A DNA stretch of 64,000 nt from Polymyxa betae A26-41 (GCA_003693705.1 RBZT01000373.1:67861-131860), one strand, 5' to 3'. Shown: positions 1 through 64,000, numbered from the stretch's first letter. Numbers and translations: made by a program. The notes: generated by a model from the sequence alone, not told the origin.

Positions 1-1704
<1,704 letters not shown>

Positions 1705-2632
1705 CAGGTGGGCGCCCTGGCCGCCAGGATTAGAGACAGCGGTGATCGAAACCTGTACCCCAGGTTAGAGGCACTTCTGGAAATTTAGTCAAATTGAGAA
1801 CCCTATCGTATCAAAAGACTCAGACGATTAGATCAGAATATGGTGCTAGAGGCGGCGGCGAGCAGAAGGTCTCTGCGACGAAGACATAAACATCAGGTCA
1901 CAGATCATTGCAGGCGAACTATCGAAGCCCAGGGACGCGCTTCTCATGCAGTCTAGATTCTTCTGGAGCGCCCGACAATGACAACGATGACGCGATTTGG
2001 CAGGCGATGTTTTACCCAATGACAACCAATTGAATGACGACTCGTTTATTTAGAAGCCCTCTTTTTGAAAGAAACATAACTACTGACTTCGGGGTTTGAC
2101 TGTCGCTGAGTGCCCTTACTAATCATGGCCTGTAAATGGGGCAATACCGAGATATTTTAAAACCAGTATATGATGTGAACTTCAACTGAAGCAGAAGTTG
2201 CTGCAACATCGGCCTTCCAGGCTTACTAAACGCTCTTAATCCCTACTGAATCGAAGGGACTCATTCTATAAGCGAATAGCGCAAATTGGTTAAATGAAAA
2301 CGAATTGCATAGCAGATTTGTGGGTAACCCAGTGACAGATGAGTCTTCTCAGAGTCAGTATTTCCCACCAAGACCTGGAAGTGATTTTATCTAGCCCAAA
2401 CTCACAGCGTCAAAGTCAGGTAAGTAACAACAAATCTGATAGAACTGCCTTGTTCATGACGTATGTGTTCGGCAAACCATTTTACTCGAGCTCTTGCCGG
2501 TTTTTAAACATCACTCCGTTGATAAAACGACAGCAAAGAATTGTGGACGTGTCATGACTCGGCCGTTGCCAACTTGGTTACGAATCGGTCCTCTTGACCC
2601 AAGGCCGATTCATCCCATATCATTTCCTAATC

Positions 2633-4532
2633 ATGACCATCGGTCTCGGTAGTCTGCTGCTGTTTCTGGCATCTATTGCCATTGCCAGCACGAGCCGTGA
2701 ATTCGACAACCGCTACCCTTCATGCTTCCTCGATCGGCTTCAGTATTGCAAGGACGTCCAAGGACTAGCAGGCACATTCCAATGCCTGGATAAGAAATTA
2801 GATCAGCTGTCTCCAGCGTGTAGGGCTTCGCTAGAAAAATCACCAGCATTTCAATGCAGTCTTGATGCGCTTCTGCTCTGTCCTCTAGTCGACGACCACT
2901 ATGATTTGATGTCGTGTTTATGGTACCATCGTGATAAATCTTTATCGTCTCGATGTATCGGATCGGGGTCCCGCCAGCTTGATTTCGAATCAGGCGGCAA
3001 ATTCCACAAATGCAGCAAGGACAGAAAGAAATTTTGTTATGGCATGCACGGATTTCCTCGAGTCATGGCATGCCTTGCAGATCACCAAAATGATCTCTCT
3101 AATGAATGCAAATCGGCAGTTGGGGACTGTCCAGCATTCAGATGTGCACACGACGCTGAGCATTACTGTCCAAATGCTAAAAGTCATCACGATGTTCTTA
3201 AGTGCATCTGGGCTCATAAAGGGGATGTGTCGGAAGATTGCAAACAGGTAAAACCCAGCATAAAAGGTTTGCAGAAATACCTAATCTAACTAGGTGCTCT
3301 CGCCTCCGTCCTCGCCATGGCTAAGTCATCATGAGCATGAAAGACATCACGGCAAACAGGACCGTGGTAAGCATCATGGGAAACATCATCGCCATGAGCA
3401 TGAGAGGCATCATGGGAAACATCATGGGCATGGGCATAAGGGACACCATGGGCATGAGCATGAGCATGGTGGTCATCATGGGCATGAGCATGAGCATGGT
3501 GGTCATCACGGGCATGAGCATGGTGGACATCATGGGCATGAGCATGAGCATGGTGGACATCATGGGAAAGATCGCGGCAAGCATCACAACGAGCATCATA
3601 AACATCATCACGAAGGGCACCTCCCTGAACTGAAAACGCACGGAAAAGAACATCACGGGCATCTCAACAAACATCACCATCGTCACCGACATCACGAACA
3701 CCGAAGGCATTTTCGAGCTTGTAAATTTGATGTTCGCCGCTTCTGCTATGACGTTGACGGATTTGTCGACAAGATGGCCTGTCTTGCTCACCACGAAGAT
3801 GAACTATCAAATTCGTGCCACTTCGTATTGAAACACTGTCCTGCATTCCATTGCGCAGAGGACGTTCAGAAATTTTGTCCTGGAACCAAAAGCAAGCACG
3901 AATTTGTCGAGTGTCTTTGGGAGCATCGTCACGAACTTTCTGATAAATGTTGGAACCAAGATCAAGATGGCGATAATCACAACCACCACATGCATGCAAA
4001 TGACAAGTGCCGCCATGAGCGTGAGCAATTCTGTCCAAAAGGTATGCCGTTGCAAGAAGGTTGCAATCAATTACCTTACTGACTGGTTGTCTTAAGAGCA
4101 AAAGGAATCGCCAACGCATGATATCGAATGTCTTGGAAGCCACGACAAGACTGGACTGTCTGAACAATGTCGCATGTCTCTTGAAATGCGACTTGCATGC
4201 AAAGATGAAGTTAAGAAATTCTGCAGCAGCGATGACAGTTATCCTTTGAAATGCCTGAAACAGCACGAAGAAGAACTAAATAGTACTTGCAAGGCTGCCT
4301 TACCACAGCACCAATTGATGGTGATGTCCAAAATGGATTCAGCACTATGTTATAGCAACCGTACGACATTTGCGAGATAGATTTAAGAGTTCTGACGCCA
4401 TATACAGGTCCTGTAATTATAGCATTCTCTGCTATTTTCCTCGTCTTCTCTTTGTTCATAATGACAGCAGCTGTTATTTGGCGCAAAGCTGATCATGGTC
4501 AACGAACTGATATTCAGTATCAACGGATATGA
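2633..4532 (+). CDS. Type-I membrane protein with GLG1-like Cys-rich repeats, a His-rich insert and a C-terminal YQRI motif
   Basis: Signal peptide MTIGLGSLLLFLASIAIA; repeated C-x2-D-x3-(F/Y)C...CL-x6-LS-x2-C units. Introns 3248-3293, 4042-4096 and 4361-4407 keep the frame. The last exon encodes TM segment VIIAFSAIFLVFSLFIMTAAVIW, then RKADHGQRTDIQYQRI*. Confidence 0.8.
3447..3566 (+). repeat. Coding tandem repeat, ~30-bp unit x4 (HGHEHEHGGH), third copy shortened to 24 bp
   Basis: catgggcatgagcatgagcatggtgg(t/a)cat units read directly from the sequence. Confidence 0.95.
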
Positions 4533-4617
4533 AAGAGCGAATCGATATTCTGATATTAATAGAACACTAAAAAGGTTAATCGATTTGTAAATTCTGTCAG
4601 TAGGAGAATAGAGCTCT

Positions 4618-5205
4618 TTATTCTCCATATGCGCCAACGTCTTCTTGCCAGTTGCTTGTTCTGGCCATAACAATGGCTCTTCCTATTGGAAAGCGTTCAA
4701 TAATCGACTACCACAGTTAAGACCACCACCAACCTATTGCTCGGATCCACGCTAAGAGACAGCTCAGAATGTGCAGCGAAGAACTGTTCAATAGCTAGAT
4801 TACCTTCTTTTGATTCCGCATTAGGAGCACAAAAGGAGAATCCGTATTCGGTTGAATAAACGTCGAAAGAATACGCTCTCCGAGTCTGATCTTCTGAGCT
4901 CTGAATTTCAAGTGAGTAAAACCAACAAGCAGCATGGCAATGAAAAAACCTTAACAGAAGAAAATATCGCCAAATCAATCACTTCTGTAGGATTATTATA
5001 ATCTTTTTCATATTTAAAGGAGTAGATTTTTGAGTTTTCCAACACTACCCAGCGCTTCTTCCAAACTCGCAGCACTCTGCCTACAGACAGCATCAACGGC
5101 GACGAAGACATAGACCTCTATAAACCAACTCTGTTTCTCAAGCCATCCCTCTAGCGGTGGATTCTTAATCATGGGCTGAGTTGTGCCAATAGCAGTTGTG
5201 ACCAT
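4618..5205 (-). CDS. Small stand-alone PH-domain protein (5 exons)
   Basis: LEGWLEKQS/RVLRVWKKRWVVL...EVIDL...YSFDV...FSFCAPNAESKE/QWIRAIG; last exon RAIVMARTSNWQEDVGAYGE*. Confidence 0.85.
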
Positions 5206-5525
5206 TTCTGCGTCTAAAAAGCTGTAGGACGATTACACGAGGTTAATATACCTTTATAATGCAGCAGCGATAGTGAGACTACACAAAGTGAACCTCCTCG
5301 AAATATTCGCAGTCCACGCCGGCCAACCCCCGAGCCCGACCGTCTTTCGTTCGATTTTCCTTTACCGACGGCATACTCCATTGTCTTGTCGAGAATACTC
5401 CAGATACAAACTTAGAAGCAACTAGCCGATATACGATTCAATTAAAAAGATAGAATAATTTATTCAAAATGGTTATGTACACATCATATTAATAACAAAT
5501 CGTTATGCGCTAGCAAAGCATGAAT

Positions 5526-6574
5526 TTACGATTGATCGTAATCATCGATCGCATCTAAATCGTCGTCATTATTATACGGATCGCTTAAGCAATCGTCGTC
5601 AGAATAGCCATAATCATCGTCGGAATCCGATTCGTCTTCCGGATACGAGAAATCTGGATTATCGGCTGCATTCGAATCTTCCGAATCATAGGCGCTATCA
5701 GCATACTCGTCGAAAACAAGGGCATCATGTAAGCCAGAATTCAGGTCGATTCCTTCTCCAACATCTATGCATACTCTAGAAATCACATCAGAACACGATC
5801 TCTATACAACACCTTCACATACCGATCCGACGAGGTAGATGTCAGCGTTTTTCCATTATATACAAATAAATCCCAGACGTATTCAGTGGCATCTTCCTAT
5901 AAAAATGCTGTAAGAAATACACGATGGCAATCCAGCGTAATAATACTTCATGGTTATCCAGCTGATAGCGCCTCATCAGCTGTTCGTATCTCGATTTTGA
6001 ACCTGGGCCTTCAGATACAGGATCGATATCGAAAAATTGAAAACGCGAGTTATCGATTTCGTTAAGTCGATTGACCCGATCAGAGCTAGTGCATATGCTA
6101 CGTTTGGTGGATGGATTCCGCCTTGCAATCTCCAAGCCGTCATTGTTTAGGGAGTTTATACGGTCCTGCAGAGGTCATTATCAGAAAATATCAAACGCTA
6201 GCGATTTAGGCGCACACGAAGTCTATCAGGCAGATCTAGTTCTTGAGCATTTTCGCATGATAGCGTGTCAACTCGTTGAAAAACTTTTTTGTAAATTCAG
6301 AGTTGAGACTCTGTAAGAACCGATAGTCTTACCTTGTGAGATCATATTCGGTCCAGCGTTTTCATTCATTGAGAACCGAGACAAACATTCTGAAGCGCCC
6401 CTGACACCAGATAAAGCTCTTCTCTTACACTGGCCCTTAACCACTACATTGCATCAGACACAACGCGAAAAGCAGTGCAAAACGCCGACCGAGATCGTCA
6501 ATAGGCGATGCATTTCGAGGGCGTTTAACCCTTAGGACAACAATCGAATGCTGGTCCGATCCCATATTTGGCAT
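5526..6574 (-). CDS. IWR1: IWR1-like RNA polymerase II nuclear-import factor
   Basis: N-terminal VVLRVKRPR and C-terminal YDSEDSNAADNPDFSYPEDE followed by an acidic tail, the Iwr1 signature. Confidence 0.75.
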
Positions 6575-6831
6575 TATTTTATCCAGATTGGAGATCAAAC
6601 TGGCCTGAAATGGCACTGAAGAAATAGCTCAATACGCATTATTTTTAAGATTTATGCAAATTCTTGATTGATGATTAATCACTTCTTCCGAGATCCGGAT
6701 CCCATCCGGAGTTTTTACGCTATCTTCAGATTTTCATTGCCTTTCACATGCTTCATTTTGGGTCGCTGTAGCAAAGCGCTCTTCATCGAGTTTCAAACCT
6801 GTTGTTTGATTTGATACAACAGCATGAATCT

Positions 6832-7397
6832 CTAAAAATAGCGCTTCAGGTTCAGGTTTTTGGCGACATCAAGAACCTACGAATTGGTCTGTGAATGATG
6901 TGATGGCCTCGTTGGACTGTTACCTCCAATGTCATGCTGGATCGATAAGCGTCAGCCAGACAAGCCATTCCATAATTTCCAATCGAACAGTCGTACAGGG
7001 AAAGCGATACCAAAGTTGTATTGGCCAGAATCATGAGCGATAATGCTTCGGCTCCAATATCGCCAATTAAATTCTGTTTTAGATCCAAAACTGCTAAAGT
7101 CTTATTGCTTTTCAGTGCTGAGGCGATATCGATGGCGGTTCTATCGCCGAGCATATTCTGTCCGAGATCTAACTGTCGCATAGCTGTATTGGTCTTCAAT
7201 GCTCGAGACAGCATACGTCCCATGATATCGTCCAGGCTGCATCCTGATAGTCTCAGGATTTTGATAGTGGTATTTGTCATAAGGCAGTTCGACAGGCATC
7301 GTAGGAACGATGGCATCAGCCTGCATTGAATTTGAAGTCGGTCAACATGATCAATGTTTTCTATGACTTTACGTTCGCCAGCGATATCTAAAGCCAT
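6832..7397 (-). CDS. Ribonuclease-inhibitor-type leucine-rich repeat protein
   Basis: 28-aa repeats such as ALKTNTAMRQLDLGQNMLGDRTAIDIA and ALKSNKTLAVLDLKQNLIGDIGAEALS; one intron near the 3' end; C-terminus uncertain. Confidence 0.75.
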
Positions 7398-7437
7398 ACA
7401 GGAAGATTTTTTTTGTGGCAAATGCTTTTCTGATACT

Positions 7438-8903
7438 TTATGTTTTGGACAGAATCTGGCTTGAACAAATATCATACAACCTAGAAGCGACCTGTGCCCA
7501 GCGATCCCGTTCTTCGCTAATTTGAGACATGGCAACTTCCTGTGCCATTAACCGTGCTTGTCGTTCACTTTCTTCGTTGGCGACTGATTTAAGTTCCACT
7601 TGGTGCTCAGCGCGAACGTACTTCAAATGTGACAGTAATGCTCCAGGAATCGTAATATTAGTAGATCTTGATTCGTGTCCTAATACATTGCTGAGAATAC
7701 ACACAAGGAAAAATTTTGTGATGGCTTACTTTCTGGGAATTTCTGCAACTGCTCGATTTGTTGTGCATTACAGAAGCCGCTAACGAGAACGCCGTTCACC
7801 AAGCTTTCCTTAGCAAACTGGAACATGACAAGGCGGTAATGATTTCTTGGATGGCTGATATTTCGCAACGTATGAATACATTGGCAAGAAAATAAGTCCC
7901 AGATTTTAACGGAGTCGTTCAAATCAGCAGATGCCATTAAGCATGCGTCGAAATTTAGCGCTAGCGAGGTGATACTAGATGAATGAGCTGCAGAAGTGTC
8001 CAGCAGAGTGGTAATCTGGGAGGACTCGGAAAGCGACGCTGCTGAATGCAGAAGGCGTGTACGGTAGATTTGCCCATTGACAGTGCCGACACAGAAGAAT
8101 GCTTCAGCAGGATCGACAATGATTGAAGTGATTCCGCTGTTATACTCGAATACGAAATCAGGCTCAGCCTTTCCTACAGACCACAGCCCTGGCAAAATGT
8201 TAGCATTTGCATAGCAATGTGGAGAATTAACAGGAGGGAAAAGCAGACCATGAAAACGCAAATGTTAATGAATAATACAAAAGTGGTAAAAAAGCAATGC
8301 CTTACTGCAGGTGCGATCCAGGGATCCAGTTAGAAAGCGATTGGAAATAGGGAAGGCGGCGGCGACATTAACTGGAAGGTGGTGGCCGACACAACGCACC
8401 ATAGGCTGCGAGATGCTGCCCAGGAGGCATGACAGGAGCACGCCGACATCGTAGACAGCGACAATTGAATCAGCCGATGAAGTAATTAGCGAAAATCCAT
8501 CAGCTGAAAACGTTAGCGATCGTATTTCCTTTAGATGAGGCTGAAAGGCAGCCAGCATTGAACCCGATTCTAAAGACCATACATGGACAAATCCGTTTTG
8601 AGATCCGACAGCGATTAATGTGCCATCTGGAGAAACAGCCAAAGAAGTCGGAGATTCCGGTAATGAGCAATGTAATAATTGTTTCATATTGGACAATTCA
8701 AGAATCACTAAAGAGCGACGACCTTCAGGACAAAGTGCAACACATGGCTGAAAGGCATTCGTAACGAATGCTGCTACAAGGGATGCAGTCCATCCTGACC
8801 GTCCTTGACTCGACGGGGCTGACTTCGAATGTCGAAGGCTACCAGAGGCTGAGTCCCACTGATCTAGGGCGCCACAAGACGCGATGGCCAAAACATTTTC
8901 CAT
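7438..8903 (-). CDS. WDR18: WD40 protein WDR18/Ipi3 (Rix1 complex)
   Basis: WD repeats (LAVSPDG...VHVWSLESGSMLAAFQPHLKEIRSLTFSADG...ITSSADSIVAVYD; GHHLPVN) and a C-terminal coiled coil, as in Ipi3/WDR18. Confidence 0.7.
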
Positions 8904-9066
8904 TCTTGGACCACGAAAGAATATCGTCATTGCTGAAAAATTCCCGTAGCGGACCCCGCAGATTTTTTTGAAAAAATTCGAAAGCTTTCGGAATTCGCTC
9001 AGATTCACGTCACATTTCTGTATAAAGCATATAATACAATGAAGGTTTTTACTACATGGACTTGAT

Positions 9067-9962
9067 TTAATTGACCTTCTTTGCCTTCTGAACAGACTGT
9101 CGGCGGGATTTGGTGGCCGACAAGAAAATAACAGTGCTAACAACCAACCCTGTAATAAACCTGCAAGTTTTGTCACATTGAGATTCACGGATGCTTAAAA
9201 TTGGAAAATTACCCGGCAACCAGGATCGAAAGAGAAGCTAGTGAATGGTCGGTGAACAGTTTTTCGACGTCCAGCGCGAGAGCCTTGATTTCTAAACACA
9301 TATTTAACTCATCAGCGGATACTACATGATCCCAAGCATACCATCTTGGAAAGCATTAGCCACACCAGGCGGTTTAGGTGCCAAGTTCTTGGTCGCCTTC
9401 TTGTAGCCTCCATTGATAAATTTCTCAAATTCGACAACGGTTCGTGCGCCCATGTAATCATACATCATTCCCTTTTTGAAAAAAGTAATAGTTGGGTATC
9501 CCTTGACATCAAACCGCTTGCAAATATCTGAAAACAAGGATTAGAGAACGAATGTCAAACTCCAGTGTACATTACCTCTGTGCTCATCGCAATTAACATT
9601 GCCGATATTGGCAACCGGAGACCCGATATCTCCTTTTGTCTTCGCGTCCAGTTGGCTTTGGGCCAAGTTTTCCCATTCCTAATAATGCATGATAAGCGCC
9701 CGGAATCGCAACAGCGCAAATCCACTGACTTGGGTCATTTTCTTGCAGTGGCCACACCAGGGAGCATAGAATCTGCATCATTTTTACTTAACAAATAGAA
9801 AATATATGGGCATAGACGGCAGTACCTAATGAGCCAGTCGCCCGTCGTCGCCCCGGTACCGATCTGGGTCTGAGACTCGAAGTTTTCAGACGTCAGTTCG
9901 ACGACGTGGCCAGCGAAGGAGACAGCGACCAGACAGGCCAACAGAGAAACCAATCGCATCAT
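9067..9962 (-). CDS. TMX-type membrane-anchored thioredoxin/PDI family protein, paralog A (WCGHC; 6 exons)
   Basis: Signal peptide, VVELTSENFE, FYAPWCGHCKK, VKGYPTI, C-terminal TM segment and KKVN* dilysine ER-retrieval signal. Confidence 0.9.
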
Positions 9963-11194
9963 CTTGAATATAGAATGAAGGTAGAAGAGGCCTATAGGGC
10001 TGAGCCAGTCGCCTCTCTTTGCATAAGTCGGTAACGTATCACGGTGATCGACGCTCGGAAACGACCACAAGAGCGTGACCCTGGGCCCGCCTCTCTGCTG
10101 ACGTGGCGATGCCAATCAACCCGATTTTGTCCCAACTTGCTACCTATCATAATTCGGCTGCAATTTTCAAGGCTGAAGAGACAACATTGACTGACCCGTT
10201 TTGGTTCAAATAATACTAATTTCCATAAAGAAATTGTTTTTTTTTTTGAAGCAAGTTTGGTACTAACTGCAAATGCAAGCGGACGTTTCAATTTCAAGGA
10301 ATATGCTAACCCAATAATGTGTCTTACATCCTTTGAAAATCGCTTGCTTCAAGTTGCATACTAAAACTTTTGATAGCAATGAAGGTAAGGGAAGTCTTAG
10401 AAATCTTGATTGACACGTGTGTTGTTGAGTTTTTCAAAAAGCTCACAAAGGATGGTGTATTGCTACGGGCAAAAGATCTCTGAAGAGAACAACCTGCTAC
10501 AGTATCTGGTACATGCTAAACGTAACCAGGAAGTACAGATGAGCTTTGTTGACAAAATTCTGTTGCCATTTTATGAGCCCTTGGGTATTCAGAAATTAAC
10601 ATGTTTCGCCATCAAACAACAATTTATGCTTTAGACATTAAACAACAATTTATATTTGAGATAATTCGGCTATCATCTGGCTGCAACGGTAGCCACGAGG
10701 AACCTCACATTAGCTAATGAATGGCCTTGGCTTAAATTGGTTATTTCTAATTCGTTGATTTTTATCAACAGGCGGCGCTGAATCTCAAACGCTTCGCCGA
10801 TACTCAGGCATAGCCTCAGCGATGCTCCTACTCTTCCAGTTTCTGAGCGATGATTATTTCACCCATAATGGATGGCCTTGCTTGTCGAGCACTATCTCCA
10901 GGTCTGCACGACGAGGATAGCGGATTCATTGACGGCAGAATTTACCTATCTGGCTGTGTCCATTGATGATTGGCGATTGTGATCGAACTTGACCACTTAC
11001 GATGTGAGATGAGCAATCTTCTCCAAGTTGTAGATGAAGCGGCTGCGCTTTCAAGAACATCTCAGATCACCACTTCACCCTGTAACATTTGACAACGCGG
11101 CGATGCCTCTTGAGGGGTCTCTGTGACTTCATCATTTATTCTGATGTCTTGTTCTATCGCAAGTAGGGTTCTGACGTCATGATCAGATTAACCC

Positions 11195-13076
11195 ATGGGT
11201 TGTGGTTCGTCCAAGATTTCCCATCAAGATCTGCCCCATGATGAGGTGCAGCAGGAGCCAATTCAGATTTCGCCATCTATGGCTGCAAAGCCTAGCTTCA
11301 TTGCTGGTGAAGCAACGACCATACAACCCATCAACGAAACCCGTCAGCTGGTTGACGAAACCCAGGGTATAACGGACCCAACTGTTAACAAGCCCGAAAC
11401 ACTGGAAACAGCAACCAAAGACTTGAATGACTTGGGCAATATGATGGTTGTGAAGATTTCCGATTTGGATCATCCTTTGGCTATAGTCATAAAGCATCTC
11501 TCGGCCAAGATCCCACTTGTTATTCAAAACAATTCTTCTGTTTCTCAACAGTACATTGCAGAGGTTAATGAAATAGGCCATGACATGGCCCTGATTAAGT
11601 ATTTATGTGCACGTTGGCACGTTTCGTTATTACATCAAGGAGTTATCAATGCTGTTGTCGATGAATGGATTTGCGATACGATATTTCATTTCTTACCTGG
11701 TCTCAAGGCCATCAATCTGAAATGGACGCCAGCTACACCAGGATCTCTGCAGTATTCACGATGGTAATGGGGGATCAGCTTTCATTGTAGTACATCAATA
11801 AGCGTATGAATGATAGGAGATTAGGCAGCGCTGTAACCTTTATAACTTCATATATTGACAAAATTGCAAATGTATTACAAGAATCGTCGCATCTTTGCAA
11901 TAGTGAAATCTCTCTTGCTGATTTATTAGCTGCTGCATGTGTAAAGCCCATAATACAACAGCGGTACATTTTCAATCGTTTGGGGCTGGATCGCTTGGAT
12001 AGTTGGCTCGACAGTGTCAACATACTGCCTGACAACGGAATGTGAGGAGCAATCATCAAAAATATTTGGCATCTTTATGATTGTGCTTAGTTGCAGATAT
12101 GCTCTAGTATTATCTGATTCAGACCAAAGCAAAAGACTTTTTGATTGGGCTACTTTAAACCGACCAAATGCTTTATTCCTGTTTAACGATGTTTTCTCTG
12201 ACCTAAGCGATATTTCGTTGAAACAGCTGCCAGCATTATTATCATGCTCGGTTCGTGGCTCATTTGATTTCAAAAAGTCGTTATTGAGCCAACTTTCTTG
12301 CATAGGATGAAGGCAGAATAGACTCGATTCAAGATCTGACAGAAATCCACTCGACATTACAAAAAAGTTGTTTTGAAACAGAAAGAGTTGGGAAGCCAAA
12401 CAATCAACCTGAGTCGGCAGAGAATCGGGTGATCCTTTACGTCTGCCCTATATGTAATTCTTTAGACTGTATAAGCCCTGATCAAGTCGCTTTAGTACTG
12501 TTTGAACCATATTTGGACATTCGAATTGATGCCCACTCAAATGCAAGCAAGCAATTGGTGTATTTTCAAGATCAGCTCGTCAGTTTATCAGAAACGTATG
12601 ATTAAATCGGATATCGAAGTTTACGTCTAACTGTCCTCAGGCCAGCTATTTTGAGGTATTTAACTGGAAGCCGAAACGAACCTGCGAGTTTGACCGCAAT
12701 TGAAATGGCAATAATTGACGAAAACTTGACTCTAATTTCTCAACGAATTGTTCCGGTTGTGAACGACTTTATCCATGGCTCAAAGTCAGTGCTGTAAGAG
12801 ACAATGTTAATGGCTTTACGAATGTTTGGCAGGGCGAACCGTCTGTTAGAACTCTCCTTGGAGAGCACCTTAGCGACTCTGCAGCCTATTCATGGCGCCA
12901 TTCATAGAGCTGATCGTAATTACTTGGCAGCTATCTCATTTTGTTTGCGACGAAGTCAGAACATCCAGCAGTTAAGCTCAAGAATGCAGAATCTAATAGA
13001 TGAATGGTTGGAGCCTGTACGACAAACGACAGCATCAAATTTGCTAGCTTTATTATTTTGGCGAAATCCTCTTTAA
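11195..13076 (+). CDS. N-acylated (MGCGSS) protein with tandem degenerate GST-like domains (6 exons)
   Basis: Introns 11764-11816, 12042-12090, ~12251-12305, ~12596-12640 and ~12785-12832 join one open frame. Motifs: DMALIKYL..AVVDEWI, EISLADLL, VILYVCPIC, SLSETPAILRYL, MAIIDENL. The stop abuts the convergent neighbour. Confidence 0.7.
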
Positions 13077-13086
13077 AATAATCCAC

Positions 13087-14534
13087 TCACTTAAGACAAA
13101 CAACAGAACACTTGCTGAAGATATTCCTCAGATCGGCAGGTTTCTTTCCAAGTTTCATTTGCTGAAGCAAATGGCCAGCATAAACGTAAATAGTGAAAGA
13201 TATGGTGGACATGGGCAATGAGAATTTCATCGAATTTTTGAAATCCCTACACACATATGTCAGCATATAACAGCATTAGACCACCAAATTATCCCATACT
13301 CGTTCAACAAGCACATTAAAATAATAGTTTGTGTGCTGTTTTTAGCAGCATTATACGACCGGCTGAACATAGCGCTTGCATAAGTAGTAATACCCATAGC
13401 AGAAAACACAGACAGCGACCGAACTAACACCAACGCCACAGCTATGACGAAGAAGGCGTATGTACCGTCATCGTAAAATCTAACAGCGATGGGCCCCCAT
13501 TTTTGGGCTTCTGAATTGGATAAAGCCACAATAAGAACGATCGGGAAGACGACCATACTTTGAAAAAAATTGGCTTCGGCCATGACGTCGATCGTTTCAT
13601 TAGTATGCTTGACGTTAACCATTAGCTTCTGCTGCAGAACACCTAATAAGGCGACCAAGAAGCAGCTGCATAAAGTAAGTGAGTAACCAAGCATAAATTT
13701 GGAGAAATCATCTTTGCTCGAGTCCGACTGCTCAAATAAGGCACAGCCTACTGTCGATATAAGCATCAAGCCAACGGCAAGCCAATGCTCGAGCAGAAAC
13801 ATCTTCTTGACCACAATCTTCGACAGAAACACACTGAAAATGATACCGGATCCTTTCAGAACATTGTAAATGCTTCCACTAAGTTCCTTCAAACTGAGCG
13901 ATTGCAAGACAAGGTGCACAGCATCGATAGCACCGAGAATCAGATAAGCGCGGAATCGCGGTCCAAATGGTTGCGAGCTACTGCCAACGCCTTTTCGACG
14001 CTTCCACCAGAGCGTTCCCATCCAGATACAGAAATTCAAGATGAAAGACAAACCTTGCAATAACATCACGAGAAATGTGAATTTGCAATCCTCATGCTGA
14101 ATTTTTTTGATACAAAATGTAGAGCTGGTACTGAGGACGAGACTCATCGAACAAAAGAAAACCAAGATCATTAAGCGTTTCAACCGATCAGCTTTGGTCG
14201 TATTTGACTTCTCAGTATCGAGGCGCAGAAGCAGGGCGTTACAGGCTTCATTGAATTCGAACAAGAGTCGATCCAGAGTGGTATCCTTCTCATCGAGATA
14301 CAGATTCGTATCGCCAGCAGATCCGACAGTATACGTGTCGATTATCGCCACAAGCTGAGCGACTTGTTTTCGGTTTTGATGGACAAAATGGGTGAGATTG
14401 GACCGCTTATAACAAGCGATATCAACATCCCTCATCCAATCGATGCATTGACGAATTGACGAGATCAGACCTTGAACAATATCATCGTAAGACGATGACT
14501 TGAGGGTGGTGGCGTCGATATGAGGAATTGGCAT
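13087..14534 (-). CDS. Drug/metabolite transporter superfamily protein (SLC35/purine-permease-like) with a ~115-aa soluble N-terminal extension
   Basis: About 10 hydrophobic segments and the LSGSIYNVLKGSGIIFSVFLSKIVVKK motif; a last exon after a short intron ends ...VVCLK*. Confidence 0.75.
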
Positions 14535-14933
14535 TCTGAACCAGGGAAAAAATCTGATTTTCAGAATGCTGATTGAGGAAACTCCAATCAGACATTTTTA
14601 GACCTGCAGGAAGTCCGTCACGGATTTCATGTTCCAATCATGTCATGGACGTTTTCTTCTTTTGGAGATTTTTTTCAGGGCTGACGGGCGATGGCCCATA
14701 TAAAAGTTTCATACGTTCGAAGTGTTATTTAAGAGCATGGATTTATGACGGTATCATTTGAGTGCCAATATAATCTCTCCTTTGAATGGGGTGATTCGAC
14801 ATCAAATTGGTTTGATTCTTGATGCCTTTTATGACATTACATGCTGGGCATTTGCGGAATTGACTAGGATTTTAGATCCACTTGAGAATAAATAAAAAGA
14901 AATTATTAGTGATGCCAAAAGACGATAGACCAA

Positions 14934-16552
14934 TCAAAAACTGAGTCCCGAAAGCCGAGCCTTGAGAGACTCTTCATATACTTCACGAGGAGGTGCAGAC
15001 GCCGTGACAGTGGTAAGTGCAGCTCTATCTTGAATCATTTTGGAACCCCATGATCGTTCAGCATGAGCACAGACATCGCGAATATCCCGGCCCGTTAAAT
15101 TATCGGATTTCAAAGCTAAATGATAGCGATCATCATCAGTCAGATGTTTGGCATAACGAGCAAATATTTTCGCTCTTTGAGTGACATCTGGGTCGTCAAA
15201 CCGAACGACGACGTCAAAACGACTGAGTAAAGCTGGGTCCAAGTCCTTTTTCCTGTTCGTAGCAGCAATGATAAGACTATTCCTTTTGGTAGACTCCAAC
15301 CCGTCTATTCTCTGCAACAGAACAGACAGAATACGTCGGGAGGCTTCATGAATGTCCCTTTCTCGTGATGGAGCGACACTGTCTATCTCATCCATAAAGA
15401 TAACAGTATCTCCAAGCTTATCGACAGCGTCGAATATCTTGGCTAATGTCTTTTCACTCTCGCCGTAATACATCGACATAATACTCTGTAGCGGGATAAA
15501 TACCATTGGAAGTGAGCTCTGACTAGCAATTATCTTCGCAGCGCTTGTTTTACCGGTTCCTTTGCCACAGCAATTAAATAAGCATACAAACAATTCGCAA
15601 AGAAAGATTTCTACCTGGATTGCCTTCAAACAGAACCGCTTTCGGTTTGTTGCTTTCAGGACGAACTCTGGTCAGTTTCATAATTTCATCAAACATGTCA
15701 GAGTGCAGAGTCGAGTCAATAACGGTAGTCTTTATCTCCTGGGCTATACCCTCGCAGCCAGCTAAATCCGACCAATCCATCTTGGAGTTGGGCTGGTAGA
15801 TGCGAACTCCTAACTGGTCGAGTTCGGAAGAAGTTTTCATCAATGGAACATACGTCAACTCATAGGCCATGCAAATCGCATTAACTTCATCCAGCCGCCA
15901 TTTCCCTTAATTCTTATTTAAAACTCACTGTTATGAGGACAGCTATCGAAACATACCACGCTTTCTCAAATACAAACTTGGTGAAGACCCATGCCGAACT
16001 AAAATGATTTCTAAATTTCTTTCGGGGATGCTAAACATCAGCACAGGCCTAAAACACAGTCAATGCCTCTTGTAGAAACAAGTCGTGATTTCACACTTTC
16101 CAGACTTGGAATCCAAACGAGCAGATTCAGTGACTAACTGGCCGCCCAAGGCATCCAGCAGTGTCGTCAATATATCACTGCTATCAACAGCGCTCCCTGT
16201 ATTCCACCATACATCAATGGTGTCATCTGGAAGCGACCTCCAAGATATCTTCGGCCACGAGCAGTTGTTGAATTTCTCACGAAGCTTGGCAACACGTTGG
16301 CTAAGCTCATTCATTGCCGAATCCCCGTCAATCAAACTAGCACGATTCAGTATGCGGGTAATATTTAGCATGATAGCCGTTCAACCTCATGGGAGCCATA
16401 GGCGCATGAGCGTAAGAGATTGGTGATAATGCAATGGCAGCTGGTGGGACGAAGGCCGCCAATTTTAGAGCAGCAGCCATTTTAGGTGCGGCGAAGCCGA
16501 AAGTTCGAGGCGAGGCGCGCCGAACCAACGCCCTCCAAAGGCGCCTAAACAT
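14934..16552 (-). CDS. Single-domain AAA+ ATPase with a predicted mitochondrial presequence
   Basis: MFRRLWRALVRRASPR presequence; Walker A FEGNPG/TGKT split by an intron; Walker B VIFMDEID; SRH IIAATNRKKDLDPALLSRFD. Confidence 0.85.
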
Positions 16553-17123
16553 GAAGCAGATAAATGGGAGTTATGAATGTGAAAAGAAGGGAGGCCGCGC
16601 CATATGAACCATCAACAATCCATCTTCAAACATCTCTGTCAATGTTATTCGAGTGATCTTATTCATCCATAAAGCTTGCATTCAGTTGACGCAGAACCAC
16701 TGCCGACATTGATAGATATGGTTGAGCAAGTTCCTGTGTCTCGACCTGCTTTGGATAGAGAAGTCCAGAAAGCTGCTTAGTGCTTACAATTGTCCATTCT
16801 TGAATGCGAGTCTACGATTTAGGTGTGTTTTTGAATGCTCGTTCTATAAACAAGGGTTACCGTTTAAAACCAGCTCGTCGTAATCGGCATGTCGGTATGA
16901 ATTTGGCAGTGGTAGGGATGTTGAATACTCCAAGCAAACTTTCCAGAACAGACCATCTTGACTGCACTTCTGAATAAATGAAAGGAGGATGTCACCCCAA
17001 GCCCATCCTTACTGTCCGAAGCCTGGTTATTAGATGTCGCTAATGCTTCAGTGGTCAATTGAGCTTCCTTACATTTCATTCCCAGCTTGTTGGTATCTTT
17101 AATTATTATTCATTCCCAACTGT

Positions 17124-18779
17124 CTATATTTGATTAGTTGTGGTTTCAGTCATGCCGGTTGCTGTGTTGGTCAACTCCTTATGCTCTGGAATAACTCTGC
17201 CTCCGATGATGTTCGCGTACATGCCATGCACCTGCCTCGAATGTCGGTATTCGGTCCACAATCTGCTGTTGTTTGCCGCTGCTAAATATCTGGAAAACGG
17301 CCCATGTCTCAGGTTTATAAGCACTTCCTTCGTCGCAGCTACGAAGACGTCGGTTTTCAGTGACTTTAATTTTACCGTTGTTTGCATTTTCTCGTTGACA
17401 ACTTCGATTTTCATATGGCGAATGCTGCCGTCTTGCCCATAGGTCATCTCTCTGTATCGCTGCTTTAAATCGTCCGATAACTGTATCTCCATCTGTGCAA
17501 AGTTATTCCTTAATTCCATCTTACTCTTCTAACATACCGGAGCATTCTTCGCCAAGAACATCTGCCCCAATGCTTTAGTTTTTGCTTATTTTTTGACTGT
17601 AATATGCTTACATTATAGATTTCTTTCTCTTTGTCCGCAATATTCTTCTTGTCCTTCAGTTGTTTAAACTCCATAGTTGCCTTCCAGAATAGCAAATTTT
17701 CTAACGTCAGTCATTCAGATGTTTGCCAAATGCAAAGCCCTGGACTTACCAACGCAGAATTCCTTTTCGAGATGTGCTCGAAACGATGCAAAGCCAGCTT
17801 TAGTTTTTAAAAAACCTTCAAAGTCCTGATAATCATCGAGATAATCGAGCCTGTAGCGCGATGGCTCCTTCTGTTTTCGCAAAGCTTCTACGACAGGGTG
17901 CGCAACAAGAATGTAGAAGTTGATCGGTGAGAACAACGCAATCAACGCCAGCGCTGCCGGGTCCCATTGACGAAAGTCTGACTTTGCTACTGACGCTTGA
18001 ATAACTGCCAACGAAACGAACATTGCGACAGAATATCTTAAAACGCGGCGAATGTTTCGTTTGAGACCAAATTCATCCACGACGACATCCATTCGATACG
18101 ACATTATCATGCAAGCCACAAGGCATAGGGTGCATTTAACCGTATGGATTAGTGCAAGTGTATAGCAAATTGGAACCTCAAAGAATCGGCATGATACAGC
18201 GTCAACAAGAAGCGACTCATTTGTAGCGGCGATAGCGATGACAATTGCAATACTTACAACGATAAGATTGGCGGCGATCACTATTGAGGCGAACCTCATG
18301 GTAAGCAAGAATTTGCACCAATTGATCCATTTAACCAGTTGTGCGACAGCTTGTTCTTTTTCAGTTTCGTTAAGTTGTGCAGCATCTCCAATCTCCCCGA
18401 TCCCAATCCGTCGCTTGTTAATACTGAAGATGGAGAATGATGAAAATATGATTATGACGAAACACGATTGTAAGATATCTTCAAGAAGCAACCTCACAAT
18501 GCTTTCCGTGATCCCAATCCAGCTGCCATTTTGAGGAAGAATATGCAGAAAGCATTCACAGGACATATCCAACGCCACAACGACTCCGATAATCATTAGA
18601 ATATCGGGACGGCGATACCTTACTGGATTTAGACGTCGCGTTCGTTGCAGGCCGATTAGACTGGGTATTATGTAAGCTAACGTCCAGATCCATAATATTG
18701 TATAGACCGCTTGAAAACTGTCCATACACTCTTTTGAATATGATGGAATATCAACCAAGATCGTGTTTTCATAGGGCAC
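17124..18779 (-). CDS. 7TM-RGS protein (seven TM helices fused to a C-terminal RGS domain); true start upstream and unresolved
   Basis: Seven hydrophobic segments, then RGS motifs GFASFRAHLEKEFCV/ENLLFWKA...EIYN/MFLAKNAP/MEIQLS...FVAATKEVLINLRHGPFSRYL; 24-nt micro-exon at 17538-17561. Confidence 0.85.
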
Positions 18780-19390
18780 CGTACTGTACCCATAGGCTCT
18801 TGAAATAGGTATAAAAGCCGTTTCTGCATAATTTGCATGATCAACGTATTAACCACCTTTCACGCTTGCAGTCCTATTAACTTGAAAGAAGCTCTTCCAG
18901 TACAGCAATTTTCCAGTTTTGGTCATCCAATATATTCCTGAATGCTAATACTCTTCAAGTCTTACAATCCATACAGAAACGCTATGATTGCTTATCGGAA
19001 AACACCCGACCCGAATATGACGGCCGTTATGGGTGCTGTCGTGCAAGGCTCTAAGATTGACTTTGACATTTTTCTGAATTAAAAATATACCTTTGAAAAG
19101 AGACTTTCAGCAATCATCTGCAAGCGATCCATATTGTTCAACACGGGAAACAAATCAGAAGCGCATAGAAAGAAGACATCAATTTGCCAAACCTACGAGT
19201 GTTAAACAGCCAGGAAATATTTCGCAGAATCCTTTTTCTCCTCTGAATCGGAGTCTCAAAAAAAATACTCAACAAGAATCTACTCATGAGGAGACATTGA
19301 ATACAGAAAGGTAAAGAAGAGCTAGAACTTTAACATGATAGTGCAGTAATATGCTGTATCGATTAAGCTACAATAATGCTTTGCAAGCAT

Positions 19391-21364
19391 TTAATCGACT
19401 TCCTCGATCTTGGGTCCTGGGCCAGAAGACTTGGCTTCGGAAGAGGCCTGGCCAAAGTCGGGCATTCCGCTCATGTCGGGCATTCCACCGGCACCGGCAC
19501 CAGCAGACTGGTAGACCTTGGCGAGGATCGGGTTGCACAGCGACTCGAGTTCCTTCTGCTTAGCCTCGTACTCCTCGGCCTCGCTGTCCTGGTGAGCCTC
19601 AAGCCACTTGAGGACGTCGGCAAGGGCAGAGTCGATCTTGGACTTGTCGTCGGACGGAATCTTGTCCTTCATCTTCTCATCGTCAATCGAATTCCTCATG
19701 GAATAGGCGTAGTTCTCCAAGCCGTTCTTGGCCTCGACCTTCTTGCGGATCTGAGCATCCTCCTGCTTGTACTTCTCGGCATCGCGGATCATGGCTTCGA
19801 TATCCTCTTTGCTGAGACGCCCCTTGTCGTTGGTGATAGTGATCTTCTGCTTCTTGCCGGTAGATTTCTCTTCAGCGCTGACGTTCAAGATACCGTTAGC
19901 ATCGACATCGAAGGTAACCTCAATCTGAGGAACACCACGAGGAGCAGGGGGAATACCAGACAATTCGAATTTGCCGAGGATGTTGTTGTCCTTGGTACGA
20001 GTTCGTTCACCTTCGTACACCTGGATCAAAACACCGGGCTGATTGTCGGCATAGGTGGAGAAGATCTGCTGACTCTTGCATGGAACAGTTTTGTTACGAG
20101 GAATGAGGACAGTCATAACACCGCCGGCAGTCTCGATACCCAGGGACAGAGGAGCGACATCCAACAACAGGATCTTTGAAGTTTCCTCGCTGGAATCACC
20201 GCTCAAGATAGCAGCCTGGACGGCCGCACCATAAGCAACGGCTTCATCAGGGTTGATGGACTTGCATGGCTCCTTGCCACCGAAGAACTGTTTGATAAGC
20301 TCCTGAACTTTGGGGATACGGGTCGAACCACCGACAAGAACGATTTCGTCGATGTCAGATTTGCTCAGCTTGGCGTCACGGAGGACGTGCTCAACGGGTT
20401 CCAGGGTCTTACGGAAGTAATCACCACAGAGAGCTTCGAAACGAGCACGAGTGATGGTCGCGCTGAAATCAATACCGTCGAGAAGAGAGTCGATTTCGAC
20501 GGAAGCCTGAGTGGCCGACGACAGGTTACGCTTGGCACGTTCGCACTGGGTACGAAGACGACGAAGAGCACGGTGGTTGCCGGTGACATCCTTCTTGGTC
20601 TTGCGCTTGAATTCCTCAGCGAAGTGCTGGACGAGACGGTTGTCGAAGTCTTCACCACCCAAGTGAGTGTCACCAGCGGTAGCCTTGACTTCAAAGATAC
20701 CGTCTTCAATGGTCAGAATAGACACATCGAAGGTACCACCACCCAGATCGAAAATCAGGGCGTTCATCTCGGACAATGGCTTCCTGTCGAGACCATAGGC
20801 GATAGCGGCGGCAGTTGGCTCGTTGATGATACGAAGAACATTGAGACCGGCGATCATACCAGCATCCTTGGTGGCCTGACGCTGTGAGTCGTTGAAGTAG
20901 GCCGGGACGGTGATAACGGCGTTGTTAACAGCCTCGCCCAGGTAAGCTTCAGCGGTCTCCTTCATCTTGGTGAGAACCATTGATGAGACTTCTTCAGGGT
21001 AGAAGGTCTGGTCTTCGCCCTTGTAGTTGACCTGGATGGCAGGGCGGTCGGATTCCTTCTTGACGACCTTGAAGGGCCACAGCTTCATGTCATCTTGAAC
21101 GATGGCATCGGTGAATTTGCGACCAATCAAACGCTTGGCATCGAAGATGGTGTTCTCAGGGTTACGAGCGGCCTGGTTCTTGGCAGCCTCACCAATGAGT
21201 CGTTCGGAATCAGTGAAGGCGACGTAGGAGGGGGTAGTTCGGTTTCCCTGGTCGTTGGCAATGATTTCGACGGCATTGATGCTGCTCTTCCAGCAACCGA
21301 CGCATGAGTACGTGGTGCCGAGATCGATACCGACGGCGGGCCCAGTGACCTTCTTATCAGACAT
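19391..21364 (-). CDS. HSP70: Cytosolic heat shock protein 70, intronless
   Basis: [21 protein letters not shown] and C-terminal GPKIEEVD; strong C-ending codon bias. Confidence 0.99.
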
Positions 21365-21461
21365 GTTGCTGTGGAGATTGATTTCAAAATGACGGACTGC
21401 GGTTGCGCAGGATCAGGGGAGGCCTCACTGACTCGCTCAGCCTTGGAACGGAATGTGCGTT

Positions 21462-21580
21462 AGAATCTTCCAAGCCGCTCTTGTTAAGGCTGGGAAAGGC
21501 CGCAATCCAAGAACTGCGCAGTTCTCTATATACAGATGCGCGGCCTCCCTGTTCCGACCCGCTGTTGTGAGGAAGATTCG
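21462..21580. promoter_or_regulatory. Putative HSP70 promoter: two nGAAnnTTCn heat-shock-element pairs, a TATA-like box and a 16-bp palindrome
   Basis: aGAAtcTTCc at 21462-21471 and gGAAgaTTCg at 21571-21580; TATATAG on the minus strand at 21526-21532; AGAACTGCGCAGTTCT at 21510-21525. Confidence 0.45.
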
Positions 21581-21725
21581 GGCCGCCTTCCTGGGCCTGG
21601 GCCGGGCGTCTCTCGTCTGCCACGACTGGTGTAATTTTGGGCAAAGCCTGCTCTCATGATTGTTTTCATTAACTTGATTCTTCAATTGATTGCATTCACT
21701 TTCATAATGGCAACGCTCGTGTGCA

Positions 21726-22079
21726 CTAAGCAGGATTCATACGTCTTTTGATCATCTTTATTAAACGTCCATGATAAAAAACTGTTTCGATTCTTATAAA
21801 CGTTTCCTGATCAAATCTCATTTTGTGGATCTGCTCGAGTACAGTTTGATAAATGGGATCATTCGAGAATTTCTTTTTAACTCTCAGATATCTATGCAGA
21901 TGAGTGATGCCATACACAGGCGCCGAGGCAGCTCTGCTCCTTCGATTGTCGAAGGGCTCCGGCGTCTGATCGGGACCGGTAAAGTCTTCGACATGAGCAT
22001 GGGTTTGGTCAGAAGCCTTTTTCCCAATGTCCAAGTTTGCTGACATTCCAACCCAGATCGTAGCCGGCTGCTTCTCCAA
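21726..22079 (-). pseudogene. Possible decayed PIF1/Helitron-type helicase fragment
   Basis: LRVKKKFSNDPIYQTVLEQIHKMRFDQETFIRIET loosely resembles PIF1 motif IV (L..N.R...DP.Y..LL..IR). It has a TTG start and lies in a gene-poor interval. Confidence 0.25.
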
Positions 22080-24421
22080 CCTGGTCAGATCTCTAGCTGA
22101 TAATATCGTAGCTCCTATAGTCTCCTTCCTATTACGTAAACAGGAAGTTAAACGGCTGGTTTAGAATACTAAACGAGAACAGCTATAGAAGGAGCGTTAA
22201 AGAACATGTTCCATGTTCTACAATGTGGCTCTGGTTCTGATGTATGCTCATATGATTCAGTCGAGCTAGGTTTATAACGTTACAACGTTCTCTTGTTCGC
22301 TCTTTGAGTGTTTTTAGCTTCAAAAGCGGGAGCTGTCACTCTGTATGTCATTGCTTAACGCTTGCCCCATTATGTGTGAGTTCATAATAGGAACTGGGGT
22401 GCTTTCATCCAGTCCTGGCTCAACGCCTTTGTACTAATTCTTGCAGTCTATATTGTGGTTAATGGTAACGATTTTCATTCCTTAAAAGCTTTCGCACTGA
22501 ATCTATTTCAGTATACAATTCTACGTTTACGGAGCTCAGGTGGGAGGAACGCAAATGCCCATACTGTATCACAAAGATTTCGTCGGCTGCGTCCCGATGC
22601 CCAAATTGTACCTCAGAAATCGAGCCGGTTTCCGACGATCGTTTGGAATCGAAAAAATTGCCTTAATATAATTATTCTATTTGCTTTTCGAATGCTGAGA
22701 GCTTTCAGCATCAATCTATAAGCTCCTGAAAACACGCGCCGCAGCCAAACGATCATTCATTTCTTTTCTGTTTACTTGATCTCGTATTGCATGTGAAGGA
22801 ATGTTTAGATTCTTGATTCAAGCTGGAATCACAGAGAACGATAAATGCTAACCAACTTGATAGCATTATCTGGTTGATAATTGTAATTTTCGATCAAGCA
22901 GAAGCAATGGTTGTAATAATGTAATCATTGTAATGCCAGATGCATTCCCAAACTACCCAATCGTGAAACTAGCCGAGCATTAGCTGGATTCATCTTACCA
23001 AGCAAGGATTGTGCAAAAGGTGATTCCTCAAACAGGGAGACGTAGATTTTTGTGACGACGAACTGGCTGGATTTACCTAACACTGCCACACAGGCATCAC
23101 TGATTTCGAGAAAATTTCCTGTCATCAAGCCCAAAGTTGTCATCTCCTCGAATCCTGATCTCTCAGCTTTGTTTGCACCTTGCCTGTAATAGCCTTAATC
23201 CGCTACGAGATATGAATATGTGCAGTTGATTGCAACATTTACTGGTTGAAGGATAGGTTGCCTGGCAATATGGCTGTAGTAATGGCCATGGTTAAAGGCT
23301 GCTCTCAATGTCAATATGACAATCATGGCTGCGCTTACTTCCAAGATGGAATGTGGATTTGAAAGGCAGATCAGTTTACGATTGTCAGATGGGCAACTCG
23401 GGCTTAGTATCTGGTGAAAGCCACAAACCCTTTTCTGGAAACATTCTGATTTCCGTCCTCCATTCCCCACCAAATTGCAGTTCTCTTCGTAACGAATATG
23501 GGACTGAAACAAAGTGAATTGACTGCAATGTGATCGCAGCTCCCAACTCGGTGCTTAATTATCAAGAACAAGGACAATCACGCTTTGAGAAACTGTGCGA
23601 AATCAGTAGACGAGGAGTCCACTGCGCCTTCATCAGCAGTTTTTAAGTTGTTCAAACCTCGCACTGAGCAGCATATATTCAATATTTCTTGGTAAGAGAC
23701 AAACCGTTTCAACAAGTTGTTCTCATCGTGCAATAACAGAAGGGGTTGTTTGTAGTCCTCGTCGGTCTTTCTAACGCTGCATTACACAATCGTCGTTCTT
23801 GTGCCGAAAATCATCTTATATGCAAACAAGAATGGTATAAAACTCTCTAAATTCGAAGCGTTAAAGGCCATGTTCCATATACTCTGAAAACGTATGGCCC
23901 AGGCTCTGCTATATGCTTGCATTACGTTCTCGATGGCTGCCATATTACGTTGAGGTTCAAAGTTGATGGGACATTTTTCAAACTGTCGCTTTTATCACAC
24001 TATGGTAACGAACGAGTCTCAAATCAATTCAATATCATGTGCATGATTCTTGTGGCAAGTCAGAATTGGTATTTTTGAAACAAACCCCAACGATGCTGTT
24101 GTTAATATAGCAAAGTCGCCATGGTGTATGAAGAATTTCATTACCGCATACCAATGCCGATGCAGGCATCAGTGAATGCTTGAGCAACGGCCGACGTAAC
24201 GTGAACTGCTAAAAGGCCTTAACAAAAAAAATTGCGCTGCTGTTTGGCGACTGAGCTGGTCTCTGCCACTGCGTGTGTGTGTATTGAATTGAACGGGGGC
24301 CGGCGGGCCACCATCTTGATCACGTTACACTTACGAGACCCCACCGCCCCAACACTGTTCAGTTACTCTCTCTTACATTGCAAGTTCTCTCTTCCATTCT
24401 GCTTTTATTCGCTTGCTTCAC

Positions 24422-24974
24422 ATGGCCCAAGCATCGTCGTCGCTGTCTTCACCGACTGTTTCGGATCATCCAAACTCACCTGCTGACACGAAGCTGCGCC
24501 GCTCTAGGAGGAAGAAGTCGCTGCCGACGACGAGGCGTTCGGATTCGTCGCAAATTGCCTCCAGTGAATTGCGACCGACAAAGCGAACGAAAGGGAAGCG
24601 AGAACCGAAGAGGCGGACCGCTGCTCCGGTCCCGGCTAGTAACCAATCAATGATGGATACAGCTGACACTCAAGACGCCGGTGGTGTTGCTATCATCCCC
24701 GAATCTGAACCAGTTAAGCAGTCGACGACTGACGAGCAGAAGCCAGATGGGACGTCCATCTACAGGCGAAACTATATGCGGCAATATCGCTTAATGTATA
24801 GTCGATTGCTTGAAAGTAAGAATGCTTGTTAACTTTTCCTGCAGGCAGCGTGAAAAGATCCTCTCTTTGCCAGAAGAAGACAGGCAAAGCAAACTCGAGC
24901 AGATACGTGCCGGCGTGCGAGAGCGCGTCCGGCGGTTTCGATTGCGGAAATCGCTTGGTTCGCAGGCAACCTAA
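24422..24974 (+). CDS. Small basic, probably nuclear protein with two Arg-rich helices (2 exons)
   Basis: Intron 24796-24844 joins YRRNYMRQYRLM to QREKILSLPEEDRQSKLEQIRAGVRERVRRFRLRKSLGSQAT*; NLS-like RRSRRKK. Confidence 0.55.
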
Positions 24975-25164
24975 ATATTCAGCTTCACGCTGTAAATAAT
25001 CACCATGCCTAATTATAATTGTGGCCAAATCCTGGATGCAAAATCCCCGGGTTCGCTTCACATCATGAATAAATCTCCTAGTGTGCCTTAATGGTTAATA
25101 ACGTCATGATTTGGGGTGGCGCCACGCTGCCAACATCATCATATCGTCATAGAGCGCGGCCACA

Positions 25165-27298
25165 ATGAAATCGCCCGAGCACACCCAGGTCGAGGACGAT
25201 GTCAAACCGCTGCCGCTTTCGGAGGTGATGACTCCCCCTCCTCATCTACAAACACCAATGTTTTTGGTAGAGAACGTCAGCATCGAACAAGATCTGGCTG
25301 CATGCCTGGGAGGATCCGGTAGCCAATTTGAACCTGAATCCGTTTTGCCTGTTATGCAGCGATCTAATGGGAGATGGTGATCACAAGATCATCGCCGGTT
25401 TGCCATCCCGCAAGCTGCGTGTCTATAAAGGCAAAGCCGTCGTCACCGAGATTGGGTTACTTGACGACCCAACTGCCATGGTCGCTCTGTACCCGGAGCT
25501 ATCAACGCCGCAGACGCCGACCATCGCTGTGGCTTCTGGCTGTCATCTGTATATCTACAGGAATCTGAGGTCGAAACAGTCCCGTCTTGACGCTTAGTCG
25601 ATACCGTCTGATGTTGATGTTAGACCGTTCTTCAAGTTCACGGTACCGATTAGCGAAGTCTGTGCAGAAGAACAGGAACTCTGGCAAAAGATCAGGAACG
25701 ACCCCGAAACGGTCGATGCCGCCATCACCGAATTAATGGCATTACGTCAGGCCGGCAAGCCGTTGACAAATCGCAGCCGATGCCTGGTGTCGATTCAGAG
25801 CGCCGCCATACGAGCCTCATTCATCGAGTCGGTGCGTGACAAACCGTTAGGAAATGTCGCCCCGATTACCTGCCTGGCGTCGTTGAACAAATCGTCCGAA
25901 GATGAACGTGCTGTCAGCTTGGCGGTACTGGGCATAGAATCGGGCCAGATTCTCATCTTAAACCAAGCGGGCATGAAAGTCGCCAAACAGGTCTTTCAAT
26001 GCTGCACTAATATTTAGAGATTTTCCGTTTACTCTTTGTGTCGTTGCCTTTGAAACGTTCCCTGAATGGGGCTTAAAGCTGACAATGAATGGTCTAGATA
26101 GAAATCGGATCAGCACCTGCATTCATCGATACCGGCGGTTTGTTCGACGTCAACTATCGAATTGTTGTCGGATGTCGAAATAATCGCGTCCTAACCATCA
26201 AAGTAAGCGTTCTAATTGAGGAGTTCCAGGAACTGAGCAGATCCTGGAAGTAGAACGGAAAGGTGACCGGGAATCCGATTGAGACCATGACCGAGGTCTG
26301 TGGCGTACTGGTCCTCATCAAACATGTGATTATCGGCTGCATTGGCAGCGTGTTCTATGGCTATCATGTCAAAGGGCATCAGTTGTTTTCAGTTCCATTG
26401 CCCGCTCCGATCAGCGCTATGACCAAGTTCCAGATCCGCCGCGCTTCCAATCTGCAGGGTTCGATGATCGCTTTACGGAATGGCGAAGTCAGCAAATCTG
26501 CGAGCTGTCATTATAATCAATGATTGATTTCGGTGCAGGTTCGCTTTTACGAGAGCAATCAGTTGCTGACCACAATCTGCTGTTCAACAGCAGTGATCTC
26601 CATGCGATTCGGGCAATTCGGGCGCGAAGACGCCAGCGCAGTTCTAATCCTTGAAACGGGAGCCATCGTGATTAAGATGTTGCAACGACAAGCGCAATTG
26701 GAAGCGAAGGCGCCAGCCAAGATCGGAACGGCCGCCGAGCAGGATGTGCCATTGCCAATCCCGAAACGCACTCAGCTGTATGTGGACCAGATGAATCGTG
26801 AACGCGACCAGGCCGTGCTAATGCATCGGGTCTTCCAGCGCGATCTGGCTCGATTGCGGCTGACGACAGCCCAGACTTTCATAAAAGTGATCGGTGATGG
26901 TCATGGGACGCTATCAAACGCGTTGGCGTCAAACCTGCGTTTGAACGCTCAGGTCGTCGTTTCATCACGATTTCACGCCTGATCGATTAACGTCTGCTCA
27001 GGTTCTTGGTATGGGCCCCAAATTTAAGATACGTTTGTCGTTAAAGAACAGCGGGTCGTCTGCCCTCATAAACATTATGGTGGCGCTCATGTTCGATGTT
27101 GATATGTACAATGTATCGCGGTCACTATTGCAGATCCCAGTGATCGTGCCGGCCATCAATTTTTACACAGATGTCGATGTTCAAACCTGCGATAAGAGCG
27201 CAGGGTCTCGCGAAATTCGCATCGCTGTATCCCATCAAAACACATTGTCTTCGCCAATTATCAACGCTGTATTGGTAATGCCTCCTGTTCAATTCTGA
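25165..27298 (+). CDS. BBS1: Bardet-Biedl syndrome 1 protein (BBSome)
   Basis: WLHAWEDPVANL, DLMGDGDHK, AVASGCHLYIYRNLR/PFFKFTVP, RFGQFGRED, PLPIPKRTQLYVDQMNRER, MHRVFQRDLARLRL, C-terminal PIINAVLVMP. Confidence 0.95.
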
Positions 27299-27333
27299 AA
27301 TCGAAGCAATTGGAAAAAAACAATAAAATTCTG

Positions 27334-29404
27334 TTATTGATAAACAGGCTCGAAATCGATATCATGGCCGTGGAGGATTGTCGGCTGCACTGCTGCAGCG
27401 CGCTCTTTCAGAGCTGCTTCGAGTCGCTCAATTCCGGCCAATGCCGTTCTCGATTCTGGAGACATGCTCAACGCAGTATGATAGTGGATTAATGCTCTAT
27501 CGATATTGCCGCTTTGAGCATAAACACCAGCAAGTTTTGTGTGCATCACATCCGATGGATTATGGGCGAGATGTTGTTCTAGCAGAGTGATCGCCTCGGA
27601 GAACTGTTTCTGGCCGATATACAGTTTGGACAATGCCAGGACAGCGTCGACGCATTTGGGATCAATGGAGAGCGCCTTCTTGAACGCCTTCGCAGCTTTA
27701 TCGCGACCTTCAGGCGATCGCGACAAAACGGTTCCGAACAAAGTCAGCGCCCTGGCATTCCTTGGCAATGCTTGAACAGCCGCTTTGGCAATATACAACG
27801 CATCGTTAAATTGAGGCAAAGCGAGATATGATTCAACGAGGCCAGCATAGGCATCTAACTCGCGCCGATCTATATGGAACGCTTGCTTATAGGCCTGAAC
27901 AGCCACTTCTGCACAGCCCATCGCCAACGATATGAACCCTTTCACTAAATAAGACGGCATATGCCGAGGTGCCATTGCAACCGCTTTGTCCAAGAACTTG
28001 ACCGCTATATGAAGCTTAAAACACGATGCCGAACAGCGAACCATTACAAAGCACCTTTCTCCCGTTCACCTCGCTGATCGCAATACAAAGCGACCGCAAT
28101 CCACGGTTGAGGACTGGTCTGATCCAGAGACAGTAAAGATTGGGTTAGGACACCTGAGAAGCCCATAAATCCATGAAAGAAACTACAATTAAAAAACAAT
28201 CACCAAGCTCTGAAGCTTTTCCTCTCATTCGCAGAACCCAGGCGTACATGTCCATATATTCGAGTGCAAATGGATCACATCGATGCGCCATCTCAAATGT
28301 AGCTCGGGCAGCATCTGCATCCGACAGATGCAGTTGGGTTCGAGCACGATGAACCAGAACGTGATGTGTATTAGGAAACTGGAGATTCAGATGGGAGAAC
28401 GCAGCCAAAGCAGAGCGATGCTCATGTAGAGTAGCGCTTGAATGACCTGCTAATAGCTGAACGATCCAGGCATGGGTGGACTTCTTGTACAATGATGAAA
28501 CTGCTGATGCATCACCACCCAACTACGTGCCATCTTTGTTAGAAAAATGAAGTTAAAAGAAAAAAGCATTTGCAAGCCAAGCCAACACCGCATATTATGA
28601 ATTAAGATTAAATGTCCCTTTAGCTATAAATCATGTTATAAAAAATCAAAAGAAAACAGCTTCAAAGCCAAGAGATAAACCAGCAGTAAGATACCCGAAT
28701 AATGGCTATAGCGGCACTGATCGCCATTGGATTTGCATCCAGAACCTTTTGATATGCAGCGCTGGCTGTTTTGACACGACCGAGGCGCTCATATAATGTT
28801 GCCATGAGATTCCAACAAGAAGCGCTTTTTTGTTGGATAGGTTCCAGCGCCTCCAGAGCAAGTTTTACAGAGTCAATATTGGACTGGTTGGTGGAAGTCG
28901 ACTTTAAACGAACATACGCTTGAGCAATCTTCATACGTATACAATCGTCATTAGCGATGCGGGGATCAGCAGACGAATATCTTAGAAGTTGACTGGTTTG
29001 CAAAGCGTCTTCGTACTTGGAAATCGCGCGACGATATTCGCCTTTACCAGCGAACGCTTCTCCCAGCAGCACTAAAGAGTCTGGCAAAAAAAAATCAGAA
29101 TTTGACTAGAAGAAAATGATTGAACAGGAAGGCCAGACTCGAAACTGACAGAGCAGTTTAAGCAAACAGAATTTGAAGGATTATAAAACAAGTTTACCTA
29201 ACCGATGAGATCGAGTCGAGCGTCATCAGAGCCGGACGACGATTGCTGACGGCGAGCTTCCGTGACAAGAAACTGGCCTAGAATGACAGAGCTGTCGTAG
29301 AGGCCCTGCTGGACCAGGTCGGTGACATGCGCCAGCAGGGCGAGGTTGGAGCCAGGCGACGCCCAGGACCCTGTATTGTTAGATGCCGGTGCTAATGCTG
29401 TCAT
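27334..29404 (-). CDS. ANAPC7: Anaphase-promoting complex subunit 7 (TPR protein)
   Basis: LVQQGLYDSSVILGQFL N-terminus, GEYRRAISKYEDALQ, YMDMYAWVL, YAGLVESYL, PRNARALTLFGTVL...EGRDKA, ALIHYHTALSMSP. Confidence 0.85.
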
Positions 29405-29717
29405 GAGCAAGACGATTCTGCGCTATTGTCATCACCTTGTATGCGACAAAGCAACCTTCAACTTGAAACATAACATTTATCATCATGGAGATATCATAGT
29501 TGCTTCCACAGACGTCGAAAAAGTTTTCGGTTGTTGCTCAATTTGGTGTCAAATTGAGATCTAACAGATATGGAATGGTAGTCAGAAGTAATGTTGAGGA
29601 AACATTTTTGGTTTAAGGTTGAGACTGAATCATGCAAACGAGATCCAAGGCGAGTCATGCATAGCAATTCGGGTTAAGATGGGCAGAGGCGACAGGTTAT
29701 ATAAGACAATATATTAA

Positions 29718-31789
29718 TTAACGAATGCTGAGCTTATGTAGCTTCTGCTCCAGCTTCGGTTCGTTTCTTTTGCTAGCGAACTTCGTGTTGGACTTGACAG
29801 TTTCGAACACCTTCCAGAATCGCAGAGTTTCGTCAGCGGCTGCAGAGCAAACGGTCGTGCCATCGTTTGAAACGGCAAGATGCAAGATACGAGCAGAGTG
29901 CCCCGTCAAGTCGGTAACTTTCGCTAAAGAAGGATATTTCCAAAGCGAAAGTTGATTTTTCGAGAACCCATGAGCAGAAAGTATTTCGTTCTCATGTGGA
30001 TTCCAGACAAGACCGCAGACCTAAATCGATTACGTTCCATTCAATATACGATAACATTCATCATTACCTGCGAATTCGTATCGATTGCATTTAAACAAGA
30101 GCCAGATGCTGTATTCCAAAACCGAATATGACGGTCAGAAGTACCACCTCCCGTAGCCAACAGATTCCGAGCATGAGGAGACCAAGCAATTGCCTGAAGC
30201 AGGACGTAATCAGAATTGTTTGATATAGATTTGCATTGATGATATCATGAAAAAACAGCCCATAGTGACAGCATTACGAACCTTAACAGCAGCAGTGTGA
30301 TGCGTCAAGGTATGCCTTGGTGATTGAGATTGATTCAGCTCCCAAATATTACAAATATTATCATTCCCACCAGAAGCCAGCTGGGTTCCATCCTGGCTCC
30401 ACGACAAGCCACAGACCTAAAGGGAGGTTAAAGTTTCAACCAACCCAATGCTATGTCTGCCAACCTCCAGTGAATGGCCTCGGAATGTCGATATGTGATG
30501 ATCAGAAACTCGCACGTCGTGATTGATGATGGAACTATCACGAGATCCGCTCGATAAGATATGCCTGAAATTCCAATTACTTCAATACAGCTGCAGCCAA
30601 ACGGATTACTTATTCCATGCAAGAGAGCACACGCGACCTTGTTGTCCTCTCATCACACGAACCTTCCGCTGTCGTTCAACATCCCACAGTTGCACCTGCT
30701 TCGATGTCGTTCCAATTGCTAAATGGGTTCCGGAAGACATCCACGATAATGATGTCAAGTAATCCTATCGTATGATGAATGCAAAACCCAAAACATGGAA
30801 ATAAACTACTTCTGGATCAGAGGTCTCCATCAGTAGCTCAATGTTTCCAGTTTTTGCATCCCAAAGATACAGTGATTGACCAAGACCGACAGCAAGGATG
30901 CCTTTCGCAGACCTAAAGATCAAGTTAAAAGTTACCACAAAGTAGATTGGAGAAAGCAAATAAGAAGAGACACAAGCTATGGGCAAAGCAGAATAAGTTA
31001 ACCACGACAGAACAAACGTTCGAAGGTTGAAGGACTCAATTACCAATCCAGCAGATTTACATAATAATCATCGAGCAAATCGGGCGCATCGAGCACTCGC
31101 TCTGCTGACGATGGTATAAACCGGTGCTTCTTTCCTGAGAGTTTTCTTCAGATACGTGAATCAACTTGGATTTCATCCCGGACCTTGGGTTTGATTTGAG
31201 CCGGGCATCATATACCGATTTTGAGTGTAAAGAACGCGAAGGTTGTTTTGATGGTGAATTGGCGGTGCCGGGGCCTTCTGGCGAAACGATAAAATTCTGA
31301 CGCCAGGTGCATTATTGTTGCTCGAAGTTGAATTGGAATCTGAGAACAGAGATGCTGCAAGTTGGTTCTGAAACCTGTAAAACGTTTGAGAGACTAAAAG
31401 GACCTTCGAGACATTAGAATCTTTTGAGTACCAACAGCATCGCCGTTTTGACAAACGACCAAAAAATTGCAGCAGAAGTTCATCAAATGCTGTAAAAAAA
31501 CATCACCGTTCTTCTGAATCCACACTGCCGTCTAATAATGGCTGCCAGTTTTCCTTGATACCCTGAATCTGATTTAGATGAGACACAAACTTGCAATCAA
31601 AAATTTTTGAATAAATATATCACAGACTTTGGAAGGCTGCTGAATCGCATGAATCTGCAGATCCGGATCCAGATTGGAACGTATCGGAATAAAGCGATCG
31701 GAGCAGGGCGTCGCTGAAACCGCATTCGGCGTCTTGGGACGGAATGGGGTTCGGTTCAAGTGTCGTCCAGGGGTGGCACCATTTTCCAT
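29718..31789 (-). CDS. CDC20: CDC20/Fizzy APC/C coactivator
   Basis: C-box DRFIPIR, KEN box, [10 protein letters not shown] (Mad2-binding motif), [22 protein letters not shown]40 repeats, AADETLRFW and C-terminal IR tail. Confidence 0.95.
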
Positions 31790-32069
31790 GATGTCGTAAG
31801 CTAGAGCAACTGAGAAATTTGACAGTCACAATGCAGATCAAGATGATATGACAATCCCAGAAGCTGCCAGATTGCCGATTAACCAGGAGATCGAAATGGG
31901 AAAGGGCAATGTTTGAGGATCCGAGATAAGGAGGCCGCAGTCCGACTGAGGCAGGTAACTCCTTTACCTCTCGAAGGCAAAAGCAAATCTGAACTATCTA
32001 GATAACCTACCTACACAGCTTAAAGACGCTAGAATATACAGCAACTAAATTAGGGTTTACTACATTTAA

Positions 32070-33907
32070 TTATTGACGGCTGCTCATTGAAGCGATGGCG
32101 GATTGCCACGAAGCAATCATCTAACAAGCAGATGACTCTGTTACTTATCGTTTAAAGCAGAACTCATACCTTTTGACTGTGGGCTATCTGGATTTGGGCG
32201 AATGATTGTGCTAAGCGTTTCAGCACGGTCTGCTCTTCACTCTGAAACTGTTCACAATCTCGCTGGATTTCCTCAGTTACGCGTTGCAACATGGAGGCGA
32301 GCTCAGATCTAATCTGTTCTGCGCGGGACACTTCCTCTAAGTCTTCGTAAGTGCCCAGAGTGTTTCATCTCACAAAGGAATTTGTTTACCCTGTGCCTCC
32401 GACAGTTTATCGCTGGATAGCCCTTTTTTCTGAAGCTGATCTAGTTTCATTTGCTTGTTTTTAACATCAAGGGTGGCTTGCTGTAGTGCACCCAAAGCAT
32501 TTAAGCGCGCTAAAATGCTATCACGATGCAAGATATTCGCAAAATGGTAATCGTACCCTGAAGAGCCTCTTCAACCGATCGTAACTGGTCAATAAGGTCT
32601 CGAAGAGGTTGTTTAAACCCGGAATATTCCCTATCGAGATGGTGGGAAACCAGAACAGATGTTCGATCAGCGCTGAGACCTGAAATGGAGTTCTTAGCAA
32701 TCTCAATGTAGAAACCCTTGACATACCGATTTCGTTTACGAAAACGCTGGAATCGTGATGTTCTCGTTTAAGCTCATGATCTGAAAGCACCGTCAAAGAC
32801 AGGCCAAAGTTTCCCCACCATTGGGCGGATTCTAAACTCCCCATTTAGAGTGTTGCTACAAAAACCATTTGAAAACCACCTTTATAAGAACCGGCTAATC
32901 CTTGATATGCACTCAAGCAATTATTAGCGAGAGTTAAAGATTGAGATACGCTCTCAGCCATGCGTTCGAATTTCAGATCAACTTCAGATTTGACCGCAGT
33001 TGCCCCGGGTCCCAAAATCGACTCCTGAACCTACAAAACACTTACGCCTTTAAAAGCACAGCTCGGATCAACACAAACCGATTGGAACTTCTGACTGAAG
33101 AAGTTGATTAAACCCGCAGAGGCCAAGGCCAGCGTCGGCTCTTGAATTGTTCGTTCTTGTTTTGCCAGCTCAAGGTCCTACATGAACTTAACAGAAGATG
33201 ACTTAATGATTTACATCGCTTACACTGTTCTGAGCAGATAAAAAGACGTCAAGGGAAGTACAATGCCTCAGCCTAGGATGGGAAATAATCCGTTCCATAA
33301 AAAGATTTAAGCCGCGCTGACGTTTCTCGATGAAATTCGATTGCATGGTGCCTGTTTTTGGTCAGCAAAGAAGTGAGAATAAAACGATAGTCGTACCAAG
33401 AACAGATTTTGTTGGTAAAAACGGAATTACACAACCAGGGAATGATCGCTGTAGCTCTTGCCTGAGCCAAACGAAGTCTGAGAATCGACGACGGACGCAG
33501 TCGTGTCGAACGCTGGCATTCGACGAGACCCGCTGTAAGATCGGATTTAAAATATGATACATTATGTAATTCCTTTGACCTACTTTAGACTCAACTGCAT
33601 AATATAGCACATTATTGCTGCCTTGTCGCTGTGGATCGAAGACCCGAACGCTTCGGATGCCAGTTTGATCGGCCTGTATTGTCAATAAATTTACGGTTAA
33701 GAAAGAGCAGGCAGGAGGGGTCAGTTTAAGCAACAAAACAATCTAGTTCGAAATCCGAAATCACATAAATAGCGATGACAATTATACAGGCAAAGGCGAT
33801 GATGTTTTTTGAACTGTCTGCTCGGAACGAAGATCAATTTCATGAGAAGGCGGAGCCGGAATATCATTATCAAGTTGAACACGAGTGAGCCGTGTAGGGT
33901 TTGACAT
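32070..33907 (-). CDS. PX-BAR sorting nexin
   Basis: VRVFDP...YYAVES/CVRRRFSDFVWLRQELQRSFPGCVIPFLPTK PX motif; a later BAR-like helical region (RVTEEIQRDCEQFQSE); ends MIASWQSAIASMSSRQ*. Confidence 0.85.
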
Positions 33908-34287
33908 GGCGCGACGCGCGGCGACGATGATTTCTCCGATCGGAGACCAATGAATGCCCAATAATACCTGATACTTCGCAGGGAAGCCTCAATTTGAACA
34001 GGAAAGCCTCGGTGGCCGATTTGCGATGTGGCCGATTTAGGATGTGAGGCCCAGGAAACTCCTTGGGTTGCCAATTACTGTTCATAATGACGTATGTATG
34101 AAGCGACGTGACTGTTCATGCCATACCATTAGGTAATGGTATTTCAGGCCATTTTGTCATGGCCCCATGGCCTCAATAAGACAATACAGTTCATACCCAT
34201 TAATACACACCACCACCCCTAGGACACAGCCGTTCCTATATCTGTACACAGGCGGCGGATTTGCTATAACACTTTAAACATATTCGG

Positions 34288-37200
34288 CTAATTTATTGTA
34301 ATGAGCGCTGCGAAATACATCCACAGTGAACCGACGCCATTGGGATACGGGTATATATAAACCGCTCTTGCAAACGTCAAGTTCTGATTGTCATTGTCGT
34401 GAAATTTCATTTCGTGTAAAGCACGTATGATCGGATTGTTGATAGAGTTTTCTAGGATACAGTCGTCGCCCGCGTCTGGAAAACAAATCGGGAAGCCATA
34501 CATGCCTGTGAAAAGAGATCGAATTTTGTCAATATCCTTGTTATCTGGCAGCGCAGATCTGCCTTGTGCGACAAATTCCAGGCTCTGCAATGTCTCTCTC
34601 AGAATCTGGCTCACACCCGAATCGAAGTAAGTAGGCAATGCTCGCCAAGATATAAACTGACGCTCGACGATTCTTTCCACAGCCTGTGCACGCTGAACGT
34701 AGTATGTATCTGGATATACTAAGTACACCGGCGGATTACGATAAATTGATTCGGAGGCCTTCGATTCCGGAAATGAACGTGTGAAAAACGGTTTCCACAG
34801 AGAGGGATTGTCGAGCTGATAGGAGATCTTACCAGGCAACGACTCTGACTGTATATTGGCCCATATATTACGATGGTTGAAAACGCATCCCACTGATACT
34901 AATGGACACAACGCATCTGAATAATCGTACTTATCGCCAGTAACAGCATTGATTAGTTGTGTCTCTTTGACGATTCCATGAAGACTTTTATTTCGCAACA
35001 CCATGCAAGTCTGCCCTTCAGGAATAGCCATACCCATAACGACATACGTGTGCCAAACAAAAACACCCGACTGATACAGAGCTTCACTAGCTAGGAAATA
35101 ATTTGCCAGTAAGATTGCATGTTCTTCCCAATCACCAGCGAGCAGCTCGAGAAATTCGGATGAGCTACACCAAATGTCACGAGGAGAACTTTCAATGCCC
35201 AGGTGAATATCATGTAAGAAAGGTATACGCGATACGAAACGAATATATTCCTCTTCAGTCAAAGATAGAGGGGGCGATAACGGTGTGACAAAATGGGGTA
35301 TGAATGCAACATTACCTGTAATATCTTGCACAAGGGCTCTTATAAAACGATCTTTACATTGAGGTAGCGATTTGACGCTCGAAAGCCAGTCTGATGCATA
35401 ACGGTAGAGACGAGCTTTCTGTACCCATTCGTGCGATACAAAAGGCTCCTGAGGCAACGACAATAACGGATCCAATGTAGCAAAGATGTACAATATCGTT
35501 GGTCTTGTAGGCTCAATAAACTCATATCCGAGATTCGTTAACGGTATTTGCAGACGGAGATGGCCTTCGATTTTTTGATTAAGATAAATCGTAGTTAGCG
35601 GGATACTAACTCGGCCAAGCCATCGTCTTTCGACACGATGTATGCTCGTATTTGTCAGCCGAGAATCGTTTGCGCGTTCTTGTGACTTCACATGATCGAA
35701 CAGGTTCAGCGTGATTTCGTCCCGCATCGAAAGAATCGACGAAGGTGAAAAACTTCCATTAGGCGGATGTAAAGGCATAATGAGAGTCTCATTCCAGCTC
35801 GGATGAGGTCCCATTACAGTGTTTGTCGATTTCGTCTCCTGCTGGAAAGACACTTCGATCATTGCTTCAACCCTTTCGTTGAAGTCACTTATATCAACTC
35901 CATCCTTGTCGGCTTTCCAGTAATCACTCATCGCCACGCTTGGGCGCGACTTTCTATTAGGATCGAGACGAATCGGGACATTTTGCGCACGAATAGCCTG
36001 GATGATAATTGAACACGATGAAGGGTTTCCTGTTACAATTCGATGCTCTCTATCAGGCCGTAATTTCCTGCTGGGAATGCAAATGTTTTCAAAAAAGTTG
36101 CTGCTGACGGTCATTTGCGGGAGAGCATTCTCACGAACAACTTCTGAGACATTGGTGACAAAGGACTCCTGACCTTCAATTCCAATATAGTCTGATTCGG
36201 TTTCAAACATATGTTCTGAGATGTGGTCGTCGATTAACGGCACCAAATCATCGAATAGATGAAGTTGATTACGTTTGGTAAGGATTTGACGACGTGCTGA
36301 CGTGACAGCATATTGCGGATTTATCAACGATAACTCAGGGATGAGCTTCCACGATTCGAAGAACTGGCTGCTTTGCTGAGCAGCGATGCGTCTATGCAAC
36401 TCCAAAACAGGCAGATTTCGCGGATCGTTTGGGTCCAATTCTTTCACCCATTGGCCTCCTGCCACTTTATCAATGTTGAGACGGTGATTGGAAACATCGA
36501 AGCCCTTCTTTGGCTTTATCGTTATGTTTTCATCCCAAGTGATAGAAAGCACCAGGTCGCCTGCTGTAACCCTTGGCTCTGAAGCCGGTGGCCAAAATTC
36601 GCATTCGTCTTTCTCTGGAATGACTATTTTTGAGGAGCTTGCAAAGGCATATTCTGTGATAACAGAGGCAGCCTCTGGAACCGGTATACCAATAAAAGTA
36701 GTTGAGAGAACTGTCTGGCGTTTCATCATGCTATCTTGTCGATAAATCTTGATAGCAATATCCTCAGGAACACTTAGCACTTTAAGCTCGAAGGACTGAT
36801 TAAACTGAACAAAGAACCCAGGAAATGCTGTAGGTTGAGCAGGAGTCTGGCAAACTTTTTTACCGTTTACAAACAGCTTCAGGGATATATGAGAACTTCG
36901 TATTCGATTCCGTCGAGATAGCTCCCAAACTGAACAGTCTTCGTCCGGCGTAACTTGATGCGACCGATCGAGTATCGGTTCATAATCGGGCTGCCCAGGT
37001 TTTCTTCGGTTGAGCCGCATCTGCTTACTTATAGATGTTCGAGCTTGTTCATAATCAAATTCTGGTATGGTTCCATCACCAGCGATCTGCGATCGAAGAA
37101 TATGCAGGATAGCAAGATCCTCAATGGATTGCTCCAGATCGTTGTCCCATTCGCGCTGGTCAGAATCTTGGTCATGCGGTATTTCTTTAACATGCAATCT

Positions 37201-38684
37201 CAACTTTGTTCCAAAATACATTTGGCCTGGCTGCGATAACTTGGATGGCGATAGCAGCATTGCGGAATATCGACGTCTCCATTCTTTTAAATTTTGCCAA
37301 ACGTCGTAAATACGAGCGAATAAAAATCGTGTTTCGCCCTGCTCCAATTCACGATTCTTGGTCAACGACAGAATATTTTCAAGGATTGACACAAGCCTTT
37401 TGCGATGAGTACTTAGAGTAATTTGGTCAGAATTGGAACTGATGGCGTCCGATTCCTTCAGCGCCATCTGTCGGAGGAAGCGAATACGGTCTGAATGATA
37501 ATTTTGAAGATTTACAACAGCTCGCTGGTGATATTGCTCCATGAGACTTTCAAGTTCAGCTGAGAGAGCGTCTTCTTGGGTGAATAGGTCATGCATTTGA
37601 AAAACTATTCGATTTAGGTCGAGTTTAAGACTCAGCCAGTTGTCGCCGTCGCTGATTCGTACCGGTCGCACGATATGTACGGGCAAGCTGCCGTTAGCGT
37701 ATTTCTCATCTTTAACAATTCGTAAGCGTAACGGCTGCAATGGATCGGATTCGACGTTATCATAAAAGCTTTGTTCAGTTGCCTTTTCTCGACAAATTCT
37801 TCCAGTAACAATGTTGATATTCTGTCAGTATATCAGATTAATTGGTATCCTCTACCAATTATTACCTCTTCTGTGATTTTAGGTTTTAATGAAGTATATA
37901 ATCCTTCGGTCTGCCAATCAGAAGCCTTCGATTTATTGAGTAAAACCAAGGGTTGTGATGATTGCTCGTCATGGTGTTCGTTGATCACAGCACGCTGCAA
38001 GATGACCCGTTCGCTAAGTGATTGGTATTGTTTTGGTCTATCTGAATTATTAGACTTGACTGCATCGCTGCTAGCACAACAAAACACCTGACAATCCAAA
38101 GTCGTTCGGGTTCGATCCAGAGCTCGGGTTCAGGCTCAGGCTCATTTATTGAGGGAGGGTCTGGCTCCGGCTGATCAATTGCATTGGTGTGATCGACCGG
38201 GACGAGATTGAGTTCATTGAGTAGGCGCAGGACACGCTCTTGGGCAGGTTCGAAGGAAAGTGTGACCATGGGCATGTCAGGAGACCAGTTCCATGATGAA
38301 AGATGCCTTTAAAGGACAGAGCAAACGAGAAGCACGTCACGTTACATCTCCAGGAGGCTGCTGCAGTTCTGTCACGCTCATGATATCATCGAGGATCATT
38401 CGGTATTCAGCAATAACGACAGACTGAAGCAATCGATTGTAGTGGTCTACGACCACAGTCTCTCGTTCGTTATGTATAAAAGTATGTGCTCTAACCAAAG
38501 TATGGATCATGGGATCAATCATCTACATATCGTACTGGTGGTATCTGAACTTTACAAGCTCACACTCCTGGGTAACGTTTCCTATGAGTATTAATCGAGC
38601 AACTTCATTGTGATCTTCTAAATGTACTTGTGAAGCGAATTTACATGATCCCTTCGCCAGTGACTTTTTTCGATGTCCCATCAT
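34288..38684 (-). CDS. CC2D2A: CC2D2A/MKS6 ciliary transition-zone protein; 5' exons approximate
   Basis: LDPNDPRN, RKLRP.R, C2 domain (IIQAIRAQNVPIR...GPHPSWNETL...WLGRVSIP), RFVSRIPF, GDWEEHAILLANYFL, NIWANIQ, C-terminal YPNGVGSLWMY. Confidence 0.92.
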
Positions 38685-38766
38685 GCCCTAAAAACCCAAC
38701 TTTCAGGAAATCATGTTTCTTCTTTGCCATATAGGAGCCCGAGCATCAAACATCAAGAAAGATACA

Positions 38767-39697
38767 TTACAGTTGTACTGGCTCATCCAGGAAGTCAAGT
38801 AAGATCTTATCGAGTCGCTCAGATGATTCTAAGCGATTATCAGTGCAAATGAAGCAATACAACAATGCCCAGATTACCTGAAAACAAATGTCTTGATGCT
38901 CTATATGATCTATCTGTAGTAGAAGCACGCAGCCCTAAGCTTCTGCTTGTATCATTCTCCATCTTGTCATACTTAGGTCTATGGGTCATTATATTGTCGA
39001 TAGCCCAAGGAGGATGTCTAATATCAGTTGGAATAGGGTCTTTCGGCGGCTTCATCAGCAGCGAGCGGATATTGAACCGCTTTGGAGAGTCTTCGTCGTC
39101 ATCTTGATAAGGGTCGTGCGACTGACGCCAGAGGGATTCCGATTCGGATTTAATGTCTTTCTTCTGCCCAGCCTCATATTCAGCGATTAGACGCTCTTCC
39201 TTCATCCTGATCTGCTCGTTGAGATCTTCGACCATTTTTCGATGCAGGTCGGCTTGCGACAATTTGGTGTCGTGGATCACGTGCTCTCCAAGACGACGAA
39301 ACAGGCCTGCATCGTATCCACCACCTTCTGTTTTCTTCTCTTGTAACCTTCGGTCCAGGACTGATTTCACCTGTGCATCTAACTGATACTTATAACGTCG
39401 TTGCCGCTCCCTGAGCTTCTCCTTTTCTGGACTATCAGGATTACGTTGAAGTACGAGTGCAGTTTGGTTCTCTGGAGGATCGGTAGAAACAGCAGCGCCA
39501 AACAGGTGGGATTGTCGATGCTTTACAGTGATTTCTTCGAATTTTTTCTCGATTGTCGCTTGCGATGATGGACTTGATGCATTTGAAGGCCAGGCAGCAC
39601 GGCTCAATGGATCGGTCACTTTACTGGCAATCTCAAGCTTTCGCTTCCAGAAGCGATGTGTCTGGCGTTGGCCACGTAAATCTATTAGCAATCCCAT
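38767..39697 (-). CDS. Coiled-coil protein with CSPP1/CCDC66-like repeats; start uncertain
   Basis: RQRRYKYQLDAQVK and EDLNEQIRMKEERL repeats; a last exon after an intron reads ESSERLDKILLDFLDEPVQL*. Confidence 0.5.
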
Positions 39698-40229
39698 ATG
39701 GATAAAACAAGTACGACTGAAGCAAGTCGCACGAAGCCGCATGGTCTCATAGAGCGTTGGCACGCGCATGCCAAGCCGTACTGGAGCACGAGCTCTGATG
39801 TAGTTTTGCCCTGCTTTTTCTTTCGATTGTATGCAAATAAGGATTGTTTTGACAGCGCAAGACATTTTGTTTGGCTCGCTCCAAGCCCATTAATGCAGAT
39901 GCAATCAAAAAATCTGAAATCATGTTTCAGATCTGTTTTGGGCAAAATTCTTGCTCCTAGTTGAAGGTTAGTTATCAAGGTTAGTGCATTGTTGAGAATC
40001 AGCTAAATACATTGAATGTTTCAACGCCGCTGGGTAACATGAGTAGGCAATACCTTCTATCAATTACGATTTAATTTCTATAAAAGCGACCAGCAGAATG
40101 AAATTGAAGCCTGTAACTGTAAAAGGGAATCGGCGATTGGTTTTAAAAAATCCTCTATCAGGGTGACCATTCGCGATCGTCATCATCCCGAATTTTCTCA
40201 GGTGTAGCGGTTTTCATCGTTCTGCGCTG

Positions 40230-40871
40230 TTGAGGGAAAACTTCGCAAGCGTTGCAGGAGGCAGCCGACATTCTTGCGAACATTGCGCATTCGGACTACG
40301 GGCAGTCATCTGGGACGATTTTGCGAAAGTTTCCAAGCGGGATCCCTTTTGGTCATTGATTCTTTTGACCTCTGACCGTCGCCTTCTTCTGATTTTCACT
40401 TCGTGTGCGGGCCTGTTACATTTCAGGCCAATTCAATTGTATGCATTGCTTTCTGTCTGTTTGATTTTTGGAATTTATTGGAGATCTGTAGGAATGATGC
40501 CTGGAATTCGAGGGCATGTCATGTATAACAGCCACATGCTCGCTCTAATGGCGATCACATACGTCTCGCAATGCATGCAAGGCAAATTGCAAAATACCCA
40601 GTTTTTGGCATTCGGCGCATTCCTAGTGTATCTGCTAGCCATTGCTCTATCGTCATCAAGACCCTCATACAGACTCAAGCTGCTGTTATGGATCGCGTTT
40701 TATTTAATCGATTCTACAACGAACTTCTACATGAATGACCTTTACAGCGACGTGCAAAAGAGGTCTCTCTGTTTCGCAAGAAGTTTGGTGCCTAATCAGC
40801 TACCAGTGATAGAGAGGTATTGCCAGTCACTACAAATGGATGTAGGAATGAAAGCGCTCGCTCATCAATAA
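40230..40871 (+). CDS. Multi-pass membrane protein of unknown function; 5' exons unresolved
   Basis: 213-codon ORF with about 5 hydrophobic segments preceded by H...CEHC; splice acceptor at 40201. Confidence 0.5.
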   Translation: MRENFASVAGGSRHSCEHCAFGLRAVIWDDFAKVSKRDPFWSLILLTSDRRLLLIFTSCAGLLHFRPIQLYALLSVCLIFGIYWRSVGMMPGIRGHVMYNSHMLALMAITYVSQCMQGKLQNTQFLAFGAFLVYLLAIALSSSRPSYRLKLLLWIAFYLIDSTTNFYMNDLYSDVQKRSLCFARSLVPNQLPVIERYCQSLQMDVGMKALAHQ

Positions 40872-41207
40872 AATCATTGACTGGCACAATAACATGTCAC
40901 ATCGAAGTTTAGCTTAAAGGTTCTCAGCTGTCGACAGTCATGCTGCATGATAACGCGGGCAGACGTAAGCTCAGCTATTTGGCCTCATTGTAGGGCAAAT
41001 GGCATTGCCTGTTGAATAACTGGCATTGAATCAGGAAATGCAGCACCTGATGAACCATGCCTCCTGTTCGGAAGATGTGCAGTTAATTGATATCGACTCT
41101 GTTTTACTCTTGACTTGAAAGGAGCAATGAACATCGCAAACGCGATCGTGAGTCAACAAGTTTCCAGGTAGCCGCTCTTCCGTGTTGTGAGCGAAATCTC
41201 ATAGGCA

Positions 41208-42354
41208 ATGCGTTTGAACAAAAATGGCAGCTTCGAGCTTACCAACCGAGATATTCAAGCATTGGGGCTTTCATTTCTGTCCTCTATGACGACACTTGCG
41301 GGAGCGATTCTGGCTTTCGCCTTGAGTCGAAACGATCGCCGATTGATTGCTGGCGTCTTAGGCTTGGGGGCAGGGGTTATGGTTCGTAAACTTTGATTTT
41401 TGGTTTGATTCTCAGTGATGTCCATTCTTAAGATTTATGTCGCTTTCCTGGAGCTTTTGCGAGAATCTCGCAGCGACTTTCGTGAAAACAATACTATGTC
41501 AATGGCGCTGCTGCTGAGCAATGCTTTTTTCTTCGCTGGCATTGCTTTCATCGGAGTCGTACAATGGATATGCAGCTATCTTCAACGACGCCATGAAAAC
41601 AAAGAATGTCACGGGGAATGCAAAGATTGCCTTTGTGAAAGTCCCCACGCAGGCAGTTCGGAAACCGCCCGCTCTCACAAGAAGCTTCCACAGACCGTGC
41701 ACAGCTCAGAAGCTGCTGACAGAGATGTCGCACACGTTGTCTTTAGCACAGAACCTGAACCTCATCGCAGAACACGGAAACTCCCAATTTCGATCATTCT
41801 CAAAACGCTGGCTGGAGCATGTCATAATATTCCTGAAGGAATGAGCTTGTTTATCATTGCTGTTAAGGACCCAGCCCTTGGGGTGCCTATTGCTGTAAGC
41901 ATCTGGATAATAGTTCACAATCTATACCCTTTGTTTAAATGTGCCTTCAGTTAGCAATGGCTGTTCATAATATACCTGAAGGCCTTGTCACTGCAATACC
42001 TTTCCATTTTCATACTGGCAGCCGATGGAGAACACTTGTTTGGATGCTACCTTTCAGCATGGTGGAATTTTTCGGAGCATTAATCGCTTGGGCTTTCCCT
42101 TTCGACTCGTTCAACACTGATTTTCAGGGAGCGGTTTCAGCTGGTGAGACCGATTTCGTTCATGAGAGACGTATGCTAAATGCTGTTCAGTTACTGCTGG
42201 GATGATGATCCATGTAAGCATCACCGACGTTTTGGTGCAAACCAGGAAGCACGACCCAAAGGACCATATTGGCCATGCCTGACTGTTCTTTGGCATGGGC
42301 ATTATGGCTTGGTGTTTGATCTGCCTAGAATATATCAGAGAGCCTCACGAATAA
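41208..42354 (+). CDS. ZIP-family (ZupT-like) metal transporter (4 exons)
   Basis: LGLGAGVM/IYVAFLELL, two HNIPEG motifs (TM4/TM5) and a Cys/His-rich loop; last exon ends EYIREPHE*. Confidence 0.9.
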
Positions 42355-42754
42355 GGATTCCCATCCTCACCTTTCTTATATCGATAAAAACTCTGTTAAT
42401 TTACCATTACTTTCGGATTGCAGTACCCTAGCGTTTTCCAATCGTCCCCGCTAACCACACGGTCAGACTAGAATAATGTTCGACTGAACATCGAGACCCT
42501 CATTAGATGCTGTTTGATAGAAATGATAAAGATGGAGGCTCCTCTCTACCTTGTCATCTACTGTAGGTGTGAACTGAGCGCTAAATGAAAAAGGAGCGGG
42601 AGAGCACACAGCAGGAATTCTTATAAAGAGAAAGATGATAGGAACTGACCTGCTTTAAGACTGTCATATTTGCGATATGGATTGCGCCCTACATTACATT
42701 ATCACAATACAATTCTGTCCAAAGGATTATCAGGTTTGAGGCGATCTTATTGCA

Positions 42755-44640
42755 ATGCCCGATATTTCTGTGGCCATGGACTGCGACGATCCTGTAGTGT
42801 TGGCGCTGTCCATAAATTCGATTCAAGAGCTGGATCGCCTGTATCAGCAGCATATCGCAGAATTATGCTCGGGAGCGGAGAATCCAGGAGTCGATCGTCA
42901 GGTTCAGGCGGTTTTTTGTCTTGCAAGTCAGTTGAATATCGAAGCAAAAGAGCTCGCTAGAATTCTTGTCGGCATCGGCCGAATTCCAGTCGTCATTGCT
43001 GCTGTATCTGTTGTCCAAAGTGCTGAATTTGTTACATCTCTTGTTTTGAATGTATTGCAAAACCAGTTGCAAAATATGTTCAAGAGTCTTGCCTCAGCTT
43101 TCCGTCCACTAGGTATAACATCTTTTCTTTTGTTGCACTTTCTTGACACTCTATTCAGTTATTGACGCCTTACTACAATTACCGGATGATATCAAAGCAT
43201 TGGCTGTAAATTATTGCGAATCATTGCTTTCAGAGCGACTGGCAAGATGTGTACCAGTATTACCCCAATTCTTTCTCTATTCCATATTCGAATCAGAGTC
43301 ATGTTTCGAGATTATGCTTGAACGCCTATTTCAATCTGGGCATGACATTACAAAGTTCGCTGGAGAAGTGCTGGATTGGCTGTCAAAGGCTGACGAAAGC
43401 AACAACGAGCTTGACGAGAAAAAAGTCGTAGCAGCGTTCCCTTTACTCGTCAAATATGCCACACATGAAAACGCTGCTGAGTCCGCGTTCTCACAACTTT
43501 TGCTTGTAGAGATCGGCAAGACCAGTTGCTTCAGGGCACTTGAGGCTATCATAGCTCTAATCAAATATACACCATGTCATGACAAACAGAATCTAATCGT
43601 GGATGCCTTTCTGGAAACAAGAAGTAAGGGAAAAATCTCTCTTCATGCAATATTCTCTTCACGGTTATTTTCTCCTCTAAGTCCCTCTTCCCTCATTCTG
43701 TTAGTCTTAAAAATATTTTCTGCATATCTTCCGACCGTTTCTTCTCCCGACAGCGACAAACTCTGGATGTGTCTCATGTCCTTACTCTCTCGCAAGGATC
43801 CCGAAGTCTTAAACTCAGCTTTAAAAGCTCTATTTAAGCTGCCCATTCCAGCAGTATCTTTGATGAATTGGCCAGCAACGCTATCGTTACTGGATCTCCG
43901 AAAAGAGTTCGTCTTTGAATCTAAAACGAATGCGTTGCGACTGCAAAATATTGCCATTATTGAAGCCATTGTGCTGAAGTTATGCTCAACGCCTGACGTG
44001 TTAATCCTTACTATCACAAAGGTTTTTGAACAAGTTGTCGATCACGGCTCTGTTTCCACTTACAGTGGCTGCTATGATATCGACTTCCTGCAGAGGCTAA
44101 TTTCTTCTAAAGGAGACCATGAGCAAAATATGGAATGTTTGTATAAATTAATCAAAAGACGCTTTCAAATCAGTTCAGGATTGATGTCGACATCCGATAT
44201 CAACTCAGTTCTTAAGTACAATTTCACTCAGAGCGACGTTGATGTAATCACGTCTTTGGAACAAAATCCTTGGCTGCTTGACATATTCTGCTTCCTCCAG
44301 GATATGTCGCAGATCAGCGACCTTATTCGAGCAATTTTGGTTTTCCAGATTCGCAACTGGAGCCGCCCTTACAACATGAATCTGAATGTTCGCAGATCGC
44401 GAAGGATTCTTCGGTTGTTGAGCCGTTTGCATCAACAATCACCACTCGTCATGCAGAAAATTGATTGCAGCCTTATCATCCCTTTTATTACACCTGCAGA
44501 AGCTATTTCTCTGTTGATCAAAATTTTAGAGAAAATTATCCGCGATTCACAATATGACGAATCGAAGGCAACCGATTTAGTTGAACGAATCCTCTTCAAT
44601 AATATCCATCGAGGTCCTCTGGCAGAATTACTACGCAAAG

Positions 44641-44657
<17 letters not shown>
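42755..44657 (+). CDS. Hypothetical ~620-aa Leu-rich alpha-helical (HEAT/ARM-like) protein (2 exons)
   Basis: Intron 43113-43158 joins the 136-aa and 504-aa ORFs in frame; amphipathic helical composition; no recognised motif. Confidence 0.7.
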
Positions 44658-45971
<1,314 letters not shown>

Positions 45972-47180
45972 TGATGACAATCGCCTGGTGTGGAGAAGCT
46001 GTGCACTCTATGCACTTCTGCGGGCTACCGCTACGACATCCACTTCACGGCGTTTAGCAATGCTGGACGATCTGGAGTCGAATTGGACGATTGTGTATTG
46101 CAAAGTTCGATCTGTTGGTCAAGACACAATGGTGGCAATAATAAGAAGATGCGGAAGACAATCTACTGTCTTCCTGACTCTGCATCGAAGGTGCTGTATT
46201 TCCGATTTATCGGATTTCGCGAGGCTAATTATACAAAGACTATGATCATGCATGTTTATTCGTTTTTTGACACCGAGGCTTGGAATCAAGGAGCAAATGG
46301 ATTTAAAAACGGTAAATCTAGTTCGGAACGTTCGGCTTCTCACTAATTAATTCCGAATCTACTGTTGTGAATCAATTCTGACTTCATGTGGGTTTCCAAA
46401 CTTCAAGTCAAATACGACCAATTAGTACGCTGTCAATTCTCTCTGGAACTATGTTGAACTAAATGCAATGAAATCCGCATCCTGAAATCCGATATGAGTT
46501 GGTGCCCATGATGATTCATTTCTCAATACGCTTGTGGTTGGTCGTTGGTTTGTCCGTTACCATCTACTACAGCCTTATAGTAAAGCTCATCTGCCTGTTG
46601 AAATCCCTATTGTTTCGGCGTGGCCTGCAAGAATCACTACTGTCATAATGAGTGAATGACACATGAGATGTATCGTTTCCCGATCAATGAAGGGTTCTCT
46701 TTTTCTGCTTTCTCATTCTTCAAGCGTTATATTGTCGATTGACCTGGCCATTGTTCTGCCCTGAAGCTCTCGTATCACTGCGGAACCTGACGATGAAATC
46801 CCCCATCTCCTTTTCGAGTTAAGTGTGGATTCGATCTGCCATGGAAAACCTGGATGTAGAAGATGGGTTTATTCCTCGCATTACCAGGTCCCACGAAGAC
46901 AAAAACGACTTGAGAGGCGTCGAATATCTACTTGATGAAGCGTGATTACCGTATAGATTCACTACCCTACTGCCGACCTGCAGAAACCGGCCAATGCTGA
47001 CGAAGGGATCGGTTTCACCTAGGTCATGCAACGATGAAACAATGCAATTTTGCCATGTCGTAAAGACCAAGAGCTCGACAACTCTGCACAGTCCTGCAAA
47101 GATTAGTTTAATCACAAATTGCTGGGTTTAACAGCATACGGCTTTATAGTTTATGTTTTGTTTCCGTTTTCGTCCTGCAT

Positions 47181-47786
47181 TTATTTCGACGCTTCCGTAT
47201 TGAAGACGCCCAAGTCGACGTTCCGTGTCAGCAGATTTCGAAAGTCTTCAAGACCGATCTTGCCATCTCCGTCTGCGTCGGCTGTTTCGATGACGATCTT
47301 GATATCCTCATCGGTAATCTCACCGAAGCCCAGCTGCCCGAAGATGTTCTTTAGTACATCTATATTGACAAACCCGGTAGCCTTCGTATCATAGATCTTC
47401 AACATTCGTTAGCTGCTGCCAACGAAACAATCGTAACCGACTTTGAATGCTTCCGCAACCGGGTCAAAATTGCTGATCATATTATCAGCCAACATCTCGT
47501 ACAAATCGTTAAAGGTCAGCTCGTGTTTGTTATTCATCAATAAACGTAATTCGCGATTCGGCAGGTTTTTATAGAAGATAGGCAGGCGCGCCTTCAGGTC
47601 GTCCATCGTCAGGTGCCCTTTCTTATTAGCATCGAAGAAATCGAACGCCTGCTGTAATTCGGATTTGCTTACAGGGATTCCGGTCGTAGCGACAGGCGCT
47701 GTGGCATTCGCTCGCCGGGCCGATACCGGATGCACCGGTTTCTTTGTTTTCTTAGCAAGGCCACGTTCGCGAGCTGTTAACGACAT
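47181..47786 (-). CDS. Calmodulin/centrin-like EF-hand protein (2 exons)
   Basis: ELQQAFDFFDANKKGHLT, EAFK/IYDTKATGFVN, DADGDGKIGLEDF. Confidence 0.9.
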
Positions 47787-48022
47787 TAAGGTACCGATCG
47801 AATAGGGTCCTTAGCAGGATCTTTCTCAATTTTGTCAACATTTGCCATCCAAGTCAAAATATCGCATTGCACTAAACGGAGCAGTTGTCATTTAATGCAG
47901 AGAGCATTTCTCATCTCATTGAACAGCGATGTTCCGGAGCCTCAGGAGACATGACTCATTTTAATTCCGCCTGAAAATCCGATGGCTGCCGGTTCAATAT
48001 CGTTCAAATCTCAAAATTTGTG

Positions 48023-48232
48023 ATGTCTCGTTACCAAGCGTGGCTACTTATCGGCATCGTCGCCTTGCTCATGGCAATGATATCAGCCGGTACACCCCAG
48101 TATGAGGACGAAGATGACGACGTCACCGAGTTCGACCCGGGATATGCCGACAAGGTTTACATGTACGGGTGGTTCCGAGAAAGATACTACCGTCCAAACC
48201 CCAAAGATCGAACGCCGTCGGCGTCTCCATGA
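48023..48232 (+). CDS. Secreted hypothetical protein (69 aa if unspliced; may be the first exon of a longer gene)
   Basis: Signal peptide MSRYQAWLLIGIVALLMAMISA followed by acidic YEDEDDD; possible intron at 48155-48206. Confidence 0.55.
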   Translation: MSRYQAWLLIGIVALLMAMISAGTPQYEDEDDDVTEFDPGYADKVYMYGWFRERYYRPNPKDRTPSASP

Positions 48233-49416
48233 CATTTCCCGTCGCCGTTGCGGTTGCCATATCAGTGGCCGTTTTGATGATTCATTAAAAAGCAACAGGT
48301 TTAAACACTAGTTTTTGAGGAGGCTGTTGAAGGTTGTCTATTGGAGCAATTTCCAACATGGCACTTGCTACCGGTGGCGAAGATCCCGGTTGTTCCGGTA
48401 ACAAAGAGAAAACATCAGATGATGTCGTCTCGCTCATTGTGTCAATTTCTGCCTATGGCGGTGCAGTAGGATCTTCGTTAGCGATTGGTGCTGGCGAATT
48501 TTATGGCGCTGGAGCGATATCGGCAGGTGCTGACCAAGATTCTGGGCTTAGACCAATTGTAGTGACGTCTCTTCTGGTCCAGCACTGGCTGGGCGAGACT
48601 ACTTGTAGCGACCTTCAGGACTAGAGCTGGCTGGGCAATACAATCATACAAATCTGTTCGAGGCATTTTCGTTTTTTGCCTGCCGCACACTGTAATCCTT
48701 TCTTGGTCAAAAAATTGATTGTTGGCCGAAAATTGGTCAAAAAAAGTGCTATCGTCACTGTCGTAGACTCGTAGTGTTGTTGACTTTGCGTTGTAACAGT
48801 GGTCTCTTCGATAGAACTGGGCTCGAGATCTGTTGAAGATTCGGCTGGGCTCAGTTTTCTCTCGTCGAGCAATGCCACCGAAAAGGAAAAAGCTACACGA
48901 TTGAGGCCAAGTTGGGTGTATGAGAAGGGGACCTCTGGCAAAGGGCTTTCTGCAATTGCCAAGGAGAATGTGCACGGCACGTAGAAATGGCGACGTCGAA
49001 ACGTAGTTGGCAAAATTACAAGCAAAGTTGGTGGTTTCCATGCGATCGCTGCCAGAGATTCTGGACATCACTGATTAAACCTTTTTGGAAAACGTGAACA
49101 AAGTACTGCCGCTAACTGAGCTGGAACTTTATGCCGTCTCAATCAAAGAAAATTGGAATGTTTTATGTCCGAACCAGGATCTTTTTTCGTTTTTTCTACT
49201 CCAACATCAACAAAACATTCAGTTGATACAAATTAAACGGTTAATTTGGAGTCCTAATGCTGTCGTAGTTGTTAATTGAAGCAAAACTTACTAATTATAC
49301 AATTTACTTATCATGCCGGTGTTTTATTTGAATAAAACACGATGATTGTATTCTCAAAGTGATTATGCATTTGGATGTTTCAAGAACCTTTCAATTTACT
49401 GGAAAATCTAGAAAAT

Positions 49417-50213
49417 TCAATTAAAACACCATGGTGCTATTTCGGTTAAGACGGTATCGGCAGGAGGGCTGGTCGTCACCGATGATGAGATGTCCTTGAT
49501 TGCGATCCATTTCCTGACCAGCTGCTCGAGTTTGGGCGGGTTGGCGCCGCGTAACTCGTCGATCACGACACCGTTTCGGAAGAAGAGGTAATGTGGCGTC
49601 GGATGGTTAAAACCTGCATACTAAATCATGTCAGATTTCAGGCTAATAGCTGAAAAGCGTTTTCCAACAATTCAAAAAATGCAACTTCATTTGTTGAATG
49701 TTCCTCCAATGAAAGTTTCGAAATAGAAACAGTCTAAACCTTCTCTAGATAGGGTATTGTCATATCCAGCTGTTCTGATATCTCATGTTCATTATCAGGT
49801 TCTTGAGGCTCTTTGGCAGCCGAACCAGGTCCAGCGCTATCGCCATCAGCACCACCAACGCCTTCTTCTTTCGGCTTCTCCCCAACTGCAAGCAATCAGG
49901 GCGCTGGCAAACCCCAGCCAACAGGTTAACCTTTGGTTTCCTGCTTCTTCAGGGCGTCTTCGGCATTCGCAGCCGTCTTTTCGTCCTCTAGTTTGGAGAC
50001 GTTCACAATGGCCCAATGAACCTCATCGGCCTGGCCCTGATTATCAAGATTGGTCGTGAGTTCATCGATAAACGGGAACATGTTCTCGCAGGGGCCGAAA
50101 TGAGGTGCGAAGATCTCGGCTACAAGCAGGATGGGCTTGGCAACCGCCGCCGTCCATTCCTCGATATCCTTAATGTAGACCTGATTGTCGCGCTTCTTTC
50201 GCGCTTTCGACAT
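49417..50213 (-). CDS. Thioredoxin-like protein of the axonemal dynein light chain/NME8-type, with an acidic insertion (3 exons)
   Basis: QVYIKDIEEW...LLVAEIFAPHFGPC; after the insert, PTPHYLFFRNGVVIDELRGANPPKLEQLV. Confidence 0.75.
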
Positions 50214-50255
50214 CACGATCGAAATGTCGTACTACGATCACCCAGCACAGCCAGG

Positions 50256-50280
50256 GGGGTCATGGGGTCATGGGGTCATG
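50256..50280. repeat. (GGGGTCAT)x3 tandem repeat in a 165-bp bidirectional intergenic region
   Basis: Read directly; followed by C-runs at 50284-50297. Confidence 0.9.
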
Positions 50281-50378
50281 CTGCCCCCCCTCCCCCCGCC
50301 ATTTGGGATCTGGATTCATGACAGCACGGTCAGCATAGGGTTCGCATTCTGAGCTCGCAGTTGGTCTGCTGATTGACC

Positions 50379-51201
50379 ATGATACGATTGTTGATGGTCA
50401 CCGGCCTGGTCGCTGTCGCTATCGCTGGCCACGTTGTCGAACTGACCTCGGATAGTTTCGAGTCTCTGACACAGATCAGTACTGGAGCGACTACTGGTGA
50501 TTGGCTCATTAAGTACTGCTGAATCTGTCAGTATTATATTGGGTGATAATACGAATGCAGATTCTATGCACCCTGGTGTGGACCCTGCAAGAAAATAGCA
50601 CAAGTTATATCGAATTGCAAGTTTGAGAATCTCGTGCTTAAAAGTGCCAAAATCAGGAATGGGAGAATCTCGCTCAAAATCAGCATGATGCAAGAACAAG
50701 AGGAGACATTGGAGCTCCGGTCGCCAATATCGCCAATGTGAATTGTGATGATCATCCTGGTATTGCTTGACTTGAGTTTACCATTCGTGTTTCTGATCTT
50801 CATTTTGAGATGTTTGCAAGCGATTCGCTATCAAGGATTTCCCAACTTTTCTGTTCTTCCAGCAAGGATTGATGTACGAATATATGGGCGCACGAACTGT
50901 TGCTGATTTCGAGAGATTTATTGATGGCGGCTATAAAGATGCAACAGGAATCTTGATACCGAATCCTCCGAGTATTTCCAATACTATTCAAGATGGTATG
51001 TTGGATTTCTCTTAGTTTTTCCAATCCCGATATCGAACGTCTCGTATAGGTCTAAAAGCGCTCTCGTTGCATTTAAGAGACTCGTTCACAAATCGCTCGC
51101 TCGCCTTTTTCATTCTTGTTTTAGTCGTTGTCAACATTGTGATTTTCCGGTCTTGCTTCAAATTCCGTCGCCACTCTATTCACGACAAGAAGGTCGATTA
51201 A
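50379..51201 (+). CDS. TMX-type membrane-anchored thioredoxin, paralog B (WCGPC; 5 exons; absent from the ORF track)
   Basis: MIRLLMVTGLVAVAIAGHVVELTSDSFESLTQISTGATTGDWLIK/FYAPWCGPCKKIAQ/EWENLAQ...NVNCDDHP/DVCKRFAIKDFPTF...YMGART, then a TM segment and KKVD*; collinear with the gene at 9067-9962. Confidence 0.9.
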
Positions 51202-51629
51202 ACAAATCAGTGTATTAGACCATACTTTGAGAACTTGAAAGATTTCAAAACGTCTCCAGATCTGTTTCGTTTTGGGTTCTCTCTTGTAGTTGTTGCTTTG
51301 ATTAATTGGCAACGAGGTGGAAGTTGATGGATCGTCAACGTGTTGTGCCTCAGGTAGCTTTCGGTATCCAATATCAGCAGTTTTGGTTTCAAATGCAGTC
51401 TGATTGTATTACCTCTCTTGTGATCCCGTTCATTAAGAATTTCCTTCTAGTCCTCTATTTGCATTTAATAGAGTTCTTCCTCCATTATCCCACATCCATG
51501 CTGTAGTACTGGTATTTGAGCATGTCGGAAGACGAAGGAATTGCTTAAATATGAAAATTTGTTTAAAAATTTGGATTTTCTCAGAAGCCATGATTTGACA
51601 ATTTTTGAAACCACTTTAATAGGATGATT

Positions 51630-52569
51630 TTATCGTTTAAGGGCATTGAGTCGTTCTTCGAGCTCGTTATCGACCTGCTGTTCTTGAACAGCGGGCTGTT
51701 TCTGTGCAGTGACCAAAGACTGGTTAAGATTGATGCCGATTTCGTCCAGAACCTGACCGACGATCGCCTCTTCTTCCTGCTCATCTTCCTGGTCGGCTAG
51801 CGTGTCATCTATGGCGTCAGTAAGCATCTCTTGCTTCATCTCCATCTGATCGGTCTGCTTGGCGAATTCCATCATGATTTTTTGCATTTGTGGTAGCTTG
51901 ATCTGAACCGATTCAGGAGCTGTTCTCACAAAACAACCAGATCTACCTGTTGGCTCATAACGTTCATACTTCTGGTGACTTTAGCCATGGATTCGGACAG
52001 CATCGCCGTCGATGACACCTCCGTCATCTGCAGCGAAATCGCCCGAAGCTGAGCGACCATGTTCAGAAATTTCTCTTGATGCTTGCGGATCCGAACGAGA
52101 TCCTTTGCCATGATCCGGACTGATTTCTATAAAGTCGGCACATGTTAGCATGTACAGCAACGATTTCATTTTAACAGATAAGAAAGCACAAAGAAGGTTT
52201 CCAGTAAATGCCATAAAAATGATTTCACACATTCCGAATTTCTGGAGTTCACCCAGATCTCAGATCAGTTAGAGCGAAAATAACTTTTTGGGTAAAAACA
52301 AAATAGAAATATCAAGAAACAAACAAAAATGATGCCAACATCTTGGCGTTTCTTCGCCATATTCTTCATTTCCATAATCAGTTTCTGTTCTTGCCTTTCC
52401 ATGGCGACACGCTCACGATCTAGACTGCGAATGGTTTTATCAACAGCCCTTTTCTGCTCCCTGACGATCTCTAAAGCAGTCGCAGATCAGCCATCAACGA
52501 AACTGAGCGAACCCATGCTATATCCAGTAAACCTTTTGTTGTCTTCCGTTTCCCGAATAAGCCCATCAT
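51630..52569 (-). CDS. VPS2: ESCRT-III subunit VPS2/CHMP2
   Basis: MMGLFGKRKT/EIVREQKRAVDKTIRSLDRER..., MAKDLVRIR, IKLPQMQKIMMEF, QVLDEIGI, C-terminal MIM ELEERLNALKR. Confidence 0.95.
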
Positions 52570-53089
52570 AGTGACAGCAAATGCTTAAGACAGCAGCCAA
52601 AGCTATTATTGATGCTTTATCTAACCAGAGTATGATTGATAACAGCCAGTGATCGTATTGAAGACCAAAGTTTCCCAACGTGGATAGGAATCAAGGAAGG
52701 CAGCTGTGATGAACACGCAGCGGAATTAAAACAAGTCGCAGCCCAACTGGCTGTTCAACTCTGGATGTTTCTTCTCAACTGAGCGAAACATCTCTGACCT
52801 CTGCGATATTATTATGATCACGCCAGAAGGAATGCCTTCTTACACATATCCTTGGTTTCGGATCCCATCTGTGTTTATTAAGCTTGTATGACAAACACAT
52901 TTTACTTCGGAATTAATTGAAGTTTCGATTGCAACCGCCAGTGCAACCACCAGCGGTTTGAAATATCACCAATGCTCGGTTCCATATGGAATAGAGTGAC
53001 TGTAAAGATAGATGTGCTTCTCAAAAGCCGATGTCGCAGGAGTTAGAATGTGCCAAATGTTATGATCAGTGAAGGTACTAGGATGCCAT

Positions 53090-54911
53090 TTATGCTCTAG
53101 TCGTGACATGTATGGCGTCAAGAATCTCTGGGAGTTGAGCTATATATGTATGATGACCTTCGACCACAGCTGATAAGTCCACGTTCTCAATCGTCTCTAA
53201 ATCGACAGGCTGCAGGCCAGATACGGTTAGGCTTGGTGATGCTGTTCGAAATATTAACTTCAGTACCTAAACAGTCCAACAATCAGATTTTAACTCTGAG
53301 TATTGCCGGACAGTTCTTCCAACCAGATCCGATTTGCTATAACCGTTGACAAGCCGGCCAGCGACTACTGATTTCATTTGAAGCCATTTCTGAGGGTCCG
53401 CTGATGTTGGGGAGCCCAATAGAAAAGCATCCTGAACAATACCTTTACCATCTTCCCTGCGTTCCGATAATTCCAGCAAAGCTCTGTATATCATCCGGGC
53501 GCCAACTACAGACAAAATAAAAAAAAAAGCATTGTTGGAGTATATCGGTTTACCGCTATAGCCTATTAAAGTTACAGGGCGTCGCCCATGCGGTCGCGAT
53601 AGCAATGCATCAGCAAGAATTATGCCAGCTTTATCAGCTCTAGATGTTGCGATAGACCATGGGTTGTCGATCAAATACGAAGCGGTGATGAACGCACTGG
53701 GCCATGCTAAAGCGCTCATCACGCCAATTAAAAGAGTTTGCTTCAGGGTTTCCTGGAAAACTGCCGAACCCAGTTGGTACTTGGCGAAATTCTCTTAAAC
53801 AATTTCAGAGACAGAATAACTACAACGAAAATATGTTTACTTATTCCATTTCCAGTATTGATGAGTGCTTCAGTTTCCCATTTGAGAATATACCTTTCAC
53901 TAGAAAATTCTTGCTCAGATAAAGACGACCAGACGTCATGATATTCTGCACTTTCCAGCATACCTAAAGAGTATTAGCAACAAACCTTCAAACGATTTTC
54001 TTGTAACCTGAGACGCAGATTGTCACCATCAGAGATGAGTGAGCATTATCGTTCTGAAACAGCGGCACGAATTCAAATTCGCGAATATCTCGAACCCGAT
54101 TGTTCATTTTGTAGCCTGCCAGGCCGCCTCCTGTAGCTCCGAACAAAGCGGAAACCAACGCCGTTCCGGTGACAGAACTGACAAACGCTCCGACTCCAGT
54201 ACCGGCACCTACCGCCATAAGTCCTGCTCCTAAAGCAGGCGCAGCGATCCCAGCAGTAACCATGAACAATGAAGACGATACTACGACAGCAGCGCCGATT
54301 TTGGCATACCGTTTGAATTTTGAGGAGCGTTTACTGGAGCTTGATAGATTCGCTGCTAGAGAATTACGTTCAATTGCCGAAATCAAAGCACCTTCTTCGG
54401 CCACCATCCACTTCCACGATAGACCAAAAAGGAAGCATAACGACATCAGCATGACGCGAATACGAGCGTCGTATGCTTGAAATGTTGAAGCCGAAAACAG
54501 TAGCAGTGTGGCCAGAAGCCGGCATCGATCGTCGGTATTCAGTTCCATATCATCAAGAAAAGGTTTCGGATTGATTCGCCCTGACTGCAGCAAAGGTTCA
54601 AATTCGAAGACTTCAAGCTCAAGAAACGAGCTCAGCTCTGAGAAGAAACCCATCGAAAACTCAATATTGTCAGAATCGTTCGGTAATAGACACGCCACAA
54701 TTGCAGCCAGACATCGCTTCTGCTCGACAGACAAAAACGTTCTTAGCCAAGCTATATCATACTCAAAACAGGCAGAAGTTGAGGCTGGTGATGAAGGCAT
54801 GACAAGCGGCGCCGGTAGCGTTGCCAGACGCTGGCTGCGTCTGCGAGGCGGGGTCCATTCGCCAGTCTGTACCAGGGCAGCGGCATCTTCGGGGTCGATG
54901 TCGTCATTCAT
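53090..54911 (-). CDS. TMCO4: TMCO4/DUF726 family alpha/beta-hydrolase-like protein
   Basis: YDARIRV, LFGATGGGLAGYKM, IDNPWS..RADKAG, GRRPVTLIGYS/VGARMI, VVAGRLVNGYS, IENVDLSAVVEGH. Confidence 0.88.
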
Positions 54912-55778
54912 GTGCAACGCATGAGATCTGTACCAGAGACGATCTTGGCAGAATCCACGAACAGGAATGAAATAAAACAATGAAAGAGAAATGAGCTCAT
55001 CTGTGATCAGGATGTGGGGCACGATACGACATTAGTAACGAAACACAGTCATGTCTTAAGCCTTTTTTAAATTGGCTTTACATCATAGCTGAGCGATTCA
55101 AATGGGTATTGCCAGGGCTGTGAACGTCTCTGATTGGCCCAACAAGTTTCGATGTCATCTGGGTTGAGCCGGACGAAGCCTCAGAAACTGAGCTGGGTTT
55201 GTCGTCATGTAGAGTAGGAATGCCCTGGAGAAAACCGACTCACAATCTCTTGTCGTCAAAGTGGCTCCAAACACGGAATAGGCTGGACGTCACTCTTCTA
55301 CCCTTCTTATCCGTTTAAGGTCGTTTGAACCACTTCGCCCGCTGTTAATCTCTTGCATCATAACATTGGTCTTCCCAAAACCATCGTCGGAGCGGGGGTT
55401 TCAATCATACATGCTGTTCTTAAAGATTAGGCGATTCTTAGCAGTATCAGGCCGAATTCCAGCGGTTGTTGATGTAGTACATGCTGCAGAGTTTCAGAAG
55501 GACTTGTGTTCATATCCCTGACAATGATGGTGCCAGTAAGTTGTGCGTTATTCACTCGTAAATCCTATTCTCGAGCAGGTAACTTTACTGACATGAGTGC
55601 ATACATGACCGCTACGGTACAGTACGTAGAGATTGAGCAAACGACAAACGAGCTTCAAATACCGTAGATTCTTTCAAAATTATTATCCTCGGTACCGTTC
55701 CGTTACTCCCTGTATTATTTATCAAGACTATATTAATAATTTAAGACATTTCGCATATATCGTCGTCGTCCAGTGCAT

Positions 55779-58700
55779 CTAGTTGTCGCCAGTTCTGATG
55801 TCTTCAGAGAGAGGTTCAGATTTGGTGATTTTTTCCAAAGCCAAAATTGTCTGCTCTTCCATTTGCTTTTTGCGTATTTGAACCCATTTTGTACCGTTCG
55901 ATATTTTCACAAAAATCAACAATTGCACAATTAGTAAGACATGCTCAACCAATGCTGCAATAAAAAGCCTTTGCTCCCAAGTAAAACACGCAGGATTGGG
56001 TCGGAAACGTTTATCGGTTTCGTAGGCCGGTTGGCAATCAGAAAAGAACGCCTAGGAGAAATTAAGTTTTCAATTAAGAATCCAAATGTTTTTACTTCAA
56101 GGTGTCCTGTTGACAGACATATTAATGCTGTATTCACGACAGCGCTAATAACAGTTACGATCGTAAAGAACAAATCCCATTTGCCCAAGTTTGCAACCTT
56201 TCTTTGGACAGGACGCCTTGAGGCATAGCATAGTCTCATTAAATCGCCTTGTCACAAAATGTTATTTAAAGGAGTGCCCTAAGGTACAGCTTGGCATTTT
56301 TCAGTACCTCGAACTTCGTAAATATTATTGAAGAAGGCACACAACGGGATTAATGGCCAAACGACCGAGAACATCGTCACGTATCTAAAAACATTCCTAT
56401 AAAATATATTGACTGAAGCTGTTAAATAACTGACCCGAATTGCATGCACATATCATCCATATCGGAGAATGTGGAATAATGAGACTTCGAATGAACCCTG
56501 ATCTACAATTCACTTAAAACCAAAACGCAGATGCTACATTTGTATAATACTATGTCAACAAAGTTAGCCTGAGGATCATCATCGGTTCCACATGAGTTGT
56601 ACGCATGAAGACGGTAAGGGGCAGCATATTGAGAGAGTTCATTGGCAAGTTGAATAGCTTGATCCTGAACCTGTTGGGTTGGAGGCAAATTCCTTCTCCG
56701 CATTCTCTTAAAATTTGTTATGCGGTCGATCAAGATCGGGACAAAAGTTTCGATCAAGAAGTTTAACAGCTGCGTTACGATAAGAGCTTGACATCGATCA
56801 ATTAAGGATCAGGGACAGAATTGCAGGCAAATTCTTACGTGTAATGAAGGCATCTTGTAACTCTATTTTTGTTGGGTCGATATTAACTTGCAAATTGAAA
56901 TGCTCGTTAACGAACGCAGACCATTCATTGCCAAAAGGAACATATAGAAATGCAAGAAACCAAAACCAAGCGTACCTGCATTCAAATTAGAAAACAGCTG
57001 AATCTCTAAACAGAATTCAGACATATTAAGCCAATCAAAGATGAAGACTCTTCGCGTGTAAGCATCTTCAAATTGAGCTTCATATCTCAGGTTCATCTGA
57101 GTGGTAAACCATCGTGCCGTTGCTTTCAGCCATTCCCATTGGATAACCTATGTCATCGCCGTTAACGTTATGATCAAGTACAATATATTGTATTACGTCG
57201 ACTAGCAAGCCAAGAGCCGCGCCTTGAGCTACGATAGCCAGCCATCTCGTGAATCCATTGAAACAAACGGCAGAAGAGTTGGCTTCAGGAGTAGAACATG
57301 CAGGGACAGACTTTAAATAGATGTACAAATGTACGAAGAACCCTGAAGCACATTCAATGCTTACTGCTGTAATCGAGGCGCAAACGATGTCACCTGTGAG
57401 AGCAGCCATCAGCACAATTTGAGATATCGTGAATATTAGTAGAAGCAGAATCAACGGTAGCTTGCGTAGCATGCCGAGTCCTTGGTCATTCTCGATTTCA
57501 TACTCATCAGAGTCTCGTTTGCTATTGACATCGGTGGCGTTGTTCTGATTCTTAATTCAAGTCAAGAATAATGAGATTGCAAATTACCTGAAGATTCTTT
57601 GATCTTCTATTTCGGCAGCAGCCTCGAAATTCAGGATCGTATGATATCCATGGATAATCCCTTTCACTGCAGTTTGAAGTGCCCCAAATCTGCATCAGCA
57701 CGTCAATCTCGAGCGAGATGAATATAGTATCACTTACAAGATTGATTTCGTGATTCTTTCTTCTCCAGAATTTCATCATGAGAGGAGCCCATACAGCGCT
57801 AACTGCACAGCCAAAAAAAGCTAGAAGCCGGGTGTAGAAGGTTGTAGAGAAAATAAACTGTGTCAGATAAACAAGCACACCAATGATCACCGGAATTATT
57901 AGCCACCGCGAATAATGATCGACGAAAGCGAAATACAAAGCAATCTTTTCCCCGAAATGCATTCGAATCTCTAGAATAAAAAGCGTCACAACAAGTAGAG
58001 AAACATTGATGCAGCGCTTGCCATGAATGAAAAATTTGTTATCTATTAGACCCAGGTCCTCCTCAGCAACAGACCGACGTTCAGACATTGGCATTTGTAC
58101 TTCTGGCAGTCGAGGCATGACTGACATGTCGTTCTGCTTTTCTTGTGCTTTCTTAACATCAGGATTATCATCGCCTTCGCGAATCGTCTTCCACATTTGC
58201 ATCGTGCGTTTCTTGAGAACGCGCCATAGATTGAGCTAAACTGCTTCAGGTATAGCGGGTGAATACAAAATCGCTGCACCTTCTGAACGTATAGGCGAAG
58301 AAATTTTTTTCGAAAATTATCGCAGAACAGAGGTACGATAGCTTTAACATGGTTGTGGTTTTCTCGAACGCCAGCAGCATTGACGACGAGCTCGCCAATT
58401 TGGATCTTTTCAGCATAAGTCATGTAACCAACCGTGTCATTTTGGTTATCGTGATTATCGGGCTGGATTTCCAGGCCTCCGGAGCATCCTCCTGCAACCC
58501 ACCGTTCAATCTGCAGATCGCGTCCCATCGACTCTAAGGACGATCTCGATACACGTAATAGTAGAATCGTGTATCTTTCAGAGTCTTCGTTTACTGTATT
58601 ATCATACAGAACGTCGAGAGCAATGCCATGGTCAGTTAAGGATCGCACAGCTCGACGTAAATCACGAGCTGCGCCTTCAGCATCGGGGCCATTATCGAAG

Positions 58701-58927
58701 ACAATGGCGAAATCGAATTGATTGGTTTCCCGAACGGTGAACTTCGACATGCGAATAAACTGGATCTCTTCATTCGCCAACAAATCAAACTGTTTTTTTA
58801 AGGTCTCCACGATCTGAGTGGCCCGATCGGCGACGGTATGGGCCAAGCCTATCTCGGACCAACTTCGAATTTGGCGTCCGACACCGGCAGCCAGCGATTG
58901 CGCCGGCGCCGGCAAGCTGCCGATCAT
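55779..58927 (-). CDS. Anoctamin/TMEM16 family channel-scramblase (multi-exon)
   Basis: EIRMHFGEKIALYFAF, FWRRK, MCMQFG/YVTMFSVVWPLIPLCAFFNNIYEVR/GD, RRPVQRKVANLGKW. Confidence 0.9.
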
Positions 58928-59792
58928 GACGACCAAGAAGGAAGGGATGATATCATGAATGACGACGATAGTTATGTGTACAGATTGAAGGTAACATGAT
59001 GCCAGTCACTAAAAAAGTTTCATTCGAAATCCGGGATTTGATGGGCCGTGTCGGGTCGGCAATATCAGTGTTGGTGATGGTGGAGTGCAGTATGGAATAG
59101 GCTGTTGCCTGCCTTGCTTGACAAAGTGCAGCAAGACATGTTGAAATTGATATTCGAAATCTACGAAGAGTCAAGCTCTCATCTGACTTTGTATCAAAGG
59201 ACTCCATTTTACATATAATGGTGTATGTTATTTATAAATCTGGCTTCAAACGCTTACCGGTATTTGCGTGATGCTCAGATCAGAACTCCTTTCTGGATCT
59301 AGATTCGAATTGTTTAGTATGACATGATATTTGTAGAAAGGTTTCTCTAACTTACAGTCATCTGAAGATAAACGCAACTAAGACCGTGCCTTTGACAGTC
59401 ATTAACAATTTCACAAGACCAAGCGCGCTATTCAGGAATGTCAAGACGTCTGGTAGGGTTCTGCGGCGAGAGCTGCATCAGCGGGATTGTTCGGCATTCG
59501 TGGAGCAGCTAAGTTCTTCAATCACTTTGCCATTGCTGACCTTCATGAACGTTTTCCGAGGAAGAATAACAGAAGGCCAAGTGTTTATTTTAAACAGAAC
59601 CGTGATGCAAAATTGACCAGAATTTCCAAGGTGGCAAGATAGAGCGTTTGAGCAGAGTTATAAAATTATATCAAATCTCAAGAAATTTCACAAGTTGAAT
59701 GGGAATTCTCTAGTTCTGTCTACGACTTAATATAATTAGCATGCTACAATTATTTAGCAAAGTTGATCTAGAGGCGGATAATCACTAATCGA

Positions 59793-60993
59793 ATGTTGTC
59801 GTCAATCCCAGTCGTCATACTAACAGGCTTTCTGGGCGCCGGCAAGACCACCGTCCTTCGTTCAATTCTATCTCAGCTACCGCCAACCGCACGTCCAGTC
59901 TGGCTTAAGAACGAGTTTGGCGACTCGGCTATCGATTCGCGTCTCTCTTCAGGAGCTGTCGCCGTTCGGGAGATCGTCAATGGCTGTTTATGCTGTCAGC
60001 TTGTTGGGCAAATGACAGAGGCGTTGCTGGAACTGGTTTCTATGCAGCCGCCGCCTGATTATATCTTTATAGAGACTTCTGGATCTGCATATCCTGCACC
60101 AATTGCTATAGAGGTGCTTCGCTTACAGGTATCTTTCATTTATTGGGATTACAGGAAACATTTAAAACATCTTTAGGAGCAGGGCGTTCCTGTCAAAATT
60201 GCTTCGGTGTTATGTGTTATTGATTGTGAGAATTTCCCAGGGTCAGCTGTAGTGTTCAATAGTCATTTTTTCAGAAGCTGATTTTCTTTCAGGTATAAGG
60301 ACACGAGCTATACAGCGAAGTTGCAAGCGAAGTACACTGACCTGATTCTTCTCAACAAACACGAAGCTGTATCAGAGCATGCTTTAGATGCTGTTATCGA
60401 TCAGGTGCGGTTCGAGATCCTGCATCAACAATCTTTGTACTCATTTGTTTAGGTAGTTGAACTAAATCCAGACACGGCTCGCTTGAAGACCAGTCGTGGC
60501 AATGTTGATATCAATCTGGTGACAGAGGTTGCACATAATGAAGCGATGTTTGCTGACAAGTTTGGTGCTATGATTGAAACTGAACATCATTCTGCTGAGG
60601 TGATTCTGTTCATTTGGGATTTGTCTCTCTTCAATTAGTGTTTAGGTGGATGTATTAATGATGCAAAAAGGTCGACAATCGCCATTTTCAAAGACCTCCT
60701 TCGAGACGTTCCTCGCTTCTCTAGCAAAAGATACGTTCTACCGACTGAAAGGTTTTACCTGTGTCGAAAGATACTGGAACAGTAATTGACTATAGCTAGG
60801 GTTCATTTGGATGGATGATGGGTTGTACCTGGTAAACTTCGCGTTTGGCCGTTTTGAGTTCAAGAAAGTGGACGAATCCATTTCTGAACATTGTACAAAG
60901 TTGACCTTGATGGGCGTCGGTATTCGTTACCGAGCTGGGTTCCTCAGGAATGTGCTTGAATTGAAAGACGATGAGCTCCAAGTTTTAAAGTAA
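59793..60993 (+). CDS. CobW/COG0523 G3E-family metallochaperone GTPase (6 exons)
   Basis: PVVILTGFLGAGKTT, NEFG, NGCLCC, IETSGSAYP, QAKYTDLILLNK, YRLKG. Confidence 0.93.
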
Positions 60994-61084
60994 ATGTTTG
61001 CAATGTTTAAGATAGTCATGAATGCCGTTTAAAAACGTAATATGCTGTGCTCCCAAAACATAACTTTCAGAGAAGAGGATGTCG

Positions 61085-61651
61085 TTAGGCAGGTTGCAGC
61101 GGGCCCGTTCCCAACGCCTTCTTAATTTCGTCTTCGATCCCAGGATCTGAAGGTTTACCGGCCCATTTGACTAGACGAGAGCGGTTTAGAATTCTTTTAA
61201 GACTATCTAACCCAGAAATCATACGTTTACGGTCCTTATCGATTAGCAGAAGGAAGGGATGTTCAAACTGAATGCCGGCAGCAGAGCGAAGCTTGTCGCT
61301 GACATATTCGCCACGATTGGTGTCGATCGCCACTCGGAATGGCGTCTGATCGTGGAATTTCTGGCAAGACTCTTCGATGGCTTGGCGTGATTCTTCGAAG
61401 ATAGCCAACATGTGAAACTCGCTATTCTTATTAAACTGGTTGAAAATCTTATTCAGCCGATCCAAGCTATTAATGCATTCGTCGTGCTGCCTAAATACAG
61501 ATACGATCAATTACGAGCGACTGTTCATCTGTTACGAATTTAATACGCAAACCAAGGGAACCATCTGGCCAAGATTATGGAAAGGAATTTCCTCTCCTTT
61601 GATATATTCCAAGCCCTGAATCAGTGGAAGTCGAACGTTCATCGTCGACAT
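61085..61651 (-). CDS. TlpA/AhpC-TSA-like redoxin-fold protein lacking CxxC
   Basis: GLEYIKGEEI, FRQHDECINSLDRLN, FRVAIDT, PFLLLIDKD, KWAGKP. Confidence 0.6.
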
Positions 61652-62154
61652 CTTTCAAACAGACACCAAATAGATGAACGCATGGCTGCCGATCTTCAAA
61701 ATGCGCATTGCTGAAGGCTCTTCTTCTGAGACCAGTGCAAATATTTCTACTTTTGCTTTGATAAGGCCATCAAACCGGACCAAAGACACAGACTTCAATG
61801 GACATTCCAACAACGATCAGGATCGCATTATCCTCCTGTCGTGAGTTGGAAAGAATGGCTTTGTTCTGAAAGCTACAAGCACCACCCGTTGATCATAATT
61901 AACAAACTAGGAGATTCTATTCCATTACATTCCAATTGGAGAATTTAGCAGGAAAGTCTTCGAGATTCGATCGCCGGTGCAGGCACAATCACGGATTCGA
62001 CGAGGGAATAGCAGCACTCGTTCCTCGTCAAAACAGTTCACAAAAAATCTCACCAGGCGCTTATCCATTACTGATTACCTGTGAAGAAACAGTAGAAGAA
62101 CCTAGGAAGAACTGAGACGACCCTCGACCATTTAGCATGGTGTAAAGAAAATAA

Positions 62155-62238
62155 TGCACCAGACGGGATTCGAACCCGCGCCTTGCAAGCAAGATACGAA
62201 CCTGAATCGTACGTGTTAGATCACTCCACCACCGGTGC
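62155..62238 (-). tRNA. tRNA-Leu(CAG)
   Basis: GCACCGG/CTGGTGC acceptor stem, A73, anticodon arm TACGA-TTCAGGT-TCGTA, long variable arm, T arm GCGGG-TTCGAAT-CCCGT, downstream T-rich terminator. Confidence 0.93.
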
Positions 62239-63749
62239 AATTCTCTGTTGCTGTAGAATTAGTTGAACAGTATAGTTTGAGCGTCATTCTAAAGAACTTT
62301 TGAGTTTACTCCTTCCTTCTCTTTTTCTGCCAAGCAGGATGTCGACTTTGCACTTATATCACTATTTGTGCAGGTGGTTTCGTATTCTGAAGGCGGTTTT
62401 GAACATAAACATCTCTTCATTTCTGGCTGGAGTGAGACAGAACTGATATTGTTTCAAATTATTGTCCAATTGCTTCTGATGAGTTTTCGTAGTATTGTTA
62501 AGAATTAACGGTTAAGGTAGATATGCCTGGGTTATGGCTGCAATACGTTCAAGAATGCTGCATTATGTTCAGAAATCCTCTCTGAAGCTTGTGAATCCCA
62601 ATCTTACCGATGTACACTGATTAGAGGTGGAGAGAAAATTGTGAGGGTTTGTTCATTCCGGATCGTGTGAAGAGAATACAAATCGGAAATGCGAATTTGT
62701 CTCAAACTGGCAAACCGAAGTCACCTTGAGCAGCGATTGTCATCTGCACTAATTAACCAGCTTCCTCACGAACATAGAATCCATCGATACTCGCAAACGC
62801 TTTGAGATTTGGGGAAATAATAAAAAGGCCTTTTTTGAGATCTGGTTCAATGAAATGATTGGCTGAGCATGATATAGTTCAGACACAACGAAAACAGTTC
62901 CCGAACGAGGCGTCAACGGTTTGCGCTTCCCTTGTGATTGAATTCGAATTGTTCTTCATGATTTTGTGTATAAAGGCTTAATATTTGTTTCCACTAAAAG
63001 AAATAGTATCGGGATTATTTGTGTTTGCAAGGGCAAAACGTTGATGTTTCCATGATATTTTCTGCAGTTGTGCATTATAAATTGAAAGAATAAAAATTCC
63101 ATGCTTTTCGCGCCATTCTCTGGAACCATTATCAGAAACCACGACGATAAATTTTGGTCAGATACAGGATGTTTCGCCTTAACGTCCTGATTCAGCGATA
63201 AAGCAATCGAGCTGCTAACGGTCCGGTCGATTTCGGCTTCCAAATGACCGAGTTTTGTCACTTGACCAAGCACATAGCCAGTTGCTCAAACAATCTCAAT
63301 GATTTGCCAGCCGTCGATCCTATTTGTAGGATCAAGACAAACAATCATGTTGGAAATCATTATAGGTTACTATTCCAAAAAATGGGCATAATCGAATTGA
63401 CAATAATGAGCATTTAATTTCAATTTTAAAGAAATAATAGTCAAATCACGAAACAACGTAGAAAGGACATTTGGCTATTGCATTGATACCTTCGAATTTC
63501 GAGATATTTGGCTATCTCAATGATGCCATCAAATCTCGCAGCGCTTGAATAAATGGCATATTGCCAAGGGTCATGAAGATAACTGCAACGCCGTCCTGGT
63601 CGGTTCGCGGCCTTAACATATTAAGTGCCAGGTCTAAGAAGTGACGGGGACATGGGGTCTTGGGGCGACCCGGACACCCCATTCCTTACCGCCGCATTGG
63701 GCTCTCGTTACGATTACCTCAACATCAACGCTCGGCACTATTTCGAACA

Positions 63750-64000
63750 ATGGTGGCTGTTACTAAGAAGACTTATCTTTTCACCTCGGAGAGTGTCAAT
63801 GAAGGACACCCTGATAAGCTTGCCGACCGTGTCTCCGACAGCGTCCTAGACGCAGTCCTCACTGCCGACCCCAATGGCAAGGTTGCTTGTGAGACAGCCA
63901 CCAAGACCAACATGATTATGATCTTCGGTGAAATCTCCACGACCGCCAAGTTGAATCTGGAGCAAATCGTCCGGGATGCAGCCAAATCAATCGGTTATGA
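63750..64000 (+). CDS. MAT: S-adenosylmethionine synthetase (5' part, runs off the window)
   Basis: [64 protein letters not shown]. Confidence 0.97.

What the first reader, a model, noticed from the sequence alone, without database searches (positions are those of the whole stretch)
2633..4532. His-rich, GLG1-repeat type-I membrane protein with a YQRI sorting tail: candidate metal-scavenging or cargo receptor
Seen: signal peptide, about 8 Cys-rich repeats, a ~130-aa tract roughly half His, a second short His patch (NHNHHMH), one TM segment and a 16-aa tail ending YQRI. Known: such Cys repeats characterise GLG1/MG-160 Golgi proteins; YxxPhi tails (e.g. YQRL of TGN38) drive adaptor-mediated endocytosis and TGN recycling; poly-His/Glu tracts bind Zn/Ni/Cu/heme pH-dependently. 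Inference: a receptor that cycles through the surface, binding metal at neutral pH and releasing it in acidic compartments. I know of no described protein with this combination.
Basis: partly seen in the sequence, partly recalled or inferred. Interest (0 to 1): 0.8.

Follow-up and report, generated by a model that had tools for sequence, protein, structure and literature searches.

The report
His-tract GLG1-repeat membrane protein, Polymyxa
This is a probably intact gene of the sugar-beet root parasite Polymyxa betae for a single-pass membrane protein with eight disulfide-stapled repeats, a conserved tyrosine sorting tail and a species-specific 132-residue histidine-rich linker; metal capture is plausible but untested.

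Summary
On the + strand, 2633-4532 carries a four-exon gene with GT-AG introns of about 46, 55 and 62 nt, about 578 aa by arithmetic. It encodes a signal peptide, eight 4-Cys repeats (PF00839 over cut-off), a 132-aa tract with 58 His, an NHNHHMH patch, one TM helix and a 16-aa tail ending YQRI.

The genome matches the Polymyxa betae draft (1,001 contigs, 27.09 Mb).

The gene is the collinear orthologue of Plasmodiophora brassicae PBRA_005431 and a Spongospora protein. It belongs to an uncharacterised plasmodiophorid family with two paralogue clades, ending YQRI or YVRI. Y-x-R-I at the C-terminus is the only conserved tail feature in three genera.

The His tract is unique to this gene. None of the 150 best relatives exceeds 18% His in any 60-aa window, and P. 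brassicae has a linker of about 19 aa at that position. The tract carries a 30/54-nt tandem repeat and a CAT codon bias, so it is a recent minisatellite expansion.

A cycling, metal-binding receptor is plausible but untested.

The scan noted this stretch twice more (s1-658057, s1-693642). I rate it a new variant of a known kind, of moderate interest.

The parts
2633..3247 (+). Exon 1 (205 codons): signal peptide (about 2633-2692) and Cys repeats R1-R4
   Evidence: Translation. PF00839 scores 39.7 bits. It aligns collinearly with P. brassicae P0152 residues 20-205 at 38% identity, E 1e-43. The AlphaFold2 model has pLDDT 85.8 and consists of helical hairpins.
3248..3293 (+). Intron 1, 46 nt, GT..AG, with a CTAAC-like branch site
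   Evidence: Phase 0 joins the two open frames.
3294..4041 (+). Exon 2: His tract, repeats R5-R6, the second His patch, and the first half of R7
   Evidence: Translation. PF00839 scores 30.1 bits. R5-R6 is 49% identical to P0152 residues 225-318, E 2e-28.
3321..3716 (+). His/Gly/Glu/Lys-rich linker between R4 and R5: 132 aa, 58 of them His
   Evidence: It contains 23 HxH and 19 HH motifs. Modelled net charge is +7 at pH 7.4 and +54 at pH 5.5. The tract is absent from all 150 best relatives.
3423..3586 (+). Tandem-repeat core of the tract, with periods of 30 and 54 nt and 80-94% matches
   Evidence: Tandem Repeats Finder. His codons are CAT 46: CAC 12 in the tract against CAT 10: CAC 18 in the rest of the gene.
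3975..3995 (+). Second short His patch, NHNHHMH, between R6 and R7
4042..4096 (+). Intron 2, 55 nt, phase 1
   Evidence: The mRNA-proven intron 2 of the paralogue sits at the same place in the repeat, C-x-K|E.
4097..4325 (+). Exon 3: second half of R7, then R8. The 3' border is uncertain (4282-4360).
   Evidence: PF00839 scores 19 bits, below the cut-off. Alternative donor sites are listed.
4326..4387 (+). Intron 3 in one of 13 in-frame GT-AG versions. An acceptor at 4407 preceded by CTGAC is an equally good choice.
   Evidence: Compared with the paralogue's introns.
4388..4532 (+). Exon 4: TM helix (4410-4481), 16-aa cytosolic tail (4482-4529), YQRI (4518-4529), stop codon (4530-4532). The 5' border is uncertain.
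   Evidence: TM plus a C-terminal YQRI is shared with P0152 and P0003.

Best explanation
This is a real, apparently intact four-exon gene of Polymyxa betae. It is the orthologue of P. brassicae PBRA_005431 and belongs to an uncharacterised, plasmodiophorid-restricted family of type I membrane proteins.

Shown:
- The ectodomain is a string of GLG1-type four-cysteine helical-hairpin repeats, here 4 + 4.
- The short cytosolic tail ends in a conserved Y-x-R-I.
- The 132-aa His tract is a P. betae-specific expansion of the short R4-R5 linker, encoded by a minisatellite.

Inferred:
- The signal peptide puts the repeats in the lumen or outside the cell.
- Adaptor-complex mu subunits read the C-terminal YQRI. 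The protein therefore shuttles between the TGN, the plasma membrane and endosomes. By mammalian rules, a 16-aa tail with Arg at Y+2 favours AP-2 uptake and recycling over lysosomal delivery.
- The tract gives the ectodomain a flexible segment with high capacity for divalent metals (Zn, Ni, Cu). It should bind them near neutral pH. In acidic compartments it should release them as it turns into a polycation of about +50.
- It therefore most likely adds a metal-capture or metal-buffering function to a cycling receptor whose core ligand is unknown.
For: - Gene model and domains.
- Organism: G000 has 27,085,814 bases in 1,001 contigs, against 27,085,946 bp in 1,001 contigs at 45.1% GC for P. betae in PMC6328671. 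The nearest relatives are from Plasmodiophora and Spongospora.
- Orthology and linker position.
- Conserved Y-x-R-I-COOH in both paralogue clades and three genera.
- The paralogue is transcribed and spliced, with an intron at the same repeat position.
- Mu-adaptin domains at four or more loci.
- Mu2 prefers Arg at Y+2. Adding five residues to the 11-aa Lamp1 tail traps it in recycling between plasma membrane and early endosomes.
- Tract composition, HxH and HH density, and pH-dependent charge.
- His richness extends into the non-repetitive flanks of the tract.
- Another secreted His-rich ORF with an HHGHEHEHEH motif lies on contig C920, so His-rich exported proteins recur in this genome.
- ZIP transporters at six or more loci could take up released metal.
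Against: - No transcript or protein fragment of this gene appeared in the 1.84-billion-representative search or in the word search with exon 2. The paralogue's full mRNA was assembled from run SRR18189689.
- The tract is absent from both sequenced sister genera.
- The near-identical 30/54-nt repeats and the CAT bias fit recent, possibly neutral slippage.
- The spacing of the YxxPhi motif from the membrane is not conserved; tails run from 16 to about 25 aa.
- The sorting rules cited come from mammals.
- Nothing tests metal binding or localisation.
Confidence: 0.5

Rival explanations
1. The His tract is a neutral passenger. The protein does whatever its orthologues do, most likely act as a luminal or surface ligand or cargo receptor that cycles by its YxRI tail. 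The tract is then only a tolerated low-complexity linker produced by replication slippage.
For: - The tract is absent from the P. brassicae and Spongospora orthologues.
- It has 30/54-nt tandem repeats at 80-94% identity.
- CAT outnumbers CAC 46:12 in the tract, against 10:18 elsewhere in the gene.
- It sits in an inter-repeat linker where length changes are harmless. The P. brassicae linker already contains D-E-H-G-A-G, a possible seed for the expansion.
Against: - His richness continues about 100 nt to either side of the repetitive core in diverged, non-repeating sequence.
- A second His patch lies between R6 and R7.
- Other exported His-rich proteins exist in this genome.
- 58 ectodomain His residues will chelate metal chemically, whatever their origin.
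Confidence: 0.3
2. The protein is a membrane anchor or cargo receptor for the parasite's secreted His-rich proteins. Its His tract would pair with theirs through shared metal ions, either tethering a His-rich wall or cement matrix to the membrane or escorting those proteins through the secretory pathway.
For: - A secreted ORF with 21% His and the same HGHEHEH motif lies on C920.
- Earlier notes of this scan report many secreted His-rich genes in this genome. These are AI notes and were only partly checked here.
- GLG1-type proteins are ligand-binding proteins of the secretory pathway.
Against: - The TGA(C/G)TCA element that those notes place upstream of the secreted His-rich genes is absent upstream of this gene. 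The only two sites in the window are at 41149 and 47952.
- There is no co-expression or interaction data.
Confidence: 0.1
3. The gene model is wrong or the gene is silent. Either the gene is not expressed, or the His tract or the last exon is not part of the mature mRNA.
For: - No assembled transcript or protein fragment was found, although the paralogue's mRNA is present in a public RNA run.
- The borders of intron 3 are ambiguous.
- The low-complexity tract leaves two other frames nearly open.
Against: - The full-length frame is intact across four exons, with canonical short introns typical of this genome.
- The start, the repeat order, the TM helix and the YQRI end are collinear with the orthologues.
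- No in-phase GT-AG pair using the exon 1 donor removes the tract (read from the sequence).
- An intron of 400 nt or more would be atypical next to the 42-62-nt introns seen here.
- The repeats themselves would break short-read transcript assemblies.
Confidence: 0.1

Closest known systems
Plasmodiophora brassicae PBRA_005431 (CEO96827.1 / A0A0G4INU0, named 'FZ domain-containing protein') and Spongospora subterranea CRZ02301.1
   Same: They are collinear orthologues. Both have a signal peptide, the same 4-Cys repeats (38% identity over R1-R4, 49% over R5-R6), one TM helix and a tail ending YQRI.
   Different: Neither has a His tract; P. brassicae has a linker of about 19 aa at that position. 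Repeat numbers differ: 6 in P. brassicae, 2 in Spongospora, 8 here. Neither protein is characterised, and no paper in the library mentions the accessions.
GLG1 / MG-160 / ESL-1 / CFR (Golgi glycoprotein 1), the founding protein of Pfam PF00839
   Same: Both have PF00839 four-cysteine repeats, type I topology, a single TM helix and a short cytosolic tail, 13 residues in ESL-1.
   Different: ESL-1 is about 150 kDa with a Gln-rich N-terminal segment. Its repeats are longer, with 16 repeats of about 60 aa (from memory). Here there are 8 repeats of 40-44 aa that match only positions 19/27-57 of the 58-position model, in a protein of 578 aa. This protein is not an orthologue. A 1029-aa GLG1-like protist protein (P0018) scores only 2.5e-11. 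GLG1 has no His tract.
Cargo with tyrosine-based YXXPhi sorting signals: TGN38 (YQRL) and Lamp1 (C-terminal YQTI)
   Same: The motif is Y-Q-R-I, with the Arg at Y+2 that mu2 prefers, as in TGN38. It lies at the extreme C-terminus of a short tail, as in Lamp1.
   Different: There are 12 residues between the membrane and the Tyr, against 7 in Lamp1, and no Gly precedes the Tyr. The TGN38 motif is internal in a longer tail (from memory). There is no homology to either protein, and the rules have not been tested in Rhizaria.
His-rich metal-binding segments: histidine-rich glycoprotein, Helicobacter Hpn, loops of ZIP and CDF transporters (from memory)
   Same: All have dense HxH, HH and HEH motifs mixed with Gly and Glu. 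Such sequences bind Zn, Ni and Cu and release them on protonation.
   Different: There is no sequence relation. Here the tract is an internal linker of a membrane-anchored repeat ectodomain, not a soluble protein or a transporter loop.

Membership tests
GLG1 / MG-160 / ESL-1 (Golgi glycoprotein 1) | Pfam PF00839 Cys_rich_FGFR repeats above the gathering score | tested here: met
   39.7 bits on exon 1 and 30.1 bits on exon 2 against a cut-off of 22. The Atlas fold search returns only PF00839 clusters.
GLG1 / MG-160 / ESL-1 (Golgi glycoprotein 1) | Large ectodomain (~150 kDa, many full-length ~60-aa repeats, Gln-rich N-terminal segment) | tested here: not met
   Here there are 8 repeats of 40-44 aa, a protein of about 578 aa and no Gln-rich segment. 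The ESL-1 description comes from PMC7355470.
GLG1 / MG-160 / ESL-1 (Golgi glycoprotein 1) | Type I topology with one TM helix and a short cytosolic tail | tested here: met
   Signal peptide, TM helix (KD 2.64) and a 16-aa tail. This is prediction only.
GLG1 / MG-160 / ESL-1 (Golgi glycoprotein 1) | Orthology to animal GLG1 | tested here: inconclusive
   The best hits are plasmodiophorid proteins and short bacterial PF00839 proteins. A long GLG1-like protein ranks 18th at 2.5e-11. The own genome has only two PF00839 loci, neither of them long. No tree was built.
GLG1 / MG-160 / ESL-1 (Golgi glycoprotein 1) | Golgi residence and FGF / E-selectin binding | not testable with these tools
   This needs localisation and binding assays.
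YXXPhi tyrosine-sorted membrane cargo | Y-x-x-bulky hydrophobic in the cytosolic tail, conserved among relatives | tested here: met
   YQRI here, in P0152 and in P0003. YVRI in P0004, P0006 and P0157. It is the only conserved tail feature.
YXXPhi tyrosine-sorted membrane cargo | Adaptor mu subunits present in the organism | tested here: met
   PF00928 scores above its cut-off at four or more loci of G000.
YXXPhi tyrosine-sorted membrane cargo | Lamp-type lysosomal spacing (Tyr about 7 residues from the membrane, GY) | tested here: not met
   12 residues separate the TM helix from the Tyr, and Gln precedes the Tyr. The spacing rule comes from PMC2199866.
YXXPhi tyrosine-sorted membrane cargo | Binding to a mu subunit and Tyr-dependent trafficking | not testable with these tools
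   This needs a two-hybrid or pull-down assay and reporter localisation.
His-rich metal-binding proteins | Dense His with HxH or HH spacing in an exposed, flexible segment | tested here: met
   58 of 132 residues are His, with 23 HxH and 19 HH motifs, in a linker between folded repeats.
His-rich metal-binding proteins | Measured metal binding with pH-dependent release | not testable with these tools
   Only a modelled charge switch is available: +7 at pH 7.4 and +54 at pH 5.5.
Plasmodiophorid PBRA_005431 orthogroup (YQRI clade) | Collinear repeats, TM helix and C-terminal YQRI; best mutual similarity within the clade | tested here: met
   Exon 1 scores 138 bits against P. brassicae YQRI and 108 against Spongospora YQRI. 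Against the YVRI clade it scores 66-102 bits.
P. betae TGA(C/G)TCA-marked secreted-protein regulon (earlier scan notes) | TGASTCA sites 25-200 nt upstream of the start codon | tested here: not met
   The window has only two sites, at 41149 and 47952, and none near 2633.

The most novel reading that the evidence does not exclude
This could be a receptor that takes up free metal ions by endocytosis. A poly-His tether on a cycling type I membrane protein of an intracellular plant-root parasite would load Zn, Cu or Ni at the neutral pH of the host cytoplasm or soil water. It would be internalised through its YQRI tail and unload in acidic endosomes for ZIP-type transporters. Alternatively, the same tract could dock the parasite's secreted His-rich proteins by metal bridges. 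Neither mechanism has been described for a GLG1-repeat protein or, to my knowledge, for any protist.
Probability: 0.15. Interest if true: 0.7.

Novelty: new variant of a known kind. Interest (0 to 1): 0.4.

Why it matters
- Plasmodiophorids are obligate intracellular parasites of crop roots, and almost none of their membrane proteins has a known role.
- This work defines a lineage-restricted receptor-like family. It has two ancient paralogues, each with a conserved C-terminal Y-x-R-I, and so gives a concrete handle on endocytic sorting in these organisms.
- The P. betae copy shows how a minisatellite can graft a large metal-binding, pH-switchable segment onto such a receptor.
- If the tract is functional, it would be an unusual route of metal handling at a host-parasite interface. 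It would also link to the His-rich secretome that other parts of this scan report for the same genome.
- If it is a neutral expansion, the finding is an ordinary lineage-specific low-complexity insertion.

Tried and rejected
I did not pass run SRR18189689 (learned) to read laying, because that tool takes ids only from the look-up of sequencing runs.
- The word-based protein search with exon 2 gave 312 candidates, none significant.
- Two metagenome scans, with exon 1 and with R5-R6, found no relative.
- The PDB gave nothing by sequence or by fold. The Atlas feature search of exon 2 gave no usable hit.
- The His tract used as a protein query finds no second copy in the genome.
- PBRA_005431 does not appear in any paper text or in the supplements of the P. 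brassicae genome paper. No paper links Plasmodiophora with GLG1.
- The first literature search was too loose and gave nothing useful.
- I rejected the idea that the tract is an intron. No in-phase GT-AG pair starting from the exon 1 donor removes it, and the introns proven or modelled here are 42-62 nt.
- I rejected membership of the TGASTCA regulon.
- I rejected orthology to animal GLG1 (see the membership test).
- The joined spliced protein was never assembled or searched. All searches were run exon by exon, by reference.

Full report
**What is there**

The + strand between 2633 and 4532 carries a gene of four exons: 2633-3247, 3294-4041, 4097-4325 and 4388-4532. The three GT-AG introns are 46, 55 and 62 nt long. 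The exons sum to 1737 nt, which is 578 codons plus the stop.

Every search was done exon by exon, by reference.

- Exon 1 starts with a hydrophobic signal peptide and encodes four repeats with the spacing C-x7-C-x11-C-x11/12-C.
- Exon 2 encodes a 132-residue tract with 58 His, 24 Gly, 16 Glu, 11 Lys and 10 Arg. Two more repeats follow, then an NHNHHMH patch and the first half of a seventh repeat.
- Exon 3 completes the seventh repeat and holds the eighth.
- Exon 4 encodes a 24-residue TM helix and a 16-residue tail ending YQRI.

Pfam PF00839 (Cys_rich_FGFR) scores 39.7 bits on exon 1 and 30.1 bits on exon 2, against a cut-off of 22.

One uncertainty remains. Thirteen in-frame GT-AG choices exist for the last intron. 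All of them keep the TM helix and the tail.

**Organism**

The window's assembly has 27,085,814 bases in 1,001 contigs. The published draft of Polymyxa betae has 1,001 contigs, 27,085,946 bp and 45.1% GC (PMC6328671).

The closest proteins come from Plasmodiophora brassicae and Spongospora subterranea. The gene therefore belongs to P. betae, an obligate intracellular parasite of sugar-beet roots. The draft carries no public gene models, which explains why the protein itself is in no database.

**Family**

A search of 1.84 billion representative proteins with exon 1 gave 482 hits.
- The best hit is P. brassicae PBRA_005431, at 3.7e-41.
- Exon 1 aligns collinearly with its repeats 1-4 (38% identity, 1e-43).
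- Repeats 5-6 of this gene align best with its repeats 5-6 (49% identity, 2e-28).
- A Spongospora protein of 212 aa is the third member of this group.
- All three end in YQRI.

A second group ends in YVRI. It contains the only paralogue in this genome (contig C587, 368 aa) and one protein each from Spongospora and P. brassicae.

Pairwise scores separate the two groups. The duplication therefore predates the split of the three genera.

The tails differ in length (16 to about 25 residues) and in sequence, except for the last four residues.

The paralogue is expressed. A 1,236-nt contig from run SRR18189689 matches its locus at 100% identity in four blocks separated by introns of 42-46 nt. Its second intron lies at the same point of the repeat (C-x-K|E) as intron 2 of the gene studied here, which supports that part of the model.

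**Fold**

AlphaFold2 on exon 1, with 43 aligned relatives, gives a confident model (mean pLDDT 85.8) made of helical hairpins. No solved structure matches it by sequence or by fold. The ESM Atlas returns only PF00839 clusters.

**The His tract**

Among the 150 best relatives, none exceeds 18% His in any 60-residue window. This tract has 44%. At the same position P. brassicae has about 19 residues, which include D-E-H-G-A-G.

At the DNA level the centre of the tract (3423-3586) is a tandem array with periods of 30 and 54 nt and 80-94% matches. His codons are CAT 46: CAC 12 in the tract, but CAT 10: CAC 18 in the rest of the gene. These are marks of recent slippage.

The flanks of the array are also His-rich without being repetitive. 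The coding frame is the only one of the six without a stop across the tract.

With a model pKa of 6.3, the tract's net charge rises from +7 at pH 7.4 to +54 at pH 5.5.

The tract has no second copy in the genome. Its HHGHEH motif, however, occurs in a small secreted ORF on contig C920 that is 21% His. Earlier notes of this scan describe many secreted His-rich genes in this genome. I confirmed only that one example.

The TGA(C/G)TCA element that those notes place upstream of such genes is absent upstream of this gene.

**The tail**

Y-x-R-I at the extreme C-terminus is conserved in seven sequences from two paralogue groups that are otherwise about 25-35% identical.
- According to PMC2133128, the mu2 subunit of AP-2 needs the Tyr, accepts Ile at the last position and prefers Arg at Y+2.
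- According to PMC2199866, the 11-residue Lamp1 tail with a C-terminal YXXI goes to lysosomes. [quoted passage not shown] The tail here is 16 residues.
- The genome has mu-homology domains at four or more loci and ZIP transporters at six or more loci.

These points make an adaptor-read sorting signal the most likely meaning of the motif. The rules come from mammals, and nothing was tested in this organism.

**What could not be shown**

No transcript of this gene was found. There was no hit above 50% identity in the representative search and no hit at all in the word search with exon 2. The repeats would break short-read assemblies, but a fragment covering exon 1 should still have appeared, so expression in the sampled material is probably low.

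Two metagenome scans found no further Polymyxa-like orthologue. Conservation of the tract outside this one assembly is therefore unknown.

**Reading**

The family assignment and the architecture are solid. The sorting role of the tail is a well-supported inference.

The tract is a species-specific, recently expanded linker. Chemically it must bind divalent metals and switch charge with pH. Whether that is its biological role is open. A neutral passenger, a dock for the secreted His-rich proteins, or a wrong model are the alternatives.

The protein contains GLG1-type repeats but is not an orthologue of GLG1. No paper in the library mentions the P. brassicae orthologue or links plasmodiophorids with GLG1.

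I rate it a new variant of a known kind, of moderate interest.

Noticed in passing
L004 1154-2533 (- strand) = G000:C587 about 28714-30093: This is the only paralogue in the genome: 368 aa, eight repeats, no His tract, ending EYVRI. Its full spliced mRNA, with three introns of 42-46 nt, is present in public run SRR18189689 at 100% identity.
   Followed up: yes
L004 734-1102 (+ strand): Next to the paralogue lies an ORF for a small secreted Gly/Tyr/Met-rich protein. It has a signal peptide followed by GYGYGRGMGYGYGGG-type repeats and may be a wall or matrix protein.
   Followed up: no
L016 1337-1729 (- strand) = G000:C920 about 5536-5928: This is an ORF for a secreted protein of about 130 aa, 21% His, with HHGHEHEHEH and HGHEHEH motifs like the tract studied here. 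It fits the His-rich secretome reported by earlier notes of the scan.
   Followed up: partly
window 41149-41155 and 47952-47958: TGA(C/G)TCA occurs only twice in the 64 kb window, against 12.2 +/- 3.7 expected from shuffles. The word is depleted here, as one would expect for a motif that is avoided outside functional sites.
   Followed up: partly
window about 41391-41921 (+ strand) = G000:C690:109251-109781: There is a weak match to the ZIP metal-transporter family (32.4 bits, below the cut-off of 35.1, two TGA inside). It lies just downstream of the TGAGTCA site at 41149.
   Followed up: no
window 4697-5205 (- strand): ORFs that look like the exons of a convergent gene for a PH-domain-like protein end about 165 nt from the stop codon of the gene studied here. 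The intergenic spacer is therefore very short.
   Followed up: no
window 62155-62238 (- strand): This is a tRNA gene and the only Rfam match in the window (51.3 bits).
   Followed up: no
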